This document shows positions 1 to 64,000 of a stretch of DNA of 64,000 bases, piece by piece. Source of the stretch: Terriglobia bacterium (GTDB taxonomy: Bacteria; Acidobacteriota; Terriglobia; 2-12-FULL-54-10); the NCBI GenBank assembly GCA_963666975.2, contig CAXVYR010000004.1:416001-480000 (forward strand), read 5' to 3'. A model generated the notes under the pieces. The model saw nothing but the letters and a program-made list of their open reading frames with translations. It was not told where the DNA came from and made no database searches. Numbering within the stretch: position 1 is the first letter of the stretch; every line of letters starts with the position of its first letter. Made by a program: the position numbers and the translations under genes.

Positions 1-653
1 CGCACACCCAAAGTTTCAGGAAACATTTCCTGCCGGCGCGTCACCGTCTCCTGTCCGGTATACTCCACCGAAGCCAGCGTGCCGGCGATTGCGGTGTCGT
101 ATCGCGCCGTGCAGGCGAAGGCCTTCTGGGCCAGGCTCCAATGCGTCTCAGGGCTCAACTGCCCCGAATAGCGCTTCATCTCATCCAAAATCCGGGAATA
201 GTCCTCCGGCGAGGTGAGAACCGCCACATCCTGAAAATTCTTGGCGGCCGAGCGGATCATCGCCGGCCCTCCGATGTCCACGTTTTCAATCAAGTCGGAA
301 AATTTCGCCGAGGCGCGGGCGGCGACCTGCTCGAAGGCATACAGGTTGACCACCACCATATCAATCCACCCGATCTTTGCCTGCTCCAGCATCCGGCGAT
401 GGGTTTCGTCATTCCGTTTGGCCAGAATGCCGCCATGAACGGCGGGGTGAAGGGTCTTCACACGGCCGTCGAGCATCTCCGGAAAGCCGGTCACCTCCGC
501 AACGTCCTTTACCGGAACCCCTGCTTCCCGCAACATCTTCCCGGTGCCGCCGGTCGAAAGAATCTCCACTCCCCATTCCTGCAATCCCCGGGCGAAGTCA
601 ACCACACCCGTCTTATCCGTAACACTAATCAAGGCACGCGAAATCCTGCTCAA
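1..653 (-). CDS. purH: Bifunctional AICAR formyltransferase/IMP cyclohydrolase, 5' part (runs off the window start)
   Basis: Manual translation from TTG at 653 (RBS AAGGAGA upstream): MSRISRALISVTDKTGVVDFARGL..ILSTGGT..VTGFPEMLDGRVKTLHP, the PurH MGS-like N-terminus. Not in the ORF track. Confidence 0.95.
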   Translation of the reverse strand, partial: MSRISRALISVTDKTGVVDFARGLQEWGVEILSTGGTGKMLREAGVPVKDVAEVTGFPEMLDGRVKTLHPAVHGGILAKRNDETHRRMLEQAKIGWIDMVVVNLYAFEQVAARASAKFSDLIENVDIGGPAMIRSAAKNFQDVAVLTSPEDYSRILDEMKRYSGQLSPETHWSLAQKAFACTARYDTAIAGTLASVEYTGQETVTRRQEMFPETLGV

Positions 654-754
654 GAATTGTTCTCCTTTTATTGCTTTGTGAATCCGAAATCGGCGAGCGG
701 CAGCGCGGCGCTGAAGTTCTCCGCCGCCTGCCGGTGAAACTTGCGGCGAGGCTG

Positions 755-1300
755 CTACAAACCTTTAGCTTTGAGCTTGACCTGGCCCTTCTCTACTTCC
801 ACTACATACTGCACTTGGTCGCACTTGAAATCGCGTTTGAGCTGGGCAGTTTTCTGCTGGACAAACTTCCGGAAATCATCCGGACCGATATTCGCGGCAT
901 TCTCTCCGCATTTGCGCTTTGCCTCAATCAGCGCTTCGAACAGTTTGTCCACCTTCTCCGGCTCCGAGACCGGGTCGCGCCATTCCACACGGCACGCCAA
1001 GTGCTTTTTCTGCTCCGCCCGCAAGCCCGATCCCGTCTGGCGGGGACCCTCCTCGCGGTCCTTGATTCCCTTCCGCCAAAGATCGGAGAAAACGCTAAAG
1101 CGCTGGGCGAGTCCATTGTAACGGAAACGTTGAGCGTAGGTTAGCTTTTGGGCGTCGGCATACTTTTTGATGAGGTTCTCCACGCGCCAGCGGCTGTCGG
1201 TAGGAGGCCGCTGTGATCCGCCGTTAAAATAAATATCAAATTCTATTTTAAGCCGGCGAAGGCTTTCTTCCAGGTGGGAGAGTTCCTCATCAACCGTCAT
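755..1300 (-). CDS. Conserved hypothetical protein, MXAN_5187 C-terminal-domain-like
   Basis: 181 aa ORF with LKIEFDIYFNGG..RPP, RFRYNGL and terminal VEKGQVKLKAK, as recalled for this family. Confidence 0.7.
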   Translation of the reverse strand: MTVDEELSHLEESLRRLKIEFDIYFNGGSQRPPTDSRWRVENLIKKYADAQKLTYAQRFRYNGLAQRFSVFSDLWRKGIKDREEGPRQTGSGLRAEQKKHLACRVEWRDPVSEPEKVDKLFEALIEAKRKCGENAANIGPDDFRKFVQQKTAQLKRDFKCDQVQYVVEVEKGQVKLKAKGL

Positions 1301-1500
1301 AGTAAAACCTCAACATCCCAAATAGTATAGTATCGTTCGGTCCGCCGGAAGGTCAATATGCAATTACCCTGCGGGAGGTAACGCGGAAGCCTCTCCTCCG
1401 GAGCTTGGTATCCTTTTAACATTCTTATACTTACACCACTGATTATTTCATGTGACAAGTTCAACAAGCGGGAGAAAATCACCGCCCTAAAGTGTAATCA

Positions 1501-1821
1501 TCAGCAGTTCGGTCTAATGGGAGTGTTGATCACGCTGCCTTTCCCAGAACCGCCGGGCACAGACCGATTGGAGGAACCGGGCAAGCGAGGATGCCCATGG
1601 AAAGAGAAAGGGAAGATGCACCTTGCGATAACCCATCGAAGAGCAACGGCCATGAAAAAAACAAAAAGCCCCATGCTGATGAATGCCGGGATACCAAAGA
1701 CTACGCCGATGATGAGCCAGCAAAAAAGTGTCCAGTGGGTCCACAGACAGATTCCTAACAAAGCAATATACACGGCTGCCAGGTAGCACAGAGTCGAGAG
1801 CGGTGATTTAGAGTGAGGCAT
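1501..1821 (-). CDS. Small membrane protein
   Basis: 106 aa with 2-3 hydrophobic segments; GGGAG RBS and a sigma54-like promoter upstream. Confidence 0.6.
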   Translation of the reverse strand: MPHSKSPLSTLCYLAAVYIALLGICLWTHWTLFCWLIIGVVFGIPAFISMGLFVFFMAVALRWVIARCIFPFSFHGHPRLPGSSNRSVPGGSGKGSVINTPIRPNC

Positions 1822-1854
1822 CGCTTACTCCCTCTCTGGCCTACTCTATGCAGG

Positions 1855-1870
1855 AGCAATTGTGTTGCCA
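1855..1870 (-). promoter_or_regulatory. Putative sigma-54 (-24/-12) promoter
   Basis: Minus strand TGGCAACACAATTGCT = GG-N10-GC, ~35 bp upstream of the 1821 start. Confidence 0.55.
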
Positions 1871-2270
1871 CGACAGGGAAGCTGGCCATACGGGCTTAGT
1901 CCTCGAAAATCGCCGCCATTCAGCCACCAGAAAAGAGCAATCATCGACCGTCCGGCCACATCGCTTGTTTTTTTAGCTATATTCGGCCTTGGTTTACCGC
2001 AGGTTTAGGAGGCATGCGAATGCCAACGGGTGAGCCAATTTTCCCACCAGCGTTATAACGCACACCATCTCTCGGACAGGAATACGGGGTAGGGATAATT
2101 GTCTGGGGATGAGCGATTGTTTTGAAGGAACGACTTCGTGGCCAGCAAATGGGGGCTATCCGGCAAGAGATGTTAACGGCGGCAGGATTGGGAGAAAATT
2201 CGGGAAAGCGATTGTGGGCGCTCCCACGCAGCCATACCCACATCTGCATCCATTCGCCGACCGCGTTTCG

Positions 2271-3467
2271 TTACGCCTGCTCCCTGCCAGAGGCCTTGGG
2301 ATATCGGTGCCGGATCGGCTCCGGAACACGTTCTCGTTCGGGCGGATGCACTGTCAGATTCCATTCCAGAGGGATATCCTGAGGCAGGTAGCAAATCTTG
2401 TCGTCGCAGGCCTGGTATCGAAACCGACCGCGAATCTTCAACTCCCGGCTTCCTGAGAAAATCGGCCGCAAGACATCGATTCGCCCCATGGTGATATCCT
2501 GCGTCACCCGGAATACTCCGTGATAAACCGGGACGGTTTCCTGGATGGCGGGCAAGTGTATCATTTCCGGCGTTGGATATTCCGCCGCATGCACGACGTA
2601 TTCCGAAGACGGCTCCAGTTCCAGTTGGATCGGGATATAGCCTTGGACAGTGGGAGCATAGACGTGCATCTTCGGCTTCAAATCCAGCCCGGCCACCAAA
2701 GTCAACCGGAGACTCGGATGGACCACATCCTGCGTGGAATAATATTTCAACTCCAGATGGTCCGTCTCCACCCGCGTTTCGCGCGTGCCGGCCTGGGAAC
2801 CAAACTCCCGCAGCAATATGGTCGGGGCGGTAACACGGTCCCGGAAGGAATCCGGGAAATACTTCGTCTGCAGGATCCCCTCTCGGTCCACTACATACGT
2901 TCCCGGATAGGGAATTCCGTAATAGAAATGGTCGCGGGAAACATGAGTGTTTAAGATCCCGAACTCCCGGATGATGCTGGACTGGACGTCTGACAACATA
3001 GGAAAAGTAATGTTTTTCCGTTTGGCAAAATCCGCCAGAATCGCTTCGGAATCGTACAGGATGGAGCAGACGCCGTATCCCTGCTCACGGAATTTTTCGA
3101 CGTATTGTTCCAGCTCCACGAGCTGTGTTTTACAGTATGGTCACCAGTCTACGGACCGGTTGAAGACGATCACCGCTCCCTTGGGACCGAGAATGGAGTT
3201 GAAGTCCTGCACCTTTCCGAATTGATCCGGCGCGCGAAAGAATGGAATCTTTTCCCCGACAGCCGGCCCCGTGGAAGTAGGCAGGTTGTTCTTCCAAGGC
3301 CCTTCGATGCCGCGCTCCCACGGTCCTTCCAGGGCGCCTTCCGGCTGCGCCTGCCCCATCAGCAATGGCGCCAGAAACAGACACATCGCCAGCACAAATC
3401 CGGCCCTGGAGCCTTTAGAAATCCGTGACCCGGATTCCCTGCGGTGTTTCCAGTTGTACCCGTTCAT
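2271..3467 (-). CDS. Selenoprotein: exported peroxiredoxin-like (AhpC/TSA) domain with UxxC motif, fused to a DsbD N-terminal-like domain
   Basis: ORFs 3141..3578 and 2271..3119 are in the same frame, joined by one TGA: AVIVFNRSVDW-TGA-PYCKTQLVEL. ATG 3467 has a GGAG RBS and a hydrophobic N-terminal segment. C-terminal HVYAP..FRYQACDDKICYLP is DsbD-N-like. Confidence 0.85.
3111..3143 (-). promoter_or_regulatory. Sec UGA codon plus bacterial SECIS-like hairpin
   Basis: UGA, 15 nt, then CAGCTC-GTG-GAGCTG (perfect 6-bp stem, loop starts with G, 21 nt after UGA). Confidence 0.7.
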
Positions 3468-3529
3468 TACGGCTCCAGAAACCAAATTTTTCAAAACAAA
3501 CCTCCGGTCACTAGCCGTGTGATTACTGC

Positions 3530-4972
3530 TTAACGACCCGCATCCGCATAGAACCCGCCCACGATGGCATCGTACCAAAGCTGCACTCCCGCCGGGGCCA
3601 CTCCTCTGGGAAGCCCGGCTTCCGGCGCGCTGTAGCCGTGTATGCCGGCATCCAACTGATACACACGAAATTTTGGCGCGGGATTCATTGCGGCATACCG
3701 TGGCAGATAGACATTCCGGTAAATCTCGGGGGCGTGGTCCCGGCTGTTCTTTGTAATAATCAGCAGCAGAGGCGGAACCGGCTTGGCGTCTTTCCCGGAA
3801 ACCTCCCGAAGGTAGCCGACGTATCTCGCGACCAGGGCCTCGGTCTCCTGTGAACTCAGTTTTAACCGTTTGGCGGTGGCCTTTGCCGCCGAGGCCATTG
3901 CAGCGGCGTTGTCAAAATGAAGGATGTTTTCCGCCTTGAACTGCGGACGCTTGGTGCCACGCTCCCAACTTTCGTAAACTTCCTCCATCACCATAGCCAG
4001 GCGCTCTAACGCCTCCACTCCCTCTTCCTGAATCAATTCATATCCGTAGTACCGGGCGGTATCACGCCAGGAGCGAATTCTCAGGCAGTTGAAGTCCACT
4101 CCCCAAGGTTCGCTGATGCCCTGGATTTCTCTTGTCATCTGCCCGTACAGGGACCCGAAGGGGGAGCTTTCCATTCCGACGATGCCCCGAATGTTGGTGA
4201 CCCGCTGGCTCAGCATCATGGTAAAGGGTCCGCCCGTCGAATGGCCGTGGGCGTAAATCGAGAATTGTTCTTCGGGCAGGTGCTGGCGCAGCATTTCCCT
4301 GCCCCCTTCCTCGAAAGCCACCGGCCAGCCTGCCATGCGGTTGTAGAACTCCGTCCCTTCCTTGGCGCAGGCCAAAGTCAGCGTGCCCCACCTTCTGCGC
4401 CGGGAATCTTCCTGGTCCTTTACCACTTCGTACTGATCCGGGGTAATCACGCCGTCGCGCTTCCAGATCGGCGTTCGCACGGTGCCATCCGCGCGGATGG
4501 TGTCGCCGGGCCAATTTCTGGACGGGTCCTGCAGGTTCAGCCGCCCCGGGTAGGACATGTTGACCACCTTGAAACCAAACTTGCTCGTCAGGAAACGGGA
4601 GAATTTATCTTTCGATATGTGGTCTCCCGATCCCCCGTGCAGCACGAGGATTCCCACTTTCTTTCCGTCCGCTCCAATTGGAATTTGGGATGCGTCCACC
4701 GGCTCGTAGACCATCGCCGCAATGTCCCAATCCAATTCGAGAGCCCGGATTCGGATGATGGATTCCTCCGCCCGCAGAGGGATGTCGGGCTTTGCCAAAA
4801 CCTTTTTCGAGGTCTCGACGAGTTCGGGGCGAGTGATACGAATCCATTCCCCTCCGCTCACTTGCTCCACCTTGCGTTTTGAATCCTCTGCGGCAACGGT
4901 CCCATTGCTGCCAGCGCTGAACAGCAAACACAACAACGCAACCGTCACGAAATTGATCTTTCGGCGCATCAT
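3530..4972 (-). CDS. Secreted alpha/beta-hydrolase-fold protein
   Basis: Signal peptide, VLHGGSG, GHSTGG nucleophile elbow, C-terminal GIHGY. Confidence 0.75.
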   Translation of the reverse strand: MMRRKINFVTVALLCLLFSAGSNGTVAAEDSKRKVEQVSGGEWIRITRPELVETSKKVLAKPDIPLRAEESIIRIRALELDWDIAAMVYEPVDASQIPIGADGKKVGILVLHGGSGDHISKDKFSRFLTSKFGFKVVNMSYPGRLNLQDPSRNWPGDTIRADGTVRTPIWKRDGVITPDQYEVVKDQEDSRRRRWGTLTLACAKEGTEFYNRMAGWPVAFEEGGREMLRQHLPEEQFSIYAHGHSTGGPFTMMLSQRVTNIRGIVGMESSPFGSLYGQMTREIQGISEPWGVDFNCLRIRSWRDTARYYGYELIQEEGVEALERLAMVMEEVYESWERGTKRPQFKAENILHFDNAAAMASAAKATAKRLKLSSQETEALVARYVGYLREVSGKDAKPVPPLLLIITKNSRDHAPEIYRNVYLPRYAAMNPAPKFRVYQLDAGIHGYSAPEAGLPRGVAPAGVQLWYDAIVGGFYADAGR

Positions 4973-5229
4973 CTCAATTCCTCCCGGGCTGGTTCTCTTC
5001 TCGCTTAACTTAAAATTCTATGCCAAGCCATCCGCTCGACTCAAGCTGAGATCGCCATGGCCGCTTCTGGTGGCACCGCGGCTCGCTCGGGCCCTCGCTC
5101 GGGACGTTGTGTTCGCATGAAAATAGCGCTGGGGATACTGGCTCCGGTTTTGTTGTGGCGTGTAGCCTTTTTGACATGACTTTTGGCTGTAGCAAAGCCG
5201 CGTGGACCTGGGTGGGGGTGCGGAACCTC

Positions 5230-5802
5230 TCACGGATTGTTAGCAATTGCATTTCGTACGAGCACCTCGGCTGCCGCTCGGGCGTCATCCGCGGCCCCGG
5301 CTCGACCGGTCACCTGTGCTGTGGCAATCGCGCCATCGACAAGCAAAACCAATTGCTTGGAAAGGGTGTCTGGATCTTTTGCGCCGGTCTCGGCGACAAG
5401 ACCGCGCAAGTAGGACAGGACCATTTCCTTATGTCTCACCGCAAGCTGATGGACCGGGTCTTGCAGGCTTGGATATTCTCCGCTGGCTTTGATGAAAGCA
5501 CACCCGCAGTAGCCATCGCTACGAAACAGCTCGCCGAAAGCTTCAAAAACAGCAAGCAATCGATCCGATGGCCTTTTCGCCCGTCGTTCCACCGCAGCCA
5601 CTAGCCACTCGCGGAACTGTTGATCCTGGAGTTCCAGTGTTGCCAGGATCAACTCCTCCTTGGACTTAAAATGCTTGTAAAGGGTCATGCGAGCGACGCC
5701 AGCCTCTTTGAGGATCGAATCTACGCCGGTGGCATGAAAACCGTGGGAGTAAAACAAATCACTGGCCACACCCACCAGGTGGTCGCGCTTTTTTGATGCC
5801 AT
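5230..5802 (-). CDS. TetR/AcrR family regulator
   Basis: LFYSHGFHATGVDSILKEAGVARMTLYKHFKSKEEL HTH; YCGCAF in the ligand domain; divergent from trx. Confidence 0.92.
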   Translation of the reverse strand: MASKKRDHLVGVASDLFYSHGFHATGVDSILKEAGVARMTLYKHFKSKEELILATLELQDQQFREWLVAAVERRAKRPSDRLLAVFEAFGELFRSDGYCGCAFIKASGEYPSLQDPVHQLAVRHKEMVLSYLRGLVAETGAKDPDTLSKQLVLLVDGAIATAQVTGRAGAADDARAAAEVLVRNAIANNP

Positions 5803-6026
5803 CTTGTACTCCTTTTTCTTTCTGTAAACCATAATATATAGACTATTCCATGTATTGGAAAGTTTCTGACAAATTCAGTTTAGAGGAATACTTAATTAAC
5901 TATCTTATTATCAATCAATTAAATAATTTCAAAAAATATATGAATCGTTCTATCTAATAGCGCCATCTCATGTAGTGAATTCGCTCATGATCGGGTGGAG
6001 GATCAGCAAAAAAAGGAGAAAACAAA

Positions 6027-6386
6027 ATGAAAATGAAGGACACATCCAAATACACCACACTCAACGAGAACAACTTCGAGAACGAGGTTATTCAAAGCAC
6101 CCAGCCCGTGTTGGTCGATTTCTGGGCTGACTGGTGCGGGCCGTGCCACGCGATTGCCCCGGTGATCAATGAGCTGGCGGGTGACTTTGAAGGAAAGGCT
6201 AAAGTCGGCAAATTGAACGTAGACGACGCTGCGGGCGTCGCTGCTCAGTACGGCATCCGCTCCATTCCGACCCTGCTCTTCTTCCAGAACGGCCGGGAAG
6301 TGGACCGTGTCATCGGCGTGGTTCCGCAGCAGGAACTCGCTGACAAGCTCAACGAGCTGGTGCAGAAGACCAGCGCCGTGGCATAA
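6027..6386 (+). CDS. trxA: Thioredoxin
   Basis: VDFWADWCGPC and IRSIPTL motifs. Confidence 0.95.
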   Translation: MKMKDTSKYTTLNENNFENEVIQSTQPVLVDFWADWCGPCHAIAPVINELAGDFEGKAKVGKLNVDDAAGVAAQYGIRSIPTLLFFQNGREVDRVIGVVPQQELADKLNELVQKTSAVA

Positions 6387-6417
6387 GCAAGTATTCATTA
6401 AGGAAAGGAGAAATCAA

Positions 6418-7452
6418 ATGAAAGCAGCAGTGATTCGAGAATTTGGCGGTCCCGAGGTGCTGACGTATGAAAATATCGAGACTCCGAAGCCCAAGCCCGG
6501 GAACATCCTAATCAAGGTGCTCGCCGCCAAGGTCGAACGGCTGGACCATTACATACGGGAAGGGTCAGTCGTTCCACAGCTCCCCTTCCCGCATATCCTG
6601 GGCACGGATGCCGCCGGTGAAGTAGCTGAATTGGGCGCAGGGGTCAGCGGCTTTCAGATCGGCGAGCGCGTGATTCCGGTGCCCGGCTTCCCTCTCAAGG
6701 AGGAGGACTACAATATCCGCCCGGCGGCCACGGCGCCTAGTTTCACGCTTCTTGGATTGGGAATCTGGGGCAGCTATGCCCAGTATATGGAAGTTCCGGC
6801 ACGCTGGGTGCTCAAGGATGACACTGGCATGAAACCAGATGAAGTGGCGACGCTGCCCGTGCCCCTGGGCACCGCTGTTCGATCCGTTAAGAAGGTTGGC
6901 GAGGTCAAGGCAGATGACAAGGTGCTAGTCCAGGCTGGCGCGTCCGGCTCCGGGAGCATACAAATCCAGGTGGCCAGAGCCCTTGGCGCGCAGGTTGCCA
7001 CTACTGTCCGTGACGACGCCAAGGGCGAGTTTGCAAAGAGGCTGGGCGCAGAGCTTGTGATCAACACGCGTAAGGAAGATTTTGTGGAGCGCGTAAAGCA
7101 ATGGACCGGCGGACGGGGTGCTGACGTGGTAATCGACAATCTGGGTGGCGACATTCTGCCCAAAAGCATCGATGCGGTGAAGCCTCTGGGCATCGTGGTT
7201 GCTTTTGGCTTCACAGCCGGCACCGAGGTGACTTTTGACATCTTTAAATTCTTTTCTGCTCAGAAGCAACTGCGCGGCTCGATGGCGAGTGACGACGAGG
7301 ACCTCAAGTGGGGGCTGGAGCAAGTCCGCGCGGGCAGGATCAAATCCACACTCGACCGCGCGCTCCCGCTGAGCCAGGCGGCTGAGGCGCATAGATTGGT
7401 CTCTACCAACCGGGTCACCGGCAACATTGTGTTGCTGCCGTGGGGAGAGTAA
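6418..7452 (+). CDS. MDR-family NADPH:quinone oxidoreductase-like protein
   Basis: MKAAVIREFGGPEVL, PHILGTDAAG, AGASGSG; RBS AAGGAG before ATG 6418. Confidence 0.9.
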   Translation: MKAAVIREFGGPEVLTYENIETPKPKPGNILIKVLAAKVERLDHYIREGSVVPQLPFPHILGTDAAGEVAELGAGVSGFQIGERVIPVPGFPLKEEDYNIRPAATAPSFTLLGLGIWGSYAQYMEVPARWVLKDDTGMKPDEVATLPVPLGTAVRSVKKVGEVKADDKVLVQAGASGSGSIQIQVARALGAQVATTVRDDAKGEFAKRLGAELVINTRKEDFVERVKQWTGGRGADVVIDNLGGDILPKSIDAVKPLGIVVAFGFTAGTEVTFDIFKFFSAQKQLRGSMASDDEDLKWGLEQVRAGRIKSTLDRALPLSQAAEAHRLVSTNRVTGNIVLLPWGE

Positions 7453-7502
7453 GCTCCCTCGGTACAAGGCAGCCGACATTGCTGCTCGCAAAGGAGCCGG
7501 TC

Positions 7503-8180
7503 ATGACACGGAAAATAACAGAGGCAAGGAAACTGATTTCAGTGAATGTTGGACTCCCGCGCGCGGTGGAATGGAAAGGCAGGATGATCACAACGGGAAT
7601 CTTCAAGGACCCGGTGGAAGGCCGCACCACCTTACACCGCCTCAATCTCGACGGCGACGGACAGGCCGACTTGACTGTTCACGGGGGGCCCGACATGGCG
7701 GTCTATGCATACCCGGCTGAACATTATGTCTACTGGCGACAGGAATTGCCGGGCATGGATCTACCCTGGGGAATGTTCGGGGAAAATTTTTCCACCGAGG
7801 GACTGCTGGAGGGATCCGTCAACATCGGCGACCGATTCCGCATCGGCACGGCCGAGGTTCAGGTTACGCAGCCACGCGTGCCTTGCTACAAACTGAGTCT
7901 CAGGTTTAGACGCGACGATATAATCAAGAGATTTCTTGCCAGCCGGCGCACCGGTTTTTACCTTCGAGTCTTGCAAGAAGGAGAGGTGGCTCCCGGCGAC
8001 CCCTTCGAGCTGACGAGCCGAACCGGAAGCAATGTCACTGTCGCGGATATTACCCGGCTGCATATGAAAGAAGATGTCAACCCCGACATCTTGCAACGAG
8101 CCCTTGAGCTCGAAGCGTTGTCCTGGAGTTGGCGAAAGCGCTTCCAACAACGGCAAGCGAAGCCGGTGGGCCCAGCTTAG
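7503..8180 (+). CDS. MOSC domain protein (YiiM-like)
   Basis: DGQADLTVHGG, FGENF, TQPRVPCYKL, RTGFYLRV. Confidence 0.9.
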   Translation: MTRKITEARKLISVNVGLPRAVEWKGRMITTGIFKDPVEGRTTLHRLNLDGDGQADLTVHGGPDMAVYAYPAEHYVYWRQELPGMDLPWGMFGENFSTEGLLEGSVNIGDRFRIGTAEVQVTQPRVPCYKLSLRFRRDDIIKRFLASRRTGFYLRVLQEGEVAPGDPFELTSRTGSNVTVADITRLHMKEDVNPDILQRALELEALSWSWRKRFQQRQAKPVGPA

Positions 8181-8336
8181 AGCAATTTCACAAATGGTGT
8201 AGACCGTCCGAGCCGCGACAGTTATGGAGCGGCCATCCAGCGATGATCGGCCAACCAACGTTTCGTGGTCGCTCCTTTACAGTCGCGGCTCGGATTTCGG
8301 ACCGTGCGAGTCTACACCATTTGTGAAAACTGTATA
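8178..8336. mobile_element. MITE-like element: 27-bp terminal inverted repeats enclosing a REP-like inverted pair
   Basis: Perfect 19-bp core TTTCACAAATGGTGTAGAC (8186-8204) and its reverse complement (8310-8328); TA at both outer ends; inner TCCGAGCCGCGAC..GGAGCGGCCA / TGGTCGCTCC..GTCGCGGCTCGGA. Confidence 0.8.
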
Positions 8337-8396
8337 GAAGAACCAAAGAGCCGCATCGTGGTTTTAACGTCTGGGTTTTAACGCCTGGAGGCATTT

Positions 8397-9218
8397 ATGA
8401 CAGTTAACTTACTAGTTTTTCTGGCGATTGGGCTGCTGACGGCCTTTGGCTGCTCTACACTAACACCTGAAGTGAAACAACCCGAACCTGGAAGAGAAAT
8501 CGTAGCGCGAATGATTGAAGCGCACGGCGGGTTGGAGAAATGGCGGTCGGCGTCGACAGTGAGCTTCGAGGCTGCTTTGCTCCCACCTGGGGCCGACTCC
8601 CCTGTGGTTCATCGCGTGACAGTGGAGCAGGGGCCACGCCGTGCCTATCTGGATTTCCCCGGGATGGGCGCGCGGATTTCCTGGGACGGAGAGAAGGCAT
8701 GGAGTGAAAACTGGCAAGGTCCTTTTCCGCCCCGGTTCTTTGCGCTCCTCAGTTACTACTTCATGAACCTCCCATGGCTTGCGGCAGACCCCGGGGTGAA
8801 CCTCAGCGAGCCGGGGACAGGCATGCTCTGGGATGATCCGACCGAATACATCACAGTGAAGATGACTTTCGGGCCGGGCGTGGGTGATACGCCTGAAGAC
8901 TACTACATTCTGCACATCGACCCGGACAGCTACCGCCTGAGGGCAGCCGAGTTGACTGTTACCTATGCCGCCGTCCTACCGCCCGGCGTCGATGTGATGA
9001 CGGAAATTATCGTTTACGAAGAGTTCGCCACCGTGGATGGGCTTACTGTGCCGATGAAAAGCTCAATTTACGGCAAAGACGGCTCGTCCCTGGCGTCCTT
9101 CCCGGAGCTGAGGGACTGGTCATTTAGTAAGCCATTCGATGAATCGAGGATGGTGATGCCACCCGACGCGGTGCTCGATACGTCTAGCCCAACCCGGCCA
9201 GCCGGGACAGCGAAGTAA
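8397..9218 (+). CDS. Lipoprotein of unknown function (DUF6503-like)
   Basis: Lipobox-like AFGC; MIEAHGGLEKW, YFMNLPW, GVGDTPEDYY. Confidence 0.7.
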   Translation: MTVNLLVFLAIGLLTAFGCSTLTPEVKQPEPGREIVARMIEAHGGLEKWRSASTVSFEAALLPPGADSPVVHRVTVEQGPRRAYLDFPGMGARISWDGEKAWSENWQGPFPPRFFALLSYYFMNLPWLAADPGVNLSEPGTGMLWDDPTEYITVKMTFGPGVGDTPEDYYILHIDPDSYRLRAAELTVTYAAVLPPGVDVMTEIIVYEEFATVDGLTVPMKSSIYGKDGSSLASFPELRDWSFSKPFDESRMVMPPDAVLDTSSPTRPAGTAK

Positions 9219-9242
9219 AAGGGGGAAACCAACCAGCTAACG

Positions 9243-9344
9243 GATGAAGAGATAGCCAAGGCGGCGCTGTTTTTGGCGTCCACGGATTCGTCCTACATGC
9301 TCGGAGCCGAACTGGTGGCGGATGGCGGCAGATCGCAGCTTTAA
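9243..9344 (+). pseudogene. C-terminal remnant of an SDR oxidoreductase
   Basis: Reads DEEIAKAALFLASTDSSYMLGAELVADGGRSQL-stop with no N-terminal part. Confidence 0.8.
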
Positions 9345-9427
9345 CCGGCAACGGGTGGCCGACCGCGACGCCGGAGTAGTTACGAGAGTTAAGAGATTTA
9401 CTGACAATTCTACTGGAGGAGAAAAAT

Positions 9428-9751
9428 ATGTCTCTTTACGGAATTTATGGGAGCCACACTGTCGAAGCGTGCCCCGTCAACAATCTGGAAAATGCAAAAA
9501 AGCTGGTTTCTTTCGCGGAGAGTGATCCCACCCCGCTCCTGGCGAAGCATCGAATCCACAACGTTCTGGGTCAGTATCACTCGGCCTTTGAACATACGTT
9601 CATTTGGATCGTGGATGCAGATGACCCGCATTTGATCGAGGAGTTTGCCCTGGAGACAGGTCTTGCTTCGTTCAATAAGCTGACAATCGTACCGCTCAAG
9701 AGTCTTAGCGAATGGGTCATCCCGCGGCTTAAAAAAGTGCATGGCTTATGA
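9428..9751 (+). CDS. Small hypothetical protein (DUF3303-like)
   Basis: RBS GGAGG; HTVEACP and HTFIWIVDADD. Confidence 0.65.
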   Translation: MSLYGIYGSHTVEACPVNNLENAKKLVSFAESDPTPLLAKHRIHNVLGQYHSAFEHTFIWIVDADDPHLIEEFALETGLASFNKLTIVPLKSLSEWVIPRLKKVHGL

Positions 9752-9807
9752 ATTAACTGGTCGAGAAGGTCGAGAAAAATAAGCGTCGGGTTCGCCGACA
9801 TGCGGGT

Positions 9808-10944
9808 CTACTGCTTGAGCCGGAGCGCCTTGCGAGTGATGGTAGTAACCGGAAGCCGGCTCATCTGGCGCGGGGAAACCCAACGCTCCCGAGGCTCGAC
9901 GACCCGGCGATCCATCCGGGCCGCGTAGACAGCCACATGCAGTTTGTTGGATGTGATCGTGTGCTGTACGTGCCCGAGCAAGCTGCCCAGTCGAATTCCA
10001 TCGCGGGGCTCGGTTTTCCGATGGGCAGGAGAGTTTTTCCGGCTGTTCTCCTCCCACAGGGGCAACTCCCAGAACCCTCCCATCCATTTCGCGGTGCGCG
10101 CCCTGCGAACCAGTAACACTCGGCCCGCCGGGTCGAGCGCCAGAGCCGTTGTGAATCGGCGCGCCACGGGTTTGGACTTGCGCCTGACCGCCGGGTATCT
10201 CTCCACTTGATTTCGCCGAAAGGCCAAGCAATGGCTCCGCAGCGGACACTGTTGGCATCGTGGCTGCCTCGGCAGGCAGAGGGTCGCCCCCAATTCCATG
10301 AAGGCTTGGTTGCAGTCGCCGGGCCGCCGCCGGGACAAGAGCGCATCCGCCAAGTGCCTGCGAACTTGCTTGCCACGGGCAGTTTGAGGATCATCCGGCA
10401 ATGCGTACAAGCGCGCCAGAACCCTGGCAACATTGCCATCCAGGACCGGGAGCGGGACCCCGCAGGCGATGCTGAGCACGGCAGCAGCGGTATACTCGCC
10501 GACACCGGGCAACCGGAGCACGGCCTGGAGGTCCGTCGGAAACGAACCTCCGCATTCGCGCACAATCATCTGCGCCGCCTTCTGCAAGTTTCGCGCCCGC
10601 GAGTAGTAACCCAAACCGCTCCAGCACGCCAGCAAGCGTTGCTCGTCCGCTGCGGCCAATGCTTGCACATCCGGGAAAAGGCGGAGGAATCGCTCATAGA
10701 ATGGAACAACCGCCTGCACGCGGGTCTGCTGGAGCATGATCTCGGAAACCCAAATCCGGTACGGGTCGAGCGTCTTTCTCCAAGGAAGGCTCCGCTTGTG
10801 AAGGTCATACCACTTGAGAAGCTTTTGCCGAATTTGACTCTCTGCCTTGCTTTTCCCGACGGAGCTTGCCAAGCTTCTTGTCGAGTTTTGTGTTTTTGGG
10901 TTTGGCGTTTTTTGGTTTTGCGTTGGTTTCGTAACGCGGCTCAT
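9808..10944 (-). CDS. mutY: A/G-specific adenine glycosylase
   Basis: WVSEIMLQQT, WSGLGYYSRARNL, LPGVGEYTA, DGNVARV, [4Fe-4S] C-x6-C-x2-C-x5-C. Confidence 0.96.
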   Translation of the reverse strand: MSRVTKPTQNQKTPNPKTQNSTRSLASSVGKSKAESQIRQKLLKWYDLHKRSLPWRKTLDPYRIWVSEIMLQQTRVQAVVPFYERFLRLFPDVQALAAADEQRLLACWSGLGYYSRARNLQKAAQMIVRECGGSFPTDLQAVLRLPGVGEYTAAAVLSIACGVPLPVLDGNVARVLARLYALPDDPQTARGKQVRRHLADALLSRRRPGDCNQAFMELGATLCLPRQPRCQQCPLRSHCLAFRRNQVERYPAVRRKSKPVARRFTTALALDPAGRVLLVRRARTAKWMGGFWELPLWEENSRKNSPAHRKTEPRDGIRLGSLLGHVQHTITSNKLHVAVYAARMDRRVVEPRERWVSPRQMSRLPVTTITRKALRLKQ

Positions 10945-10974
10945 ACCAGATACACGCTCCGATGAAAACCTGTG

Positions 10975-12384
10975 TTACAGACTTTTCAGCCAGCGCGCCA
11001 GCGGCGCAGTGGGAAGGCCGGGCTGCATAAAGCGTTGCGGGTTTCCCGCCGCCTCGGTGACTAATTCTGCGGCTCGGTATCCGCTGCGAACCGCGCCCTC
11101 CATGGTCGGAGGCCACCCGGTCGCCGTCCAGTCTCCCGCCAGGAAAAAATTCTCAAAGGGAGTCCTCGCGCCCAGCCGAAGCGGGTCCAGCCCCGGCTGG
11201 AGCGATACGGTGGCTTTTGCTTCCTTCACAACAATAGACTTCACCAGTTCCGCCTTCCGGCTGAGAGGAAATAGCTCGTGGAGTTCCCGGAGCGCCATCG
11301 ACAGAATTTCATCCTGCCGCATCGTCAGCAAACCCCGCGATGCGCTGACCACCAACTGGATGTATTGAGGTGTTGCAGAACCCTGTTGACTCTCTCCCTG
11401 TTTTCTTCCAATTCGGGAGCGGTTGAAGACCCACTGAATGGTACGGCCAAGCACCGTAACATGGTCGAGTTCCATGACAGGCCGGTCAAACCACAGATGG
11501 ATTCCCGTGATCGGCGACCACTCTGGCTTTCGCAGCTTGTCCAGTTCCGGCCACAACTCCGGCCACTGCTCCGGGAGTTTTTCCGGAAACAGGCTGGCCA
11601 GGGCGTCGGGCGGAAGCGCGCTGATGTAATAGTCCGCCCTCTTCTCTCCGCCGTTTTGCAGATGGAGGCAGACGACCCGTCCCGCCTTCGATTGCACCCC
11701 GGCTACGTGCGTCCGAAGCTGCAAGGAACATGTTTCACTGAGAATCTTGCTGGAATAAAGCTCGCTCAAGGGAACCACCGGGACTCCCATGCGATATCCG
11801 CGGCGGTTGCTGAGAAAAGCCTCCACAAACACATGGAATGCGTAGCGGCTGGAGAGGTGTTCCAGGTCCTCGTTCAGGGCGCTGGTCAAAACCACGCGCC
11901 AAAAATTTTCAATGGCCGCGCTGGTCTGCCTTTGTTGCTTTAGCCAATCCATCATGGGCTGGCCGTCCTGAGGCTCGCGGTCCCGGAGAACGGCGAGCAT
12001 GGCCCGGGCGATGCCCCAGCGGTCCCGCCACCCGAGATCACGAAAGCGCAACAGCGACGGGAGCAAGTGAAATGGGGCCGGAAGTCCCGATGCGCTTATC
12101 GAGGAAAGCCCGCCGGGACCCAGGAAGAGGAAGCTGTCATAAAAGCGGAATTTCTCAGCCGCTCCGATGCGCCGGAAAAAATCCAGCAGGTTGGTGCAGC
12201 AGCCGAGCAGCACGTGCTGGCAGTTATCGACCGGCTCGATCCCGCCCGCCGGGATAAAAGACGAAGCGCGGCCTCCCAGCACCGGACGCTTCTCCAGAAT
12301 CTCCACCTGAAACTGAGCTTCCGCCAAGCAGGCAGCGGCAGCGAGCCCCGCCAGCCCGCCTCCTAGAATGATAACCCTTGGAAT
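10975..12384 (-). CDS. hpnE: Hydroxysqualene dehydroxylase; apparent ATT start
   Basis: LGGRASSF..VDNCQHVLLGC, LAGDWTATGWPPTMEGAVRSG. The frame extends upstream of TTG 12327 through the FAD motif IILGGGLAGLAAA to ATT 12384. Confidence 0.88.
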   Translation of the reverse strand: MPRVIILGGGLAGLAAAACLAEAQFQVEILEKRPVLGGRASSFIPAGGIEPVDNCQHVLLGCCTNLLDFFRRIGAAEKFRFYDSFLFLGPGGLSSISASGLPAPFHLLPSLLRFRDLGWRDRWGIARAMLAVLRDREPQDGQPMMDWLKQQRQTSAAIENFWRVVLTSALNEDLEHLSSRYAFHVFVEAFLSNRRGYRMGVPVVPLSELYSSKILSETCSLQLRTHVAGVQSKAGRVVCLHLQNGGEKRADYYISALPPDALASLFPEKLPEQWPELWPELDKLRKPEWSPITGIHLWFDRPVMELDHVTVLGRTIQWVFNRSRIGRKQGESQQGSATPQYIQLVVSASRGLLTMRQDEILSMALRELHELFPLSRKAELVKSIVVKEAKATVSLQPGLDPLRLGARTPFENFFLAGDWTATGWPPTMEGAVRSGYRAAELVTEAAGNPQRFMQPGLPTAPLARWLKSL

Positions 12385-13271
12385 TGTTGCCTCTCCAGCT
12401 CGCGCCCTGCCTTATGACGGAGCCACATCCGGACGCCCCGAAGCACCACCCCTATTTTCTCCATTTCCGTCAGCGCAGCATCGCGCGCGAACACGTTGCA
12501 TTCATTCCGCTCGATGCTTCTCAGGATGCCGCGGTAGATGGCAATCAAGGCCCACAGGGCGGGCCGGCTCTCCGGCTCCACCATCTCGATCAAAGGATAG
12601 GTCCTTTCATAGAAATTTTGGGCGCGGGCGATCTGGAATCGCATCAAACCGAAGAACTCCCGGTTGTAGACGCCCGCTGTCAATTGTTCCGGCGAATACT
12701 CGAAGCGTTCCAGGTCCTCCAACGGAAGATAGATCCGGCCGCTGTTGGCGTCCTCGCGGATATCCCGCAGAATATTCGTCAACTGAAAAGCGATGCCGCA
12801 TTCCTCAGCCAGTTTTTTCGCCGCCGGGTCCCGGAACCCCAAAATATGCAGAGAAGCCAGGCCCACCACCGACGCCACCCGGTAGCAGTATGGATAGAGA
12901 TCGTCAAACGTCCGGTAGGAGCAGATGGAAAGGTCCATCTCGGCGCCGGTAATCAGGTCGTAAAAAAACTCCGGAGGGATGGAGTAGCGCCGGACGGCGT
13001 CGTGAAACGCGGGGAGAATCAAACTGTCGCCGTAGTCGCTGCCCAGCGCTCGTTCCAGCGCCTGCCGCCATTCCTGCAAGCGGGCTGCCTTGTCGGAAAC
13101 CGCGTCCGCGCCATCGGCCACGTCGTCACAGTAACGCATGAAGGCATACACGGCGCAGAATGCTTCGTGGCGCGGCTTGGGGAGCAGCAGGAAGCCGTAA
13201 TAAAAATTCCGCGCCCGCTGCCGGGTCAGCCGCCGGCAATAATCGGAGGAAGCTGCGAGGAGGGTTGGCAT
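12363..13271 (-). CDS. hpnD: Presqualene diphosphate synthase
   Basis: NFYYGF, YAFMRYCDDVAD, YCYRVASVVG, GIAFQLTNILRD. Confidence 0.9.
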   Translation of the reverse strand: MPTLLAASSDYCRRLTRQRARNFYYGFLLLPKPRHEAFCAVYAFMRYCDDVADGADAVSDKAARLQEWRQALERALGSDYGDSLILPAFHDAVRRYSIPPEFFYDLITGAEMDLSICSYRTFDDLYPYCYRVASVVGLASLHILGFRDPAAKKLAEECGIAFQLTNILRDIREDANSGRIYLPLEDLERFEYSPEQLTAGVYNREFFGLMRFQIARAQNFYERTYPLIEMVEPESRPALWALIAIYRGILRSIERNECNVFARDAALTEMEKIGVVLRGVRMWLRHKAGRELERQQFQGLSF

Positions 13272-13272
13272 T

Positions 13273-14214
13273 TCACCTGCCCTTCCGGCGGGAAAACATT
13301 TGACCGGCCAGAACCGATACCAGCAACAGAGCCTTTTCCCCCTGGCCGAGCACGGGACGCCGGGCCAGTACATTGTAGTTTTGCCGTTCGATGCGTTTCA
13401 ATAGTTCCATTCCCGCGCGGCTGAACAGCTCCAAGTCCACCGCCAGCCGGACGCCTACCTGCGAGGCCAGCGGCAGGCCTTCCCTAAACAACTTCCATGT
13501 GCGCTCGACTTGCTCCTTCAGCAGGGCAACAAAATTCCCGTTATACCGAGAATGCGCCAGATCGTCCTCCGAGTACCCATGCCGGGCCATGTCGTCCAGC
13601 GGCAGGTATATCCGCCCGATGCGGAAATCCCGCCTGACATCCTGCCAGAAGTTGGCCAGTTGCAACGCCGTGCAAGTGCAGTCGGAAAGCCTCTTCCGCT
13701 CCGGGTCGCGATATCCGCACAGGTGGAGGACAAGCTGGCCCACCGGATTGGCCGAATAGCGACAGTACCCCAGAAGCTGCTGAAAATTCCGGTAGCGCGT
13801 CTTTGTTTGGTCCTGCCGGAAGGCGGTGATCAAATCCAGAAACGGTTGCTGGGGAATCTCGAATTGCTCGATTGTCTCCCGCAAGGCTACAAACACCGGA
13901 TGCCGGACGCGGCCCCGGTAACAATCCTGCAACTCCTCTTCCCACCGGTCCAGAAGAAACAGCGCACGGGCCCGGTCGCCGGTCTCGTCTCCCAAGTCGT
14001 CGGCCCAGCGGCAGTAGGCATACACCGGATAGAAGTGGACCCGCAGCTCGCGGGGAAGCAGCAGGCTGGCGATGGGAAAGTTTTCGTAGTGACCCCGGAC
14101 CAACTGTTCACAATACTGACGGGCTTGGCCGAGCGAAGGCGGCGAAGCAGGAAGTTCGCCCGTCCAGTCTGCGGGCTGGGAGGCGATGGCGGGGAAGGAC
14201 AGCTCGGCTCTCAT
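13273..14214 (-). CDS. hpnC: Hydroxysqualene synthase
   Basis: HYENFPIAS, RWADDLGDE, YSANPVG, LQLANFWQD. Confidence 0.92.
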   Translation of the reverse strand: MRAELSFPAIASQPADWTGELPASPPSLGQARQYCEQLVRGHYENFPIASLLLPRELRVHFYPVYAYCRWADDLGDETGDRARALFLLDRWEEELQDCYRGRVRHPVFVALRETIEQFEIPQQPFLDLITAFRQDQTKTRYRNFQQLLGYCRYSANPVGQLVLHLCGYRDPERKRLSDCTCTALQLANFWQDVRRDFRIGRIYLPLDDMARHGYSEDDLAHSRYNGNFVALLKEQVERTWKLFREGLPLASQVGVRLAVDLELFSRAGMELLKRIERQNYNVLARRPVLGQGEKALLLVSVLAGQMFSRRKGR

Positions 14215-14252
14215 TTCTCAAGAAACGGACGACCGGGAACTCCGGGCCGTCC

Positions 14253-15293
14253 TCAGGGAAGGATCGCCGTTTTCAGGTCGCCGTTGCGGTTTGCCATGCG
14301 CCGCAGCAGCTCGGGGAGACCGCTCAAGGGCGCCTCGCCGGTAATGAAGTCCCGGCTGCGTATCTCGCCGCGGCTGATCGATTCCAGGGCTTTCCGAATA
14401 TATTTTGGGGTGTGATGAAAGCTGGCCTTCAAAGTGATTTCCGAGTAATGCAGCAGGGACGTGTCGAGCTGGACGGTGCTGCCGCTGGGACAACCCCCGA
14501 AGAAATTTACCGTTCCGCCCCGGTGAACCATATTGGCAGCCCACTCCCAAGTCTGTGGCGTGCCGACGGCTTCCACAGCAACGTCAGCGCCTCCGTTGCG
14601 GGTTAATTTGCGAACCTCCGCCACCACATCCCCGGCGAGGGTGGCATCCACAATCTCGTCCGCCCCCATACGCTGGGCCGCCACAAGCTGGCTGCGTCTT
14701 TTTCCTACCGCAACCACCCTGGCGCCTTTCAGCTTTGCCAGACGGATGAACATCAATCCGACGGGCCCCATGCCGATAATGGCCACAACATCGTTGCGTT
14801 GCAGTCCGGTTTCTTCCAGCCCGCGCAGCACGCAGGCCAGGGGCTCCACTAGGGCGGCGTCGACAAAATCGATGTGGCCCGGAATTTCCAGCAAATTCTG
14901 CCGGACAATGGGACCCGGGATGCGAATGTACTCCGCGTACGCTCCATTGTTAAACAGCAGCCGATCGCAAAGGTTGGCGCGGTCCCGTAGGCAATAACGG
15001 CATTCCCCGCACGGAGCGGAGTTGGCGGCAACCACCCGCATCCCTGTCCGAATATTCCGGACCTCCGGGCCGACCTCTTCCACTACACCCGCCAACTCAT
15101 GTCCGAAAATCGCCGGGGGGGTGATCATGCGGGCATGATATCCCTGACGATATACTTTGAGGTCTGTTCCACAGGTCAGGGCAGCCTTGATCCGAATCAG
15201 CACTTCGTCGGGACTCAAGGTGGGAACGGGCACCTGTTCGACTTTCAGGTCTTCTTTGCCGTACAGAACGGCGGCTGTCATTCTCCTCGTCAC
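14253..15293 (-). CDS. Zinc-dependent alcohol dehydrogenase
   Basis: CGTD, GHE, CGECRYC..C, GMGPVG. Confidence 0.92.
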   Translation of the reverse strand: MTRRMTAAVLYGKEDLKVEQVPVPTLSPDEVLIRIKAALTCGTDLKVYRQGYHARMITPPAIFGHELAGVVEEVGPEVRNIRTGMRVVAANSAPCGECRYCLRDRANLCDRLLFNNGAYAEYIRIPGPIVRQNLLEIPGHIDFVDAALVEPLACVLRGLEETGLQRNDVVAIIGMGPVGLMFIRLAKLKGARVVAVGKRRSQLVAAQRMGADEIVDATLAGDVVAEVRKLTRNGGADVAVEAVGTPQTWEWAANMVHRGGTVNFFGGCPSGSTVQLDTSLLHYSEITLKASFHHTPKYIRKALESISRGEIRSRDFITGEAPLSGLPELLRRMANRNGDLKTAILP

Positions 15294-15383
15294 TGTTATT
15301 CTTACCTCACAGGGCCCCGCAGAATCAGCGGGGTTGATTTAGCTCCTGAATAGACTATGCACCGCCCAGCGGAGAGATTCGGT

Positions 15384-15647
15384 TTATCCTGAACCCAACG
15401 CCGCGGCCAGCCCGCCGGCCGCCCGGCGGGAACTCCCTGCGAGCCTCCATAAATCTTTCACTCCACTGAGGCTCCGGATTCCCTCCCGGACAATATTCCA
15501 CCCAGATAACTTTTCATGCTCTCTCTGACAGCGCTCAAAGTCAATGGAAATACTCTGTTCCACCGAATCTGTAATGGACTTGATAGCGCAAAAGGGTACT
15601 CCCCCCAGGAGGGCGGCACGGGCCACTCCTGCTGATTCCATATCCAC
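15384..15647 (-). pseudogene. hpnG: C-terminal fragment of hopanoid-associated phosphorylase
   Basis: VDMESAGVARAA..VPFCAIKSITD nucleosidase/phosphorylase motif; N-terminal half missing. Confidence 0.75.
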
Positions 15648-15731
15648 CCAGTTGAGACCGGTGCCGAGATAAGCGGGCATCTTACGGTTGAGAAAATCCA
15701 AAATAATCTTCCCCGTCGACGTCGGATTCCA
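15642..15731 (-). pseudogene. hpnA: Internal ~30-codon fragment of hopanoid-associated sugar epimerase
   Basis: PTSTGKIILDFLNRKMPAYLGTGLNWVD matches the recalled HpnA segment PTPTGxIIxDFLxxxMPAYxDTGLNxVD. Confidence 0.75.
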
Positions 15732-15903
15732 GCGAGATATCTGCTTCGAGTTCTCCCACCCAGAAACCTTCCGGATACTGCAAGGAAAGCAGATCGTCGA
15801 GAGACGCTGCAATGGATTGGGGGAAGGGGGATAACCCCGGTTTCACGGGGCAAGAAGCGCTGATCTTTCCATCCGAACACTTGAGCGCCGTCGTGATGCT
15901 CAT
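15721..15903 (-). pseudogene. shc: N-terminal fragment of squalene-hopene cyclase
   Basis: ATG overlaps the ispH 3' end; LLSLQYPEGFWVGELEADISLESD is the first QW motif of SHC; the rest is absent. Confidence 0.8.
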
Positions 15904-16925
15904 AGGTTGGATGGCATCCTCGTGTTTTCCGTTTCCAGGGAGACAAGCTCCGGCGGCAAAGCGAACCGCACGTCTTCCGACACCGGCTCGACCTCCCGCA
16001 CCTTACCGAAACCCTGGCTTTTCAGAAAATCGACCACCTTCGCGACCAGGAACTCCGGCGCGGAGGCCCCGGCGGTGACGCCTACTGTCTGGACCTTTTC
16101 GAGCCACTGGATATCAATGGCCGTCTCATCTTCAATCAAATAAGAAGGCAACCCGGCGTTGGCAGCCACTTCCACCAAACGGTTGGAATTGGAACTATTG
16201 GAAGAGCCGACCACCAGCAGCAGACTACAAAGGGAAGCGACGGCTTTGACTGCTACCTGACGGTTCTCGGTGGCGTAACAGATGTCCTGAGCCGGGGGGC
16301 CCACAATGCCCGGATACTTTGCCTGCAACGCCGCAATGATGCCCTTGGTTTCCTCCAGGCTCAGCGTCGTCTGGGTGAGGTAAGCCACCCGTGAGGGGTC
16401 CGGCACGTTCAGGCTTTGGACTTCCTCCTCGGAACTGATCAGCCATGTCTGCCCCAGGGCTTCGCCCAGCGTTCCGATTACTTCATCGTGATCTTTGTGT
16501 CCGATCAAAACGATGGAGTATCCCTCGCGTGCAAAGCGAACAGCTTCCAGGTGCACTTTGGTAACCAGCGGACAGGTGGCGTCGATCACTTGCAGGCGCC
16601 GCTCGGCCGCCACGCGCCGAACATCGGGCGAAACGCCATGAGCGCTGAAGATGATCCGGGCTCCCTCCGGCACCTCCTCGATTGCATCGAGGAAAATTGC
16701 CCCCTTGCGGGAAAGGTCCACAACCACATGATGGTTATGGACGATCTCTTTCCGCACATAGATGGGCGCGCCGAAAGTTTCCAGGGCGATATTCACAATA
16801 TCAATCGCGCGGACCACGCCCGCGCAAAAACCCCTGGGCTTCAGCAGAACCACCGTCTTGGCAGCCGGCAAAGCGGCTGGTCCGGAGGTAGTCGCAGGAG
16901 AATCTTGGTCCAGCAAAGGATTCAA
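15900..16925 (-). CDS. ispH: 4-hydroxy-3-methylbut-2-enyl diphosphate reductase
   Basis: PRGFCAGVVRAI, IDATCPLV, DICYATENRQ, TAGASAPE. Confidence 0.97.
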   Translation of the reverse strand: MNPLLDQDSPATTSGPAALPAAKTVVLLKPRGFCAGVVRAIDIVNIALETFGAPIYVRKEIVHNHHVVVDLSRKGAIFLDAIEEVPEGARIIFSAHGVSPDVRRVAAERRLQVIDATCPLVTKVHLEAVRFAREGYSIVLIGHKDHDEVIGTLGEALGQTWLISSEEEVQSLNVPDPSRVAYLTQTTLSLEETKGIIAALQAKYPGIVGPPAQDICYATENRQVAVKAVASLCSLLLVVGSSNSSNSNRLVEVAANAGLPSYLIEDETAIDIQWLEKVQTVGVTAGASAPEFLVAKVVDFLKSQGFGKVREVEPVSEDVRFALPPELVSLETENTRMPSNL

Positions 16926-16976
16926 AGGAAAGTCCCGTTCTTGTTGGAGTCGTGCTTTCAGGAAAGGAAACCAGCG

Positions 16977-18560
16977 CTATTTCTTCCGGGCAATAACTTG
17001 TTTCGCATTTTCCGACAAAGCAGCCGCCTGGGGCAGCAACTCAATCGCTTTTAGGATTTGGGTGTCTGCGCCCGCTTCCAACTTGTAAGCTTCATCCATA
17101 CCGAAAACAGACAGATACAGCTCTAGTTTAATGTTGTGCCGAATGTAGTCCAAATGCTCGGCAAAATCCGGCTCATCAAAGTCGATTTGCTGTTCCTGTA
17201 AAAACGCCCGGAATCGCTCCAGCACGGCATCATCGGCCTCAAAGCTCCGGGAGATCGACCGATTTTCGGCCAGGTACCGTTTTGCAAAATTGAAGAAGGC
17301 GTATCCCCGGGCGAGCAACTGCTGAAAGCGGTTGAGTTTGGATTCCGGGATTTCAAAGTCCGGAGTGATGCCGCCTCCGCCGTAAACAACCCGGCCGGCG
17401 TCGGTCAATTTCACCTCGGCGTTCGCGTGGCTATCGTCTTTATTGTAATAATATTCGTACAGCGATATGCCCGAGTATTCGCGCTGGATCAAGCGGCCGC
17501 TCGGCGTATAGTATTTCGCCGTCGTCAGCGCCAAGCCGGTATTTTCGCTGAGCGGATAGACGGTTTGGACGAGCCCTTTTCCAAAGCTGGCCTCTCCCAC
17601 TATCAATCCCCGGTCGTGGTCTTGAACGGCTCCGGCTACGATTTCGGCCGCGCTGGCAGAGAAGCGGTTGAGCAACACAACCAGCGGGAAGCGCTCCCCC
17701 CGGTTCCCGCGGGCTGCCGTGTACCGCTTTTCGCGGGAAGAGCGGCCCTTATGAGAAACAATCAGTTGCCCGCGGTCGAGAAACAGGCCGGCGACGTTCA
17801 CCCCTTCCTGCAGAAGTCCGCCGGGATTGTTGCGCAAATCCAGGACCAGCCCTTCCCAGGTGCTGGAATTGAGCTCCCGCATTTTCGCTCTCAATTCCCT
17901 GCTGGTGGTTTCATTGAAACTGGAAATCCGAATGTAGCCGATTTTCGGAGCGATCAGAAAGGCATGTTCGATGCTCAGCCGGGGAATCTCATCCCTCACA
18001 ATGACAAATTGCAAGGGCTCCAGATCCCCTTCGCGCGAAACCCGGATGCGAACCGTTGTCCCCCTGGGCCCCTTCAGCAGTTCCGCGACTTCTGTGGTGT
18101 TTAAGTTTTCTGTGGTCGTGTCGTCGACCTGGACAATGATGTCGCCGGGACGCAAACCTGCGCGGTAGGCCGGTGAGCCGACAAACGGAGCCAGCACGAT
18201 GGTCTTCCCGTTCCGCGGTGTCACCGTCATCCCGACGCCGTAGTAACGTCCTTTCTGCTCTTCGCGCAGCAGCTTGAAGCTCCTGGGATCGAAAAAGTTG
18301 GAGTGCGGATCCAAACTGTGGAGCATGCCGGGAATCGCTCCGCCATAGATGACTTTCTCGGCGTCAACGGGAGCTGCGTAATTTTCCTCTACGGCGCGGA
18401 GTACCTTGGAAATGCTCTCGAGACTTTCCTCGACTCCGGACCCGGCAGCAGCGCTCTCGGCGGTGACTCGAGCGCCGTAGAGCCCGCCGACTAAAGCGCA
18501 AATCAAAATAACGCTGCAAAAAACAAAAAAGCGGCGCACTTCAGAGCTCATTCGTTTCAT
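16977..18560 (-). CDS. ctpA: S41 family carboxy-terminal processing protease
   Basis: PDZ domain, DLRNNPGG, SASAAEI, FGKGLVQ. Confidence 0.93.
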   Translation of the reverse strand: MKRMSSEVRRFFVFCSVILICALVGGLYGARVTAESAAAGSGVEESLESISKVLRAVEENYAAPVDAEKVIYGGAIPGMLHSLDPHSNFFDPRSFKLLREEQKGRYYGVGMTVTPRNGKTIVLAPFVGSPAYRAGLRPGDIIVQVDDTTTENLNTTEVAELLKGPRGTTVRIRVSREGDLEPLQFVIVRDEIPRLSIEHAFLIAPKIGYIRISSFNETTSRELRAKMRELNSSTWEGLVLDLRNNPGGLLQEGVNVAGLFLDRGQLIVSHKGRSSREKRYTAARGNRGERFPLVVLLNRFSASAAEIVAGAVQDHDRGLIVGEASFGKGLVQTVYPLSENTGLALTTAKYYTPSGRLIQREYSGISLYEYYYNKDDSHANAEVKLTDAGRVVYGGGGITPDFEIPESKLNRFQQLLARGYAFFNFAKRYLAENRSISRSFEADDAVLERFRAFLQEQQIDFDEPDFAEHLDYIRHNIKLELYLSVFGMDEAYKLEAGADTQILKAIELLPQAAALSENAKQVIARKK

Positions 18561-18722
18561 TTATTTATTTCTCCTGCCCTTCTCTTACGGAAAGTATAGC
18601 ATAAAGATTGTTGACGGCATTCCCAATTTCGCCCGTACCAGCGCGGTAAGCAGTGCCTTTCTCAGGGTAACCGTCTCATCGTTGTCACCGTCCGTCCCTA
18701 TGTTGTATACTTGGATCGGTTA

Positions 18723-18798
<76 letters not shown>

Positions 18799-18802
18799 TT
18801 GG

Positions 18803-18878
18803 GGCGCGGTACCCAAGTGGTTAAGGGAGAGGTCTGCAAAACCTTTATGCGGCGGTTCGAATCCGCCCCGCGCCTCCA
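18803..18878 (+). tRNA. tRNA-Cys(GCA); probable island integration site
   Basis: GGCGCGG/CCGCGCC acceptor stem, CT-GCA-AA loop, GTTCGAATC, CCA; integrase 75 bp downstream. Confidence 0.97.
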
Positions 18879-18952
18879 ATTATTCAATGAGTTAGCCTCA
18901 CCTCTGGGAATCCATTAATCGCCAATGTAGCGGAAACTGTAGCGGGTGCCGG

Positions 18953-20047
18953 TCACTGCATGGACACCTGGGCGTCTTCGCCCTCATATTCGGCAATCTG
19001 TTTAGCGGCGGTGAATTCTTCTAATCGCCGCATTTCTGCGAATTGATGCTCCTCTGTCGGGTGAACGTATCGGAGCACCATCTGGATGCGCGAGTGCCCG
19101 AGCATTGCCGCTAAGGTCACAAGATCCATACCCGACATGGCCGCTCTGGTGGCCCAGGTGTGCCTCAAATCATACAGCCGGAAATAATTCACCTTGCTCT
19201 CCGTGAGTGCCAGCGTGTGTGCGTTATTCATTTTCAGGATGGGCCGGTTGGGATCGGTCCGCCCGGGAAAAGCGTAAGGGCTGCCATTGGCGGCGCTCAA
19301 ACGCTTTTTGAGAACTTCCCGAGCAGTCCTGTTCAGCCGAATCTTCCGTTTCGCCGCTTTGGTTTTTCCGTAAGGGTTGAAGAGGTAACTCTCCTTGAGG
19401 TGCACGTTCTCAACCCGGATTCGGTAAACTTCGTCCGGGCGCATACCCGTTTCCAGCATGATGACAGCCACGTCCTTGAGCGGTTGAGAGGCATTCGCAA
19501 GATATTTCCGCTGCTCTTTATAATTCAGCACGCGGGTTTGTTCGTTGTCTTCCTCTAGGAAATTTACGCGGCTGACCGGATTCTTAAGAACCACGTCGCC
19601 CTTTATTGCAAAGTTGAAAAGGGCCTTTAGGCAAGCCAATTCCCTGTTCACCGTGGCAGGCCGTAGTTTCTTTCCGGTTAACTGGCCGGTTTGTTCTCCT
19701 CGCTCTGCCTTGAACTTTTCCACATCTTCCGGAGTAATCCTATCGAGAGGCGCGTCTTTGAAATGCCGCAGGAGAGCCTTGCTGCTCGTGACGTAACGAA
19801 CATGAGTGCGCGGGTGCGCCCTGTGCTCCGTCCCAGACCACGCAAGGAAAGATTTCATCGCGCCTCGGAAGAAGGGAATGGATTTTGGCTCCATGATCCC
19901 CACCTCTCCCTTCGCAAGTGCGGTGCGACAGGCAGCTTCTATCTGCCGGGCCACTCGCGGATTGCCTTGCTTGGTGCTTTTCTGGACGTGCAGGCCGTTG
20001 AAAACGAAATGATACCAGTACGTCTTGCCTCGTTTGAAAATTGCCAT
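18953..20047 (-). CDS. Tyrosine recombinase (phage-type integrase)
   Basis: Arm-binding N-terminus (FKRGKTYWY), ETGMR, YDLRHT, LGH..RY catalytic Tyr; tandem TGTAGCGG repeats between the tRNA and the gene. Confidence 0.95.
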   Translation of the reverse strand: MAIFKRGKTYWYHFVFNGLHVQKSTKQGNPRVARQIEAACRTALAKGEVGIMEPKSIPFFRGAMKSFLAWSGTEHRAHPRTHVRYVTSSKALLRHFKDAPLDRITPEDVEKFKAERGEQTGQLTGKKLRPATVNRELACLKALFNFAIKGDVVLKNPVSRVNFLEEDNEQTRVLNYKEQRKYLANASQPLKDVAVIMLETGMRPDEVYRIRVENVHLKESYLFNPYGKTKAAKRKIRLNRTAREVLKKRLSAANGSPYAFPGRTDPNRPILKMNNAHTLALTESKVNYFRLYDLRHTWATRAAMSGMDLVTLAAMLGHSRIQMVLRYVHPTEEHQFAEMRRLEEFTAAKQIAEYEGEDAQVSMQ

Positions 20048-20282
20048 AATTACCTCCTAGCTAGATGAAATTTGGCTAAAGTCTTCTTCCCCATGATGGT
20101 GGCTCCCAGGGACGCTTTTCTAGGAGCGTGGTGATCTTTAATCTTTCCCGCGACGACCGTGAAGTCCTCGGATTAGGCGAACACGTCGCACCTGTCCACT
20201 TTCCCGACGCCGGTGACGACGCGAGGGCGGCCAGCTTCGAGATGCTCAAGAATCCCCCGGCGGCGTTTGTAGAATCCGAGGC

Positions 20283-20768
20283 TTATGCCTGCACCGCCAT
20301 CTGACTCTTGATGGCTCTGAGCATTGTCGTGACCGGTGCCGTGTTACCTGCCAGCATGTCTCGGCGGAGTTGTTCAGCTTTATCCTGGCCGAACATCTCC
20401 CTCACCAACTTGTCCAGTTCGATCACGCGCCGTAGAGTTCTGCCGGAAACTCTCGCCTCCGCTCCCGCCCTGTCGGTTAACCTGCCTAAGCGTTCTCGCT
20501 TGTGGGCCACGTGGCCCACTTTATCTGGAACGCTTTGGGTTCTGCCAAGCCATGCCAGTTTCCTGCATCGCGCCGTACAGTATTTCTTTGCTGAGCCGCG
20601 CCGTCTGCGTTGTGGGAGAGAGACACCGCAGTTAAGACAAACGACACCATCATGACGATCATCGTCCCCGAGCATGGCCGGAACCGCCTCCATGGGCAAC
20701 GAGGAAACCCGCTCCGGGTGCTCCAGTAGTTCGCTCAATCGTGGGATTGGAACGTGGTTCCTAGACAT
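20283..20768 (-). CDS. Hypothetical protein with CxxC..YCxxxC zinc-finger-like motif
   Basis: CLNC..KKYCTARC; RBS GGAAGG. Confidence 0.55.
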   Translation of the reverse strand: MSRNHVPIPRLSELLEHPERVSSLPMEAVPAMLGDDDRHDGVVCLNCGVSLPQRRRRGSAKKYCTARCRKLAWLGRTQSVPDKVGHVAHKRERLGRLTDRAGAEARVSGRTLRRVIELDKLVREMFGQDKAEQLRRDMLAGNTAPVTTMLRAIKSQMAVQA

Positions 20769-20804
20769 TGGACACCTTCCGCTTAGGTTTATTTTGGCTT
20801 GGTT

Positions 20805-20867
20805 TTAGTCGCACCACCACACTCCGCCACGCTTGTATAGGCCACGGTTTCTTTTGTTGTTTGCCAT
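20805..20867 (-). other. 20-codon ORF resembling an integrase arm-binding N-terminus
   Basis: MANNKRNRGLYKRGGVWWCD-stop preceded by a GAGGAG RBS. Confidence 0.5.
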
Positions 20868-20868
20868 T

Positions 20869-21447
20869 TCACTTTCTCCTCTTTTCGGATTTACTTCGAC
20901 TGGCTTTCTCGCCAAAAAGGTTTTGATCCGTTTGCCATCCTGCAATGGAGAGATCAAGCGAATCCAGGATCACTCCTAGGTGTATAAAAAAGGCGAGCCA
21001 CTTAAAAAGCCGCGTAAACCATCTAACGTCCCGAACAAGGCTGGCCAATTCAGCCTTTGTTAGATGACGAATCGGGGGGATATTAACCCTTACCCCGTCA
21101 AACTTACGGGGTAAAGGAGACGCCACACACGCTAGATAAACCTGCCGGTTCTTCTTTTGCAAAAGGTCGGAATGCTCCAGCAGATACGAGAGAACCTTCT
21201 TGGTTAGCCGGGGCTGTAGTCCCGCCTCCATCAGGTTTGCGGCAACCCCCAACAGATAGACCTCTTCGAGTGCATAAAGATTTGCCGCTCCCTTTCTGCC
21301 CGGTGCGCGAATGGATGGCTCAATCTGAAAAGGATTTCCCTTGCTCCAATTGCGCACTAGCGCGGGCGATATCTCCAGGATTTCGGCAATCTCCCGGCGA
21401 TCAAAGACTATCAATCGATGTCTGTTACGGGTGTTTGGGGTTGACAT
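20869..21447 (-). CDS. MerR-like HTH protein, probable element repressor
   Basis: FDRREIAEILEISPALVRNW..NLYALEEV; divergent from the xis genes. Confidence 0.7.
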   Translation of the reverse strand: MSTPNTRNRHRLIVFDRREIAEILEISPALVRNWSKGNPFQIEPSIRAPGRKGAANLYALEEVYLLGVAANLMEAGLQPRLTKKVLSYLLEHSDLLQKKNRQVYLACVASPLPRKFDGVRVNIPPIRHLTKAELASLVRDVRWFTRLFKWLAFFIHLGVILDSLDLSIAGWQTDQNLFGEKASRSKSEKRRK

Positions 21448-21526
21448 TTGGACTCCAGTATGCTAATGTAATCCAAGAAGTATAAAAATAGACTATTAAG
21501 TCCATCTCTAACCTAGGAAATTTTAT

Positions 21527-21769
21527 ATGAGGTCGAATGAGATGTCAATAGAAATTTTGGCGATGGGTCTGAAAGAAGCTGCCGAAGCTGTGGGGCTCAG
21601 CCATTGGACCCTCAGAAAGCTAATCGCGGAAGACAAGCTGTCCGCCTTCCGGGTGGGGCGTCGGGTTTTGGTGGAACCGGAGGCCCTGCGGCAATTGGTC
21701 GAACGCGGCAAGGAAACTACGGAAACTCCCGGGCCAAGTGGAACCTCTCAAATGCAAGTGAAAGGATGA
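21527..21769 (+). CDS. Excisionase-like HTH protein
   Basis: LKEAAEAVGLSHWTLRKLIAEDKLSAFRVGRRVLV. Confidence 0.85.
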   Translation: MRSNEMSIEILAMGLKEAAEAVGLSHWTLRKLIAEDKLSAFRVGRRVLVEPEALRQLVERGKETTETPGPSGTSQMQVKG

Positions 21770-22041
21770 TCGAGTATATGGAGACAATCATGCCGGAACC
21801 CGAAACGGGAACACCACCGACGCTAACCAAACCAGTCGCACCCTTAGCCGTCACCATCCCGGAGGCTGCCCGGTTGCTGGGCCTGTCGCCGCATACAATC
21901 CGATTTTACGTCCGTAAGGGCAAGATCACCCCTGTCCGTTTCGGGCGTCGCGTCTCCATCCCGATGACGGAGATCGAGCGTCTGGCCCGCGAGGGTGTCC
22001 CGGCGAATCCAGAGACCCCCAGCAAGGAGGCAATCCAATGA
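21766..22041 (+). CDS. Second excisionase-like HTH protein
   Basis: VTIPEAARLLGLSPHTIRFYVRKGKITPVRFGRRVSIP; ATGA overlap with the previous gene. Confidence 0.85.
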   Translation: MIEYMETIMPEPETGTPPTLTKPVAPLAVTIPEAARLLGLSPHTIRFYVRKGKITPVRFGRRVSIPMTEIERLAREGVPANPETPSKEAIQ

Positions 22042-22253
22042 GCATGACGGGAATGGCGAGCACTAGCCCCCACAGAGACACCAACTCCATGAAAACCGTG
22101 CCTGAAGTCTTGCACGATTTGGAGGGGCAACGATTTTACGGCTCCGTAGAAATCAAGTATGAGGCAGGGCGAGTCGTCCTGCTGCGAAAGACCGAAACCA
22201 TCAAACCCGACCATCGGGACAACCGAGGTATCAAAGATGAGCACGGCACCTGA
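22038..22253 (+). CDS. Small DUF2292/YezD-like protein
   Basis: FYGSVEIKYEAGRVVLLRKTETIK; ATGA coupling. Confidence 0.6.
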   Translation: MSMTGMASTSPHRDTNSMKTVPEVLHDLEGQRFYGSVEIKYEAGRVVLLRKTETIKPDHRDNRGIKDEHGT

Positions 22254-24174
22254 ACGAACCAGCCCTACACAAAATGGAGCCGAGAATCTACCGCCTGATG
22301 GTGTTTTTCCCGCTACTATTCGCCACTTGGGGCTCATGGGCAACAAGGTGGCACTTATGTTCGAGGTAGAGTGGGGCGACGGGGATCTGCATCGCTTTGA
22401 TCGACGAGTTAATCCACGCTCGAATAGCGGCAGGAAGTTGCTTCTTGCCGTGCGAATCAGTGCAGGTCTCTCGGATAAAGCGGATGACTCATCACTTGAA
22501 GGCAAGCGAATTTCGATCAAAGGAGAGCGAGCATACCGTGGCGGGACACTCGATTGGGTTGCGAAGCGTTTTCTACAGTTGGGGGAGCCCAGAGCGAGTG
22601 AGGTAGCTGAACCAGGGATTCAGCCAGATGAAAAGGACGCCCTCGCTGACCGGATGTTGAGGCACATGACAGACGCCAAATTCACCCGTGAAGGTGACGA
22701 CGTGATGATACTGCTCCCCGGCAGGAGCCCGATTCCCATTGACCCTAATTCGGATGATTACGGCTTGCTCCAGCATCAGCACACAGGTGTGGGAACACGG
22801 GAATATAAAGGGAAGGTTGTGGCACAAAGGGTGAAGTTCTTGGCAATGGCAAAGGCGGGTAGCTTCCGCACTGTTCAGTTTTCCTATGCCGACCAAGAGC
22901 AGGTATTGGTGCCGGTGGAAGGCGGAAAGGTCTTGCGCATAGGCGCAGATGGTTTCTCCATCTTGGAGAACGGCGCAAATGGATTTTGGCTTGCTCATCC
23001 CCGAAAAAACCCTTTGCCATGGCAGCCCGATGCCGATCCTCGTGAGGGGTTGGATAAGTTTGAGGAATTGCTGATCCAGACGCAACCCATCCCAATCGAA
23101 CCTATGCGCTTCATTCTGGGGTATGCGCTAGGCATCTTCCCATTTCTACGCCAGCTTGCGACCACGCGACCGATTTCGGAGCTGGGCGGCAGGCATGGGG
23201 AGGGCAAGACCTCAACCGGCCAGCGATACTTGACGCAGCACAGGCTGGGTAAAGTGAAGGGCAATTACTCATTGGCCCTGCGCGAACGTGATGGTGACGT
23301 AGGTTTGACCGTTATCGACAATGTGGAGACAGCGGACCTCAATAGGCACATAGAGAACTCGTTGTTGTACGCAGCCACTGGCGGCGAGTGGGGTAGAGTA
23401 GGGGCCGGGGCGAACTCAAATCATCCGGTCATCGCCGTGACTACTGTGGAGGGCGTTGCGAGGCGTCCAGAAACGGCCCGGCGTCTACTCAATCTCGACT
23501 TCCAGCGTGAGCACAAGGCTTGGCCGGAGGGTCAAATACTCGCCGATATCGAAAAACACGGCGGGCTAATCTTTCGGGGAATTGCAGAGGTGATTCGACT
23601 CACTATGGCCCAAGACCCAGTTCTTGAAACCAACATCATCCCCATGGTGGACTTCACCGACTACTGTCTTCTCGCCTATCGAGCATTGAGAGCCTACGAG
23701 CAAGTGGCCGAGAAACCTGCTGGTTTTGCCGACTCAATTTTTGAGGCATGGAACGATCAACAACATACCGACGAAGGAGAGGATTCGGCAGGCTCCTATC
23801 CGCGCTTACTGGATACATTGACGGCTCGGCAAGATGTGGGAAGCTTTGAGGACCTTGTTTACGGCCAGATTCAACGAAAGTCGAACTACACTCACGGCCA
23901 GGTCACGGGGGATTTGTTTGTGGCCTCGCCTAACGATTGGCTCACAGCGTTGAAGGATGTCGCATCCAGGGATCGGCACCATGGCCCGCTGCCAGGACGA
24001 CCTGAAGGGTTGCGCAGGCGGCTTGAGGGCTTAAACATTGAGGCCCACGGGTACAAGCTCCTCACGGACAAAGACGACAAGGACACCTTGGCCCGCCGTG
24101 GGTCGCGTCGGTTGTGGGGCATCCTGAAGGTGTCACTAGACAACCGTCAGTTGATAACTCGTTGCCATCATTAG
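22237..24174 (+). CDS. Putative replication protein (P-loop helicase-like)
   Basis: Walker A GRHGEGKTS, Walker B LTVIDN; sits between the xis genes and the iterons. Confidence 0.7.
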   Translation: MSTAPERTSPTQNGAENLPPDGVFPATIRHLGLMGNKVALMFEVEWGDGDLHRFDRRVNPRSNSGRKLLLAVRISAGLSDKADDSSLEGKRISIKGERAYRGGTLDWVAKRFLQLGEPRASEVAEPGIQPDEKDALADRMLRHMTDAKFTREGDDVMILLPGRSPIPIDPNSDDYGLLQHQHTGVGTREYKGKVVAQRVKFLAMAKAGSFRTVQFSYADQEQVLVPVEGGKVLRIGADGFSILENGANGFWLAHPRKNPLPWQPDADPREGLDKFEELLIQTQPIPIEPMRFILGYALGIFPFLRQLATTRPISELGGRHGEGKTSTGQRYLTQHRLGKVKGNYSLALRERDGDVGLTVIDNVETADLNRHIENSLLYAATGGEWGRVGAGANSNHPVIAVTTVEGVARRPETARRLLNLDFQREHKAWPEGQILADIEKHGGLIFRGIAEVIRLTMAQDPVLETNIIPMVDFTDYCLLAYRALRAYEQVAEKPAGFADSIFEAWNDQQHTDEGEDSAGSYPRLLDTLTARQDVGSFEDLVYGQIQRKSNYTHGQVTGDLFVASPNDWLTALKDVASRDRHHGPLPGRPEGLRRRLEGLNIEAHGYKLLTDKDDKDTLARRGSRRLWGILKVSLDNRQLITRCHH

Positions 24175-24450
24175 ATGAGTTAGTGGCCTCGCCTAACGAT
24201 TGGCTAGCGTTGAAGGATGTCGCATCCAGGGATCGGCACCATGGCCCGCTGCCAGGACGACCTGAAGGGTTGCGCAGGCGGCTTGAGGGCTTAAACATTG
24301 AGGCCCACGGGTACAAGCTCCTCACGGAGACGACAAGGACACCTTGGCCCGCCGTGAAGGGAAAATATCGCGTCGGTTGTGGGGCATCCTGAAGGTGTCA
24401 CTAGACGAACCGTCACTTGATAACTCGTTGATATTAGATGAGTTAGTGGC
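23920..24450 (+). repeat. Tandem ~263-bp duplication of the rep gene 3' end; second copy has indels
   Basis: GTGGCCTCGCCTAACGATTGG starts at 23920 and at 24183. Confidence 0.95.
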
Positions 24451-24453
24451 TAA

Positions 24454-24631
24454 ATGACGGTAGTGACGGTTCTTTTCAGGTAGAGGCGGTATATATTATC
24501 AAACACATAACAGTAAACATCTCTTCTTCTTCTCTTCTTCTTCTTAAAACAACTGTCACTACTGTCACTAAATTGAATAACTTCTATTGTTATAATAAGT
24601 TACATCGGTGACGGTTGAGGTGACAGTAGCA
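24454..24631. repeat. Putative origin: GTGAC/GTCAC iterons around an AT-rich tract; continues after the IS at ~26081-26110
   Basis: TGACGGTAGTGACGG, CTGTCACTACTGTCAC, GGTGACGGTTGAGGTGACAG directly after the rep-like gene. Confidence 0.65.
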
Positions 24632-26080
24632 GAGGGTGTCCCATACATAGTTGAAGGTTGAACGGCGGTTCGGCCCGAATCGAATAGAATCGGGCCAAGC
24701 CTAAATCCTATAGAAGGAGAACCGCCGAATGAAGGGAAAATATCACGTTTTGGAACTGGGTTCCAAGGGAGCCGAAGAAACCATCCAGAAGTTTTGCCAA
24801 ACCAACGGACAGATGCTGTTGCCGGTGGTGGATCTGATCACGGAGGCGCGTCTGGCGTTGGATGAGGTGATTGATCGGGCCGGGCGAGGTTTGATTGAAA
24901 CGATTCTGAGCATGAGCGCAGAGCAAATCGCGGGGCCAAAGAGTCCCGGGAAGGCGAGCGGAGAGGTGCGCTGGCATGGCCGGCAATTGGGGAGGGTGAA
25001 ACTGGCCGATCGCCAGCTGCGGGTGGAGCGGCCCCGGCTGCGCCGGAAGGGCGGAGGGGAAGAAGCGGTGCCGGCCTACGAAGCACTGCGGAAAAGCGAG
25101 AAGACGGGCGAGGAGATGTTCGAGGCACTGTTGAAAGGGGTTTCGACGCGGAACTACCGCGAGGTGATCCCGGAGATGGCCAACAGCGCTGGGGTGTCGA
25201 AGTCTCAGGTGAGCCGGGAAGCGGCCGAGCAAGGAGCGCGGCGGCTGGAAGAACTGTTGGCGCGGCGCTGGGAGGAGGTCGAGATTCTGGTGATTTACCT
25301 GGACGGAATGCGGTTCGGCTCCCACCACGTCATCAGCGCCGTGGGCGTGGACAGCGAGGGCCGCAAGCATGTGCTGGGGATTCAACTGGGCGCGACCGAA
25401 AACGCCGCTGCGGTGAAAGACCTTCTCACCCGCCTGCGCCAGCAAGGTTTGCGCACGGATCAGCGCTATCTGTTTGTGATCGACGGCGCCAAAGCGCTCC
25501 GCGCGGGGATCGAGGAAGTATTCGGCAGCAATCAGCTGGTGCAGCGTTGCCGTACTCATAAGCTGCGCAACGTGGCTGAGCGGTTACCAAAGGGCGACAA
25601 AATGCTGGCGAATCAGGTGCGGTCGCTGATGCGCGCCGCCTGGCGATTGCCCCAAGCCGAGGAAGGCATCGTGCGCATAAAGAAGCTCGCTGGGATGATC
25701 GAGTGCGATCATCCGGCAGCAGCCGCCAGCTTGCGCGAAGGGTTGGAGGAGACCTTTACGATCAATCGAGCCGACGTTCCTCCCAGCCTCCACCGCTGCC
25801 TGGCAACCACGAACCTCATCGAGAGCCCGCAGTCGGGCGTGCGGAAAAAGACTGGCAATGTTTGCCGCTGGCGCGACGGCGAGATGACGTTGCGCTGGGT
25901 GGCAGGAGCGTTTCTGCTGACCGAGAAGAATTTCCGGAAGATCATGGGTTATCACGATCTCTGGGCTTTGGCATCGATTCTCGGCCGAAGTCCAAACGCT
26001 GCTTCCTCTCACAAGGAGAAAGTGGCGTAATATGAACTCAACCCGCCGTCCCAATCTGCAACTGAGTTTGGGACACCTTC
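24632..26080 (+). mobile_element. IS256-family insertion sequence, complete
   Basis: Ends GAGGGTGTCCCA / TGGGACACCTTC; 8-bp target duplication CAGTAGCA (24624-24631 and 26081-26088). Confidence 0.95.
24729..26030 (+). CDS. IS256 (Mutator-type) DDE transposase
   Basis: GVSTRNY, IYLDG, VIDG, QRCRTH, TTNLIES. Confidence 0.95.
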   Translation: MKGKYHVLELGSKGAEETIQKFCQTNGQMLLPVVDLITEARLALDEVIDRAGRGLIETILSMSAEQIAGPKSPGKASGEVRWHGRQLGRVKLADRQLRVERPRLRRKGGGEEAVPAYEALRKSEKTGEEMFEALLKGVSTRNYREVIPEMANSAGVSKSQVSREAAEQGARRLEELLARRWEEVEILVIYLDGMRFGSHHVISAVGVDSEGRKHVLGIQLGATENAAAVKDLLTRLRQQGLRTDQRYLFVIDGAKALRAGIEEVFGSNQLVQRCRTHKLRNVAERLPKGDKMLANQVRSLMRAAWRLPQAEEGIVRIKKLAGMIECDHPAAAASLREGLEETFTINRADVPPSLHRCLATTNLIESPQSGVRKKTGNVCRWRDGEMTLRWVAGAFLLTEKNFRKIMGYHDLWALASILGRSPNAASSHKEKVA

Positions 26081-26277
26081 CAGTAGCATTTTGAACTGTC
26101 ATTGCGTCATCCCACTGGTAAAAGCACTACCCCACTATCGAGGCTGACCTGCCAGAACACCACCCGCAGGACTAGAGCTTATCGACCCGAAATCCCGCTT
26201 CGCGGAACCACACCCCCGGCATCCAGACCCGCCGGGAGATTTACCCCAACCTCAAAACTGAAAGGAACACGACAGCT

Positions 26278-26886
26278 ATGTCTTATGAATCAAATCATGA
26301 TTGGAATATTGGAAATGCCTTCGACCTCACCGAAGAGGCTCGTTACGAACTAGAGGAACTGGCACTGCCGAAGTTGCGAAAGCTGGCCCGGGGGCTGCCA
26401 GAACCCGAACAGAGAGAACTATTGAATGTGTGTGGCGAACACATCGGTTACTCGATGGCCTTGGTTCGATCCGCGAGTGGCTGGCTCGGCCAAGTTGTTC
26501 CACCCAGCGAGTGTGTTCAAGAGGGGCATCGTAGGCGCTACAAGCCCCTGATCGAAACCCCGAAGACCCTGCCCGCTGAGATCAGCAAGCAGGTATTTCA
26601 CTACGAGCAAGCTCTCCTGACCGCTGTCCAGCCAACCACACGCCGCCGCCACGGGAACCTGCTCTGGAAGTTCTTTGACCGCTTCAGGGCCCATAAGCGG
26701 GTGGAGGAGTTCCGTCCCGCCGACATTGAGAGCTATCGAGAGCAACGTCGGGGCGAGGGTGCCAAGCCAGCGACCATTGAGGCGGAGATCTCCATTGTGC
26801 GGGCCTTCTTCGCCTGGGCGATGGAGCGGAACAACAGGATCACATGTAACCCTGCGCAGCGGCTAAAGCCTCAGGCTGTAAGGTAA
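26278..26886 (+). CDS. Protein with integrase N-terminal SAM-like (core-binding) domain only
   Basis: EFRPADIESYREQRRGEGAKPATIEAEISIVRAFFAWA..NPA then stop; no catalytic domain. Confidence 0.7.
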   Translation: MSYESNHDWNIGNAFDLTEEARYELEELALPKLRKLARGLPEPEQRELLNVCGEHIGYSMALVRSASGWLGQVVPPSECVQEGHRRRYKPLIETPKTLPAEISKQVFHYEQALLTAVQPTTRRRHGNLLWKFFDRFRAHKRVEEFRPADIESYREQRRGEGAKPATIEAEISIVRAFFAWAMERNNRITCNPAQRLKPQAVR

Positions 26887-27042
26887 ACTTCCTCAATCAT
26901 CCGGCACAAATTATCGGCCCGGTAACAAGATTTAACATATTGATAAATAAGTGGGTTATGAATTACCATTAAATTTGGTGGTGGCATCCCTGAACATTAC
27001 GCCTTCATCTGTGAATGTGACAGGAAAAGTGATTTTTTAGTC

Positions 27043-27081
27043 TTGACTATGTCAGAAAAAATATGTAATATTACTGACATA
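27043..27081 (+). promoter_or_regulatory. sigma70 promoter overlapped by an inverted-repeat operator (abiE operon)
   Basis: TTGACT-17 bp-TAATAT; TATGTCAG (27048-27055) / CTGACATA (27074-27081); RBS AAGGAGG. Confidence 0.8.
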
Positions 27082-27091
27082 AGGAGGAGTT

Positions 27092-27691
27092 ATGGAGCGA
27101 ACAGTCACAAGAGCCATTCGCAACCGAATACGAGCGAAGCAACGGGGCTGGGTGTTCACGCCCAAAGAATTTGCGGCTATCGGTCCTCGGACGGCAATCG
27201 ATCAAGCACTTTGCCGTCTACAGCAGAAGGGCATGGTCCGCAGACTCGCTCGGGGAATCTATGAGTATCCAAGATTTCACCCGCGAATCGGTATTCTTTC
27301 CCCATCAACGGAAGCAGTAGCTAAAGCCGTTGCAGCGAAAACAAGCAGTCGGCTTCTAGTTTCCCAAGCAAGAGCTGCGAATCTTCTAGGTCTGTCAACA
27401 CAGGTTCCTGCTCAAAATGTATTTCTCACTGAAGGTCCTTCCCGCATTCTGCAGATTGGGAATCAGACCATCGTTCTCAAGCACGCTGCTCAATCGAAAA
27501 TGATCTGGGCGAAGTCTGAAGCTGGGACTGTTATTCAAGCAGTGAGAGCTCTTGGTCCAAACGGCGTGAACGAAATACCGGTTACGTCAATTTCACAGAA
27601 GCTGCCTCCGGCAGTGAAATCTACCATCAAGCGCCTGCTGTCGGCGGCACCCGTCTGGGCACAGCCAGTTCTCAGCCGAATTGCTGCCTAA
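27092..27691 (+). CDS. abiEi: Type IV TA antitoxin, AbiEi-like (DUF6088)
   Basis: VFTPKEF..IDQALCRL..RRLARGIYEYP, AANLLGLSTQVPA. Confidence 0.9.
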   Translation: MERTVTRAIRNRIRAKQRGWVFTPKEFAAIGPRTAIDQALCRLQQKGMVRRLARGIYEYPRFHPRIGILSPSTEAVAKAVAAKTSSRLLVSQARAANLLGLSTQVPAQNVFLTEGPSRILQIGNQTIVLKHAAQSKMIWAKSEAGTVIQAVRALGPNGVNEIPVTSISQKLPPAVKSTIKRLLSAAPVWAQPVLSRIAA

Positions 27692-27696
27692 CTTGA

Positions 27697-28722
27697 ATGG
27701 ATAATTTTGCAAAACTCGCGGCGGCTGAACGGCAACCCTACGTCGAAGAAACCGCCAGCCGCCGAAATTCCACAAACCCCGCCATCGAAAAAGATTTCTG
27801 GGTCTGCTGGACGCTACAACACCTCTTTTCTCTCCAAGGCGTCCCTAAAATGACCTTCAAAGGTGGGACCTCTCTCTCAAAAGTTTTCGGGCTAATCCAT
27901 CGATTCTCAGAAGACATTGATATCTCCCTGGATCGAGCAGCATTTGGATTCACCGGCGAACGTGATTTAGCGAACAAGGACCTCTCGAATACGAGACGGA
28001 GGGAACTCGGCGAGGAACTCAGGGCCGCTATCCAAAATGCAGTGGTGAACGAAATACTTCCAAAGCTGAAAGCGAGCTTTGAATCCGTCATTGGCAAATC
28101 AAAGTGGGACCTTAAAGCATCGGACGAAAAGAAAGAAGAAATGACGCTCCTATTCTCTTATCCAAAGGCATTCGAGTACGAAGACTATCTCAGACCTCAG
28201 ATCAAGATCGAATTCGGTAGAGGCGATCAGTGGCCCAGCAGTCAATTTGCTATCTCTCCATATATCGCCGAAGAATTCGCTGACATATTCACCCCTCCAC
28301 GCACTGCAATTTCGGTCCTGAAGTGTGAACGAACATTTTGGGAGAAGGCGACGCTGCTCCATGCGGAAAATCATCGCCCCGATCCGACAACCCTAAAGCC
28401 GAGGATGTCACGTCACTGGTCAGACATCGCCGTCATCAGCACCGATCAGAAATTCACGGATGCACGGCTAGATTTCCAGTTGCTTGAAAAAGTAGTCGAA
28501 TTCAAGAAGGTCTATTTCGCTTCAAATTGGGCGAATTACGATTCGGCATGTCCTGGAACCTTGCGCATCGTGCCAAACACAGCCCTTGCCAAACAGCTGA
28601 GCGATGACTACAAGAGGATGGAGGAAATGTTCTTTGGGCAACCTCTCTCTTATGATGCAATGATTGAGCGGCTGCAAGTTCTCGAAAAAAGAATCAATGC
28701 CCTCCGAGCCGATTCGCCATGA
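27697..28722 (+). CDS. abiEii: Type IV TA nucleotidyltransferase toxin
   Basis: IEKDFWV, FKGGTSLSK, RFSEDID, ERTFWEK, RHWSD. Confidence 0.93.
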   Translation: MDNFAKLAAAERQPYVEETASRRNSTNPAIEKDFWVCWTLQHLFSLQGVPKMTFKGGTSLSKVFGLIHRFSEDIDISLDRAAFGFTGERDLANKDLSNTRRRELGEELRAAIQNAVVNEILPKLKASFESVIGKSKWDLKASDEKKEEMTLLFSYPKAFEYEDYLRPQIKIEFGRGDQWPSSQFAISPYIAEEFADIFTPPRTAISVLKCERTFWEKATLLHAENHRPDPTTLKPRMSRHWSDIAVISTDQKFTDARLDFQLLEKVVEFKKVYFASNWANYDSACPGTLRIVPNTALAKQLSDDYKRMEEMFFGQPLSYDAMIERLQVLEKRINALRADSP

Positions 28723-28844
28723 ACGCCCCGCCAAGCCCCCTGCCGGTATCGCGGCCTGACCCTTCGGATTCACAGCCCGGTTAAAACCCGTTTCCCTTGT
28801 CGCTTCGCCTGGTTTCTGGGAGAGGCTGATTCCTTAGCATCTTC

Positions 28845-29786
28845 CTAGCGGAAAATATGGGTCGCATGATGCAGCAGGTTATCCCTCGAAGGCATCGACT
28901 TTGTATCGGAGGGAACCGTCACCTGTCTGCCGTGGAGAGGATAATACTCACGGCCATTATCAAACTCCTCTCTGAGCCTCTTGCTTACCATGATTCTCCG
29001 GTCGTCGGGATCAATAGCGACATACCCGAGATCGAATAGCCTGTGCAGATCGCTCCGAAGCAGAATACCGTTAGAAACTGCATGAGGCCCGCCTGAAGCG
29101 TAAGGAAGGATGTGTGCGGCCTCAAGGACAGGTAGCGTCCTTTCCTGTGTCATTGCACAGCGTCGAGCATACGCATCTGTGACCAATACGCGAAAGGCCC
29201 CTTGCCCTAAACGTGGGGAAACTAATACCGGACTGCTGTACCTCGTTTCTTCTGATGCTGCCAGCACCGCCGGACCCGGATCAGAGAGTAATGCGCGAAG
29301 TCTTGCGAGTCTCTCTGCCACGAGTTTCCACAAGTCAAGACCTCCCTGGGTATCAGTATCGTAGCCCTTCCCGACAACCGTGGGCCGTTTGAAATCGGGG
29401 GGAGCAGGAATCCATTCGGTCTCAGGGAAAAAGAACGGCTCTGCAAGGATTACGCACCCTATGTGAGGGTCTTCAAATGGCGCGATGGTCGTCTTGCGGT
29501 ACTTTCCGATCCGCGTCCTAACTTCTTGGATTGTCTGTGCGCCGTTTCCTTCGCCGAACGCCTCCCATGCGAGGCTGATGGGCAGTTGAAGAAACTTCGT
29601 AAAGAAACCGCCCCCTACGATGTAGTTGCGAGGGGCATGAAGTTTGAATAGGAACGGCTCACCCGTTTTGAGGGCTTTGAAAGAAACGTCTGGTGAGGGT
29701 CGCCAAAAATTTACCTCCTCAACGCGGGGCTTTGAGGCGTGGAGCGAATACCAGTCGTAATCCGTTACGCCGACAAAGAATTTCAT
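28845..29786 (-). CDS. HNH endonuclease (putative restriction enzyme)
   Basis: RLGQGAFR..CAMT..LEAAHILP..NGILLRSDLHRLFD; separate N-terminal domain. Confidence 0.88.
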   Translation of the reverse strand: MKFFVGVTDYDWYSLHASKPRVEEVNFWRPSPDVSFKALKTGEPFLFKLHAPRNYIVGGGFFTKFLQLPISLAWEAFGEGNGAQTIQEVRTRIGKYRKTTIAPFEDPHIGCVILAEPFFFPETEWIPAPPDFKRPTVVGKGYDTDTQGGLDLWKLVAERLARLRALLSDPGPAVLAASEETRYSSPVLVSPRLGQGAFRVLVTDAYARRCAMTQERTLPVLEAAHILPYASGGPHAVSNGILLRSDLHRLFDLGYVAIDPDDRRIMVSKRLREEFDNGREYYPLHGRQVTVPSDTKSMPSRDNLLHHATHIFR

Positions 29787-29829
29787 ATAGGCGAGTGCCG
29801 ATCAAATCAACCAGATTCTAACATTACCA

Positions 29830-31032
29830 ATGTCTTTGAGGAGCGAAATGCAAACACTTAATACTTTGCCGAAAATTAGCCCCTGGGACGCGCTACAGGC
29901 CGTCCTGCTCGCCCATTACCATGAGCCCGACCTGGAGGCTGCCCGCACCCTCTTTGCAGCAGTCGCAGCACACCGCCTACCAGGCCAACCCGTGTGGCTC
30001 ATGCTCGTGGCCCCACCCGGCAGCATGAAGACCGAGCTACTGGAATCTTTGGGCGGCCTGCCCACCGTCCACCTCATTGATCGCCTGACGCCCAACACCT
30101 TCCTCAGCGGCCAAGTGGCGAGGTCTCGCGCACCGGCCAGCCTCCTCCATAGGATCGGACCGGACGGCATCCTGGTCTGCCCGGACTTCTCCACTGTGCT
30201 CTCGATGCACCGGGATCACAGAAGTGCTGTACTGGCAGATATGCGTAGGATCTACGATGGACACCTGCGGCGGGAACTTGGGACCTGGAAGGACCTGGAA
30301 CAGCGGGAATGGCGGGGGAGACTGACCTTCCTTGTGGGGGCAACGCCAGACGTGGACCGGCACTACAGCATCTTTCAGATGCTAGGGGAGCGGTTTGTGA
30401 TGGTGCGTTGGGCCAGGCCAGGGGGAATGCAGGCGGCACTCCGAGCCATGCGCCAGGATCGCCAGCGGGCACCGCTAGAGTTACGCGAGGCCGTCACAGC
30501 CCTGTTCGACTCCCTGCCTGACTGCCAGCCTGTCCTCCCGGAGGAGATTCAGCACCGAATTGCTGCGTTAGCGGAGTTCACCGTCCTAAGCCGAACCCAC
30601 ATCGCACGGGACGGGCGCAGCAAGGAGATCATCTACGTCCCAGAACCCGAAGCGTCTACCCGCCTCGCTCAACAGCTATGCCAACTCGCGAAGGGCTCGG
30701 CGTTGCTGGCGGGCCGCGACCTTGTGGACGAAGAGGACTTCCTTCTGGTCCGGCGCGTCGCGTTCGATTCGATTCCTGCGACGAGGCGGAGGATTCTGGA
30801 CGCCCTGACCTCCGGCAAGCAACCTTCAGAGACGGGGCTGCCGTTTTCGACGCGCAACTATGCGGTGCTGGACCTCAGAAGCCTGAAGCTGGTGGTGCAC
30901 GCCTTGGACCCCGTAGAGGGGATGGGAGTCCAATTTCTATCGCGCCAAGCGAAGCGGCTCCTTGTGGAGGCTGGTATTCGTGTCAAAAGGGGACGGTACG
31001 GGAAGAGGGGTTTGGTATTTCATCGAGACTAA
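29830..31032 (+). CDS. Phage-type P-loop/AAA+ ATPase (helicase-like)
   Basis: VAPPGSMKT Walker A, LVCPDFS, GATP, GERF. Confidence 0.65.
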   Translation: MSLRSEMQTLNTLPKISPWDALQAVLLAHYHEPDLEAARTLFAAVAAHRLPGQPVWLMLVAPPGSMKTELLESLGGLPTVHLIDRLTPNTFLSGQVARSRAPASLLHRIGPDGILVCPDFSTVLSMHRDHRSAVLADMRRIYDGHLRRELGTWKDLEQREWRGRLTFLVGATPDVDRHYSIFQMLGERFVMVRWARPGGMQAALRAMRQDRQRAPLELREAVTALFDSLPDCQPVLPEEIQHRIAALAEFTVLSRTHIARDGRSKEIIYVPEPEASTRLAQQLCQLAKGSALLAGRDLVDEEDFLLVRRVAFDSIPATRRRILDALTSGKQPSETGLPFSTRNYAVLDLRSLKLVVHALDPVEGMGVQFLSRQAKRLLVEAGIRVKRGRYGKRGLVFHRD

Positions 31033-31313
31033 GCCATGCAGTCCTCCCGGCTGTCGGGGCAATCTCAGGTGGCCCAACTCAATCGGATGTAGAAGGTAGC
31101 GGACCGTGGCAGGTGGGCGTCGCCCCTTCCCTTAGCTGTCCCATCGGCGTGTTTGGTTGTGCGATTTCAGCAAAAAACAGCAGGGGGGAAGGGCTGTCAG
31201 GGCTCGGAGAGGACGACGCCTGCCTCCGCTCTTGATTGCGCCGCGTGTGTTATACGGTGTTGCAGTGTAGCAAAGACGGTGCCATACTACTTTTCAAGGT
31301 GAGGAGAAGCGCC

Positions 31314-32153
31314 ATGAGATTAAGATTTCTGCTTGTGTCTGTAGTGGTGCTGTTCTGTATCCCCGTGCAGTCGGCGTCGCAGTCTGCCTCCAAGCCACGG
31401 GTCTTTGTTACCGACAGCTATTCCTGGCAGAGGGGGGGCGCAAGACCTCAAACCGCCGAAATAGTGAAGACCTTCAGCGAGCGGTGCCCTGATGTTGTGG
31501 TTACCATTAACAAAGAAAACGCCGATTTCGTGATCTTATTGGAACATGAAGGCGGCAAGGGATACGCCGCTATAGACAATAAGGTAGCTGTGTATAGGAA
31601 TGATGGCGATATGATCTACGCTGGCTCCACTGTAGTGCTCGGCAACGCAGTAAAAGATGCCTGTCAAGCCATTAGGATTGCAAGGCGCTCCGTCTCCCAT
31701 GGAGCAGAAAGGCCGAGTTCCGTATCACCGGAAGCGATAAGCAGTAATCAACAATCTGAAAAGATGGAAAGTGTGGGTGCAATCGCAGCGCCTGCCCAGT
31801 CCGCCCTTGTGTATGTATTTCGGCAGAGAGGCGAAGGTAATAGTAGCAAGGAGCCGCCCGTCTTCATCAACAGACGCGAAATTGCCCGCATGGACAACGG
31901 AAGATATATCGAGCTATCATTACCGCCTGGCCGCTATACGTTCGCATCAAATGACACCAAGAAGCCTTCGGTAACACTCGTCGTAGAGGAGGGAACGGCG
32001 TACTTCCTGGAAATGAAAGCAACTTACTGGCGCGGTCTTGGCCATCTTCGACGGGTAGCTGAAGACGAAGCGGAACAACAATTGTTTAAGCTGAAACCGC
32101 TGAGTGACAAGTTCGTTCTCGGTGAGAGCCTAGTAATCTCTCGTGAGTATTGA
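31314..32153 (+). CDS. Secreted protein with C-terminal DUF2846-like domain
   Basis: Signal peptide; ALVYVFR..PPVFIN..NGRY..LPPGRYTF. Confidence 0.7.
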   Translation: MRLRFLLVSVVVLFCIPVQSASQSASKPRVFVTDSYSWQRGGARPQTAEIVKTFSERCPDVVVTINKENADFVILLEHEGGKGYAAIDNKVAVYRNDGDMIYAGSTVVLGNAVKDACQAIRIARRSVSHGAERPSSVSPEAISSNQQSEKMESVGAIAAPAQSALVYVFRQRGEGNSSKEPPVFINRREIARMDNGRYIELSLPPGRYTFASNDTKKPSVTLVVEEGTAYFLEMKATYWRGLGHLRRVAEDEAEQQLFKLKPLSDKFVLGESLVISREY

Positions 32154-32387
32154 TTCATGGAGTGTCTCACTATGCTTGAAAAGGCAGCTCACTCCTTATC
32201 ATCGCCCGCCAACTGATTCCCTAGAATCGGTCCCGTGCAAATTGCGGAACGGGCACTTCGAGTCCACCTGTTATCTCTCCTGTCAGAGGCTCCAAGCCCA
32301 GCAGCCATGCCCCTCATCTTCCAATCCGCCTTCAGGAGTGGCAGCACTGCGTTTTCAGAGCCGCTCGGCACCCACGGCGAGCAAAAA

Positions 32388-32461
32388 TGCGCTGGAAGGG
32401 CCCAGATGGAGGCTGATGGGTATATACTCGCAAACGCTGGAGAGCCAAAAACTAATTCCGG
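32388..32461 (+). repeat. 74-bp intergenic repeat, copy 1
   Basis: 39 of the first 42 nt identical to 36971-37044; shared tail GCCAAAAA-CTAATTCCGG. Confidence 0.85.
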
Positions 32462-32511
32462 TATAGTACCGAGGGTTATGTGTTTTCCAAACTATGGAGG
32501 AGGAGGGCAAT

Positions 32512-34374
32512 ATGAAGAAATCACTTCCGAAACTCAAGGTTTCTGCTTCTCTGTTGGTGATTCCCATCATTCTGCTGACCGTCGGAAGCCTACAGGCGCA
32601 ATCTCCCTCACGGGTTGCCTTGGAGAAGTTAGCGGTCTATCCCACCCTGATTGTCCACAACGGAAAGATCGCTGCGATGGATGAAGATTTGAGCTTCCAT
32701 CAGGCCATGGCTCTACGCGGGGACCACATCTGGAGATTGGGGACCGACCAAGAGATTAAAGGACTGGCCGGACCGCAAACAGAATTGGTAGACCTAAAAG
32801 GCCGGACGGTGACCCCCGGTCTGATTGATGTGCACACACATCCGCAGATGTGGGGTATGTGGCATCATGGGGGAGACATTGACCCACAGTTGGAACCTGT
32901 GTATGTGGACGGAGAGACTCCGGAGGAAGTAGCGGCCAACTTTGCACCAGCCGTAAAAGCCCGTATCCAGAAAAATGGAGAGGGGAAATGGGTCTACGCG
33001 GTGGTGCCCCATAGAATGCGGGACAAGCTGGTAACTTATCCTATCAGCTATGATTATAAGCCGCGTCCTGTGACTGGGTTAATTACGCGCGATATGATGG
33101 ACGAAATAGCGCCCAACACGCCGATGGCGGTATTGTCCGGTTGTTGCTGGGCTTTCGGCAATACGAAAGCAACAGAGATCATGGAAAAGGTGGTGGGCTA
33201 CGAGCAGGTTGGAGTTCGCGTCACTTATGACACGACTTTTGCTGTCGTACTGGCCGGGCAGACTCGCAAGGCGGCTGACCTTCTCAGACGTGAGATGCAG
33301 GAGTTTGTGGAGTACGGTGTCACGACTATTGCTACTCATGGGGAAGTGAACACGGAAGTTTTTAACGCGATCAATCTGATGGAACGGGAAGGCACACTGC
33401 CGCAACGTTTTGCCTGGACCCACGAAAGTGGATTCTTCGGGAAGGATCCAGCAGAGTTCTATCGGTTACTCGGGAACTTTGTAGGGCAGGGTAGCGATCA
33501 TGTGTGGAACATTGGCGTAGGCTGGGAGGTCTGGGATGCCTTCGGGGATTGCCTTTCTGCGAAACGGAACAATGAGACCTCCCAACAAGCTCAAGATCGC
33601 CTGCAATACAATCCCTGTATACCAGAAGATTCGAAGAGCTATCAGGGACATTTGGCGGCAGCAAAAGCGGGCCTGCGTCTGGCCGAGCTGCACGCTCTGA
33701 CGGGAGACCTGGGCTATGACAGAGCCATCGCTCTCGCTGATGAGCTAATTGGCTCGGGAACGACTACCCTTGAGAAACTTCGCGAACCCGGATGGAGCTT
33801 CGCTCACAATATGTGGATTCGGCCAGATCAAATTCCCAACTTAGTGAAATACGGTTTTTGGTTGAATTTCCAACCGTGCCATTTTGCTCGATCCGCCGGG
33901 GGGCCCGGATGGTTAGACATTGAGGATCTGTGGGGCCCAGATTATTTGAAGTGGAAGGCTCCTCTTAAGAGTCTAACCGACGCGGGCGCTCGAGTAGTTT
34001 TTTCAACCGATACTCACGTCGGTACGCTACCGGGCAAGGGAGAACAGTATTGGAATGACTTGGCGCAAGGGTTCCCCTATCGAGATTCCATTTGGCCGTG
34101 GGTGGGCTGGTGGGTAACGCGGGAGCTTCACGGAAAGGTATGGGTGCCGGAGGAAAGAATCGACCGGATTACGGCGTTGCGAGGCTGGACAAACGGAGGG
34201 GCACAGTACCTGCTCCGCTGGGATCGACTTGGATCATTGGAGCCGGGCAAGCTCGCAGACTTCATCGTGCTGGATAGGGATTACTTCACGATTCCTGAGG
34301 CCGAAATTATGAATATTAAGACTCTGATGACGGTGCTAGGAGGCAAAGTCGCATATAAAGCTGCGCACTTCTGA
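32512..34374 (+). CDS. Secreted amidohydrolase (Amidohydro_3/YtcJ-like)
   Basis: Signal peptide; DLKGRTVTPGLIDVHTH, GSLEPGKLADFIVLDRD. Confidence 0.9.
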   Translation: MKKSLPKLKVSASLLVIPIILLTVGSLQAQSPSRVALEKLAVYPTLIVHNGKIAAMDEDLSFHQAMALRGDHIWRLGTDQEIKGLAGPQTELVDLKGRTVTPGLIDVHTHPQMWGMWHHGGDIDPQLEPVYVDGETPEEVAANFAPAVKARIQKNGEGKWVYAVVPHRMRDKLVTYPISYDYKPRPVTGLITRDMMDEIAPNTPMAVLSGCCWAFGNTKATEIMEKVVGYEQVGVRVTYDTTFAVVLAGQTRKAADLLRREMQEFVEYGVTTIATHGEVNTEVFNAINLMEREGTLPQRFAWTHESGFFGKDPAEFYRLLGNFVGQGSDHVWNIGVGWEVWDAFGDCLSAKRNNETSQQAQDRLQYNPCIPEDSKSYQGHLAAAKAGLRLAELHALTGDLGYDRAIALADELIGSGTTTLEKLREPGWSFAHNMWIRPDQIPNLVKYGFWLNFQPCHFARSAGGPGWLDIEDLWGPDYLKWKAPLKSLTDAGARVVFSTDTHVGTLPGKGEQYWNDLAQGFPYRDSIWPWVGWWVTRELHGKVWVPEERIDRITALRGWTNGGAQYLLRWDRLGSLEPGKLADFIVLDRDYFTIPEAEIMNIKTLMTVLGGKVAYKAAHF

Positions 34375-34791
34375 TCTTTGCCTAGGCGAGCGGCTCAAAC
34401 GTCAAATCCTCGAACGGGCTCGCGCCGCGACGGAGGAGCCGGACAAGCGAGAGGTGGAGCACTAGACCCGTTTCCGCGAAGGTATATAGCGAGTCCGGCT
34501 GTTGACAACCCGATTCCGAGCCGCGCGTCCTTCTGCCGGGGTTCTTTCCTGGATCCTTCACAGTTCCCGGCGCAACAGCAGTTGACCAGGTGACCGGCGC
34601 TCCATCCTCTCCAGCGCTTGTAACACAGCATCCACCGAGAGCGGCCCAGGCGGGAGTTGCCCTTCGTCGCGCATCCGTTTCAAGGCTTCAAGGGCGGGTT
34701 GACTAAGGTTGATTTTTACGGCCATTGGATGAACCTATGCTTCGTGTATGGTTCTACCCGGATTCGCCATTACCGAGGCATTGAGGAACTT

Positions 34792-35148
34792 TCATTGAAT
34801 CCAAAGAAGGGGGTGCGGAAGGGCTGACTTGCGCGCCGCTCCTGGCGATTGCCCCAAGCCGAGGAAGGAGGCCCACTTCTCACAAGCCGCCTGGATTGCC
34901 TCGAAGATTCTTTTCCGCAAGTCTGGTTGAAGTTCCACAACCGGCACCCGCTCTGATCTCACGGTCTTTGTGGGCAAGGCTGGCCGCAGGATGCCCTCTT
35001 TGCCGCTCCAAACAGGGAAGTCGCAGATCGTCAAAATATCTCCTAAGCGAACATCGGCAAGAAATACCGAATCACCCCTTCCCGGTCGAATGTCCACGGA
35101 AATGGGGAGTGGACTCTTATTCGGGATGTTGGACGGTTTTTGAATCAT
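34792..35148 (-). CDS. SpoVG-like small protein with aberrant 3' end
   Basis: LADVRLGDILTICDFPVWSGKEG..ALPTK..LRKRIFEAI resembles the SpoVG pattern; RBS AAGGAG. Confidence 0.5.
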   Translation of the reverse strand: MIQKPSNIPNKSPLPISVDIRPGRGDSVFLADVRLGDILTICDFPVWSGKEGILRPALPTKTVRSERVPVVELQPDLRKRIFEAIQAACEKWASFLGLGQSPGAARKSALPHPLLWIQ

Positions 35149-35214
35149 TTATTTATTATATGGCTCCTTCTCTTGCTTCTGGTAATTTACCAAAGAAGGG
35201 GGCGCGGAAGGGCT
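34801..35214 (+). repeat. 25-bp direct repeats bracketing the SpoVG-like gene
   Basis: CCAAAGAAGGGGG(T/C)GCGGAAGGGCT at 34801-34825 and 35190-35214. Confidence 0.85.
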
Positions 35215-35297
35215 CTTCATGTGATTGCTCATCGGTCGCAGGTTGCGCCAGAGGCGGCGGGGGTGATTTGAGGGGGCTATGCTGGGGTCCGATTAGG

Positions 35298-35450
35298 CTA
35301 ATTTATGAATGTCCTTTTCGGTTTGTAAGCCTGTGATTGTGCCAGCTTGAGATACCTCACGGCAGCTCGAAGGGAGAGGCGGGCCGTTGGGTTCTCTTCC
35401 TCTTCGTGGGCCTTGCTGATAATCTTCAGAGCGCGGTCTAAATCGTCCAT
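35298..35450 (-). CDS. 50-aa small protein
   Basis: GGAGG RBS; MDDLDRALKIISKAHEEEENPTARLSLRAAVRYLKLAQSQAYKPKRTFIN; below the ORF-track cutoff. Confidence 0.55.
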   Translation of the reverse strand: MDDLDRALKIISKAHEEEENPTARLSLRAAVRYLKLAQSQAYKPKRTFIN

Positions 35451-35463
35451 GGCGCAACCTCCG

Positions 35464-35643
35464 TTACTGGACCCTCTGTTTCCGATCCCGAATCTGCTTT
35501 ATTCTTTCCAATACCATCTGTTGTGTGAGGACACCACATTCTTCCAATAGCTCAACCAGAGCTGTCAGTTGCAGGGTATTGCTCAGGACAAGTTGCTCAA
35601 CACTAACGGTCACTCGCTCACTGCCAGTGTTCTCAGTAACCAT
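35464..35643 (-). CDS. 59-aa small protein
   Basis: GGGAGG RBS; MVTENTGSERVTVSVEQLVLSNTLQLTALVELLEECGVLTQQMVLERIKQIRDRKQRVQ. Confidence 0.6.
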   Translation of the reverse strand: MVTENTGSERVTVSVEQLVLSNTLQLTALVELLEECGVLTQQMVLERIKQIRDRKQRVQ

Positions 35644-35826
35644 TTAATCCTCCCAGAGTGCGCTTAGAAACAAGATCGGCCAGGATGTAGCGGCTTGATG
35701 GAAGCTCCTTCGCGGAATCGGCTACCTATCGAGTTGGATATATTTGTGAAAGATTACACGAGGGGAGAGGGGAAAGCAATTGGTGGAATTATCGCCGCGT
35801 TATATTGTTTAACGGATTTGGCACGA

Positions 35827-36195
35827 TTATGACCGTTTTACTGGTTCACCCCCCAGCCACCCGCGTGCTTCGAGCATGGGTACAATAAATTGGTATGCTT
35901 CTTGCTCTTTGGCTGTCATTTTAGGAGGGAGCCCACCTGTCGTTAGGAAGGATCGTAGCCGTTGCATTTTTCTCTCGTAACCCATCTCCCGGATTTTCTT
36001 CTCCAGGTCCTTGATGAATTTCTTTATCAGGTCTTGGAAAGGGGGGTTAGAGGTTTTCCTAATTTCCTCTTCTACTCGACGCAAGATTTGATCGGGGGCG
36101 AGATCCTCAAGGGAATATACAAAACTTTGGAAATCAAATTCATACCGGGGTTTTTCAACCATGGAAGTTGCCTCCATAGACCTTTGTTTCTTCAC
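35827..36195 (-). CDS. Hypothetical protein
   Basis: 122-aa helical, charged ORF. Confidence 0.55.
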   Translation of the reverse strand: MKKQRSMEATSMVEKPRYEFDFQSFVYSLEDLAPDQILRRVEEEIRKTSNPPFQDLIKKFIKDLEKKIREMGYERKMQRLRSFLTTGGLPPKMTAKEQEAYQFIVPMLEARGWLGGEPVKRS

Positions 36196-36465
36196 TAGCT
36201 CTAAATCCTACGCTAGCCGCCCTGTTGACTCAAGGACTGATCACCGCTGCCTCTTTTGCGCGTCATTGCAGCTCACAATTAAGATGCGTATTTTGCGGAA
36301 ACAACCACTGCAATGCCTCCAACCGCCTGGAACTATTGGGAAAAGATTAAATGAGGAAAAGCGGGAAAGCAATTGGGGACAGGAGAGGGGCTATGGCTCC
36401 ATTGCTACTCAAACGCCTCTCACGCCCCTGGGAATGGCCTGCTTAGTGATCCTCTGGTCGCCCTC

Positions 36466-36801
36466 CTATGGGGCGCCTACACTAGCCACTTTGCTTTTCC
36501 CTTTCTTATCCAGCCACTGCAACAGCTGCTCCATTCCAGCAGGCTCTACCGAAAAGCTGACAGCTATCATGTCCTTTTCACTTCCCACAACGCGCCCTCC
36601 AATACTGAGCGTTTCTCCGTAACCATGAACCGTGAAGCGGATACTGAGATTCGTTCTCAGAGGCGGTATGAAGTGGCTGCGAATGAGCATGCCCCGCCTG
36701 CCAATATGGACCAGTTCACCGACAGCCGCGTCTACCTCCGTCCGAAACTGAACATTTCCGGATACAGCGTAACGCCTGTATCGCCGCTTATCTGTCTTCA
36801 C
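36466..36801 (-). CDS. PilZ domain protein
   Basis: GTG 36801 with AAGGAG; KRRYRRY..GELVHIGRRGM. Confidence 0.85.
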   Translation of the reverse strand: MKTDKRRYRRYAVSGNVQFRTEVDAAVGELVHIGRRGMLIRSHFIPPLRTNLSIRFTVHGYGETLSIGGRVVGSEKDMIAVSFSVEPAGMEQLLQWLDKKGKSKVASVGAP

Positions 36802-36970
36802 AATTTGCTCCTTCCCGTAGTGTCTCCAATTTCTTTGGGCCGCAGCCTGGACTTTGTGCTCAGGCAACCGCTCCTGACCAGACCGACATTTTGTACCATC
36901 CAGTGCGCTAATGTACATCACAGCCTGAGACGGCGAAACTGGTTTTAGTGCGGTTTTGGGTGGGCTGGCC

Positions 36971-37044
36971 TGCGCTGGAAGGGCTCAGTTGGAGGCTGAT
37001 GGGTGTATACTCACGAGTCGGAAGGGCCAAAAAACTAATTCCGG
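36971..37044 (+). repeat. 74-bp intergenic repeat, copy 2
   Basis: Matches 32388-32461. Confidence 0.85.
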
Positions 37045-37149
37045 GCGTAACCGGCCCACAAGTTTCCTGGCTTGAGCATGTCGCGGGAATTGATCTCCGC
37101 CTGCTAGAGGCTGGAATCGCCCGGCCTGGATTTCCGACTGGAGGAACCT

Positions 37150-37872
37150 ATGCAACGTAAAGCGAGTTGGCGCAAGGCCACCGTTGCCGTGCTGATGGCG
37201 GTGGCGGCTGGCGGCCTTATGAGCGGCTGCGCCACTAAGAACTATGTCCGCGAGGAGGTCACGACTAGCGCCCAGGACCTCTCCGTGAGAATTGAGAATG
37301 CCGAACACGGCATCGAGGCGCTCTCGAATCAAACGGAAGAATTGAACTCCTTAAACAGGGAGCACGCCCGGCAAATCGAATCCTTGGACGGCAACCTGCA
37401 GCAGGTGGATGAGAGGGCTGTGACCGCCGTGGCGGCGGGAGAAGGAGCGCAGCAGTCCGCCGACCGTAATTCCACTCAGGTCTTGTTGCTGGGAGAAAAC
37501 TTCGCGAACAGGAACCAATATGGATTGCTTTCGGAAGAGTACGTGCAATTTGCATTCGACAGCGCCAGCATAGAACCGTCGTACCACCAACTTCTGGATG
37601 ACGTGGCGCGGCGGATGCTGGACAATCCCGATGTGATCCTCGTTCTGGAAGGACGCACCGACTCTACAGGGAACGATTCCTACAACATCCGGCTCGGCGA
37701 AAGACGGCTCGAAGCGGTGATCCGCTACCTTGTGGTGGACCAGGACGTTCCCATACACCGGCTGCACAAGATGAGTTTCGGTGAAGCGCGGCCCGTGGCT
37801 CCCAACAACTCCAGCGAGGGGCGGGCTCAGAACCGAAGCGTGGTGATTCAGATCCTGGAACCGCAGCTGTAG
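37150..37872 (+). CDS. OmpA family lipoprotein
   Basis: Lipobox MSGC-ATKNYV; EGRTDSTG..YNIRLGERR, GRAQNRSV. Confidence 0.92.
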   Translation: MQRKASWRKATVAVLMAVAAGGLMSGCATKNYVREEVTTSAQDLSVRIENAEHGIEALSNQTEELNSLNREHARQIESLDGNLQQVDERAVTAVAAGEGAQQSADRNSTQVLLLGENFANRNQYGLLSEEYVQFAFDSASIEPSYHQLLDDVARRMLDNPDVILVLEGRTDSTGNDSYNIRLGERRLEAVIRYLVVDQDVPIHRLHKMSFGEARPVAPNNSSEGRAQNRSVVIQILEPQL

Positions 37873-38044
37873 CCTGCCAGCGGTGGGATTGTTTCTCTGT
37901 AACGCCAAGGTCTTTCAAGCGCGGCTTGCTAATCCTTCCATCATGGAAGGATTTAGGCTTGCCGGATTTTGGCCCTGCCTCAGCAAGGATTTCCCCAGCC
38001 CTTCTCTCAGCCCGCAGCTTGATTTCCGCGCAGCAGTTCTGCAT
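37873..38044 (-). pseudogene. Fragment of a phage-type gene (N-terminal region of MT-A70-like methyltransferases)
   Basis: AEIKLRAERRAGEIL..PRLKDLGVTEKQSHRWQ; frame runs into the ompA 3' end. Confidence 0.55.
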
Positions 38045-38102
38045 CTCAAATCGGACATTCGGGGTATACTCTTCGAATTAGAAAAAGAGAGGCCAAGCAT
38101 CT

Positions 38103-38411
38103 GTGAAAAAGCGCGAGCATGAGCGTGTTCCTTTAGGCGTGCCGGTACTATGCCAGTCGGGCCAGACGAAGGTCGAAGGCATGGCCGAAAATGTGAGTGT
38201 TGGCGGACTTTTCTTAGTCCGGGCGGTGAAGACATTCCCAGTAAATCAGAAGATTATCGTGGAATTCGCAATCCACGGTTCTAAACAAGCTCTCGAAGCA
38301 CAAGTGGTTCACGAGGTGCCAGATTTGTTTATGGGTGTGGAATTTCTGAATCTTCCGCCGAAATCGAAGGAACTGATTGAGCTGCACGTCGCCACACAAT
38401 CTATCCCCTGA
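38103..38411 (+). CDS. PilZ domain protein
   Basis: KREHERV and NVSVGGLF motifs; MGVEF. Confidence 0.88.
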   Translation: MKKREHERVPLGVPVLCQSGQTKVEGMAENVSVGGLFLVRAVKTFPVNQKIIVEFAIHGSKQALEAQVVHEVPDLFMGVEFLNLPPKSKELIELHVATQSIP

Positions 38412-38450
38412 GAAAGATTTGTTCTTGTCTGAGCGGCGGCGAGAGCTGGG

Positions 38451-38576
38451 CTATGTGCCGATTGGGCTGGCCACTTGCTTTTGGGCCCTCTCATCCAGAA
38501 CCTGCCGCAGCTTCGCCCATCCCACAGGTTCTTCTAAAAACATCATGGCCCACAAATCCGATTGAACGCGCACCAC
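38451..38576 (-). pseudogene. C-terminal half of a PilZ gene cut by the IS3 end
   Basis: VVRVQSDLWAMMFLEEP..KQVASP-stop, close paralogue of 51661..51996. Confidence 0.8.
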
Positions 38577-38649
38577 TGTACGTCGTCAGATAATGTTGGA
38601 CACAGAGCATAAAAAGATAAGGTGGCGTTCAGGCTCCTCTGGGTTGATG

Positions 38650-39634
38650 TTAGGCTGCCCTTCTTTTGAAGTGCAACCGTTTTCTTAAGATCATAGTTTT
38701 CTCTTTGATGCGATCCCGTTTTTGCAGGATGGCACTGCCTTGGCCTGTAAAAACGTCATACGGTGTCAGGTTGTTCAGGCTTTCTATGGTATCGGTTGGT
38801 GTTGTAGTGGTTGACGAAGGCATCGATCTGCCGCTCCAGCTCTTCTGGCAGGTAATAGTTGTTGAGCAGGATGCGGTCTTTCAGAGTTCGGTGCCAGCGT
38901 TCGATCTTGCCCTGCGTCATGGGGTGATAGGGCTTGCCGCGAGTATGCGGCACGCTGTTTTCTGCCAGCCATGATTGCAGTTCGGAAGAGACGTAGCACG
39001 GCCCGTTGTCGCTCAGGAGGCGAGGTCTGTGCCGGGCGCCCACGCGGTCGAGGCCGGTGGCTTGCAAAGCATCCCGCAACGTGGCCGAGACGTCACTTGC
39101 GCTCATGGTTTTGCACAGCCGCCAGGCGATGATATAGCGCGAGAAGTCGTCCAGCACCGTGGACAGGTAGAACCAGCCCCAACCGATGACTTTCAGGTAG
39201 GTGAAGTCGGTCTGCCAGAGCTGGTTGACCGCCGTGGTCGGGTTGGCGAACCGTTCCGCCGCTTTCAGGACAATAAAGGCTGGCGCGGTAATCAGGTCAT
39301 GGCTTTTCAGGACGCGGTAAACCGTCGATTCAGAAAGGTAATACCGCCTTTCCTCGGTAAAACGCACCGCCAGCTCGCGTGACGACAGATCGGGCTCGGC
39401 CAGGGCTAACGTCACCAACTGCTGAGTTATCTCCTCCGGCACCTTGTTCCAGACAGGGCCAGGATCGGGTTTTTTGTCTTCCAGCCCATCAAAGCCTTCC
39501 GACACATAGCGGTCGTACCAGTTGTAAAACGTCGATCTGGGAATGCCAACCTGCTGCAGCGTCCGGCGCACCCCCAGGGCAGATTGCTCCACCGTGCAGA
39601 TGATCTCCAGCTTCTCCGAGGCAGGGTATCTCAT
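38650..39634 (-). CDS. IS3 OrfB DDE transposase with an extra base near 38787
   Basis: WQTDFT, LDDFSR, SDNG, QGKIERW; the C-terminus ESLNNLTP..KRRAA-stop continues in another frame to 38650. Confidence 0.85.
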
Positions 39635-40002
39635 GTATGTTCCTCCCCATCCCCGATCACGCTTTTTTTTAGCAGGCGATTTTCCAGCATAGCCTCGGCC
39701 AGGGCCTCTTTCAGCTGTACGGCCTGCTCCCGCAGAGTCTTGACTTCGCCACTGGTTGCCTCACGGTCTATGTCGCCCGCCAGCCGCTTGCGGCCAGCCT
39801 CCAGAAACTCCTTGCTCCAGCGGTAATACTGGTTCTGGTGCAGCCCCTCGCGGCGGCACAGCTCCGCGATGCTGTCCTCGCCGCGAAGTCCCTGCAATAC
39901 AATGCGGATTTTGTCTTCCGGGCTGAACCTGCGCCGCGTCCTGCGTTTGATCTCCCGGACGGCCTTCTCGACCGCCCCCCTGTCGTCTTGTTTTTGTCTC
40001 AT
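39631..40002 (-). CDS. IS3 OrfA
   Basis: RRRFSPEDKIRIVL..SIAELCRREG; A8G slippery run at ~39662-39670. Confidence 0.9.
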   Translation of the reverse strand: MRQKQDDRGAVEKAVREIKRRTRRRFSPEDKIRIVLQGLRGEDSIAELCRREGLHQNQYYRWSKEFLEAGRKRLAGDIDREATSGEVKTLREQAVQLKEALAEAMLENRLLKKSVIGDGEEHT

Positions 40003-40089
40003 CTTCGTTCCTTTCAGTCTCTACGATGAGCCAAAAACATCACCTTAACTATTACCCTCTACCTGTCCAACAAGCCCTGACGGGGCACA

Positions 40090-40185
40090 GGGATAACCTA
40101 GCTGGGCAGCCACATCTACCCGCTGAGCCCATCCCCACACGCTGCATAGAACTACCGCAAAAGCTATAGTCAATGTTTTCTTCAT
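40090..40185 (-). pseudogene. N-terminal 32 codons of a secreted protein (probably a third amidohydrolase) cut by IS3
   Basis: GAGGAG RBS; MKKTLTIAFAVVLCSVWGWAQRVDVAAQLGYP ends exactly at the IS end; compare LEKLAVYP in the 32512 gene. Confidence 0.6.
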
Positions 40186-40351
40186 CTCATATATCTCCTC
40201 AGCAAAAAGTTTCCATGCAAAAAGGCGCTTCCAGAAATAGCGCACCCCAAATTAAGGTACCGCTCGTCGCGAAAGCACCCCTGTCTCTCTTCAGCCTTTC
40301 AGAACTCAAACCTTCAGCGCCAATTGAATCTGGTGTTTTTCACCTCGAAGC

Positions 40352-42214
40352 TTACCATTGAGCCGCCGGACCGCCGAGTTCTACCTGGGACCCGGTCGGT
40401 TGCATCCCGATTTCGCGGGCCAGAGACGGAACCAGGTGAACCACCCTGCCGCCCAGCATGGTCATCAACACCCGGATATTCAGAATGTCATCCACGGGAA
40501 TTGTCAGGTAGTCTCTGTCCAATACGATCAGGTCGGCCCACTTGCCGGGCTCGATCGACCCCAGTTTATCCTCGCGCTTGGAATAGTACCCTCCCCAAAG
40601 CGTTGCGGACTTCAGCATAGCCTCCCGACTTACTGCCTGTTGCGGGGCCGTGATGGCCCCATCTTGATCCCTTCGCGTAATTCCCGAATAGAGAACGGTG
40701 AAGAAAGTCAGGTCAGTGTATCCAAGGGGCCGGTCAATTTCGACACTTTGCCGCACCCCGGCATCGAGGATACTCTTCCGGGGAACTACCCATTGAGCCG
40801 CTCTCTCTCCATAATCCTTTAATACCTGTTGTGCTCTCCCTTCCCAAATGTATATGTCCCAACCACCCAATATCATGCCCAGATTCTTGATGCGCGCGAC
40901 CTGATCCGGACGAGGACTGATCGCCAGATGGTCGTAGCCATGCCGTTGGGCGCGAATCTGCTCGGGAGTCATCCCAGCGTCCTTGCTGGCCTGCTCGATG
41001 ATGTCCAGAACATAGTCTATGTCCTTATCGCCGCCGGTGTGCATCCCGGTGAAGCGCCCACCTGCCTTGATGTGATCATACAAGGCTTGCCGGGCTGGCG
41101 TGCCAGGAGCAAAGTCGCAGGCGGGCTCGCGTTGTTTAACCTCCGGGGAAGTACCCGGCAATGTCGTACAATTGGTGCCGCTACCCGCCGGCCATACTCC
41201 TATCAGCCAAAGGTATTCCGATCCCGCTCCCACCATGGCATTCAAACCGGCACGAAAGTAGGGATTGGTGAAGAAATCTGGGTGCGGGCCGATCCAAGAC
41301 CAAGGGATGCGAATATCCATCTGTCCATTCCGGTCCAGTGAACTGTAGGCGTTTAGCGCGCCAGCCGTGTAAAGAGCCGAGGAGTTCACAGTCAGCCCAT
41401 AACCTGCCCACCAGGACGTACCCAGGCGGACGATCTCCCGGAACACCTCGGGTGGGTACAACACGTCCTGTTCCACCCCGCGATAGTTGACGCTCCCGAC
41501 CCCGGTTCGCTCCATATTCGCTCCCAGCGGACCCCAATGTGGCGCGTTACTCCCCTTGACGTTCCTATAGTAGTTATTGATCTCCTCAATCGCTTTTTGG
41601 TTCACCAAAAGTCCGACAAACCCCGCGCGTACAACGACTGGATTGTCGGGAGCAGCCAAGTCCAGCATCTGCTTGGTAAACTGCCTCCCCAGCATCGGTT
41701 GAATCTGGCCTCGCCATCGATATTCTTTCCCATAGAGCAAGCTGATCCGAATCCACTGTCCAGTCTTGGCCTTCTGGACCGCCTCCTCCAAAACCTTTGG
41801 AAACTGTTGTAAAACCTCATCCGGAGGAACATTTAAAAACCGCTCAATGTGCATATCATCGGTTACCACTTTCTTGACGATTAGGGGATTCAGCGGGTCC
41901 CAATCCATTGGGTGATCGTGCGTGACCGCCAAGCCCGGCGTTACCGTCTTCCCCTTCAGGTCAATGGATTTGGTGTTTCCTCCGGCCAAGGCCCTCACCT
42001 CAGCATTGGTTCCCACGGCCACAATCGTGTCGCCTCGGATGGCCAAAGCCTGAGCGATCGTGCCTACATCCGCATTGACTTCATGGTTGTCCACCGTCAC
42101 GATTTTCCCATTGTAAAGAATGGTATCCGGGGCTTGCTGGGCCCAGCCGAGACCTCGTCCAGCCCAAATGACACACACCATCAGCACAACTCGCAAAACC
42201 CATTGTCTTTTCAT
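40352..42214 (-). CDS. Secreted amidohydrolase (Amidohydro_3/YtcJ-like)
   Basis: Signal peptide; DTILYNGKIVTVD, DLKGKTVTPGLAVTHDH, GSIEPGKWADLIVLDRD. Confidence 0.9.
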   Translation of the reverse strand: MKRQWVLRVVLMVCVIWAGRGLGWAQQAPDTILYNGKIVTVDNHEVNADVGTIAQALAIRGDTIVAVGTNAEVRALAGGNTKSIDLKGKTVTPGLAVTHDHPMDWDPLNPLIVKKVVTDDMHIERFLNVPPDEVLQQFPKVLEEAVQKAKTGQWIRISLLYGKEYRWRGQIQPMLGRQFTKQMLDLAAPDNPVVVRAGFVGLLVNQKAIEEINNYYRNVKGSNAPHWGPLGANMERTGVGSVNYRGVEQDVLYPPEVFREIVRLGTSWWAGYGLTVNSSALYTAGALNAYSSLDRNGQMDIRIPWSWIGPHPDFFTNPYFRAGLNAMVGAGSEYLWLIGVWPAGSGTNCTTLPGTSPEVKQREPACDFAPGTPARQALYDHIKAGGRFTGMHTGGDKDIDYVLDIIEQASKDAGMTPEQIRAQRHGYDHLAISPRPDQVARIKNLGMILGGWDIYIWEGRAQQVLKDYGERAAQWVVPRKSILDAGVRQSVEIDRPLGYTDLTFFTVLYSGITRRDQDGAITAPQQAVSREAMLKSATLWGGYYSKREDKLGSIEPGKWADLIVLDRDYLTIPVDDILNIRVLMTMLGGRVVHLVPSLAREIGMQPTGSQVELGGPAAQW

Positions 42215-42575
42215 GCTTCACCCCCTCAGCAATTTTTGGCAGTTTGATCCGAAACTTCCAATCTCACCTTTCCTTTGTCCAGAATCATACGCTGGTGGCC
42301 TTCTTGCCTCAAGTGATCTCTCGCTTGGACTGGCGCTGCTGAACTCGCGCTTCCGCGAGGCGATGTGGGAGGAAAGGTGCTTCTGGTTGTGTAGAAAGTC
42401 AATTGCGTTGCCCTCTCCCCTCGTATAGGTTCCCGATTCCTGGTGAGTGGAATGAGTAGTTTTCGGACCGCTAGAAAAACATGGTTTTGAGCAACGAGGA
42501 TTACATGCTTCGCACCTTATATATCATCTACATCCTCGGTCCAACTATCTGCTTCGTTATGCTTTTCTACAGAGA

Positions 42576-43856
42576 CTATGCGGATTGGACCTCCGGAGCG
42601 GAGGTCGTGAACCTCCCCTGAAGAGTCTCTACCTTCCCCAGGACAAATACGTAGCAGATGCCGCTGAATAATGCCATTCCACCGGCAGCAACCAGGGCTC
42701 CCGCAAACGACCCGGTCGCCTCCACTATGAAACCTGTGACGATGGGCGCCAGGAGACCTCCGGTGTGCCCAAAGAAATTCTGGATCGATGTAAGCGAGCC
42801 AACCATTGATCGGGGCGCCAGGTCGATCGCAATCGAATTCACCGAACCGGTCGTCAGCCGCAGGCAGCCTACCGAGAGAGTGAGAAGCGTAACGGCCAGC
42901 CAGGTCTGTTCAATGAACGCCGCCGTGATCACCAGGACCGTCGCCGCTGCCATTCCACTGCCGATCATGGTCTTTCGGGACGCCGTGACGCTGAAGCCAC
43001 GCCGGATCAGATAGTCTCCCAGCCAGCCGCCGCCTAGTGTGCCCAGTATCCCGGCCCAGAACGGCAGGGAAGCAACGATTCCGGTCCTCAGCACGGTCAT
43101 CCCTCGCTCCAGGACCAAATATCCCGGAAGCCAGCTCACGAAGAAGAAAAACGCGTAGAGATACCCCATCTGGCCGAAAGCCATGCCCCAGGTAGAACGA
43201 TACCGGAACAGTGAAATCCACGGAATGCGTTGCTCGCTGCGATCCTTCGTGCGATCCGGCAGCGGCGCCGATTGTCTTCCGACCTGCTTGTCCGGATAGA
43301 AACAAAGCCAAGCCAGAGTCAGCAGCAAACTGCCGCCCCCCAGACAGTAGAACACGGCTTGCCAGCCCCACCCGGCCAGGATAAACGCGGCGATGGGGGC
43401 GGCGATGGCCGGACCCATCGGGGTTCCGGAGAAGGAAACAGCAATAGCCCTCGCACGCTCTTTGACATCAAACCACCGAGAGATCGCAGCCGCGTTTGCG
43501 GGAATGAGCACGCTCTGCCCCAAGCCGAATATCGCCCGCATTACAAACAGAGAAACAGCCGTCGTGGCGACCGGTAGAGCAACGGTAGAGAGTCCCCAGA
43601 TTCCCGACCCCACGCCCATAACGATCCATACGCCAAAACGGTCGACGAGAGGTCCTACCAACAACTGGGCGCCCGCGTACGTCCAGTTGTATCCGGAGAG
43701 AATGAACCCCATGGTGCTCGGCGAAAAGTCGTACTGCGTCATGAGAGTGGGAGCCACGACACTCAAGGCATACCGAATCATAAAGGAGAACACCATGGCA
43801 TTCCACAGAAGGCCAATGGTAAGAAACTTCTTAGACCTTTCGGTGTTCTGGTTCAT
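42576..43856 (-). CDS. MFS transporter (anion:cation symporter-like)
   Basis: ~12 TM segments; GPLVDRFG, WFDVKERARA, WLPGYL, GGWLGD. Confidence 0.9.
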   Translation of the reverse strand: MNQNTERSKKFLTIGLLWNAMVFSFMIRYALSVVAPTLMTQYDFSPSTMGFILSGYNWTYAGAQLLVGPLVDRFGVWIVMGVGSGIWGLSTVALPVATTAVSLFVMRAIFGLGQSVLIPANAAAISRWFDVKERARAIAVSFSGTPMGPAIAAPIAAFILAGWGWQAVFYCLGGGSLLLTLAWLCFYPDKQVGRQSAPLPDRTKDRSEQRIPWISLFRYRSTWGMAFGQMGYLYAFFFFVSWLPGYLVLERGMTVLRTGIVASLPFWAGILGTLGGGWLGDYLIRRGFSVTASRKTMIGSGMAAATVLVITAAFIEQTWLAVTLLTLSVGCLRLTTGSVNSIAIDLAPRSMVGSLTSIQNFFGHTGGLLAPIVTGFIVEATGSFAGALVAAGGMALFSGICYVFVLGKVETLQGRFTTSAPEVQSA

Positions 43857-44078
43857 GGGGCCCCCTAGTGGGTGTGCACAAAAAGAAGCTATCCAGGAAG
43901 ACCTAACGACCCTCAAAAGAAATCGCCGAGCTTAACATTCAATCCCCCACGATCCATCCCCCGACTGTTTTTTGCTGAAATCGCACGGCCAAACTCGCCG
44001 ACCGCGCAGCTCCGGGATGCGGGGATTCCCTGCCGCTATTTCGGCATGCCTTTGGGATGACTGGGGCGACTACCAAGC

Positions 44079-46046
44079 TCAGGCTTTTTTCACCAGCTTA
44101 TTCAGTGCGACGAACGCTTCCTCGAAGCGGGCAAGCGTATCGTTGGATGGTGCGGCCTTGCCGACCTCATCCAAGAAATACCTGGCCGGACGGAAGTGGT
44201 TGAATGATTGGCCGCCCTTGAGCGAGTTCGCTTCGAAGTACTCTTCCAGTCTTCTGGTTATGCGTGGAAGCTTTCCGTTCAGGTCTCCCTTCTTCACCGG
44301 TTTGGCCAGAGCATCTTTGAAAGCGCCGTTCACCAGAGCCAGCTAGAAGTCTTCATCGAACATATCTTCGACGTCCGCCTCCCCCGTCTTGGTGAAGTCC
44401 GCGTACGTCAGGACCTGCTTTTTGCTCAGCAACCTCTTCTTGTAGAGGTTCTCTATCGTCTGCTTGTCCTTCTTCTGATAGTCGATCAGTACCGCTACGT
44501 TTAGCTTATTTTGCGCCCCGAGTAGTGCCACAAACGTTGGAACCTTGTCCGACCCCCCGACCGGCGTGACCGTCCACTCCTTGCTCATCCCTGTGCGTCC
44601 ATGCTCCTCAAGCAAAGAGCTCATGCCCTGCAAGAACAGCAGGTCCGAAACCCCCTCTACAACGAGGCTGTTCGGTCCAATGAAAAGCGTCTGCGAGATT
44701 TCGTATCCGAGGGCGCCCTGCAACGGGAACAAGCTATCACCCGTGGCCTCCAGAACATCCGTCAACACTTTCGTGCCAGCCTTCTCAAGCGGCGGCTCAG
44801 GCCCGTCTTCTACGCTCAGGTCTTGGACGATCCTCACGCGGTCGAACCTCGTCGGGTCCACCATGAACGGTGAGTGAGTTGTGTAGATAAGCTGATGCCG
44901 TCCCCGGACCTCCGCTTCGAAATGCTTGAGCAGGTCCTCCTGGACCTTGCCGTGCAGCGACAAGCCAGGCTCGTCGAGCAGCAAGATGACGTTCTCACTA
45001 TGGTCGCGAACGTCTCCGTACCAAGCCAGGAAGGAACAGAACCAGATGAACCCCCGCGAACGGGTCCCCATTTCGGTCGTGCCGAAGTGCTTTGTGTCGT
45101 CGACTTCACCCCAAATGTTTGTGCCTTTTTGCATCCCATCTGGGTCGTCTTCCTTAGCTTCTCGAACATCAAAAAGAAGGCGCAGGTGCTTGTTCTGCGA
45201 CCAGTACGCGATGATTTGCTTCGTCAGGTAGTTGCTCGCCCCCTGCAACTTGTTTTTGAGCTCCCGAGTGCGCGTTACCGCTAACAGCTGGTCAAGGTCG
45301 AGCCGCGCGCGGTTGATGAGCCCAAGGAGCGGATAGTCGGATGGCAGGAGTTCCTCGCTCTCTTGCCGACGCTTCAGCTCCTGGATGTTCTCGCAACCCC
45401 GCATCTGATAGTACTCATCGAAGTACAGGAACTTCGGGATTCGCGGCTTGAGGACCTGCTCGACGACATAGTCCTGGTAACTCTTGGACTTGCTCGCTGG
45501 GGTCAGCAGTTTCGTCAGTTGGGTTACGGCGTCCGTTTGTTCGCCAGCGGCCAACACGTCAAGTACTTCGGCGACCGCCTCGCCCTGCGCGGCCGAAGCT
45601 GCAACGTCCTTTGGCAGCTCGTAGCGCCCGACCAAGTGCTTCAAGGCGGCAGCTTCATCGAATGAGAACTCGTAGGAGACATCTCCTTCGTACCCACGGG
45701 TAAGCTCGAACGTCGTTTTCTTGAAGGCATTCTTGCCCGTATATTTCTGAACGGCCTTGACGTCGTCTTCCTCGAGTTCGAACTGAGCACGAGCTACCAC
45801 CGCAGGCTCTCGTTCGGCCGCTTCGACCCCGATGCGGTAGTTCTCGACATTCATTCTGGGGTAGTCGTCGGTGACGCTATAACCCGCGTCCGCCTTGATG
45901 AACGGGTTCATCTGGTAGAGCGCACGAAGTAGTGCCGTCTTTCCGGACTCGTTCTTCCCGACGAGGCACGTTATCTCTTCAACATCAAACGGCTCCGAGT
46001 CGTTGATGCTCCGGAACTCGCGTAATTGGACTGTTGTCAGTTTCAT
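44079..46046 (-). pseudogene. OLD-family ABC-ATPase-TOPRIM nuclease with an in-frame TAG at 44343-44345
   Basis: GKNESGKT, LLLDEPGLSLH, TTHSPF, VVEGVSD, DYQ, VEDMF; ORF 44079..44333 continues in the same frame. Confidence 0.8.
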
Positions 46047-46122
46047 GAGTGGTTACTCTCTTTCCGGTCAACGCATTAGCGGTCCCGGTGGTCACTATCC
46101 TACAGAATGATGCGCTCGACTT

Positions 46123-46856
46123 TGACCAGACCGATTTATTGTACCAGTCTCAGGGAGAGAGTCTACATCACTGAGGGGCCCTGGATTTTTGTACCAGTTT
46201 CAGGGTGAGTTTTGGGCTGTTTCCAGGCCTTTCCGATTGCAGCGAGCTGCAATCGGAAAGGCGAACTCGTTCGGCGTCCTCTCCCCCAGGGCCCTGTGAG
46301 GACGACTCTCATTGTACTCCCTCCGCCAAGCCTCGATGAACTGCCTGGCTTCTCCCAGTGTTCTGAACCAATGTACATTTAGGCACTCATCCCGAAACGT
46401 TTCGTTGAACGATTCGATGTGCGCATTGTCGGTCGGCTTGCCGGGCCGGGAAAAATCAATCCGTACCCCGTTCTGATACGCCCACAGGTCCAGCACCCGA
46501 CTCGAAAACTCCGAGCCATTGTCGCAGAACAGCCTCTTCGGCCCACCCCGATCCCTTTGGATTCTCTGCAACACCCGCACCACATCTTCCCCCTTCAAAC
46601 TCTGCCCGGGCTCGATGGCCAAGCTCTCCCGCGTGTATACATCCATCACCGTCAGCGCGCGGAACCGTCGTCCGTCCGCCAGTTGATCCGACACAAAGTC
46701 CAGACTCCACACCTGGTTCGGTGCTGCCGGTTTGATTCTCTCCCGCCGCTCTACCGCCACCCGGCGTCTCCTCGGCACCGTCCGCCGTAGCGCCAATCCC
46801 TCTTCCCGATACAATCGACTCACCATCGTCTTTCCCACTTGCCAGCCCTCCCGGCG
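46123..46856 (-). mobile_element. IS3-family remnant: 3' orfB plus two tandem right-end-like copies
   Basis: WSLDFVSD, CDNGSEF, PGKPTDNAHIESFN; TG..TGTACCAGT(C/T)TCAGGG(A/T)GAG at 46123 and 46172. Confidence 0.85.
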
Positions 46857-48301
46857 TCGTCAAAGCCGGTGGCGTCGTCAAAAGTATAGCGAGCAAAGAA
46901 ACTGTCCCGCTCGGAAATTCGATGGTCCACGCGGAGGGTGAAGAAATTTTCGTTGGTCGGCAGGAATTGCGGGGCGGCGTTTTCACCGATTCCTCTTCCC
47001 ACCGGACGCGAGTTCGGCAAAGGATAAAGCTCCAGGTAGGGCTTGGCTTCCGGATGCACCTCGACGGTCTGAATCACTTCTCCGGCAGCGTTTGTAATCA
47101 TCCCCTGGCGCGCCAGTTCATCCGGAAAGAAGTCGATATTCGTTTCGGTCAGCCGGTCGCGCAGCCCTTCGAAGCTGCCCATCAGGAAAGTCCTGTCCTT
47201 CACGACCGGGCCCGTAACCGTGAATCCAAATTGGTTTCGTTTGAAGGGTGTAGGCTCCGGACCGGGATCAAAAAAATTCCGGGCGTCGAGCTTGCTGTTT
47301 CGAAAGAACTCAAAGAACGAGCCGTGGAACTCCGGCGTTCCCGATTGCGTAATGGAGTTGAGAATGCCGCCGCTGCCGCGGCCATACTCGGCTCTGTAGT
47401 GGGCGCTGAACACGCGAACCTGGAACACCGCATCCGAGCCCAGTTGCACTCCTGCTGCGCTGCGCGGGACTTGGTTGTCGAGATTCATAATATTGGTCCC
47501 ATCCAGCAAAAAGACATTGGAGGTGGACCGCCCTCCCGCAACGGTCAGGCTGCCGCTGCCGCCGCCCCGCGATGCCGAACCGCTCGAAGGATCGCTGACA
47601 CCGTCCTGCAGCGTGGCCAGTTGGCTATAGCTGCGGCCATTGAGAGGAAGCCCAGCCAGCTGGCTTTCATCGATCAGACTGGTTGCATTGGTTTCGCTGG
47701 TTTCACCCGTTGTATTGGTTTCACTGGTCGCAGACGAGGACTGCGCCTCATCGCTGGCAGCCCCTTGAGGTGGCGGGTCTTGCTTTGGCGAGTCTTGGAA
47801 ACTGGCATTCGCGGAACCGGAATTCGCGGCCAACAAAAAGTCTAAGCTGGCCGCTTGCCCTGCCCGAAGTTCCAACCCTTGCTGCGTCTGGCTTTGGAAA
47901 CCCGGCCGGGAAACATGAATTGCGTAGGTTCCGGGCGGCAGTTGCAGAATCTCAAACTGCCCTTCCTCATTGGTGATGGTATTGGTGTGGGTGTTGGCGC
48001 TGCTGCTGGCCGCGCGGCCTAGTTCCGTCCCCAGACTTTTCACCATCACCGTCGCTTCCGGAACGGGCGTCCCCGTCTGGTCCTTTACGTTCCCTCGCAA
48101 GGCGGCCAGTGTTGCACCGGCTGCTTGTGCCGGCATCTCCGCTCGCGGAAAAAAAAGCAGCATCGCCAGCAGCGCCGCTCGGAGCGCCCATGCCTTCTTA
48201 GTTGATCCGCAATCCGCGCTGCCCCGTGCTCTCCAAAATAAAGATGGCGCTAAGAAATAATCCATGAGTCGCCCTTGCTCCCGCACTTTGCTCCTTTTCA
48301 C
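46857..48301 (-). pseudogene. Truncated TonB-dependent receptor (carboxypeptidase-regulatory-like domain, plug, start of barrel)
   Basis: LPLNGRSYSQL, YRAEYGRGSGG, FFRNSKLDARNFFD, KRNQFG; fused to the IS3 remnant. Confidence 0.85.
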
Positions 48302-48399
48302 TCTGCCGGACAGACGCTGGCAACATGAGGCGTAACTTACGATTCCTTCTGGGTTGATTTTACTTCCGGAGAGCTGCTTCCGAGCACCATGCTAACACA

Positions 48400-48578
48400 C
48401 CGCCCAGGCCCGCTGCTTGAATGCCGCCAAATCTTCGGCATCTTACCATGAGCATCCGTTTTACGGCGTCATTGACCAGATCGAAAACAGACCGCTCCGT
48501 TTCTGCCGCCTTAAGGCGCAACGCCTTGTGCAACCGAGAATCGAAGTAAACAGTGGCCCGCTTTTGCATATTGCTCAT
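48400..48578 (-). pseudogene. CopG/RHH antitoxin-like gene, frameshifted
   Basis: KRATVYFDSRLHKALRLKAAE..DLVNDAV; the expected DAEDLAAFKQRA is in another frame. Confidence 0.7.
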
Positions 48579-48664
48579 GGAAACAAGACAACGCTAAAAC
48601 GTCATAACGTCAAGTTGTGGAGTGGCAGGCAGGTCAGGGAAAGGTGTTCGATCAACAACCGCGC

Positions 48665-49948
48665 TTATTCGGCGCCGAGCGTTGCCGGAACGCCGGCCAG
48701 ACGGTCATGGGAAGGTTTCTCCCGGATCGCCAGGATCATAAAAGCCGCGACAAAGGCCATTCCCGCAGCGGAGTAAAAGGCCAGCGTATAGTTGCCGAAC
48801 CATCTGTAGAAATATCCGCCGAGGGCCGATCCGAATGCGGCTCCCATCTGGTGGAACAGGAAAATCCATCCCGACAGTTCTCCGACCGAGCGTCTGCCGA
48901 AGAGTTTGGCCGTCATCGCGGTGGTCGCCGGCACGGTAGAAATATAGTTGAGCCCGTAGACGGCAGCAAAGCCGAAGAGTCCCGGCACGGTTCCCACCAG
49001 GGGCAGCAAAACCAGAGACAGCCCCCTCAACAGGTAAAAGCAGATCAAGGGAGTCTTGGGGCCGAACCGGTCGCAGAGCCATCCCGATCCGATCGTTCCC
49101 ACAATGTTCATAGCGCCCATCAGTCCGAGAGCCTGCGCTGCCTGGTATGCGGGGAAGCCATGTTCTGTGGTGTGGGGAATCAAATGAGTGAGGATGAGGC
49201 CGGAGGTGGTGTAACCGCAGACCCCGTAGCTTCCCGCCAGAAGCCAAAATGGCGGGCATCGCACGGCCTCCCAGATGCTGGTTCTTTCCTTGCTGACTTC
49301 TGACCGGCTATGGGGGGCGGATTTCTCTGCGGCGCCGTACCGTTCCAGTCCCATATCGGAGGGGGCATTGCGGATCAGGATACTCGCCAGCGGCATCACC
49401 AGCACCAGGAAACCCGCTCCGAGCACCAGAAAAGCCGTGCGCCAGCCCCACGTGACAGTAAGAGCCATGGCGAGGGGAATGACCAGCAGTTGACCGGCTC
49501 CCAATCCCGCGCCAAAGATCCCGATCACCACTCCGGTATGGGAATCAAACCATCGCATGGTGGTGGATGCGGCCACGCTCATCGCCGCCCCCCCCGCACC
49601 TAATGCCGTGATGATCCCCGCCGTCACGTAGAGTTGCCAAAGGGAGCTAACATGGGCCGTCACCAGAGTGCCCGCGCCCATAAGAAGCGCACTCGCCACC
49701 AAAACTCCCCTGGGTCCCCACCGATCCGCAAGGCGCCCCACCACAGGGCCGACCGCTCCATAGAGAAACATTGAAAGCGCTGCCACCGTTGACAACGAGA
49801 CCCGGTCCCAACCGAATTCCGCCTCCATCGGTTTGATGAAGACGCCAAAAGATGTACGGATACCTGATCCGGCCATCAAGACAACAGCCACGGCCGCCAC
49901 AACCACCCAGGCGTAGTGGATCCGTCCGGTCTGGAAAGGCAATTTCAT
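48665..49948 (-). CDS. MFS transporter
   Basis: IHYAWVV, GRLADRWGPR, GWLCDRFG; ~12 TM segments. Confidence 0.9.
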   Translation of the reverse strand: MKLPFQTGRIHYAWVVVAAVAVVLMAGSGIRTSFGVFIKPMEAEFGWDRVSLSTVAALSMFLYGAVGPVVGRLADRWGPRGVLVASALLMGAGTLVTAHVSSLWQLYVTAGIITALGAGGAAMSVAASTTMRWFDSHTGVVIGIFGAGLGAGQLLVIPLAMALTVTWGWRTAFLVLGAGFLVLVMPLASILIRNAPSDMGLERYGAAEKSAPHSRSEVSKERTSIWEAVRCPPFWLLAGSYGVCGYTTSGLILTHLIPHTTEHGFPAYQAAQALGLMGAMNIVGTIGSGWLCDRFGPKTPLICFYLLRGLSLVLLPLVGTVPGLFGFAAVYGLNYISTVPATTAMTAKLFGRRSVGELSGWIFLFHQMGAAFGSALGGYFYRWFGNYTLAFYSAAGMAFVAAFMILAIREKPSHDRLAGVPATLGAE

Positions 49949-50133
49949 ACTCGAATTTTCATTTTAACCGGCATTCCCATTCCGGCACCACTGCGGATAG
50001 ACAGATGCACTCCTGAACGCCTACCTGCAAGCACTCCATGGGCTTCTCCGAGGGACAAAAAGAGACCGAAAGAGCGTATAACACATGAAACACTTGTTGC
50101 ACATCCACCGGCAAACAGGATAAAAACATTTTG

Positions 50134-51444
50134 ATGAGCCGACGCATTCAACCCGCCAAGAATATCACCGGGGGACTTCGCCTTCCGGGTGACAAATCCA
50201 TCTCGCATCGCTACGCCCTGCTGGGCGCTATCGCAGACGGGAAAACCACCATACGCAACTACGCCCCCGGGGCCGACTGTGCCTCCACGCTCCAGTGCCT
50301 GGAAAAACTGGGCGTAGCCGTTTCCCGAAGCCATGTGGACACGGAGACCGGCGAGCCCGCTGAGGAACTGGCGCTTGAAGGACGAGGTCTCCGCGGACTG
50401 CAACAACCCGAAGGAATGCTCGACGCCGGCAACTCCGGCTCGACCATGCGCATGCTCAGCGGCCTGCTGGCCGGGCACCGTTTCCGCAGCGCCATCACCG
50501 GGGACGACTCGCTCCAGCGGCGTCCCATGCAGCGGATCATGGAACCGCTCACGCAGATGGGCGCCCGCGTGACGGCCCGCGACGGCAGCTTCCCTCCCCT
50601 GCAGATTGACGGCGCGGCACTGCGCGGCATCGAGTACCGTCCGCCGGTCGCCAGCGCGCAGGTGAAAAGCTCGGTATTGCTCGCCGGCCTGCTGGCGGAA
50701 GGCGAGACAAGCGTCACCGAACCGGTCCGGACACGAGACCACACCGAGATTGCGCTTGCCCAGTTTGGAGCAGAGGTTGCGCGCGGGCCGAGAACCACCG
50801 CCGTCCGGGGCGGCGTCGCTCTGCGTGCACAGAAGCTGGCCGTGCCGGGAGATATCTCCTCGGCGGCCTTCTTCCTGTGCGCGGCTTTGCTGTTCCCCTC
50901 CTCGGACCTTTACCTCCAGGACGTGGGCCTGAATCCAAGCCGCACGGCGCTGCTCGACTTTTTGTGCGGCATGGGCGCGCAAATCAAAGTGCTCAATCTG
51001 GGTGAAAACTGCGGAGAGCTGATCGGCGACATTCATGTAACCGGCGGCCCTTTGCAGGGCGGCCGCATCGAGGGCGAAATGGTTGCCGCTTTGATCGACG
51101 AGATTCCGGTGCTGGCGGTTTTGGGCACACAGACCGAAGAAGGCTTAGTCCTCCGCAACGCCGAAGAATTGCGGCTGAAAGAAAGCGACCGCCTCGCAAC
51201 CGTAGCCGAAAACCTGCGCCGCATGGGCGCGCAGGTCCAAGTGCAGCCGGACGGATTCGACATCCCCGGACGCCAGCGCCTTTCGGGAGCCGAGCTGGAT
51301 TCTTTCGGCGACCATCGCATCGCGATGGCTTTCATGGTGGCGGCCTTGGCGGCCAAAGAAGAAAGCCTATTGAACAACGATGCAGCAGCCGTAGTCTCCT
51401 TCCCCGATTTTTTTGAACAGATGGAAAAAGTCGCCGAGCGGTAA
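50134..51444 (+). CDS. aroA: EPSP synthase
   Basis: PGDKSISHR, DAGNSGS, ASAQVKS, RDHTE, KESDRL, DHRIAM. Confidence 0.97.
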   Translation: MSRRIQPAKNITGGLRLPGDKSISHRYALLGAIADGKTTIRNYAPGADCASTLQCLEKLGVAVSRSHVDTETGEPAEELALEGRGLRGLQQPEGMLDAGNSGSTMRMLSGLLAGHRFRSAITGDDSLQRRPMQRIMEPLTQMGARVTARDGSFPPLQIDGAALRGIEYRPPVASAQVKSSVLLAGLLAEGETSVTEPVRTRDHTEIALAQFGAEVARGPRTTAVRGGVALRAQKLAVPGDISSAAFFLCAALLFPSSDLYLQDVGLNPSRTALLDFLCGMGAQIKVLNLGENCGELIGDIHVTGGPLQGGRIEGEMVAALIDEIPVLAVLGTQTEEGLVLRNAEELRLKESDRLATVAENLRRMGAQVQVQPDGFDIPGRQRLSGAELDSFGDHRIAMAFMVAALAAKEESLLNNDAAAVVSFPDFFEQMEKVAER

Positions 51445-51660
51445 GAGCTTGGAAGGATATCTCCCTTTCCTGGCGGCTATGAATAGAGAGGCAAAGACAG
51501 GCCTGCTATTTCTACCAAAACCGATATAGGACCCTTCCTGCTTTTTCATCTCGTTTGGTCCCTAGGACTCATCCTCCCATCTTTTTTGCCGATAGATTAA
51601 GAGCGGGAAAGCCGCTCGGACCTTCCGGGCATGGACTGCTCATCCTGAAAGGAGGTCGCA

Positions 51661-51996
51661 ATGCCTGAAGAGAGGCGGTGTCACAAACGCTACCCTGTGT
51701 CCGGGAAAACACTGTTCCAAACGGAGTCCCAGGAAGCTACTGGCGAACTGGTGGATATTGCCAGGGGCGGAGTTTGCATTCGCAGCGAGGTGAAGCCTCT
51801 TGAAGGAGAGGAGCTTACCGTCCGCTTCACGGTCCAGGACCACATTGGAGTGTTCGAGATCAGAGGGATGGTGGTGCGGGTTCAATCAAATTCATGGGCG
51901 ATGATGTTCTTAGAAGAGCCTGCGGACCTGGAGACGCTGCTGCGGTCGCTGGCTGAGAAGACCGAAAAACAAGTGGCCAGCCCAACCTGCTCGTAA
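51661..51996 (+). CDS. PilZ domain protein
   Basis: AGGAGG RBS; ERRCHKRY, DIARGG. Confidence 0.85.
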   Translation: MPEERRCHKRYPVSGKTLFQTESQEATGELVDIARGGVCIRSEVKPLEGEELTVRFTVQDHIGVFEIRGMVVRVQSNSWAMMFLEEPADLETLLRSLAEKTEKQVASPTCS

Positions 51997-52171
51997 CCTG
52001 CTTTTTCGGACTCCCCGTATACCCCCAATTTTCCTTGCCCCATCAGATCCCTGCCAGCCATTTTTAGCCACTCTGTCTGATTCCGTGACTAGATCGTTTT
52101 TACGAATTGTGTATTCCGTCAGGGCACGGCTTCAGGCGGGGAAGAAACGGCGGGAGCCGTATAAAATATTT

Positions 52172-52258
52172 TGGTGCGGATGAGAGGACTCGAACCTCCA
52201 CGACCTTGCGGCCACTAGAACCTGAATCTAGCGCGTCTGCCAATTCCGCCACATCCGC
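52172..52258 (-). tRNA. tRNA-Leu(CAG)
   Basis: GCGGATG/CATCCGC stem, loop TT-CAG-GT, long variable arm, CCA. Confidence 0.97.
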
Positions 52259-52352
52259 TTTGATGCAGCCTGCATTTTGTCAATCCGGTGGAAGATTGGC
52301 AATCCGCGGCCCGGAGCCGGAGGATTTCCAGGAAATTCTTCCCGACCCGCAC

Positions 52353-52577
52353 TTACTGATTGGACAACAGTTTCAGGACTTCCTCGCGCACCAGTAATTC
52401 GGCCTTTTCACGGCTGCCGTCGGACGCCTCAACGATGCGCGTGCCTGCTCCCGGCATAGCAATCTCAGCCTTCGCGTGGCAGGTCTCCCCCAGACGAAAG
52501 GTTGTGATGGCTACGTCGTTGTCCCCAAACTTCTCCACGCAGTGAGAATAATCATTGGCATTGAGGGTGGCTGCCAT
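52353..52577 (-). CDS. Hypothetical protein
   Basis: 74 aa after a GGAG RBS. Confidence 0.55.
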   Translation of the reverse strand: MAATLNANDYSHCVEKFGDNDVAITTFRLGETCHAKAEIAMPGAGTRIVEASDGSREKAELLVREEVLKLLSNQ

Positions 52578-52774
52578 TGGTAATTCTTCTCCCTGGTGTA
52601 TAAGGTTATAGTGTACTCCGAGCCTCTGCTGTACCGCAACCATGCCGGCTTACAGCGCCACAGAAAACCGCTACGCGGCACAAAGAATGCTTGAACAAAT
52701 ATTTTTGAACCATGGCTGCGTTGATGCCTTGTGCGACCCCAACCCCTTGCACGGCTCTTTTTCAGCGGGTTGGT

Positions 52775-53365
52775 TTATGACTTTTCAACAATTAAATCTT
52801 CCACCATCCCGCAAAGGATGTGCCCAACGGTGATGTGCGATTCTTGAATCCGCTGTGTGTTGCTGGATGGAATGCAAAGGCATAGTTCCGCCACTTCGGG
52901 CAGCTTCCCGCCGGACTCGCCTGTCCATCCCACGGTGAGAGCCTTCCTCCGATTGCCTTCTTCCAGTCCGCGCAGGACATTTTCCGAGTTGCCGCTGGTG
53001 CTGAGGCCGATGAGCACGTCTCCCGGCCGCACGAAGGCCTCCACCTGGCGGGAAAAAACTTCGTCATAGGAATTGTCGTTTGCTATAGCCGTCAGGGTGG
53101 AGGTGTTGGTGGTGAGGGCCACGGCCGCCAGAGCACGACGGGTGCGACTCAGGCGCGCCACCAACTCGGCAGCGATGTGCTGGGCATCGGCTGCGCTGCC
53201 GCCGTTGCCGATCAAATAGACAGTCCCTCCCGCCTCCAGCGCTGCGGCCACCTGTTCGGCAAGCCGGACGATTTGCCTCTTCAGCTCCGCGGAGAATTGC
53301 TGTTTGACGCGGCAACTCTCCTCCAGCTCTTTCTCGACGCGGGCTATCAGTGTGTTGCTGTCCAT
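52775..53365 (-). CDS. gmhA: Phosphoheptose isomerase
   Basis: GNGGSAADAQH, STSGNS, RIQESH. Confidence 0.95.
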   Translation of the reverse strand: MDSNTLIARVEKELEESCRVKQQFSAELKRQIVRLAEQVAAALEAGGTVYLIGNGGSAADAQHIAAELVARLSRTRRALAAVALTTNTSTLTAIANDNSYDEVFSRQVEAFVRPGDVLIGLSTSGNSENVLRGLEEGNRRKALTVGWTGESGGKLPEVAELCLCIPSSNTQRIQESHITVGHILCGMVEDLIVEKS

Positions 53366-53394
53366 GTGCACTCAACCAATTTCCAAGCCGGGCC

Positions 53395-54999
53395 TCAGGC
53401 CGGAGCGGAGCGAATCTTCTCCAGCAGCCGCGAGGTGGAAATGCCGCGCCGGATGGGGATCAACCGCGTGACGCCGCCATAGGTCTTGAGAAAATCCGCG
53501 CCCACCACCTCCGACTCCGCATAGTCGTCTCCTTTCACCAGCACGTGCGGACGGATCAGGTTCAGCAGATCCATCGGGTCCGGCTCGTCGAAGATCACAA
53601 GATAGTCGACGCTTTCGAGCGCCGCGATGGCGTAAGCGCGGTCTTCTGCGGAAACAATGGGGCGGTGGTCGCCTTTGAGCCGTCTGACGGAGGCGTCACT
53701 GTTCAGCCCCACCACCAGAACATCCCCCAGCAGTTTCGCCTCTCGCAGAAGATACATGTGCCCCACGTGAAGCAGGTCAAAACAGCCGTTGGTGAAAACA
53801 ATCTTCTTGTTTTCCTTGCGGAGCGTTTCCATCAACGCTCCCACCCCCTCGCGAGGCTGGATTTTCGCGCTGGCGGAGAAGCGGCGCACGTCAAGCTCAC
53901 GCTCCACCTCGAAGGGGTAGACTACGGCGGCGCCCGCCTTGCTCACCGCCACTCCCGCCGCCAGGTTGCCCAGTTGCGCGGCCTCCCGGAAGCTTTTTCC
54001 CGAGGCGACCGCCAGTGCAAAGGCCGCCAGCACGGTGTCTCCCGCCCCGGTTACATCGAAGACTTCCCGCGCGCTGGTGGGAAGGTGATGGAATCCGGCA
54101 CGATCCATCAGGCTGAGACCTTCGGCCCCGCGGGTGATGAGCACTGCGTCTAAACTGAATTCTTTGAGTCTTGCCTGGAGCGTGCTTTCCCATTCCTTGC
54201 CTGCCGCCTCCAGGGTATCGGCGGTGGAGGACGCTGCAAAGGATACCTCCAGGGCCGCCTCCGCCTCTGCCGAGTTCGGAGTCAGCACGGTGGCTCCCGC
54301 GTAACGTTGCCAGTCTTTTTCCTTGGGGTCCACCACCACAGGCTTGCCCGCCTTGCGCGCCATGGCGATTAGCTGCTGCAACAACTCCGGAGGCAAAGCG
54401 CCTTTGGCGTAGTCCGATACCACCACGCCCTGCACCTCGCCGATCACCCGCGCGGCGAAGGCAAGTATCTGAGCGGCCGAGGCGGCGGATATGGGGTGCC
54501 GGGACTCCTCATCAAACCGCAGCACCTGATGGTGTCCGAATAACGCCGCAATCTCCGCAGGCCTTCCTCCTTGGGTGGCCACCACACGAGATTTCAAAGT
54601 GGTCTTGCGCCCCTGCTCGCGAACTACTTCCAAACCCTGGCAGGAGCGTACCGCGCGGAGTTCCTGCTCCAGCAACCCGCCCGCTTCGTCCTCCCCTACC
54701 ACTGCCGCGCACCAAACCTTGCCGCCCAGGCTGTCCACGTTGCGAACAACATTTCCCGCCCCGCCCAACTGCTGGCGGGTTTCCTTCACGAGGATCACCG
54801 GCGCGGGCGCTTCCGGCGAGATGCGGCTGGCTTCACCGTAGATCGTCCGGTCCACCATAAAGTCGCCCACCACCAGCACGCCTGCACCGGCGACGGCATG
54901 GAGCAGATCGGCGACAGTTTGGCGGTCTAAAGTTTGGTGGTCTGTTGACACCGGAACCTCTGTGCGACCCTGTTTCCGGCCCCTCCCCTTGGCGCTCAT
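53395..54999 (-). CDS. hldE: Bifunctional heptose 7-phosphate kinase/heptose 1-phosphate adenylyltransferase
   Basis: RISPEAP, DVTGAGD, FTNGCFDLLHVGH, VKGDDY. Confidence 0.95.
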   Translation of the reverse strand: MSAKGRGRKQGRTEVPVSTDHQTLDRQTVADLLHAVAGAGVLVVGDFMVDRTIYGEASRISPEAPAPVILVKETRQQLGGAGNVVRNVDSLGGKVWCAAVVGEDEAGGLLEQELRAVRSCQGLEVVREQGRKTTLKSRVVATQGGRPAEIAALFGHHQVLRFDEESRHPISAASAAQILAFAARVIGEVQGVVVSDYAKGALPPELLQQLIAMARKAGKPVVVDPKEKDWQRYAGATVLTPNSAEAEAALEVSFAASSTADTLEAAGKEWESTLQARLKEFSLDAVLITRGAEGLSLMDRAGFHHLPTSAREVFDVTGAGDTVLAAFALAVASGKSFREAAQLGNLAAGVAVSKAGAAVVYPFEVERELDVRRFSASAKIQPREGVGALMETLRKENKKIVFTNGCFDLLHVGHMYLLREAKLLGDVLVVGLNSDASVRRLKGDHRPIVSAEDRAYAIAALESVDYLVIFDEPDPMDLLNLIRPHVLVKGDDYAESEVVGADFLKTYGGVTRLIPIRRGISTSRLLEKIRSAPA

Positions 55000-55483
55000 T
55001 TCCAGTTCTCCGGATGGGCGGCTTGTCTTTTCTTTTCAAGCATTTGTATTTTCGCGGGGTTAGTGAAGCCCGCCGGTCATCTATCGAGCTTACAGCAATC
55101 GAGCTTGCAGCGCGGAGCTTTCAGGGCACATTTTAACAGAAAACCGTTCGCTCGTACCGGGAGGCAGTTGTAAATGAGTGAACGTGTAAAGATTCTAAAG
55201 CGTTGCCAGGAAACAGGGAATCGAGGGAAAAAGAAGGAAAAAAGTTCTCTTTTTCTCCAGCTTTAGAAGAGGGATTTTCGCAGCCAGATCGTTTGAATTC
55301 AGTTAGTTGGGGCGTAACTTGTTTTGGTATTAGAATTGCTAGTCTATCAACCATGAATGACCTTGCTTTCGTTATCAGGATCGGTTTCATCCTCTGGCTG
55401 TTCAGCACCGGAATGATGGTGCTGTCCGGTGGCGGACCCTCTTGAAGTATTCCCCTATACTCGGGGCCTTTTGAGGTGCGGAT

Positions 55484-55738
55484 ATGACGGTTTTTTGCAG
55501 GAGTTGCGGGAAAGAGAAAGAATTTGAACAGTGCTGGTGGGAACTGCGGAGGGACTCTTCCGAGGGCTCCGTTAGGATCATCCACTTCCAATACTACTGG
55601 AGCGACCGCGATGCGCAGTTCTGCAGCAGAACGTGCCTGTTCGAGCACTTAGAGGATCATTGCAAACGGACAGAGGCGAACAGCAACGCTTTCTCCATAC
55701 CCACGCATTCCCGTGCCGTGCCGGTCGAGAGTATTTGA
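55484..55738 (+). CDS. Small putative zinc-binding protein
   Basis: GAGG RBS; CRSC..FCSRTC. Confidence 0.55.
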   Translation: MTVFCRSCGKEKEFEQCWWELRRDSSEGSVRIIHFQYYWSDRDAQFCSRTCLFEHLEDHCKRTEANSNAFSIPTHSRAVPVESI

Positions 55739-55937
55739 CCGCTTCCGTTCGTGTGAGCCCGCAGCCAGGCTTTGCAATTGTGACTGCTTAGTTTGTGAAT
55801 ACTAAAGTTTGTGAAAACTTTAGTTGCGCAGGAGGGGGCCGCTCAGCGGCCCTTTCCATTTTTCCCGGCCAGCAATCCGCCCGGCATGCCATTCCCGCGC
55901 CTGTTTCCGCTTTCCACCATAGCCCTGCGCGGCCGCA

Positions 55938-56165
55938 TCAAAAGTAGGCCGTCAGCGTTTGGATCTTGCTGACATCCGGATACAGGACGCCCACCGACGC
56001 GTGGTCCGACGACCGGGGGTTGTACCAGATGGCCCCATCCCGCGTGATCGACACTTTGGGCATATCGGTTCTCTGCGGGCTCGGATAATAGGTAAATTTC
56101 TCCGTGCGGGGATTGAACCGGATCAACGCTCCCCCTTGCCCTCCGTCGCTGATCCAATGGATTTG
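55938..56165 (-). pseudogene. C-terminal remnant of a Vgb-like beta-propeller protein
   Basis: WISDGGQGGALIRFNPRTEKFTYYP..ITRDGAIWY; no upstream part. Confidence 0.6.
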
Positions 56166-56296
56166 CCAACTCTACGCATGAAATTTTCACAAACCCTTCT
56201 GCGGCGAACCCAGCGACGGAAGAGTTCCTCTGCAAGCTGGTGCTGGCAGAAAGCTCTCGAACTTTAAGCAGAAATGCGCCTGAATGAACCTGCGAG

Positions 56297-57076
56297 TTGA
56301 TACAATCACCAGGACAGCTCATCCAGCCATGCGGAGGCTGCTTGCATCTGCAAGGACTTCGGATCATATCGCGAGAGGTAACCAGCATCTTGTCCCCATC
56401 ACAACCAACAACGCCGGAATTCCTGGGAGACGAACTTTCCGAGATTCTTACATGCCCATCCTGCGGGAATCAGACACCCCACAACCTGCTTCGTAGCGAA
56501 GGCCATTCTTACGTTATCCCGAAGGACATCTTATTTCGCGGCTTCACCTGGATGGTGAAGTGCGCCACCTGCAAGGAGATTTCACTCTACCGCTCGGACT
56601 GGAATCCCCAGGCAAAAGGCCAAGTGGAGGTCATCCTGCTTTACCCGCAGCCTCGCCAGGCTCCTGGCGAAGTCCCCACCCGCATTCGCGCCAGATTTAA
56701 TGAAGCTGTTGCCGTCTCGAAAACTTCTCCCTCACTGGGTGGCGTGGGACTGCGACGAGCGATGGAAGAGCTGATGAAAGATCAAAGCGCCAAGGGGAAA
56801 ACGCTCGCCTCCAATATCCGCGGGCTTGCCGATCGCGGAGACATCCCCGCGCATTTAGCAGGATTGATCGATACGGTAAAAGAGTTGCAACTCCTCGGCG
56901 CGCACGCGGAAGAGCCGGACGTTTCTCCTCAGGACATCCCTGTTCTGATAGATTTTTGCCTGGCCGTTTTCGAGTACCTGTACGTGGCGCCCTCGAAGGT
57001 CAGTGCGGTAAAAAACCGCCGGGCAACCCGTCAACTCCAGTCTCCATCGCCATCTGCCCCCAAGCCAGCCGGTTAA
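56297..57076 (+). CDS. DUF4145 domain protein with N-terminal zinc ribbon (start uncertain)
   Basis: CPSC..CATC; LRRAMEEL..TLASNI..LGAH. Confidence 0.75.
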   Translation: MIQSPGQLIQPCGGCLHLQGLRIISREVTSILSPSQPTTPEFLGDELSEILTCPSCGNQTPHNLLRSEGHSYVIPKDILFRGFTWMVKCATCKEISLYRSDWNPQAKGQVEVILLYPQPRQAPGEVPTRIRARFNEAVAVSKTSPSLGGVGLRRAMEELMKDQSAKGKTLASNIRGLADRGDIPAHLAGLIDTVKELQLLGAHAEEPDVSPQDIPVLIDFCLAVFEYLYVAPSKVSAVKNRRATRQLQSPSPSAPKPAG

Positions 57077-57198
57077 TCTACAAGTACTTAAGTCTCACCG
57101 CGACACGAGGACTTTGCTCTTAAAAAATTGCTTCCATAGTACTATTGACCTCATTCTGCTTCCGCCGCACAATCAACCTATCGAGGGAGGAATACAGC

Positions 57199-57969
57199 AT
57201 GCTAGAAACTGCCGAAACGCCCACTCAACAACTGCCAGACCAGAGGGATGCCGGCGCAGAAGCACGCGCGCGGAGCATGGAGGAACATCGGGCGCTGGAT
57301 CACCAGAAGCTGCTGGAGCGAGTGGAAGCGGCGGAGATGCTGATTCAACAGTTAGTGGCCGAGCGGGATGAAAGCCGAGATCAGCTGTGCAAAGCAGCAG
57401 CCCGGAATCAGAAGCTGCAGGAAGAACTGGCCGTCACCCAAGAGCAGTTTCGCCAGCAAAGAGAAACAACGGTTAAGACCACCCGAAAAATAACGGGGCG
57501 GATGGAAGCGGCGGAGATACGCATAATACAGCTAGTGGCCGAACGAGATGAAAGCCGAGATCAGATGAGCGAAGCAGTGGATCAAAATCGAAAGCTGAAA
57601 GAACATCTGACTGCCGCCCAAGAACAGTTTTACAAACAAAGAGAAACAGCCCTTCAGGCCTTTCGCAAGATAGTGGCTGAGCGGGACAAAGGCCAAGCAG
57701 AACTGAGCGATGTAGAGAGCCGCATACGGCACCTGGAAGACTCATTTACTGCGGCCCAAGAGCAGTTTCGCAAGCAAAGAGAAACAGCCCTTCAGACTAT
57801 TCGGCAAATCGCGGCCGAACGAAATGAAAGCCAAGCTCGGTTGAGCGAAGCCGAGGACCGCATGCGGAAGCTGGAAGAGGAATTAGCTGCGAAGCACGAG
57901 CGGCTTTCGCCCAGGACAGACTCAGCAGACGTTGGTAGAGACAGCCCCGCCAAGCAATCATCCACATAA
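57199..57969 (+). CDS. Coiled-coil repeat protein
   Basis: GGAGG RBS; four VAERDES..QEQF.KQRET-like units. Confidence 0.7.
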   Translation: MLETAETPTQQLPDQRDAGAEARARSMEEHRALDHQKLLERVEAAEMLIQQLVAERDESRDQLCKAAARNQKLQEELAVTQEQFRQQRETTVKTTRKITGRMEAAEIRIIQLVAERDESRDQMSEAVDQNRKLKEHLTAAQEQFYKQRETALQAFRKIVAERDKGQAELSDVESRIRHLEDSFTAAQEQFRKQRETALQTIRQIAAERNESQARLSEAEDRMRKLEEELAAKHERLSPRTDSADVGRDSPAKQSST

Positions 57970-58061
57970 CTTGCATCCTCATGGCTTGCCCTCAATGGGA
58001 CCGGGCCTGATGCAGCCCGCTCGTCTTTCCCTGCCTGACAGCGAAGGGGCCCGGAAAACAC

Positions 58062-58097
58062 CGCGTTGTGGTTTACATCAACTATAAAACCGCTCTA
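58062..58097 (-). repeat. Solo MITE end
   Basis: Reverse complement matches 62932-62967 at 32/36 nt. Confidence 0.8.
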
Positions 58098-58263
58098 GCC
58101 GGGCAGAGACAACAATGCGGACCTTTCCTCGGGGAGTTGGAGAAAGGAACAGAAGTTTTTGCTGGAAGAAATTTAACGGGGCATGTCTACAAGATCCTTC
58201 GCCGGAAGCATGTCCGGCTTTCCGCGCTCTAAACGTTGCCCCCATTCTTCCAGGAGAAATTCA

Positions 58264-58563
58264 TCAGGCGAGCGAGGAGGCTCCGGCTTCCGCCAGCCAC
58301 TCCATTTCCTTGTCCTTGCCATAGGAGCGTACCCGCCCGATGCCGACGTAGTCGTGTCCGAAATCGCGCCGAATTTTCTTCGCCACCATTCCCAGCATCT
58401 CTCCCACGTCGAGCGTCGAGACAACGAGAAGTTGGATTTTGTTCAGGAAAGCCAGGCGGCGAAAGAGCTGCTGCTCGCGGAAGAACCCATAGAGGCATGC
58501 GCACGATCCCACCGACAACAAGCCCAGCAGGATGGAAACGATTTCAGCCGAGAATAGGGTCAT
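58264..58563 (-). pseudogene. TM segment plus start of a GAF-like domain; probably a truncated signalling gene
   Basis: LNKIQLLVVSTLDVGEML..DFGHDYVGIG then an early stop. Confidence 0.5.
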
Positions 58564-58595
58564 CGTGTAAAGCCCCGGTTCAAAAACAAAACGAA

Positions 58596-60379
58596 CTAAT
58601 TTTTAGTTGCCAGCTTGTTAGAAATACTCTCAGCGTACCCGGCTAATTCCTCGCTGAGAATTCCCGTAGGGTCGCCGACGAGTTGCTTGTGCCGGGTTCC
58701 AGGGTCTTCGACATCGCTTGACGATCGAAAAACATTATCGATCATTTTGCACTCACGGAACATGAACAGGAACAGTTCCACCGCATCGGGATCAAATTGC
58801 GTGCCGGAGCCGCTTTGCAGCAACTCCGAAGCCTCCTTCCAGGACATCGCTTTGCGGTATGCGCGGTCGCTGGTCAGCGCGTCGTAGACGTCCGCAACAT
58901 GAACGATGCGGACTCCGAGAGGAACTTCCTCCCCTTTGAGTCCGTAGGGATATCCGCTGCCGTCGTGGTTCTCGTGGTGCAATTCCACGATGGGCAGGTA
59001 CTGCTGGAACCTCCCCACCTTCTCCAAGATTTTTCTGCCGATCTGCGGGTGCTGTTTGATCAAAGCAAGCTCTTCGTCGCTCAGCCGCCCGGGTTTCTGG
59101 AGTATGTCATCCGAAATACCGATTTTGCCGATGTCGTGGAGTTTGGCGCCGATCCGAATGATTTCAATTTGATCGGGTGGAAGCCCCATCGCATTGGCTA
59201 TCGCCGACGAGTTCGCGCTGACGCGGTTACTGTGGCCAGCCGTATAGGGGTCCCTCGCGTCCAAAGCCTGTGCCATGGTCTCGATGAATTCCAAGGTGGC
59301 CTCGTCCAATTTCTCTTGCGACTCCCGCACGGCCCCGGCGGCGCGGTTGAACGCTCGGGCGAGCACATTCACTTCTGTAGCCGGCGACCTGGTGGTGAGA
59401 TTCGAATTCAGCCGTCCCGCCCGCTCGCTGGCCCTCAAACGCTCGACCAAGTCGGTGAGAGGCTTGGAAATGGAACGGGAGCCCATCTTGGAAAACAGCA
59501 GCACAACCAGCACGCCGCCCAGCCCAATCCATAAAAAAACCATCTGGAAACCGCTGGTGAATTCACTCTTGGCTGCATCGATGGACTGGAAGCTGAGAAG
59601 CTGGTACGCTCCCTCCCAGTTTGACAGATTCACCGGGAGAGCCAGGTAAGTCTCTCCGCCGATCTTTATCTCGCATTCGTCCTCGTTCCGGGCGCATTGG
59701 GTTTGGAGTTCGCGCTCAACTTCCTCAACCATCCCAGCCGGGAAGGTGCCGAGCAGGACTTTGTGGTCGCCAACTAAAGCTACTTCTCCCAGGTGACTCA
59801 AAGCGCTGAGGTCAAATTTCCTTCCCGCCATCAGGCTGCCCAGCTTTTCCGCGCCCAGACCAGACCGACCGGCACGGTCGTGGTCTCGTAAGGTGTTCCC
59901 TGCACATTGATGAAAGGAGAAGAGTCAAGCGCAACTGAAAGGGCATCAAAAGAAACTTTCCATTCATCTTGCCTTCCATCTTGCGCCACGATTCCTCCAA
60001 TCGGAGCGCCTTGCGAATCGGCGGCCAGAAGAAAGTCGTAATCGAGATGCCTGCCCAGTTCGCGCAATTGATCTTCAATGGCCTGTCGGATTTGTGACTG
60101 GGATGTTGGATCGGAGGCAGCATTCTGAAAGCGGCTGAGTTGCTCTTGCAGCTCCGCGCTTTCACTCACGATGGCAAGCTGCTGGCGATTGAGCCGGTCA
60201 TAGACAGCTCTTGTCTTGACTAAAGATATTTCAGTCCGACGCAGGGATTCGCTGAGGTCTTTTTTGATCTTCCCCTGGATTGCCGCGTTGATTGCGAAGA
60301 AGCTCACGACCGCTACCAAACACATGGGAATGCAGGCAAATAAAAATGCTCGTGCTGTCAGGGAAAGTTTTGGTTTCAT
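58596..60379 (-). pseudogene. Membrane HAMP + HD-GYP c-di-GMP phosphodiesterase, split by a frameshift at ~59856-59865
   Basis: YTAGHS, LHDIGK, HHENHDGSGYP, ADVYDAL; removing one GTCTG copy fuses the two ORFs. Confidence 0.85.
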
Positions 60380-60788
60380 CGGACTGATCTCTCTCCGGGG
60401 CGGGGATAAAAGAAAACTCGGACACTGCACTCGGCCATGTGAAAGGGCCCTGGCAGTATTCCAAAGAGCAGCTTATCCACGCGGTTCATCCTTTTCCTTT
60501 CAAGATTTCGGAGGCTGGCATAGCCGCACATGAGTACTATCGGTCTTGTGGGGTCTGGAGTCAATGAGCGAAAGGGCTCAATTCCACCAGGACCATGCTA
60601 CTATTTAGCATTACCACCTAACCAACTGTAAATAAATAGGTTAACAACCTATGTAGCATAGGGTGACTCCGGCAGGAAAGGGTCAAGAAGCCGCTCTCTC
60701 CCGGCTCTTCGCAGACGTATCTCCGCCAGCACGACCAGCAAGAAGATGACGCTGCTGCATGTGGTTACAATAGGCGGTTTGCAATAGA

Positions 60789-61279
60789 ATGAACTGCGTG
60801 TCGTTCCTGAAATACCTGCTGCTCATCGCGGCCATTGCATTTTTTCTGAACGTGGTCTGGGAAAATGCCCAAACCCCGCTCTTTGCAAGCAGCCATTCCA
60901 TCCCGCGGCATATTTTCATCTATACGATGGCCTCCGTCATGGACGCTCTCTACACCGTTGGTCTCTTTCTCGGCATGGCGATTCTTTGGAGAAATCGCCG
61001 CTGGACGGAAACGCTTCGCCCGTCACACACCACGTTTGTCTTGCTTGCGGGCTTCGCCACTGCCAAACCCTCGCCGAGCATATTTTCATCTATACGATGG
61101 GTTGGGCCACTGCCACCCTCGCCGAGGGTTGGGCGATCCACACCTCCCGATGGCACTACAGCTCGTGGATGCCGCTGATCCCGCAGTTGGATGTCGGAGT
61201 TTTCCCTGTCCTTCAGCTCATGGTTTTGCCGCTCGCCACGTTTCACATCGCACGGCGAATTGCCGGGAAATCGCGATAG
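60789..61279 (+). pseudogene. Small multi-TM protein, frameshifted by a local duplication
   Basis: LNVVWENAQTPLF N-terminus; C-terminus WHYSSWMP..VGVFPVLQL is in another frame. Confidence 0.6.
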
Positions 61280-61388
61280 CAGAACCGTATCCTCCCACAC
61301 GGTGCGATGCCGGTGTCTTCTGTAACGGGGAATGTTATACAATCGGACTTTCGCTAAAAGTTGGCGGCATATAATCTGGATGCGCGCA

Positions 61389-62213
61389 ATGAGTGGGTCC
61401 ACCCCAGCAGTCCCGGCGGGAATATCAAAGGAGAAAGCTGCGAACCATATTCCGGTGCCGCGCTGCGTCCTGATTCCTTCCGGTGAATTCTGGATGGGGA
61501 CGGACGAGGGAAAGCAAGAGGGCCAGGGCAGTGCCGGGCAGGACGAGGAACGTCCGCTTCATCGAGTCTGGGTAGACGCCTTCGAGATGGCGGTCTTTCA
61601 GGTGCGGAACCGTGACTTCAAGTTGTTCCTCGATGCCACCGGCCACCCTGCCCCGCCGCATTGGGACGATCCGGCTTTTAACGATCCCGAACAGCCGGTT
61701 GTCGCGGTAAGCTGGTTCGAGGCCGCACAGTATTGTGAATGGCTCAGCCAGCAGACCGGCTCCCGGTACCGCCTGCCCACCGAAGCCGAATGGGAGCGGG
61801 CGGCGCGCGGTGACCGCGAAGACTCGCGTTACCCGTGGGGCAATGAGCCGCCGCAGCAGTGGCCGGAGCACGTTCGCCGCTGGACGGGCAAGGTAACGGG
61901 TCCGCTGCGCGCCGGCGAGGGGACGCCGAACCCGTTCGGCGTATATGACATCGGCGAGAACGTCCACGAATGGTGCGCCGACTGGTTCGACAAGAACTAC
62001 TATGCGCGGTCTCCCGAGCGCAACCCGCAGGGGCCGTCCACCGGCGTGCGGCGCGCCTCCCGCGGCGGTTCCTGGCGGCATCAGATCAAGGCAACCCGTT
62101 GCGCCGCCCGCTCCAGCATCCCCCCGGCCTTCCAATACGCGGACTACGGTTTTCGCGTGGTGCGCGAGGCTGGTGAAGCGCCTGCCTGCTCCGCCGGAAC
62201 GGGCTCTGCATAG
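61389..62213 (+). CDS. Formylglycine-generating enzyme family protein
   Basis: PVVAVSW, RLPTEAEWERAARG, NVHEWCADW, RGGSW, YGFR. Confidence 0.92.
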   Translation: MSGSTPAVPAGISKEKAANHIPVPRCVLIPSGEFWMGTDEGKQEGQGSAGQDEERPLHRVWVDAFEMAVFQVRNRDFKLFLDATGHPAPPHWDDPAFNDPEQPVVAVSWFEAAQYCEWLSQQTGSRYRLPTEAEWERAARGDREDSRYPWGNEPPQQWPEHVRRWTGKVTGPLRAGEGTPNPFGVYDIGENVHEWCADWFDKNYYARSPERNPQGPSTGVRRASRGGSWRHQIKATRCAARSSIPPAFQYADYGFRVVREAGEAPACSAGTGSA

Positions 62214-62255
62214 GCTTCCTCTCGCGGGAGGACTGACAATGTGTGAGGAAAGCAA

Positions 62256-62861
62256 ATGAGTGCTGCGCCTGCTGCCTCGGTGCAAAATTTCTTCAAGTCC
62301 CTGCTCACGCCCTGGAGGATTGCAGCCATCCTGATCGGCATTTTCCTTCTGGGGCAGGGCTACTTGGCCTGGCGGAACCTCGCCTTTGAAACGGCGCTGG
62401 AAAGCCACGCTCCGTTTGCGACGCCGGTGTTCGAGCTGGAATTCTCCCGGCACTTTCCCTACGATCCGCTTTCGTTTATCGGCAGAGGCGCGCGCGCCGG
62501 TCTCTGGGAATGGAGCCCCGAAGGGCTGAACCTAACGGAGGAAGGAAACACGTTCTTTCAGGAGTTTGGCGAGCGATTCGTTTCACAGGCCGCAGCGGGC
62601 CAGCGGCGCATCAGCCGGTTCCGCACCAACCGCGAGGTGCGGGAGGGAGTGCGTCACATCGATTTTCTCTACGAGTGGATCGAGGTCTCGCTTCCGGCGG
62701 CGGCGCTGGTGGTCCCCCCTCCGCGCGAGGAGGAGGTGTACCTGGGCCGGGCGGTACTGGTTCTCGAGGGAGGCCAATGGAAAGTGGCGTCCTTCCAGAC
62801 GCTCGATTTTGAGGAGCCGATGGCCCATCTGCAAGAAGTAGCCACCGGAGTGTTGCAGTGA
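62256..62861 (+). CDS. Hypothetical membrane-anchored protein
   Basis: GAGG RBS; N-terminal TM segment. Confidence 0.65.
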   Translation: MSAAPAASVQNFFKSLLTPWRIAAILIGIFLLGQGYLAWRNLAFETALESHAPFATPVFELEFSRHFPYDPLSFIGRGARAGLWEWSPEGLNLTEEGNTFFQEFGERFVSQAAAGQRRISRFRTNREVREGVRHIDFLYEWIEVSLPAAALVVPPPREEEVYLGRAVLVLEGGQWKVASFQTLDFEEPMAHLQEVATGVLQ

Positions 62862-62931
62862 CCATTCCTGAACTTTCTCCGAGGGGAAAAGCCTCTACAG
62901 TGCGTAAGCGCAACATGCCGGGAATGGGCGC

Positions 62932-63124
62932 TAGAGCGTTTTCACAGTTGCTGTAAACCACAACGCGTTGTCATTCCGAGCGCAGCGAGGAATCTGCTTT
63001 TCCGCCGGGATAGGACCAATCCCCACGTACAAAAGCAGATTCCTCGCTTCGCTCAGGATGACAGCCCAAGAGGATGCCGGGTCCCGATGGCGGAGCGGTC
63101 TACACCATTTGCGAAAACGCTATA
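62932..63124. mobile_element. MITE-like element enclosing a GTCATTCCGAGC-type REP pair
   Basis: TAGAGCGTTTTCACAGTTGCTGTAAAC / GTCTACACCATTTGCGAAAACGCTATA ends; inner inverted pair 62969-63001 and 63031-63063. Confidence 0.8.
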
Positions 63125-63165
63125 GACTAAAAATCTAACCTCACATCATTCTTTCGCTATCGAAA

Positions 63166-64000
63166 ATGCTTCCATCCGCGCAGACAAAGGCCGCCGTGCG
63201 ACAACTGGCGCAGGATCGCACCGCAGGCAGCGGCGAGCTGGCTCTTCAGGCTTGCGGCATTTTGGAACGGTGTGACGCAGGCCGCTCCCAATCCGCCAAA
63301 GGCGCCGGCGAAACTCGCGGGCAATACAGTGAACTGGCCCGAGCCGTGGCTAAAGCGCAACCCTCCATGGCGGCTGTGCTGAATGTTTCTAATCGATGGC
63401 TGCGCGCCGTGGAACAAGGCGCTTCGCCTGCGGCCTCCGCGCGGAGACTCGCGCGGGAGTTGCGGCGGGCCCAAAAGGCTGCTGCCATGCGGGCGGCGCG
63501 GTTGGTGGCTGACGGCACAACGGTTGCCACCTATTCTTTCAGCTCCACGGTGCTGGCGGCGCTGCTGGAGTCCCGGAGAGCAGGCCGCCGCTTTCGCGTG
63601 CTGTGCTCCGAATCCAGGCCACGCAGGGAGGGCTGCCAACTGGCCGTGCGGCTGGCCAAAGCAGGCGTGCCGGTGGAGCTTTTTACCGATGTGGGATTAT
63701 TTTCGATTCTGGCGGGTGCGGATATTGTGCCAGACGCAATCATAGTCGGTTGCGACGCGATCCTTCCGGGATGCTTTGTCAACAAGGCCGGTACCGGCGC
63801 GTTGCTTGCGGCGGCTCGTCGTTTCCACATTCCTTTCTATGTGGTCGCGGACTCGTTCAAATTTCTACCCAAGGGATTGTCGTCGTGGTTCCGCATCCGC
63901 CGGCAAAACCCGTCAGAGATTTGGAGAGCGCCCCAGAGAATGCCAAGGCAAAATATCACCGTCCGCAATTTCTATTTTGAAAAGGTTCCTTTGCGAGGTT
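63166..64000 (+). CDS. eIF-2B/ribose-1,5-bisphosphate isomerase family protein (runs off the window end)
   Basis: Manual translation: DRTAGSGEL, QPSMAAV, TYSFSSTV, ESRPRREG, IVGCDA, NKAGT, RNFYFE. Not in the ORF track. Confidence 0.88.
   Translation, partial: MLPSAQTKAAVRQLAQDRTAGSGELALQACGILERCDAGRSQSAKGAGETRGQYSELARAVAKAQPSMAAVLNVSNRWLRAVEQGASPAASARRLARELRRAQKAAAMRAARLVADGTTVATYSFSSTVLAALLESRRAGRRFRVLCSESRPRREGCQLAVRLAKAGVPVELFTDVGLFSILAGADIVPDAIIVGCDAILPGCFVNKAGTGALLAAARRFHIPFYVVADSFKFLPKGLSSWFRIRRQNPSEIWRAPQRMPRQNITVRNFYFEKVPLRG

What the first reader, a model, noticed from the sequence alone, without database searches (positions are those of the whole stretch)
2271..3467. Hidden selenoprotein: exported UxxC peroxiredoxin-like domain fused to a DsbD-N-like domain, with SECIS hairpin
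Seen: two ORFs are one frame, split by a single TGA exactly at the first position of the thioredoxin-fold motif (W-U-P-Y-C), followed by a CAGCTC-GTG-GAGCTG stem-loop. Known: bacterial Sec insertion uses a hairpin just 3' of UGA, and Prx-like UxxC selenoproteins exist. Inference: a 398-aa extracytoplasmic protein with an internal Sec-to-CxxxxC (CDDKIC) relay that gene callers split. It may be co-transcribed with the secreted hydrolase upstream.
Basis: partly seen in the sequence, partly recalled or inferred. Interest (0 to 1): 0.8.

Follow-up and report, generated by a model that had tools for sequence, protein, structure and literature searches.

The report
Exported selenocysteine redoxin fused to DsbD-alpha domain
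This is one real gene for an exported two-domain redox protein whose in-frame "stop" codon encodes selenocysteine; it belongs to a family common in Acidobacteriota that gene callers routinely cut in two, so it is a solid but not very surprising find.

Summary
On the minus strand, 3467..2271 is one 398-codon frame with a single TGA (3143-3141) at W-U-P-Y-C, followed by the hairpin CAGCUC-GUG-GAGCUG (3125-3111).

The evidence that it is a selenoprotein gene is strong:
- The genome has selA, selB, a TGA-containing selD and tRNA-Sec.
- Of 79 related loci covering the column, 65 carry TGA and 14 carry TGC/TGT; none has another residue.
- The hairpin pairs 7/7 in 45 of 62 Sec loci but in 1 of 14 Cys loci, with compensatory synonymous changes.
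- It meets the published bacterial SECIS criteria (PMC13188914).

The protein has a signal-peptide-like N-terminus, a Prx/TlpA-like thioredoxin fold (UxxC) and a DsbD-alpha-like domain (CxxxxC).

It is filed under the known "Prx-like thiol:disulfide oxidoreductase" UxxC selenoproteins. The DsbD-alpha fusion was not found in the literature searched.

The internal Sec-to-CxxxxC relay is not shown. A predicted domain interface in a Cys homologue names the active-site flanks and a conserved C-terminal tail, not the CxxxxC. Linkage to the upstream hydrolase-like gene is kept in 1 of 80 loci.

This scan noted the same family before on other DNA (e1-779692).

The parts
2271..3467 (-). Whole coding sequence, 398 codons plus stop (stop at 2273-2271), read with UGA 3143-3141 as selenocysteine
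   Evidence: The closest relative L014 matches residues 1-391 at 88% identity.
3473..3476 (-). GGAG, a Shine-Dalgarno-like motif 5 nt upstream of the ATG at 3467-3465
   Evidence: Read directly; inference only.
3345..3467 (-). Signal-peptide-like N-terminus, residues 1 to about 41. It has a basic n-region, the hydrophobic stretch AGFVLAMCLFLAPLLMG, then GQA|Q.
   Evidence: Sequence. Full-length homologues all have a hydrophobic N-terminus ending in A-Q-D/E-like sites. pLDDT is below 50 for 1-60. No signal-peptide predictor was on hand, so this is inference.
2868..3260 (-). Thioredoxin-fold domain of Prx/TlpA type, residues 70-200 by Pfam (fold match 64-225)
   Evidence: PF00578 E 2.3e-26, 92.6 bits against a cut-off of 26. 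ResA 3c71_A E 1.7e-14 by profile. BcpB 5epf_A Z 18.9 and ResA 2f9s_A Z 14.2.
3141..3143 (-). UGA encoding Sec109, the first residue of the redox motif U-P-Y-C (Cys112 at 3134-3132)
   Evidence: The column is TGA in 65 and TGC/TGT in 14 of 79 loci.
3111..3125 (-). SECIS hairpin with 6-bp stem CAGCUC/GAGCUG and loop GUG. The loop starts 21 nt after the UGA. The family's seventh, outer pair (3126/3110) is A.G here.
   Evidence: Local hairpin energy is -8.3 kcal/mol. Criteria are from PMC13188914, Fig. 2 legend.
2376..2702 (-). DsbD-alpha-like (DsbD_N) immunoglobulin-fold domain, residues 256-364 by Pfam (fold match 227-374)
   Evidence: PF11412 E 1.9e-8, 34.8 bits against a cut-off of 25. ScsB N-domain 6c29_A Z 13.3 and DsbD-alpha 1jpe_A Z 12.0. 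It is the only DsbD_N match in the genome.
2391..2408 (-). Second redox motif C354-DDKI-C359, within the invariant stretch Y-Q-A-C...C
   Evidence: Invariant in 30 of 30 aligned sequences. Short contigs of other community members match just this stretch, 2382-2417.
2310..2339 (-). Conserved C-terminal tail, about residues 377-386 (E-R-V-P-E, invariant R380). It is predicted to pack against D107/W108 beside Sec109.
   Evidence: R380 is invariant. In homologue P0010 the equivalent 347-353 touches 76-79 and 81-82. Prediction only.

Best explanation
Window 3467..2271 (minus strand) is a single gene for an exported two-domain selenoprotein.

How the UGA is read:
- UGA at 3143-3141 is recoded as selenocysteine by the genome's own SelA/SelB/SelD/tRNA-Sec system.
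- Recoding is directed by a short SECIS hairpin 15 nt downstream, inside the codons for Q-L-V-E-L.

What the mature protein contains:
- A Prx/TlpA-like thioredoxin-fold domain whose redox motif is Sec109-Pro-Tyr-Cys112.
- A DsbD-alpha-like Ig-fold domain with Cys354-x4-Cys359.
- A conserved tail.

Most likely it is a reducing thiol/selenol-disulfide oxidoreductase of the cell envelope. Sec109 is the attacking nucleophile. The DsbD-alpha-like domain is the docking and electron-exchange module for thioredoxin-fold partners. Electrons ultimately come from the cytoplasm through the genome's only CcdA-type membrane protein.

Shown: the reading frame, the Sec/Cys pair, the conserved and covarying SECIS, the Sec machinery, both folds and both invariant redox motifs.
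Inferred: export, the direction of electron flow, the donor and the substrates.
For: - Frame and motif.
- Sec machinery in the same genome: selA 466 bits; selB 372 bits against a cut-off of 242; selD 350 bits with its own in-frame TGA; tRNA-SeC.
- Sec/Cys pair: 65 TGA and 14 TGC/TGT among 79 loci covering the column, with no other codon.
- Hairpin pairing: 7/7 pairs in 45 and at least 6/7 in 60 of 62 Sec loci, against 7/7 in 1 of 14 Cys loci.
- Covariation: 3 of 7 pairs change on both sides. The Gln third-base/Leu first-base pair is G-C in 45 and A-U in 15 of 60 sequences, never unpaired, and both changes are synonymous.
- All four bSECIS criteria are met: loop 3 nt starting GU, stem 6 bp, spacing 21 nt, -8.3 kcal/mol.
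- This genome's selD has a like hairpin: 7 bp, loop GGU, 20 nt after its UGA.
- Domains: PF00578 and PF11412 over cut-off; AF2 model pLDDT 85.1, pTM 0.78; fold matches for both domains.
- U/C109, C112, C354 and C359 are invariant or nearly so in 30 sequences.
- The genome holds one DsbD_TM (CcdA-like, 240 aa, next to a WCQPC TlpA-like gene) and one DsbD_N, which is this gene.
- Four runs of four studies hold the stretch unchanged.
- selA was found in 4 of 5 genomes with the Sec form and in 2 of 5 with the Cys form.
Against: - No experiment: selenium incorporation and expression are untested.
- Alone, the hairpin folds no better than shuffles, and Rfam has no match.
- One Sec-form genome of five showed no selA. 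Completeness is unknown.
- No gene neighbour is conserved: none occurs in more than 8 of 80 loci. Context therefore gives no clue to donor or substrate, and the CcdA gene is on another contig.
- The predicted inter-domain interface of the Cys homologue P0010 does not name the DsbD-N cysteines. A direct intramolecular relay in that conformation is therefore unsupported.
- The Prx hallmark residues are not in place, so peroxidase chemistry is not implied by homology. The positions equivalent to Pro and Thr of PxxxTxxC are F102 and V106 here (A in most relatives); the motif is recalled and the reading is.
Confidence: 0.88

Rival explanations
1. Same selenoprotein, different chemistry. The Prx-fold domain is a Sec-based peroxidase: Sec109 is oxidised by peroxide and resolved by Cys112. 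The DsbD-alpha-like domain is its built-in reductant. This would make a self-contained periplasmic peroxide-removal module, like ScsB-TlpA-PprX in Caulobacter.
For: - The N domain's best fold matches are BCP/AhpE-type peroxiredoxins (Z 18.9-18.0), above ResA/TlpA (Z 14.2-11.9) (Foldseek).
- Sec109 sits where the peroxidatic Cys sits in Prx, at the start of helix 110-121.
- Envelope peroxiredoxins fed by DsbD-family proteins are known (PMC3322552: outline with abstract, and passages found for one term).
Against: - By sequence the closest solved relatives are ResA thiol-disulfide oxidoreductases (E 1.7e-14).
- The motif is thioredoxin-like UxxC, not TxxU.
- The Prx Pro and Thr positions are F102 and V106 here, A in most relatives.
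- The CDD 'peroxiredoxin-like1' protein PrxL of Caulobacter, which also lacks the conserved Prx residues, showed no detectable peroxidase activity (PMC3322552, passages).
Confidence: 0.25
2. Not a selenoprotein. The TGA is a nonsense mutation, assembly error or true stop, and there are two separate or dead ORFs.
For: - Standard gene calling gives two ORFs.
- 88 of 120 database clusters are annotated as starting after the column.
- One related locus (L057) has a frameshift right after its TGA.
- A near-identical assembly carries a frameshift in the C domain (P0015).
Against: - TGA is at exactly this column in 65 of 79 loci from many species, with the frame conserved on both sides and Cys as the only alternative.
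- The hairpin is maintained by compensatory synonymous changes.
- The complete Sec machinery is present.
- The upstream part carries the signal peptide and half of the fold, so the 282-aa piece alone would lack export signal, active site and the first strands.
- Four runs hold the same letters.
Confidence: 0.02
3. The UGA is read through, but mostly by another residue (Cys or Trp by near-cognate tRNA) rather than Sec, for instance under selenium limitation.
For: - Two database relatives are recorded with W and one with L at the column (P0089, P0091, P0070).
- Their DNA was not seen, so these may be gene-caller codes or real substitutions.
Against: - The conserved SECIS and the Sec machinery argue that SelB-dependent insertion is the selected mode.
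- Nothing in the data suggests an alternative code. The genome's other genes read normally under table 11, for example.
Confidence: 0.05

Closest known systems
Prx-like thiol:disulfide oxidoreductase selenoproteins (PF00578; UxxC or UxxU). They were predicted in Geobacter, Syntrophus, Desulfotalea and marine metagenomes.
   Same: - AhpC/TSA-family thioredoxin fold.
- Thioredoxin-like UxxC motif in place of the Prx TxxU motif.
- Cys-containing homologues exist.
- SECIS lies just after the UGA.
Sources: PMC1088965 passages; PMC1794560 tables; PMC13188914 Table 1 passages. Here.
   Different: - This protein carries an added C-terminal DsbD-alpha-like domain with a second redox pair, and a conserved tail.
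- Its relatives are almost all Acidobacteriota.
- No passage I read mentions such a fusion.
- I could not fetch the family's reference sequence (WP_010940744.1) to measure relatedness.
- The review's table also lists a 'Redoxin family protein, PF08534, UxxC, HEU0032618.1'. That may or may not be this family, and I could not check it.
DsbD / ScsB / CcdA electron-transfer system of the bacterial envelope
   Same: - The C domain has the DsbD-alpha fold: 1jpe_A Z 12.0, ScsB N-domain 6c29_A Z 13.3.
- It has a Cys pair in a Y-Q-x-C...C-Y-x-P context.
- DsbD-alpha exchanges electrons only with thioredoxin-fold partners (PMC3322552 abstract), and here such a fold is fused to it.
   Different: - The protein has no membrane (beta) domain.
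- The domain order is reversed: the Trx-fold comes first and the alpha-like domain second.
- Cys spacing is 4, not 5 as recalled for E. coli C103/C109.
- One redox residue is Sec.
- The genome's only DsbD_TM protein is a separate CcdA-like gene elsewhere.
ResA / TlpA / CcmG extracytoplasmic thiol-disulfide oxidoreductases
   Same: - They are the best sequence matches among solved structures: ResA 3c71_A E 1.7e-14, with WCPHC aligned to WCPYC.
- They are exported or anchored reductases fed by CcdA or DsbD.
   Different: - The fold is scored closer to BCP-type Prx.
- No NCBIfam model for ResA, DsbE or StoA comes near its cut-off, e.g. ResA 32.5 bits against 170.
- This protein has Sec and the extra domain.
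Selenocysteine redoxin fused to a DsbD-alpha-like domain, noted earlier in this scan (e1-779692, another genome)
   Same: Same architecture and same reading: an exported two-domain redox protein with an in-frame UGA, common in soil Acidobacteriota and cut in half by annotation.
   Different: It is a different genome and shares only 3 of 180 short words.

Membership tests
Bacterial selenoprotein gene (SelB/SECIS-dependent UGA recoding) | In-frame UGA aligned with Cys in homologues (Sec/Cys pair) | tested here: met
   65 TGA and 14 TGC/TGT of 79 loci. 29 full-length CxxC proteins among 120 database clusters.
Bacterial selenoprotein gene (SelB/SECIS-dependent UGA recoding) | [quoted passage not shown] 2 legend) | tested here: met
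   Loop GUG, 6-bp stem, 21 nt spacing, -8.3 kcal/mol. It is conserved with compensatory changes.
Bacterial selenoprotein gene (SelB/SECIS-dependent UGA recoding) | selA, selB, selD and tRNA-Sec in the same genome | tested here: met
Bacterial selenoprotein gene (SelB/SECIS-dependent UGA recoding) | Selenium actually incorporated at the UGA | not testable with these tools
   Needs 75Se labelling or mass spectrometry.
Prx-like thiol:disulfide oxidoreductase selenoprotein family | AhpC/TSA (PF00578) domain | tested here: met
   92.6 bits against a cut-off of 26.
Prx-like thiol:disulfide oxidoreductase selenoprotein family | [quoted passage not shown] | tested here: met
   W-U-P-Y-C.
Prx-like thiol:disulfide oxidoreductase selenoprotein family | Specific relatedness to the catalogued reference sequences (WP_010940744.1, or HEU0032618.1 of the 'Redoxin family' entry) | not tested
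   No tool here fetches proteins by accession.
Canonical peroxiredoxin (Prx) | PxxxT/SxxC active-site motif with peroxidatic Cys (motif recalled) | tested here: not met
   The positions are F102 and V106 here, A in most relatives, before U109. The motif is UxxC.
Canonical peroxiredoxin (Prx) | Prx fold | tested here: met
   5epf_A Z 18.9, rmsd 2.6, 151 aligned. 5id2_A Z 18.9.
DsbD alpha domain (PF11412) | Pfam model over cut-off, and the Ig-like fold of DsbD-alpha | tested here: met
   34.8 bits against a cut-off of 25. 1jpe_A Z 12.0, 109 aligned of 116. 6c29_A Z 13.3. A phmmer search of the domain alone against PDB sequences found nothing.
DsbD alpha domain (PF11412) | Pair of redox cysteines near the C-terminal end of the domain | tested here: met
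   C354 and C359 are invariant in 30 of 30 sequences. Spacing is 4 residues.
DsbD / ScsB proteins proper | Alpha domain joined to the DsbD_TM membrane domain and a C-terminal thioredoxin domain in one chain | tested here: not met
   The protein has no DsbD_TM. The only DsbD_TM match in the genome is a separate 240-aa ORF.
Any NCBIfam protein family, including selenoprotein-specific models | Score at or above the curated cut-off | tested here: not met
   10 families are listed and none is near its cut-off. The best is NF006960 at 38.7 bits against 140; SelL_rel_redox scores 29.8 against 120.

The most novel reading that the evidence does not exclude
In Acidobacteriota the DsbD electron hub is split. 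A bare CcdA membrane protein feeds a soluble, selenium-dependent 'gamma-alpha' module, which is this protein: a Trx-fold UxxC domain plus a DsbD-alpha domain. That module then acts as the general reductant for envelope proteins. Envelope redox homeostasis of a dominant soil phylum would thereby depend on selenium supply. The conserved tail (R380) that is predicted to cover the Sec site would act as a gate, opened on partner docking.
Probability: 0.2. Interest if true: 0.65.

Novelty: new variant of a known kind. Interest (0 to 1): 0.45.

Why it matters
Three points make this worth recording.

1. Annotation. Gene callers cut this family at the Sec codon. 88 of the 120 best database clusters start just after it, and no NCBIfam model recognises it. 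Hundreds of records therefore carry a product without signal peptide or active site.

2. Biology. It adds an exported selenoprotein with two redox centres to Acidobacteriota, a dominant soil phylum. In 2006 only 4 selenoproteins in 3 families were counted for this phylum (PMC1794560, Table 2).

3. Mechanism. A DsbD-alpha domain detached from its membrane protein and fused to a Sec-containing thioredoxin fold is a natural experiment. It bears on how envelope electron relays are wired and on what Sec buys over Cys. Cys versions occur in at least four places within the same clade (quick tree).

Tried and rejected
- Single-sequence folding of the 66 nt after the UGA gave z 0.57. The MFE structure was a different, longer-range helix and was not used as evidence.
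- Rfam, run at E <= 1 on 2900-3300, gave no match.
- A phmmer search of the C-terminal 170 aa against PDB sequences gave 0 hits at E <= 1. The fold search was needed instead.
- Conserved neighbours. The upstream 480-aa gene, the 181-aa gene and purH are shared only with the closest relative L014. De novo clustering of 1233 ORFs from the 80 loci found no neighbour in more than 8 loci; the 47-locus cluster is the antisense frame of the gene itself. Operon-based inference was dropped.
- Expression. No RNA holder was listed among the 22 runs.
- Complex prediction with the window's own read-through protein was not accepted. A natural Cys homologue (P0010, 57% identical) was folded instead. The score was 0.90 with a best control of 0.00. 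That mark was reached by 116 of 157 solved complexes and 2 of 215 mismatched pairs. The runs agree in at least 95% of contacts, and the partner pLDDT is at least 92. My own alignment was used, so the counts hold only roughly. The two chains are halves of one protein, and DsbD-alpha/thioredoxin-fold complexes are solved, so the pass may reflect likeness.
- I considered that the hairpin is conserved only because Q-L-V-E-L is conserved. I rejected this for two reasons. The covarying positions are synonymous. Cys-form genes mostly lack the helix, although several keep similar residues at these positions.
- Literature. Searches for PF11412 (1 unrelated paper), for selenoprotein+DsbD+redoxin (1 paper, the review) and for selenoprotein/DsbD/selenocysteine/Acidobacteria gave no description of this fusion. 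The library lacks most subscription journals, and supplements were not opened.
- The careful tree did not finish in the time allowed, so only the quick tree is reported.
Full report
**Observation.** The feature is on the minus strand. Standard ORF listing gives 3141..3578 (-), ending ...NRSVDW + TGA, and 2271..3119 (-), a 282-aa ORF in the same frame.
- Read with TGA=U, 3578..2268 (-) is open with a single TGA and the motif VDW-U-PYCK.
- The TGA is at 3143-3141. The palindrome CAGCTC-GTG-GAGCTG follows 15 nt later, at 3125-3111.

**Is it more than chance?** Taken alone, the hairpin is not significant.
- The 66 nt after the UGA fold no better than shuffles: z 0.57, with 141 of 200 shuffles at least as good. 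The MFE structure is even a different helix.
- Rfam has nothing.
- The case therefore rests on comparison.

**Sec machinery.** The window's genome (4.23 Mb, 4 contigs, 98.9% complete) has all four components:
- selA, 466 bits;
- selB, 372 bits against a cut-off of 242;
- selD, 350 bits, itself with one in-frame TGA;
- a tRNA-SeC(tca).

The selD UGA is followed by a 7-bp hairpin with loop GGU, 20 nt after the codon. This is almost the geometry seen here, a 6-bp stem with loop GUG, 21 nt after the codon.

**Sec/Cys pair.** A scan of one genome per species returned 80 related loci, nearly all Acidobacteriota: Terriglobia, Bryobacterales, Vicinamibacterales.
- With a strict motif, 76 loci were scored: TGA 62, TGC 12, TGT 2.
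- Of the four missed, L030 and L088 have TGA with variant flanking residues.
- L057 has TGA followed by a frameshift.
- L076 starts downstream of the column.
- In total, 65 of 79 loci have TGA, 14 of 79 have Cys, and none has anything else.
- In the protein database, 88 of the 120 best clusters start just after this column. That count is 80 plain plus 8 tandem forms. A further 29 are full-length CxxC, 2 show WxxC and 1 shows LxxC.
- Public annotation therefore routinely truncates the family.

**SECIS.** At fixed positions +17..+33 from the U of UGA, the family forms a 7-bp helix.
- It is fully paired in 45 and paired at 6 or more positions in 60 of 62 Sec loci. It is fully paired in only 1 of 14 Cys loci.
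- On 63 aligned sequences (60 distinct), 95.2% of cells pair, against 84.6% in shuffles (0 of 500 reach it) and 12.9-42.9% when the partner is slid.
- Three of seven pairs change on both sides.
- The most telling pair joins the third base of the Gln codon to the first base of a Leu codon. It is G-C in 45 and A-U in 15 sequences, and never unpaired. Both changes are synonymous, so protein-level selection cannot explain them.
- In the window the outermost pair is A.G, leaving 6 bp with a local energy of -8.3 kcal/mol.
- All four criteria of the published bacterial SECIS model are met: apical loop 3-9 nt, G in its first two positions, stem 4-16 bp, 16-37 nt spacing, MFE <= -7.5. The criteria come from the Fig. 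2 legend of PMC13188914, read as a passage.

**The letters themselves.** Contigs from four runs of four studies cover 2271-3578 with no differing letter.
- One contig (X10) lacks one base at 3120, inside the hairpin.
- These runs may include the source sample, so they are weak independent support.
- In the same communities, short contigs of other organisms match only 3108-3150 (UGA plus hairpin) and 2382-2417 (CxxxxC). These are the two redox centres.

**The protein.**
- Pfam gives AhpC-TSA (residues 70-200, E 2.3e-26), Redoxin, and DsbD_N (256-364, E 1.9e-8), all over their cut-offs.
- An AlphaFold2 model built on 30 sequences has mean pLDDT 85.1 and pTM 0.78. Residues 1-60 are of low confidence.
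- The N domain (64-225) matches BCP/AhpE-type peroxiredoxins best: 5epf_A Z 18.9, rmsd 2.6, 151 aligned. ResA/TlpA/CcmG come next at Z 14.2-11.8.
- The C domain (227-374) matches the ScsB N-terminal domain (6c29_A, Z 13.3, rmsd 2.4, 125 aligned) and DsbD-alpha (1jpe_A, Z 12.0, rmsd 2.5, 109 of 116).
- By sequence profile, the closest solved proteins are ResA thiol-disulfide oxidoreductases (E 1.7e-14), with their WCPHC aligned on WCPYC.
- C112, C354 and C359 are invariant, as are D107, W108 and R380. The Sec/Cys column (109) is nearly invariant.
- The Prx hallmark PxxxTxxC (recalled) is not present: the positions are F102 and V106 here, with A106 in most relatives.
- The N-terminus is basic, followed by AGFVLAMCLFLAPLLMG and then GQA|Q. 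It looks like a Sec-type signal peptide with no lipobox or twin-arginine consensus. Homologues share this pattern. No predictor was available, so export is inferred.

**Context.**
- The upstream 480-aa ORF (3530-4972, -) has a signal-peptide-like start and a GHSTGG motif, but matches no Pfam or NCBIfam family.
- The gap to our gene is 62 nt, and no terminator-like site lies on the minus strand, so co-transcription is possible.
- That neighbour is kept in only 1 of 80 loci, the 88%-identical L014. No other neighbour recurs in more than 8 of 80 loci.
- The gene is thus an independent unit.

**Electron path (inferred).**
- The genome has exactly one DsbD_N match, which is this gene.
- It has exactly one DsbD_TM match, a 240-aa CcdA-like ORF on another contig, followed by a WCQPC TlpA-like gene.
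- In E. coli, DsbD passes electrons from cytoplasmic thioredoxin to periplasmic oxidoreductases, and its alpha domain is the part that touches substrates. ScsB feeds TlpA, then the peroxiredoxin PprX, and also a Prx-like protein of unknown function (PMC3322552: outline with abstract, and passages found for one term).
- By analogy, this protein is most likely a reducing envelope oxidoreductase. Its alpha-like domain would exchange electrons with thioredoxin folds, either its own or a partner's.
- The direction is open. It could run Trx-fold to alpha, as in DsbD gamma to alpha. It could run alpha to Trx-fold, as in DsbD-alpha to CcmG.

**Test of the internal relay.**
- The window's read-through protein could not be sent to the complex predictor. 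I used the natural Cys homologue P0010, 57% identical, cut into its two domains.
- The score was 0.90 with a best control of 0.00. That mark was reached by 116 of 157 solved complexes and 2 of 215 mismatched pairs.
- The runs agree in at least 95% of contacts, and the partner pLDDT is at least 92. My own alignment was used, so the counts hold only roughly.
- The named interface comprises residues 76-79 and 81-82 (the flanks of the CxxC; window 105-108 and 110-111) and helix residues on the Trx side. On the other side it comprises 216-229, 293-301 and the tail 347-353 and 356-359 (window 376-382 and 385-388, with the invariant Arg).
- The DsbD-N cysteines (325 and 330 in P0010; 354 and 359 here) are not named. 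The tool says unnamed residues are uncertain, not excluded.
- The two domains are therefore predicted to form one compact body, with the conserved tail lying on the active-site face. A direct Sec-to-CxxxxC contact in that state is not supported. A relay would need domain movement or would act in trans.
- These are halves of one chain, and like complexes are solved, so the pass may reflect likeness.

**Evolution.**
- A quick maximum-likelihood tree of 76 rows was built. Rows left out were L080 (shorter than 150 aa) and L030, L057, L076 and L088. The careful search did not finish.
- The tree puts the window with L014 (SH-aLRT 100).
- Cys forms are nested among Sec forms at L018, L050, L067 and the clade L035/36/38/41. 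There is also a separate single-domain Cys clade of Pseudomonadota.
- At least 4-5 Sec/Cys changes are needed.
- L067 keeps the full hairpin with TGC, as expected for a recent Sec-to-Cys change.
- selA was found in 4 of 5 Sec-form genomes and 2 of 5 Cys-form genomes. Genome completeness is unknown.

**Known or new?**
- UxxC 'Prx-like' selenoproteins have been catalogued since the first prokaryotic selenoproteome surveys. Sources: PMC1088965 passages; PMC1794560 tables; the PMC13188914 table passages listing 'Prx-like thiol:disulfide oxidoreductase, PF00578, UxxC/UxxU' and 'Redoxin family protein, PF08534, UxxC').
- The N domain fits that kind.
- I found no mention of a DsbD-alpha fusion in those passages or in three further searches. 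No NCBIfam model reaches its cut-off.
- I could not fetch the catalogued reference proteins, so the family may already sit in a supplement under a generic name.
- This scan noted the same architecture earlier in another genome (e1-779692), and another Sec gene, a rhodanese, in this genome (e1-6537539).

**Verdict.** This is a genuine, mis-annotated selenoprotein gene: a new variant (domain fusion) of a known kind. Its biochemical role is inferred, not shown.

Noticed in passing
G000 C4:1360322-1361257 (outside the window; locus L010): The genome's selD carries its own in-frame TGA (...KAAG-U-ASKL...). It is followed by a 7-bp hairpin GTCCAAA-GGT-TTTGGAC at nearly the same spacing as in the gene studied.
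   Followed up: partly
window 3530-4972 (-): A 480-aa ORF just upstream has a signal-peptide-like start and a GHSTGG (G-x-S-x-G) motif, but no Pfam or NCBIfam family at E <= 0.01. It is shared only with the closest relative L014, at 93% identity.
   Followed up: partly
protein P0015 (database cluster from a 4.5-Mb contig); corresponds to window about 2915 downwards: This near-identical copy of the C-terminal ORF is identical for 183 residues. It then shifts frame inside the DsbD_N domain and runs on into the window's overlapping frame 2173-2394 (-). It is either an assembly indel or a broken allele in a sister assembly.
   Followed up: no
proteins P0001-P0008 (610-617 aa, metagenome contigs): These are tandem double versions of the family. 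The first copy starts just after the Sec column, presumably truncated at a TGA. The second copy has a degenerate active site (SADW-S-xx-C or SADW-D-xx-S) but keeps the C-terminal Cys pair.
   Followed up: no
window 3120 in run X10: One 11-kb contig of run X10 lacks a single base at 3120, inside the SECIS hairpin. That would shift the frame. The three other runs have the window's letters. It may be an assembly slip at the palindrome.
   Followed up: no
proteins P0089, P0091 (WxxC) and P0070 (LxxC): Three database relatives are recorded with Trp or Leu at the Sec/Cys column. Trp would fit a gene caller reading TGA by another table. Their DNA was not seen.
   Followed up: no
L057:2988 region: This relative has TGA at the Sec column but a frameshift within a few codons after it. 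It is a broken copy or an assembly error.
   Followed up: no
G000 C3:550198-550842 and the ORF downstream (locus L094: 1438-2160 and 767-1330, -): The genome's only DsbD_TM protein is a 240-aa CcdA-like ORF. It is directly followed by a 187-aa exported thioredoxin-like ORF with WCQPC (TlpA/ResA type). This pair is a candidate electron source for the selenoprotein.
   Followed up: partly
G010 C1:1130039-1131136 versus locus L073: In one relative's genome, selA lies about 3 kb from the homologous selenoprotein gene, if contig C1 is the contig of L073. This was seen once and may be coincidence.
   Followed up: no
window 755-1300 (-): A 181-aa ORF has an MXAN_5187 C-terminal domain (NF041621, E 1.5e-17). 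It is conserved next to purH in L014.
   Followed up: no
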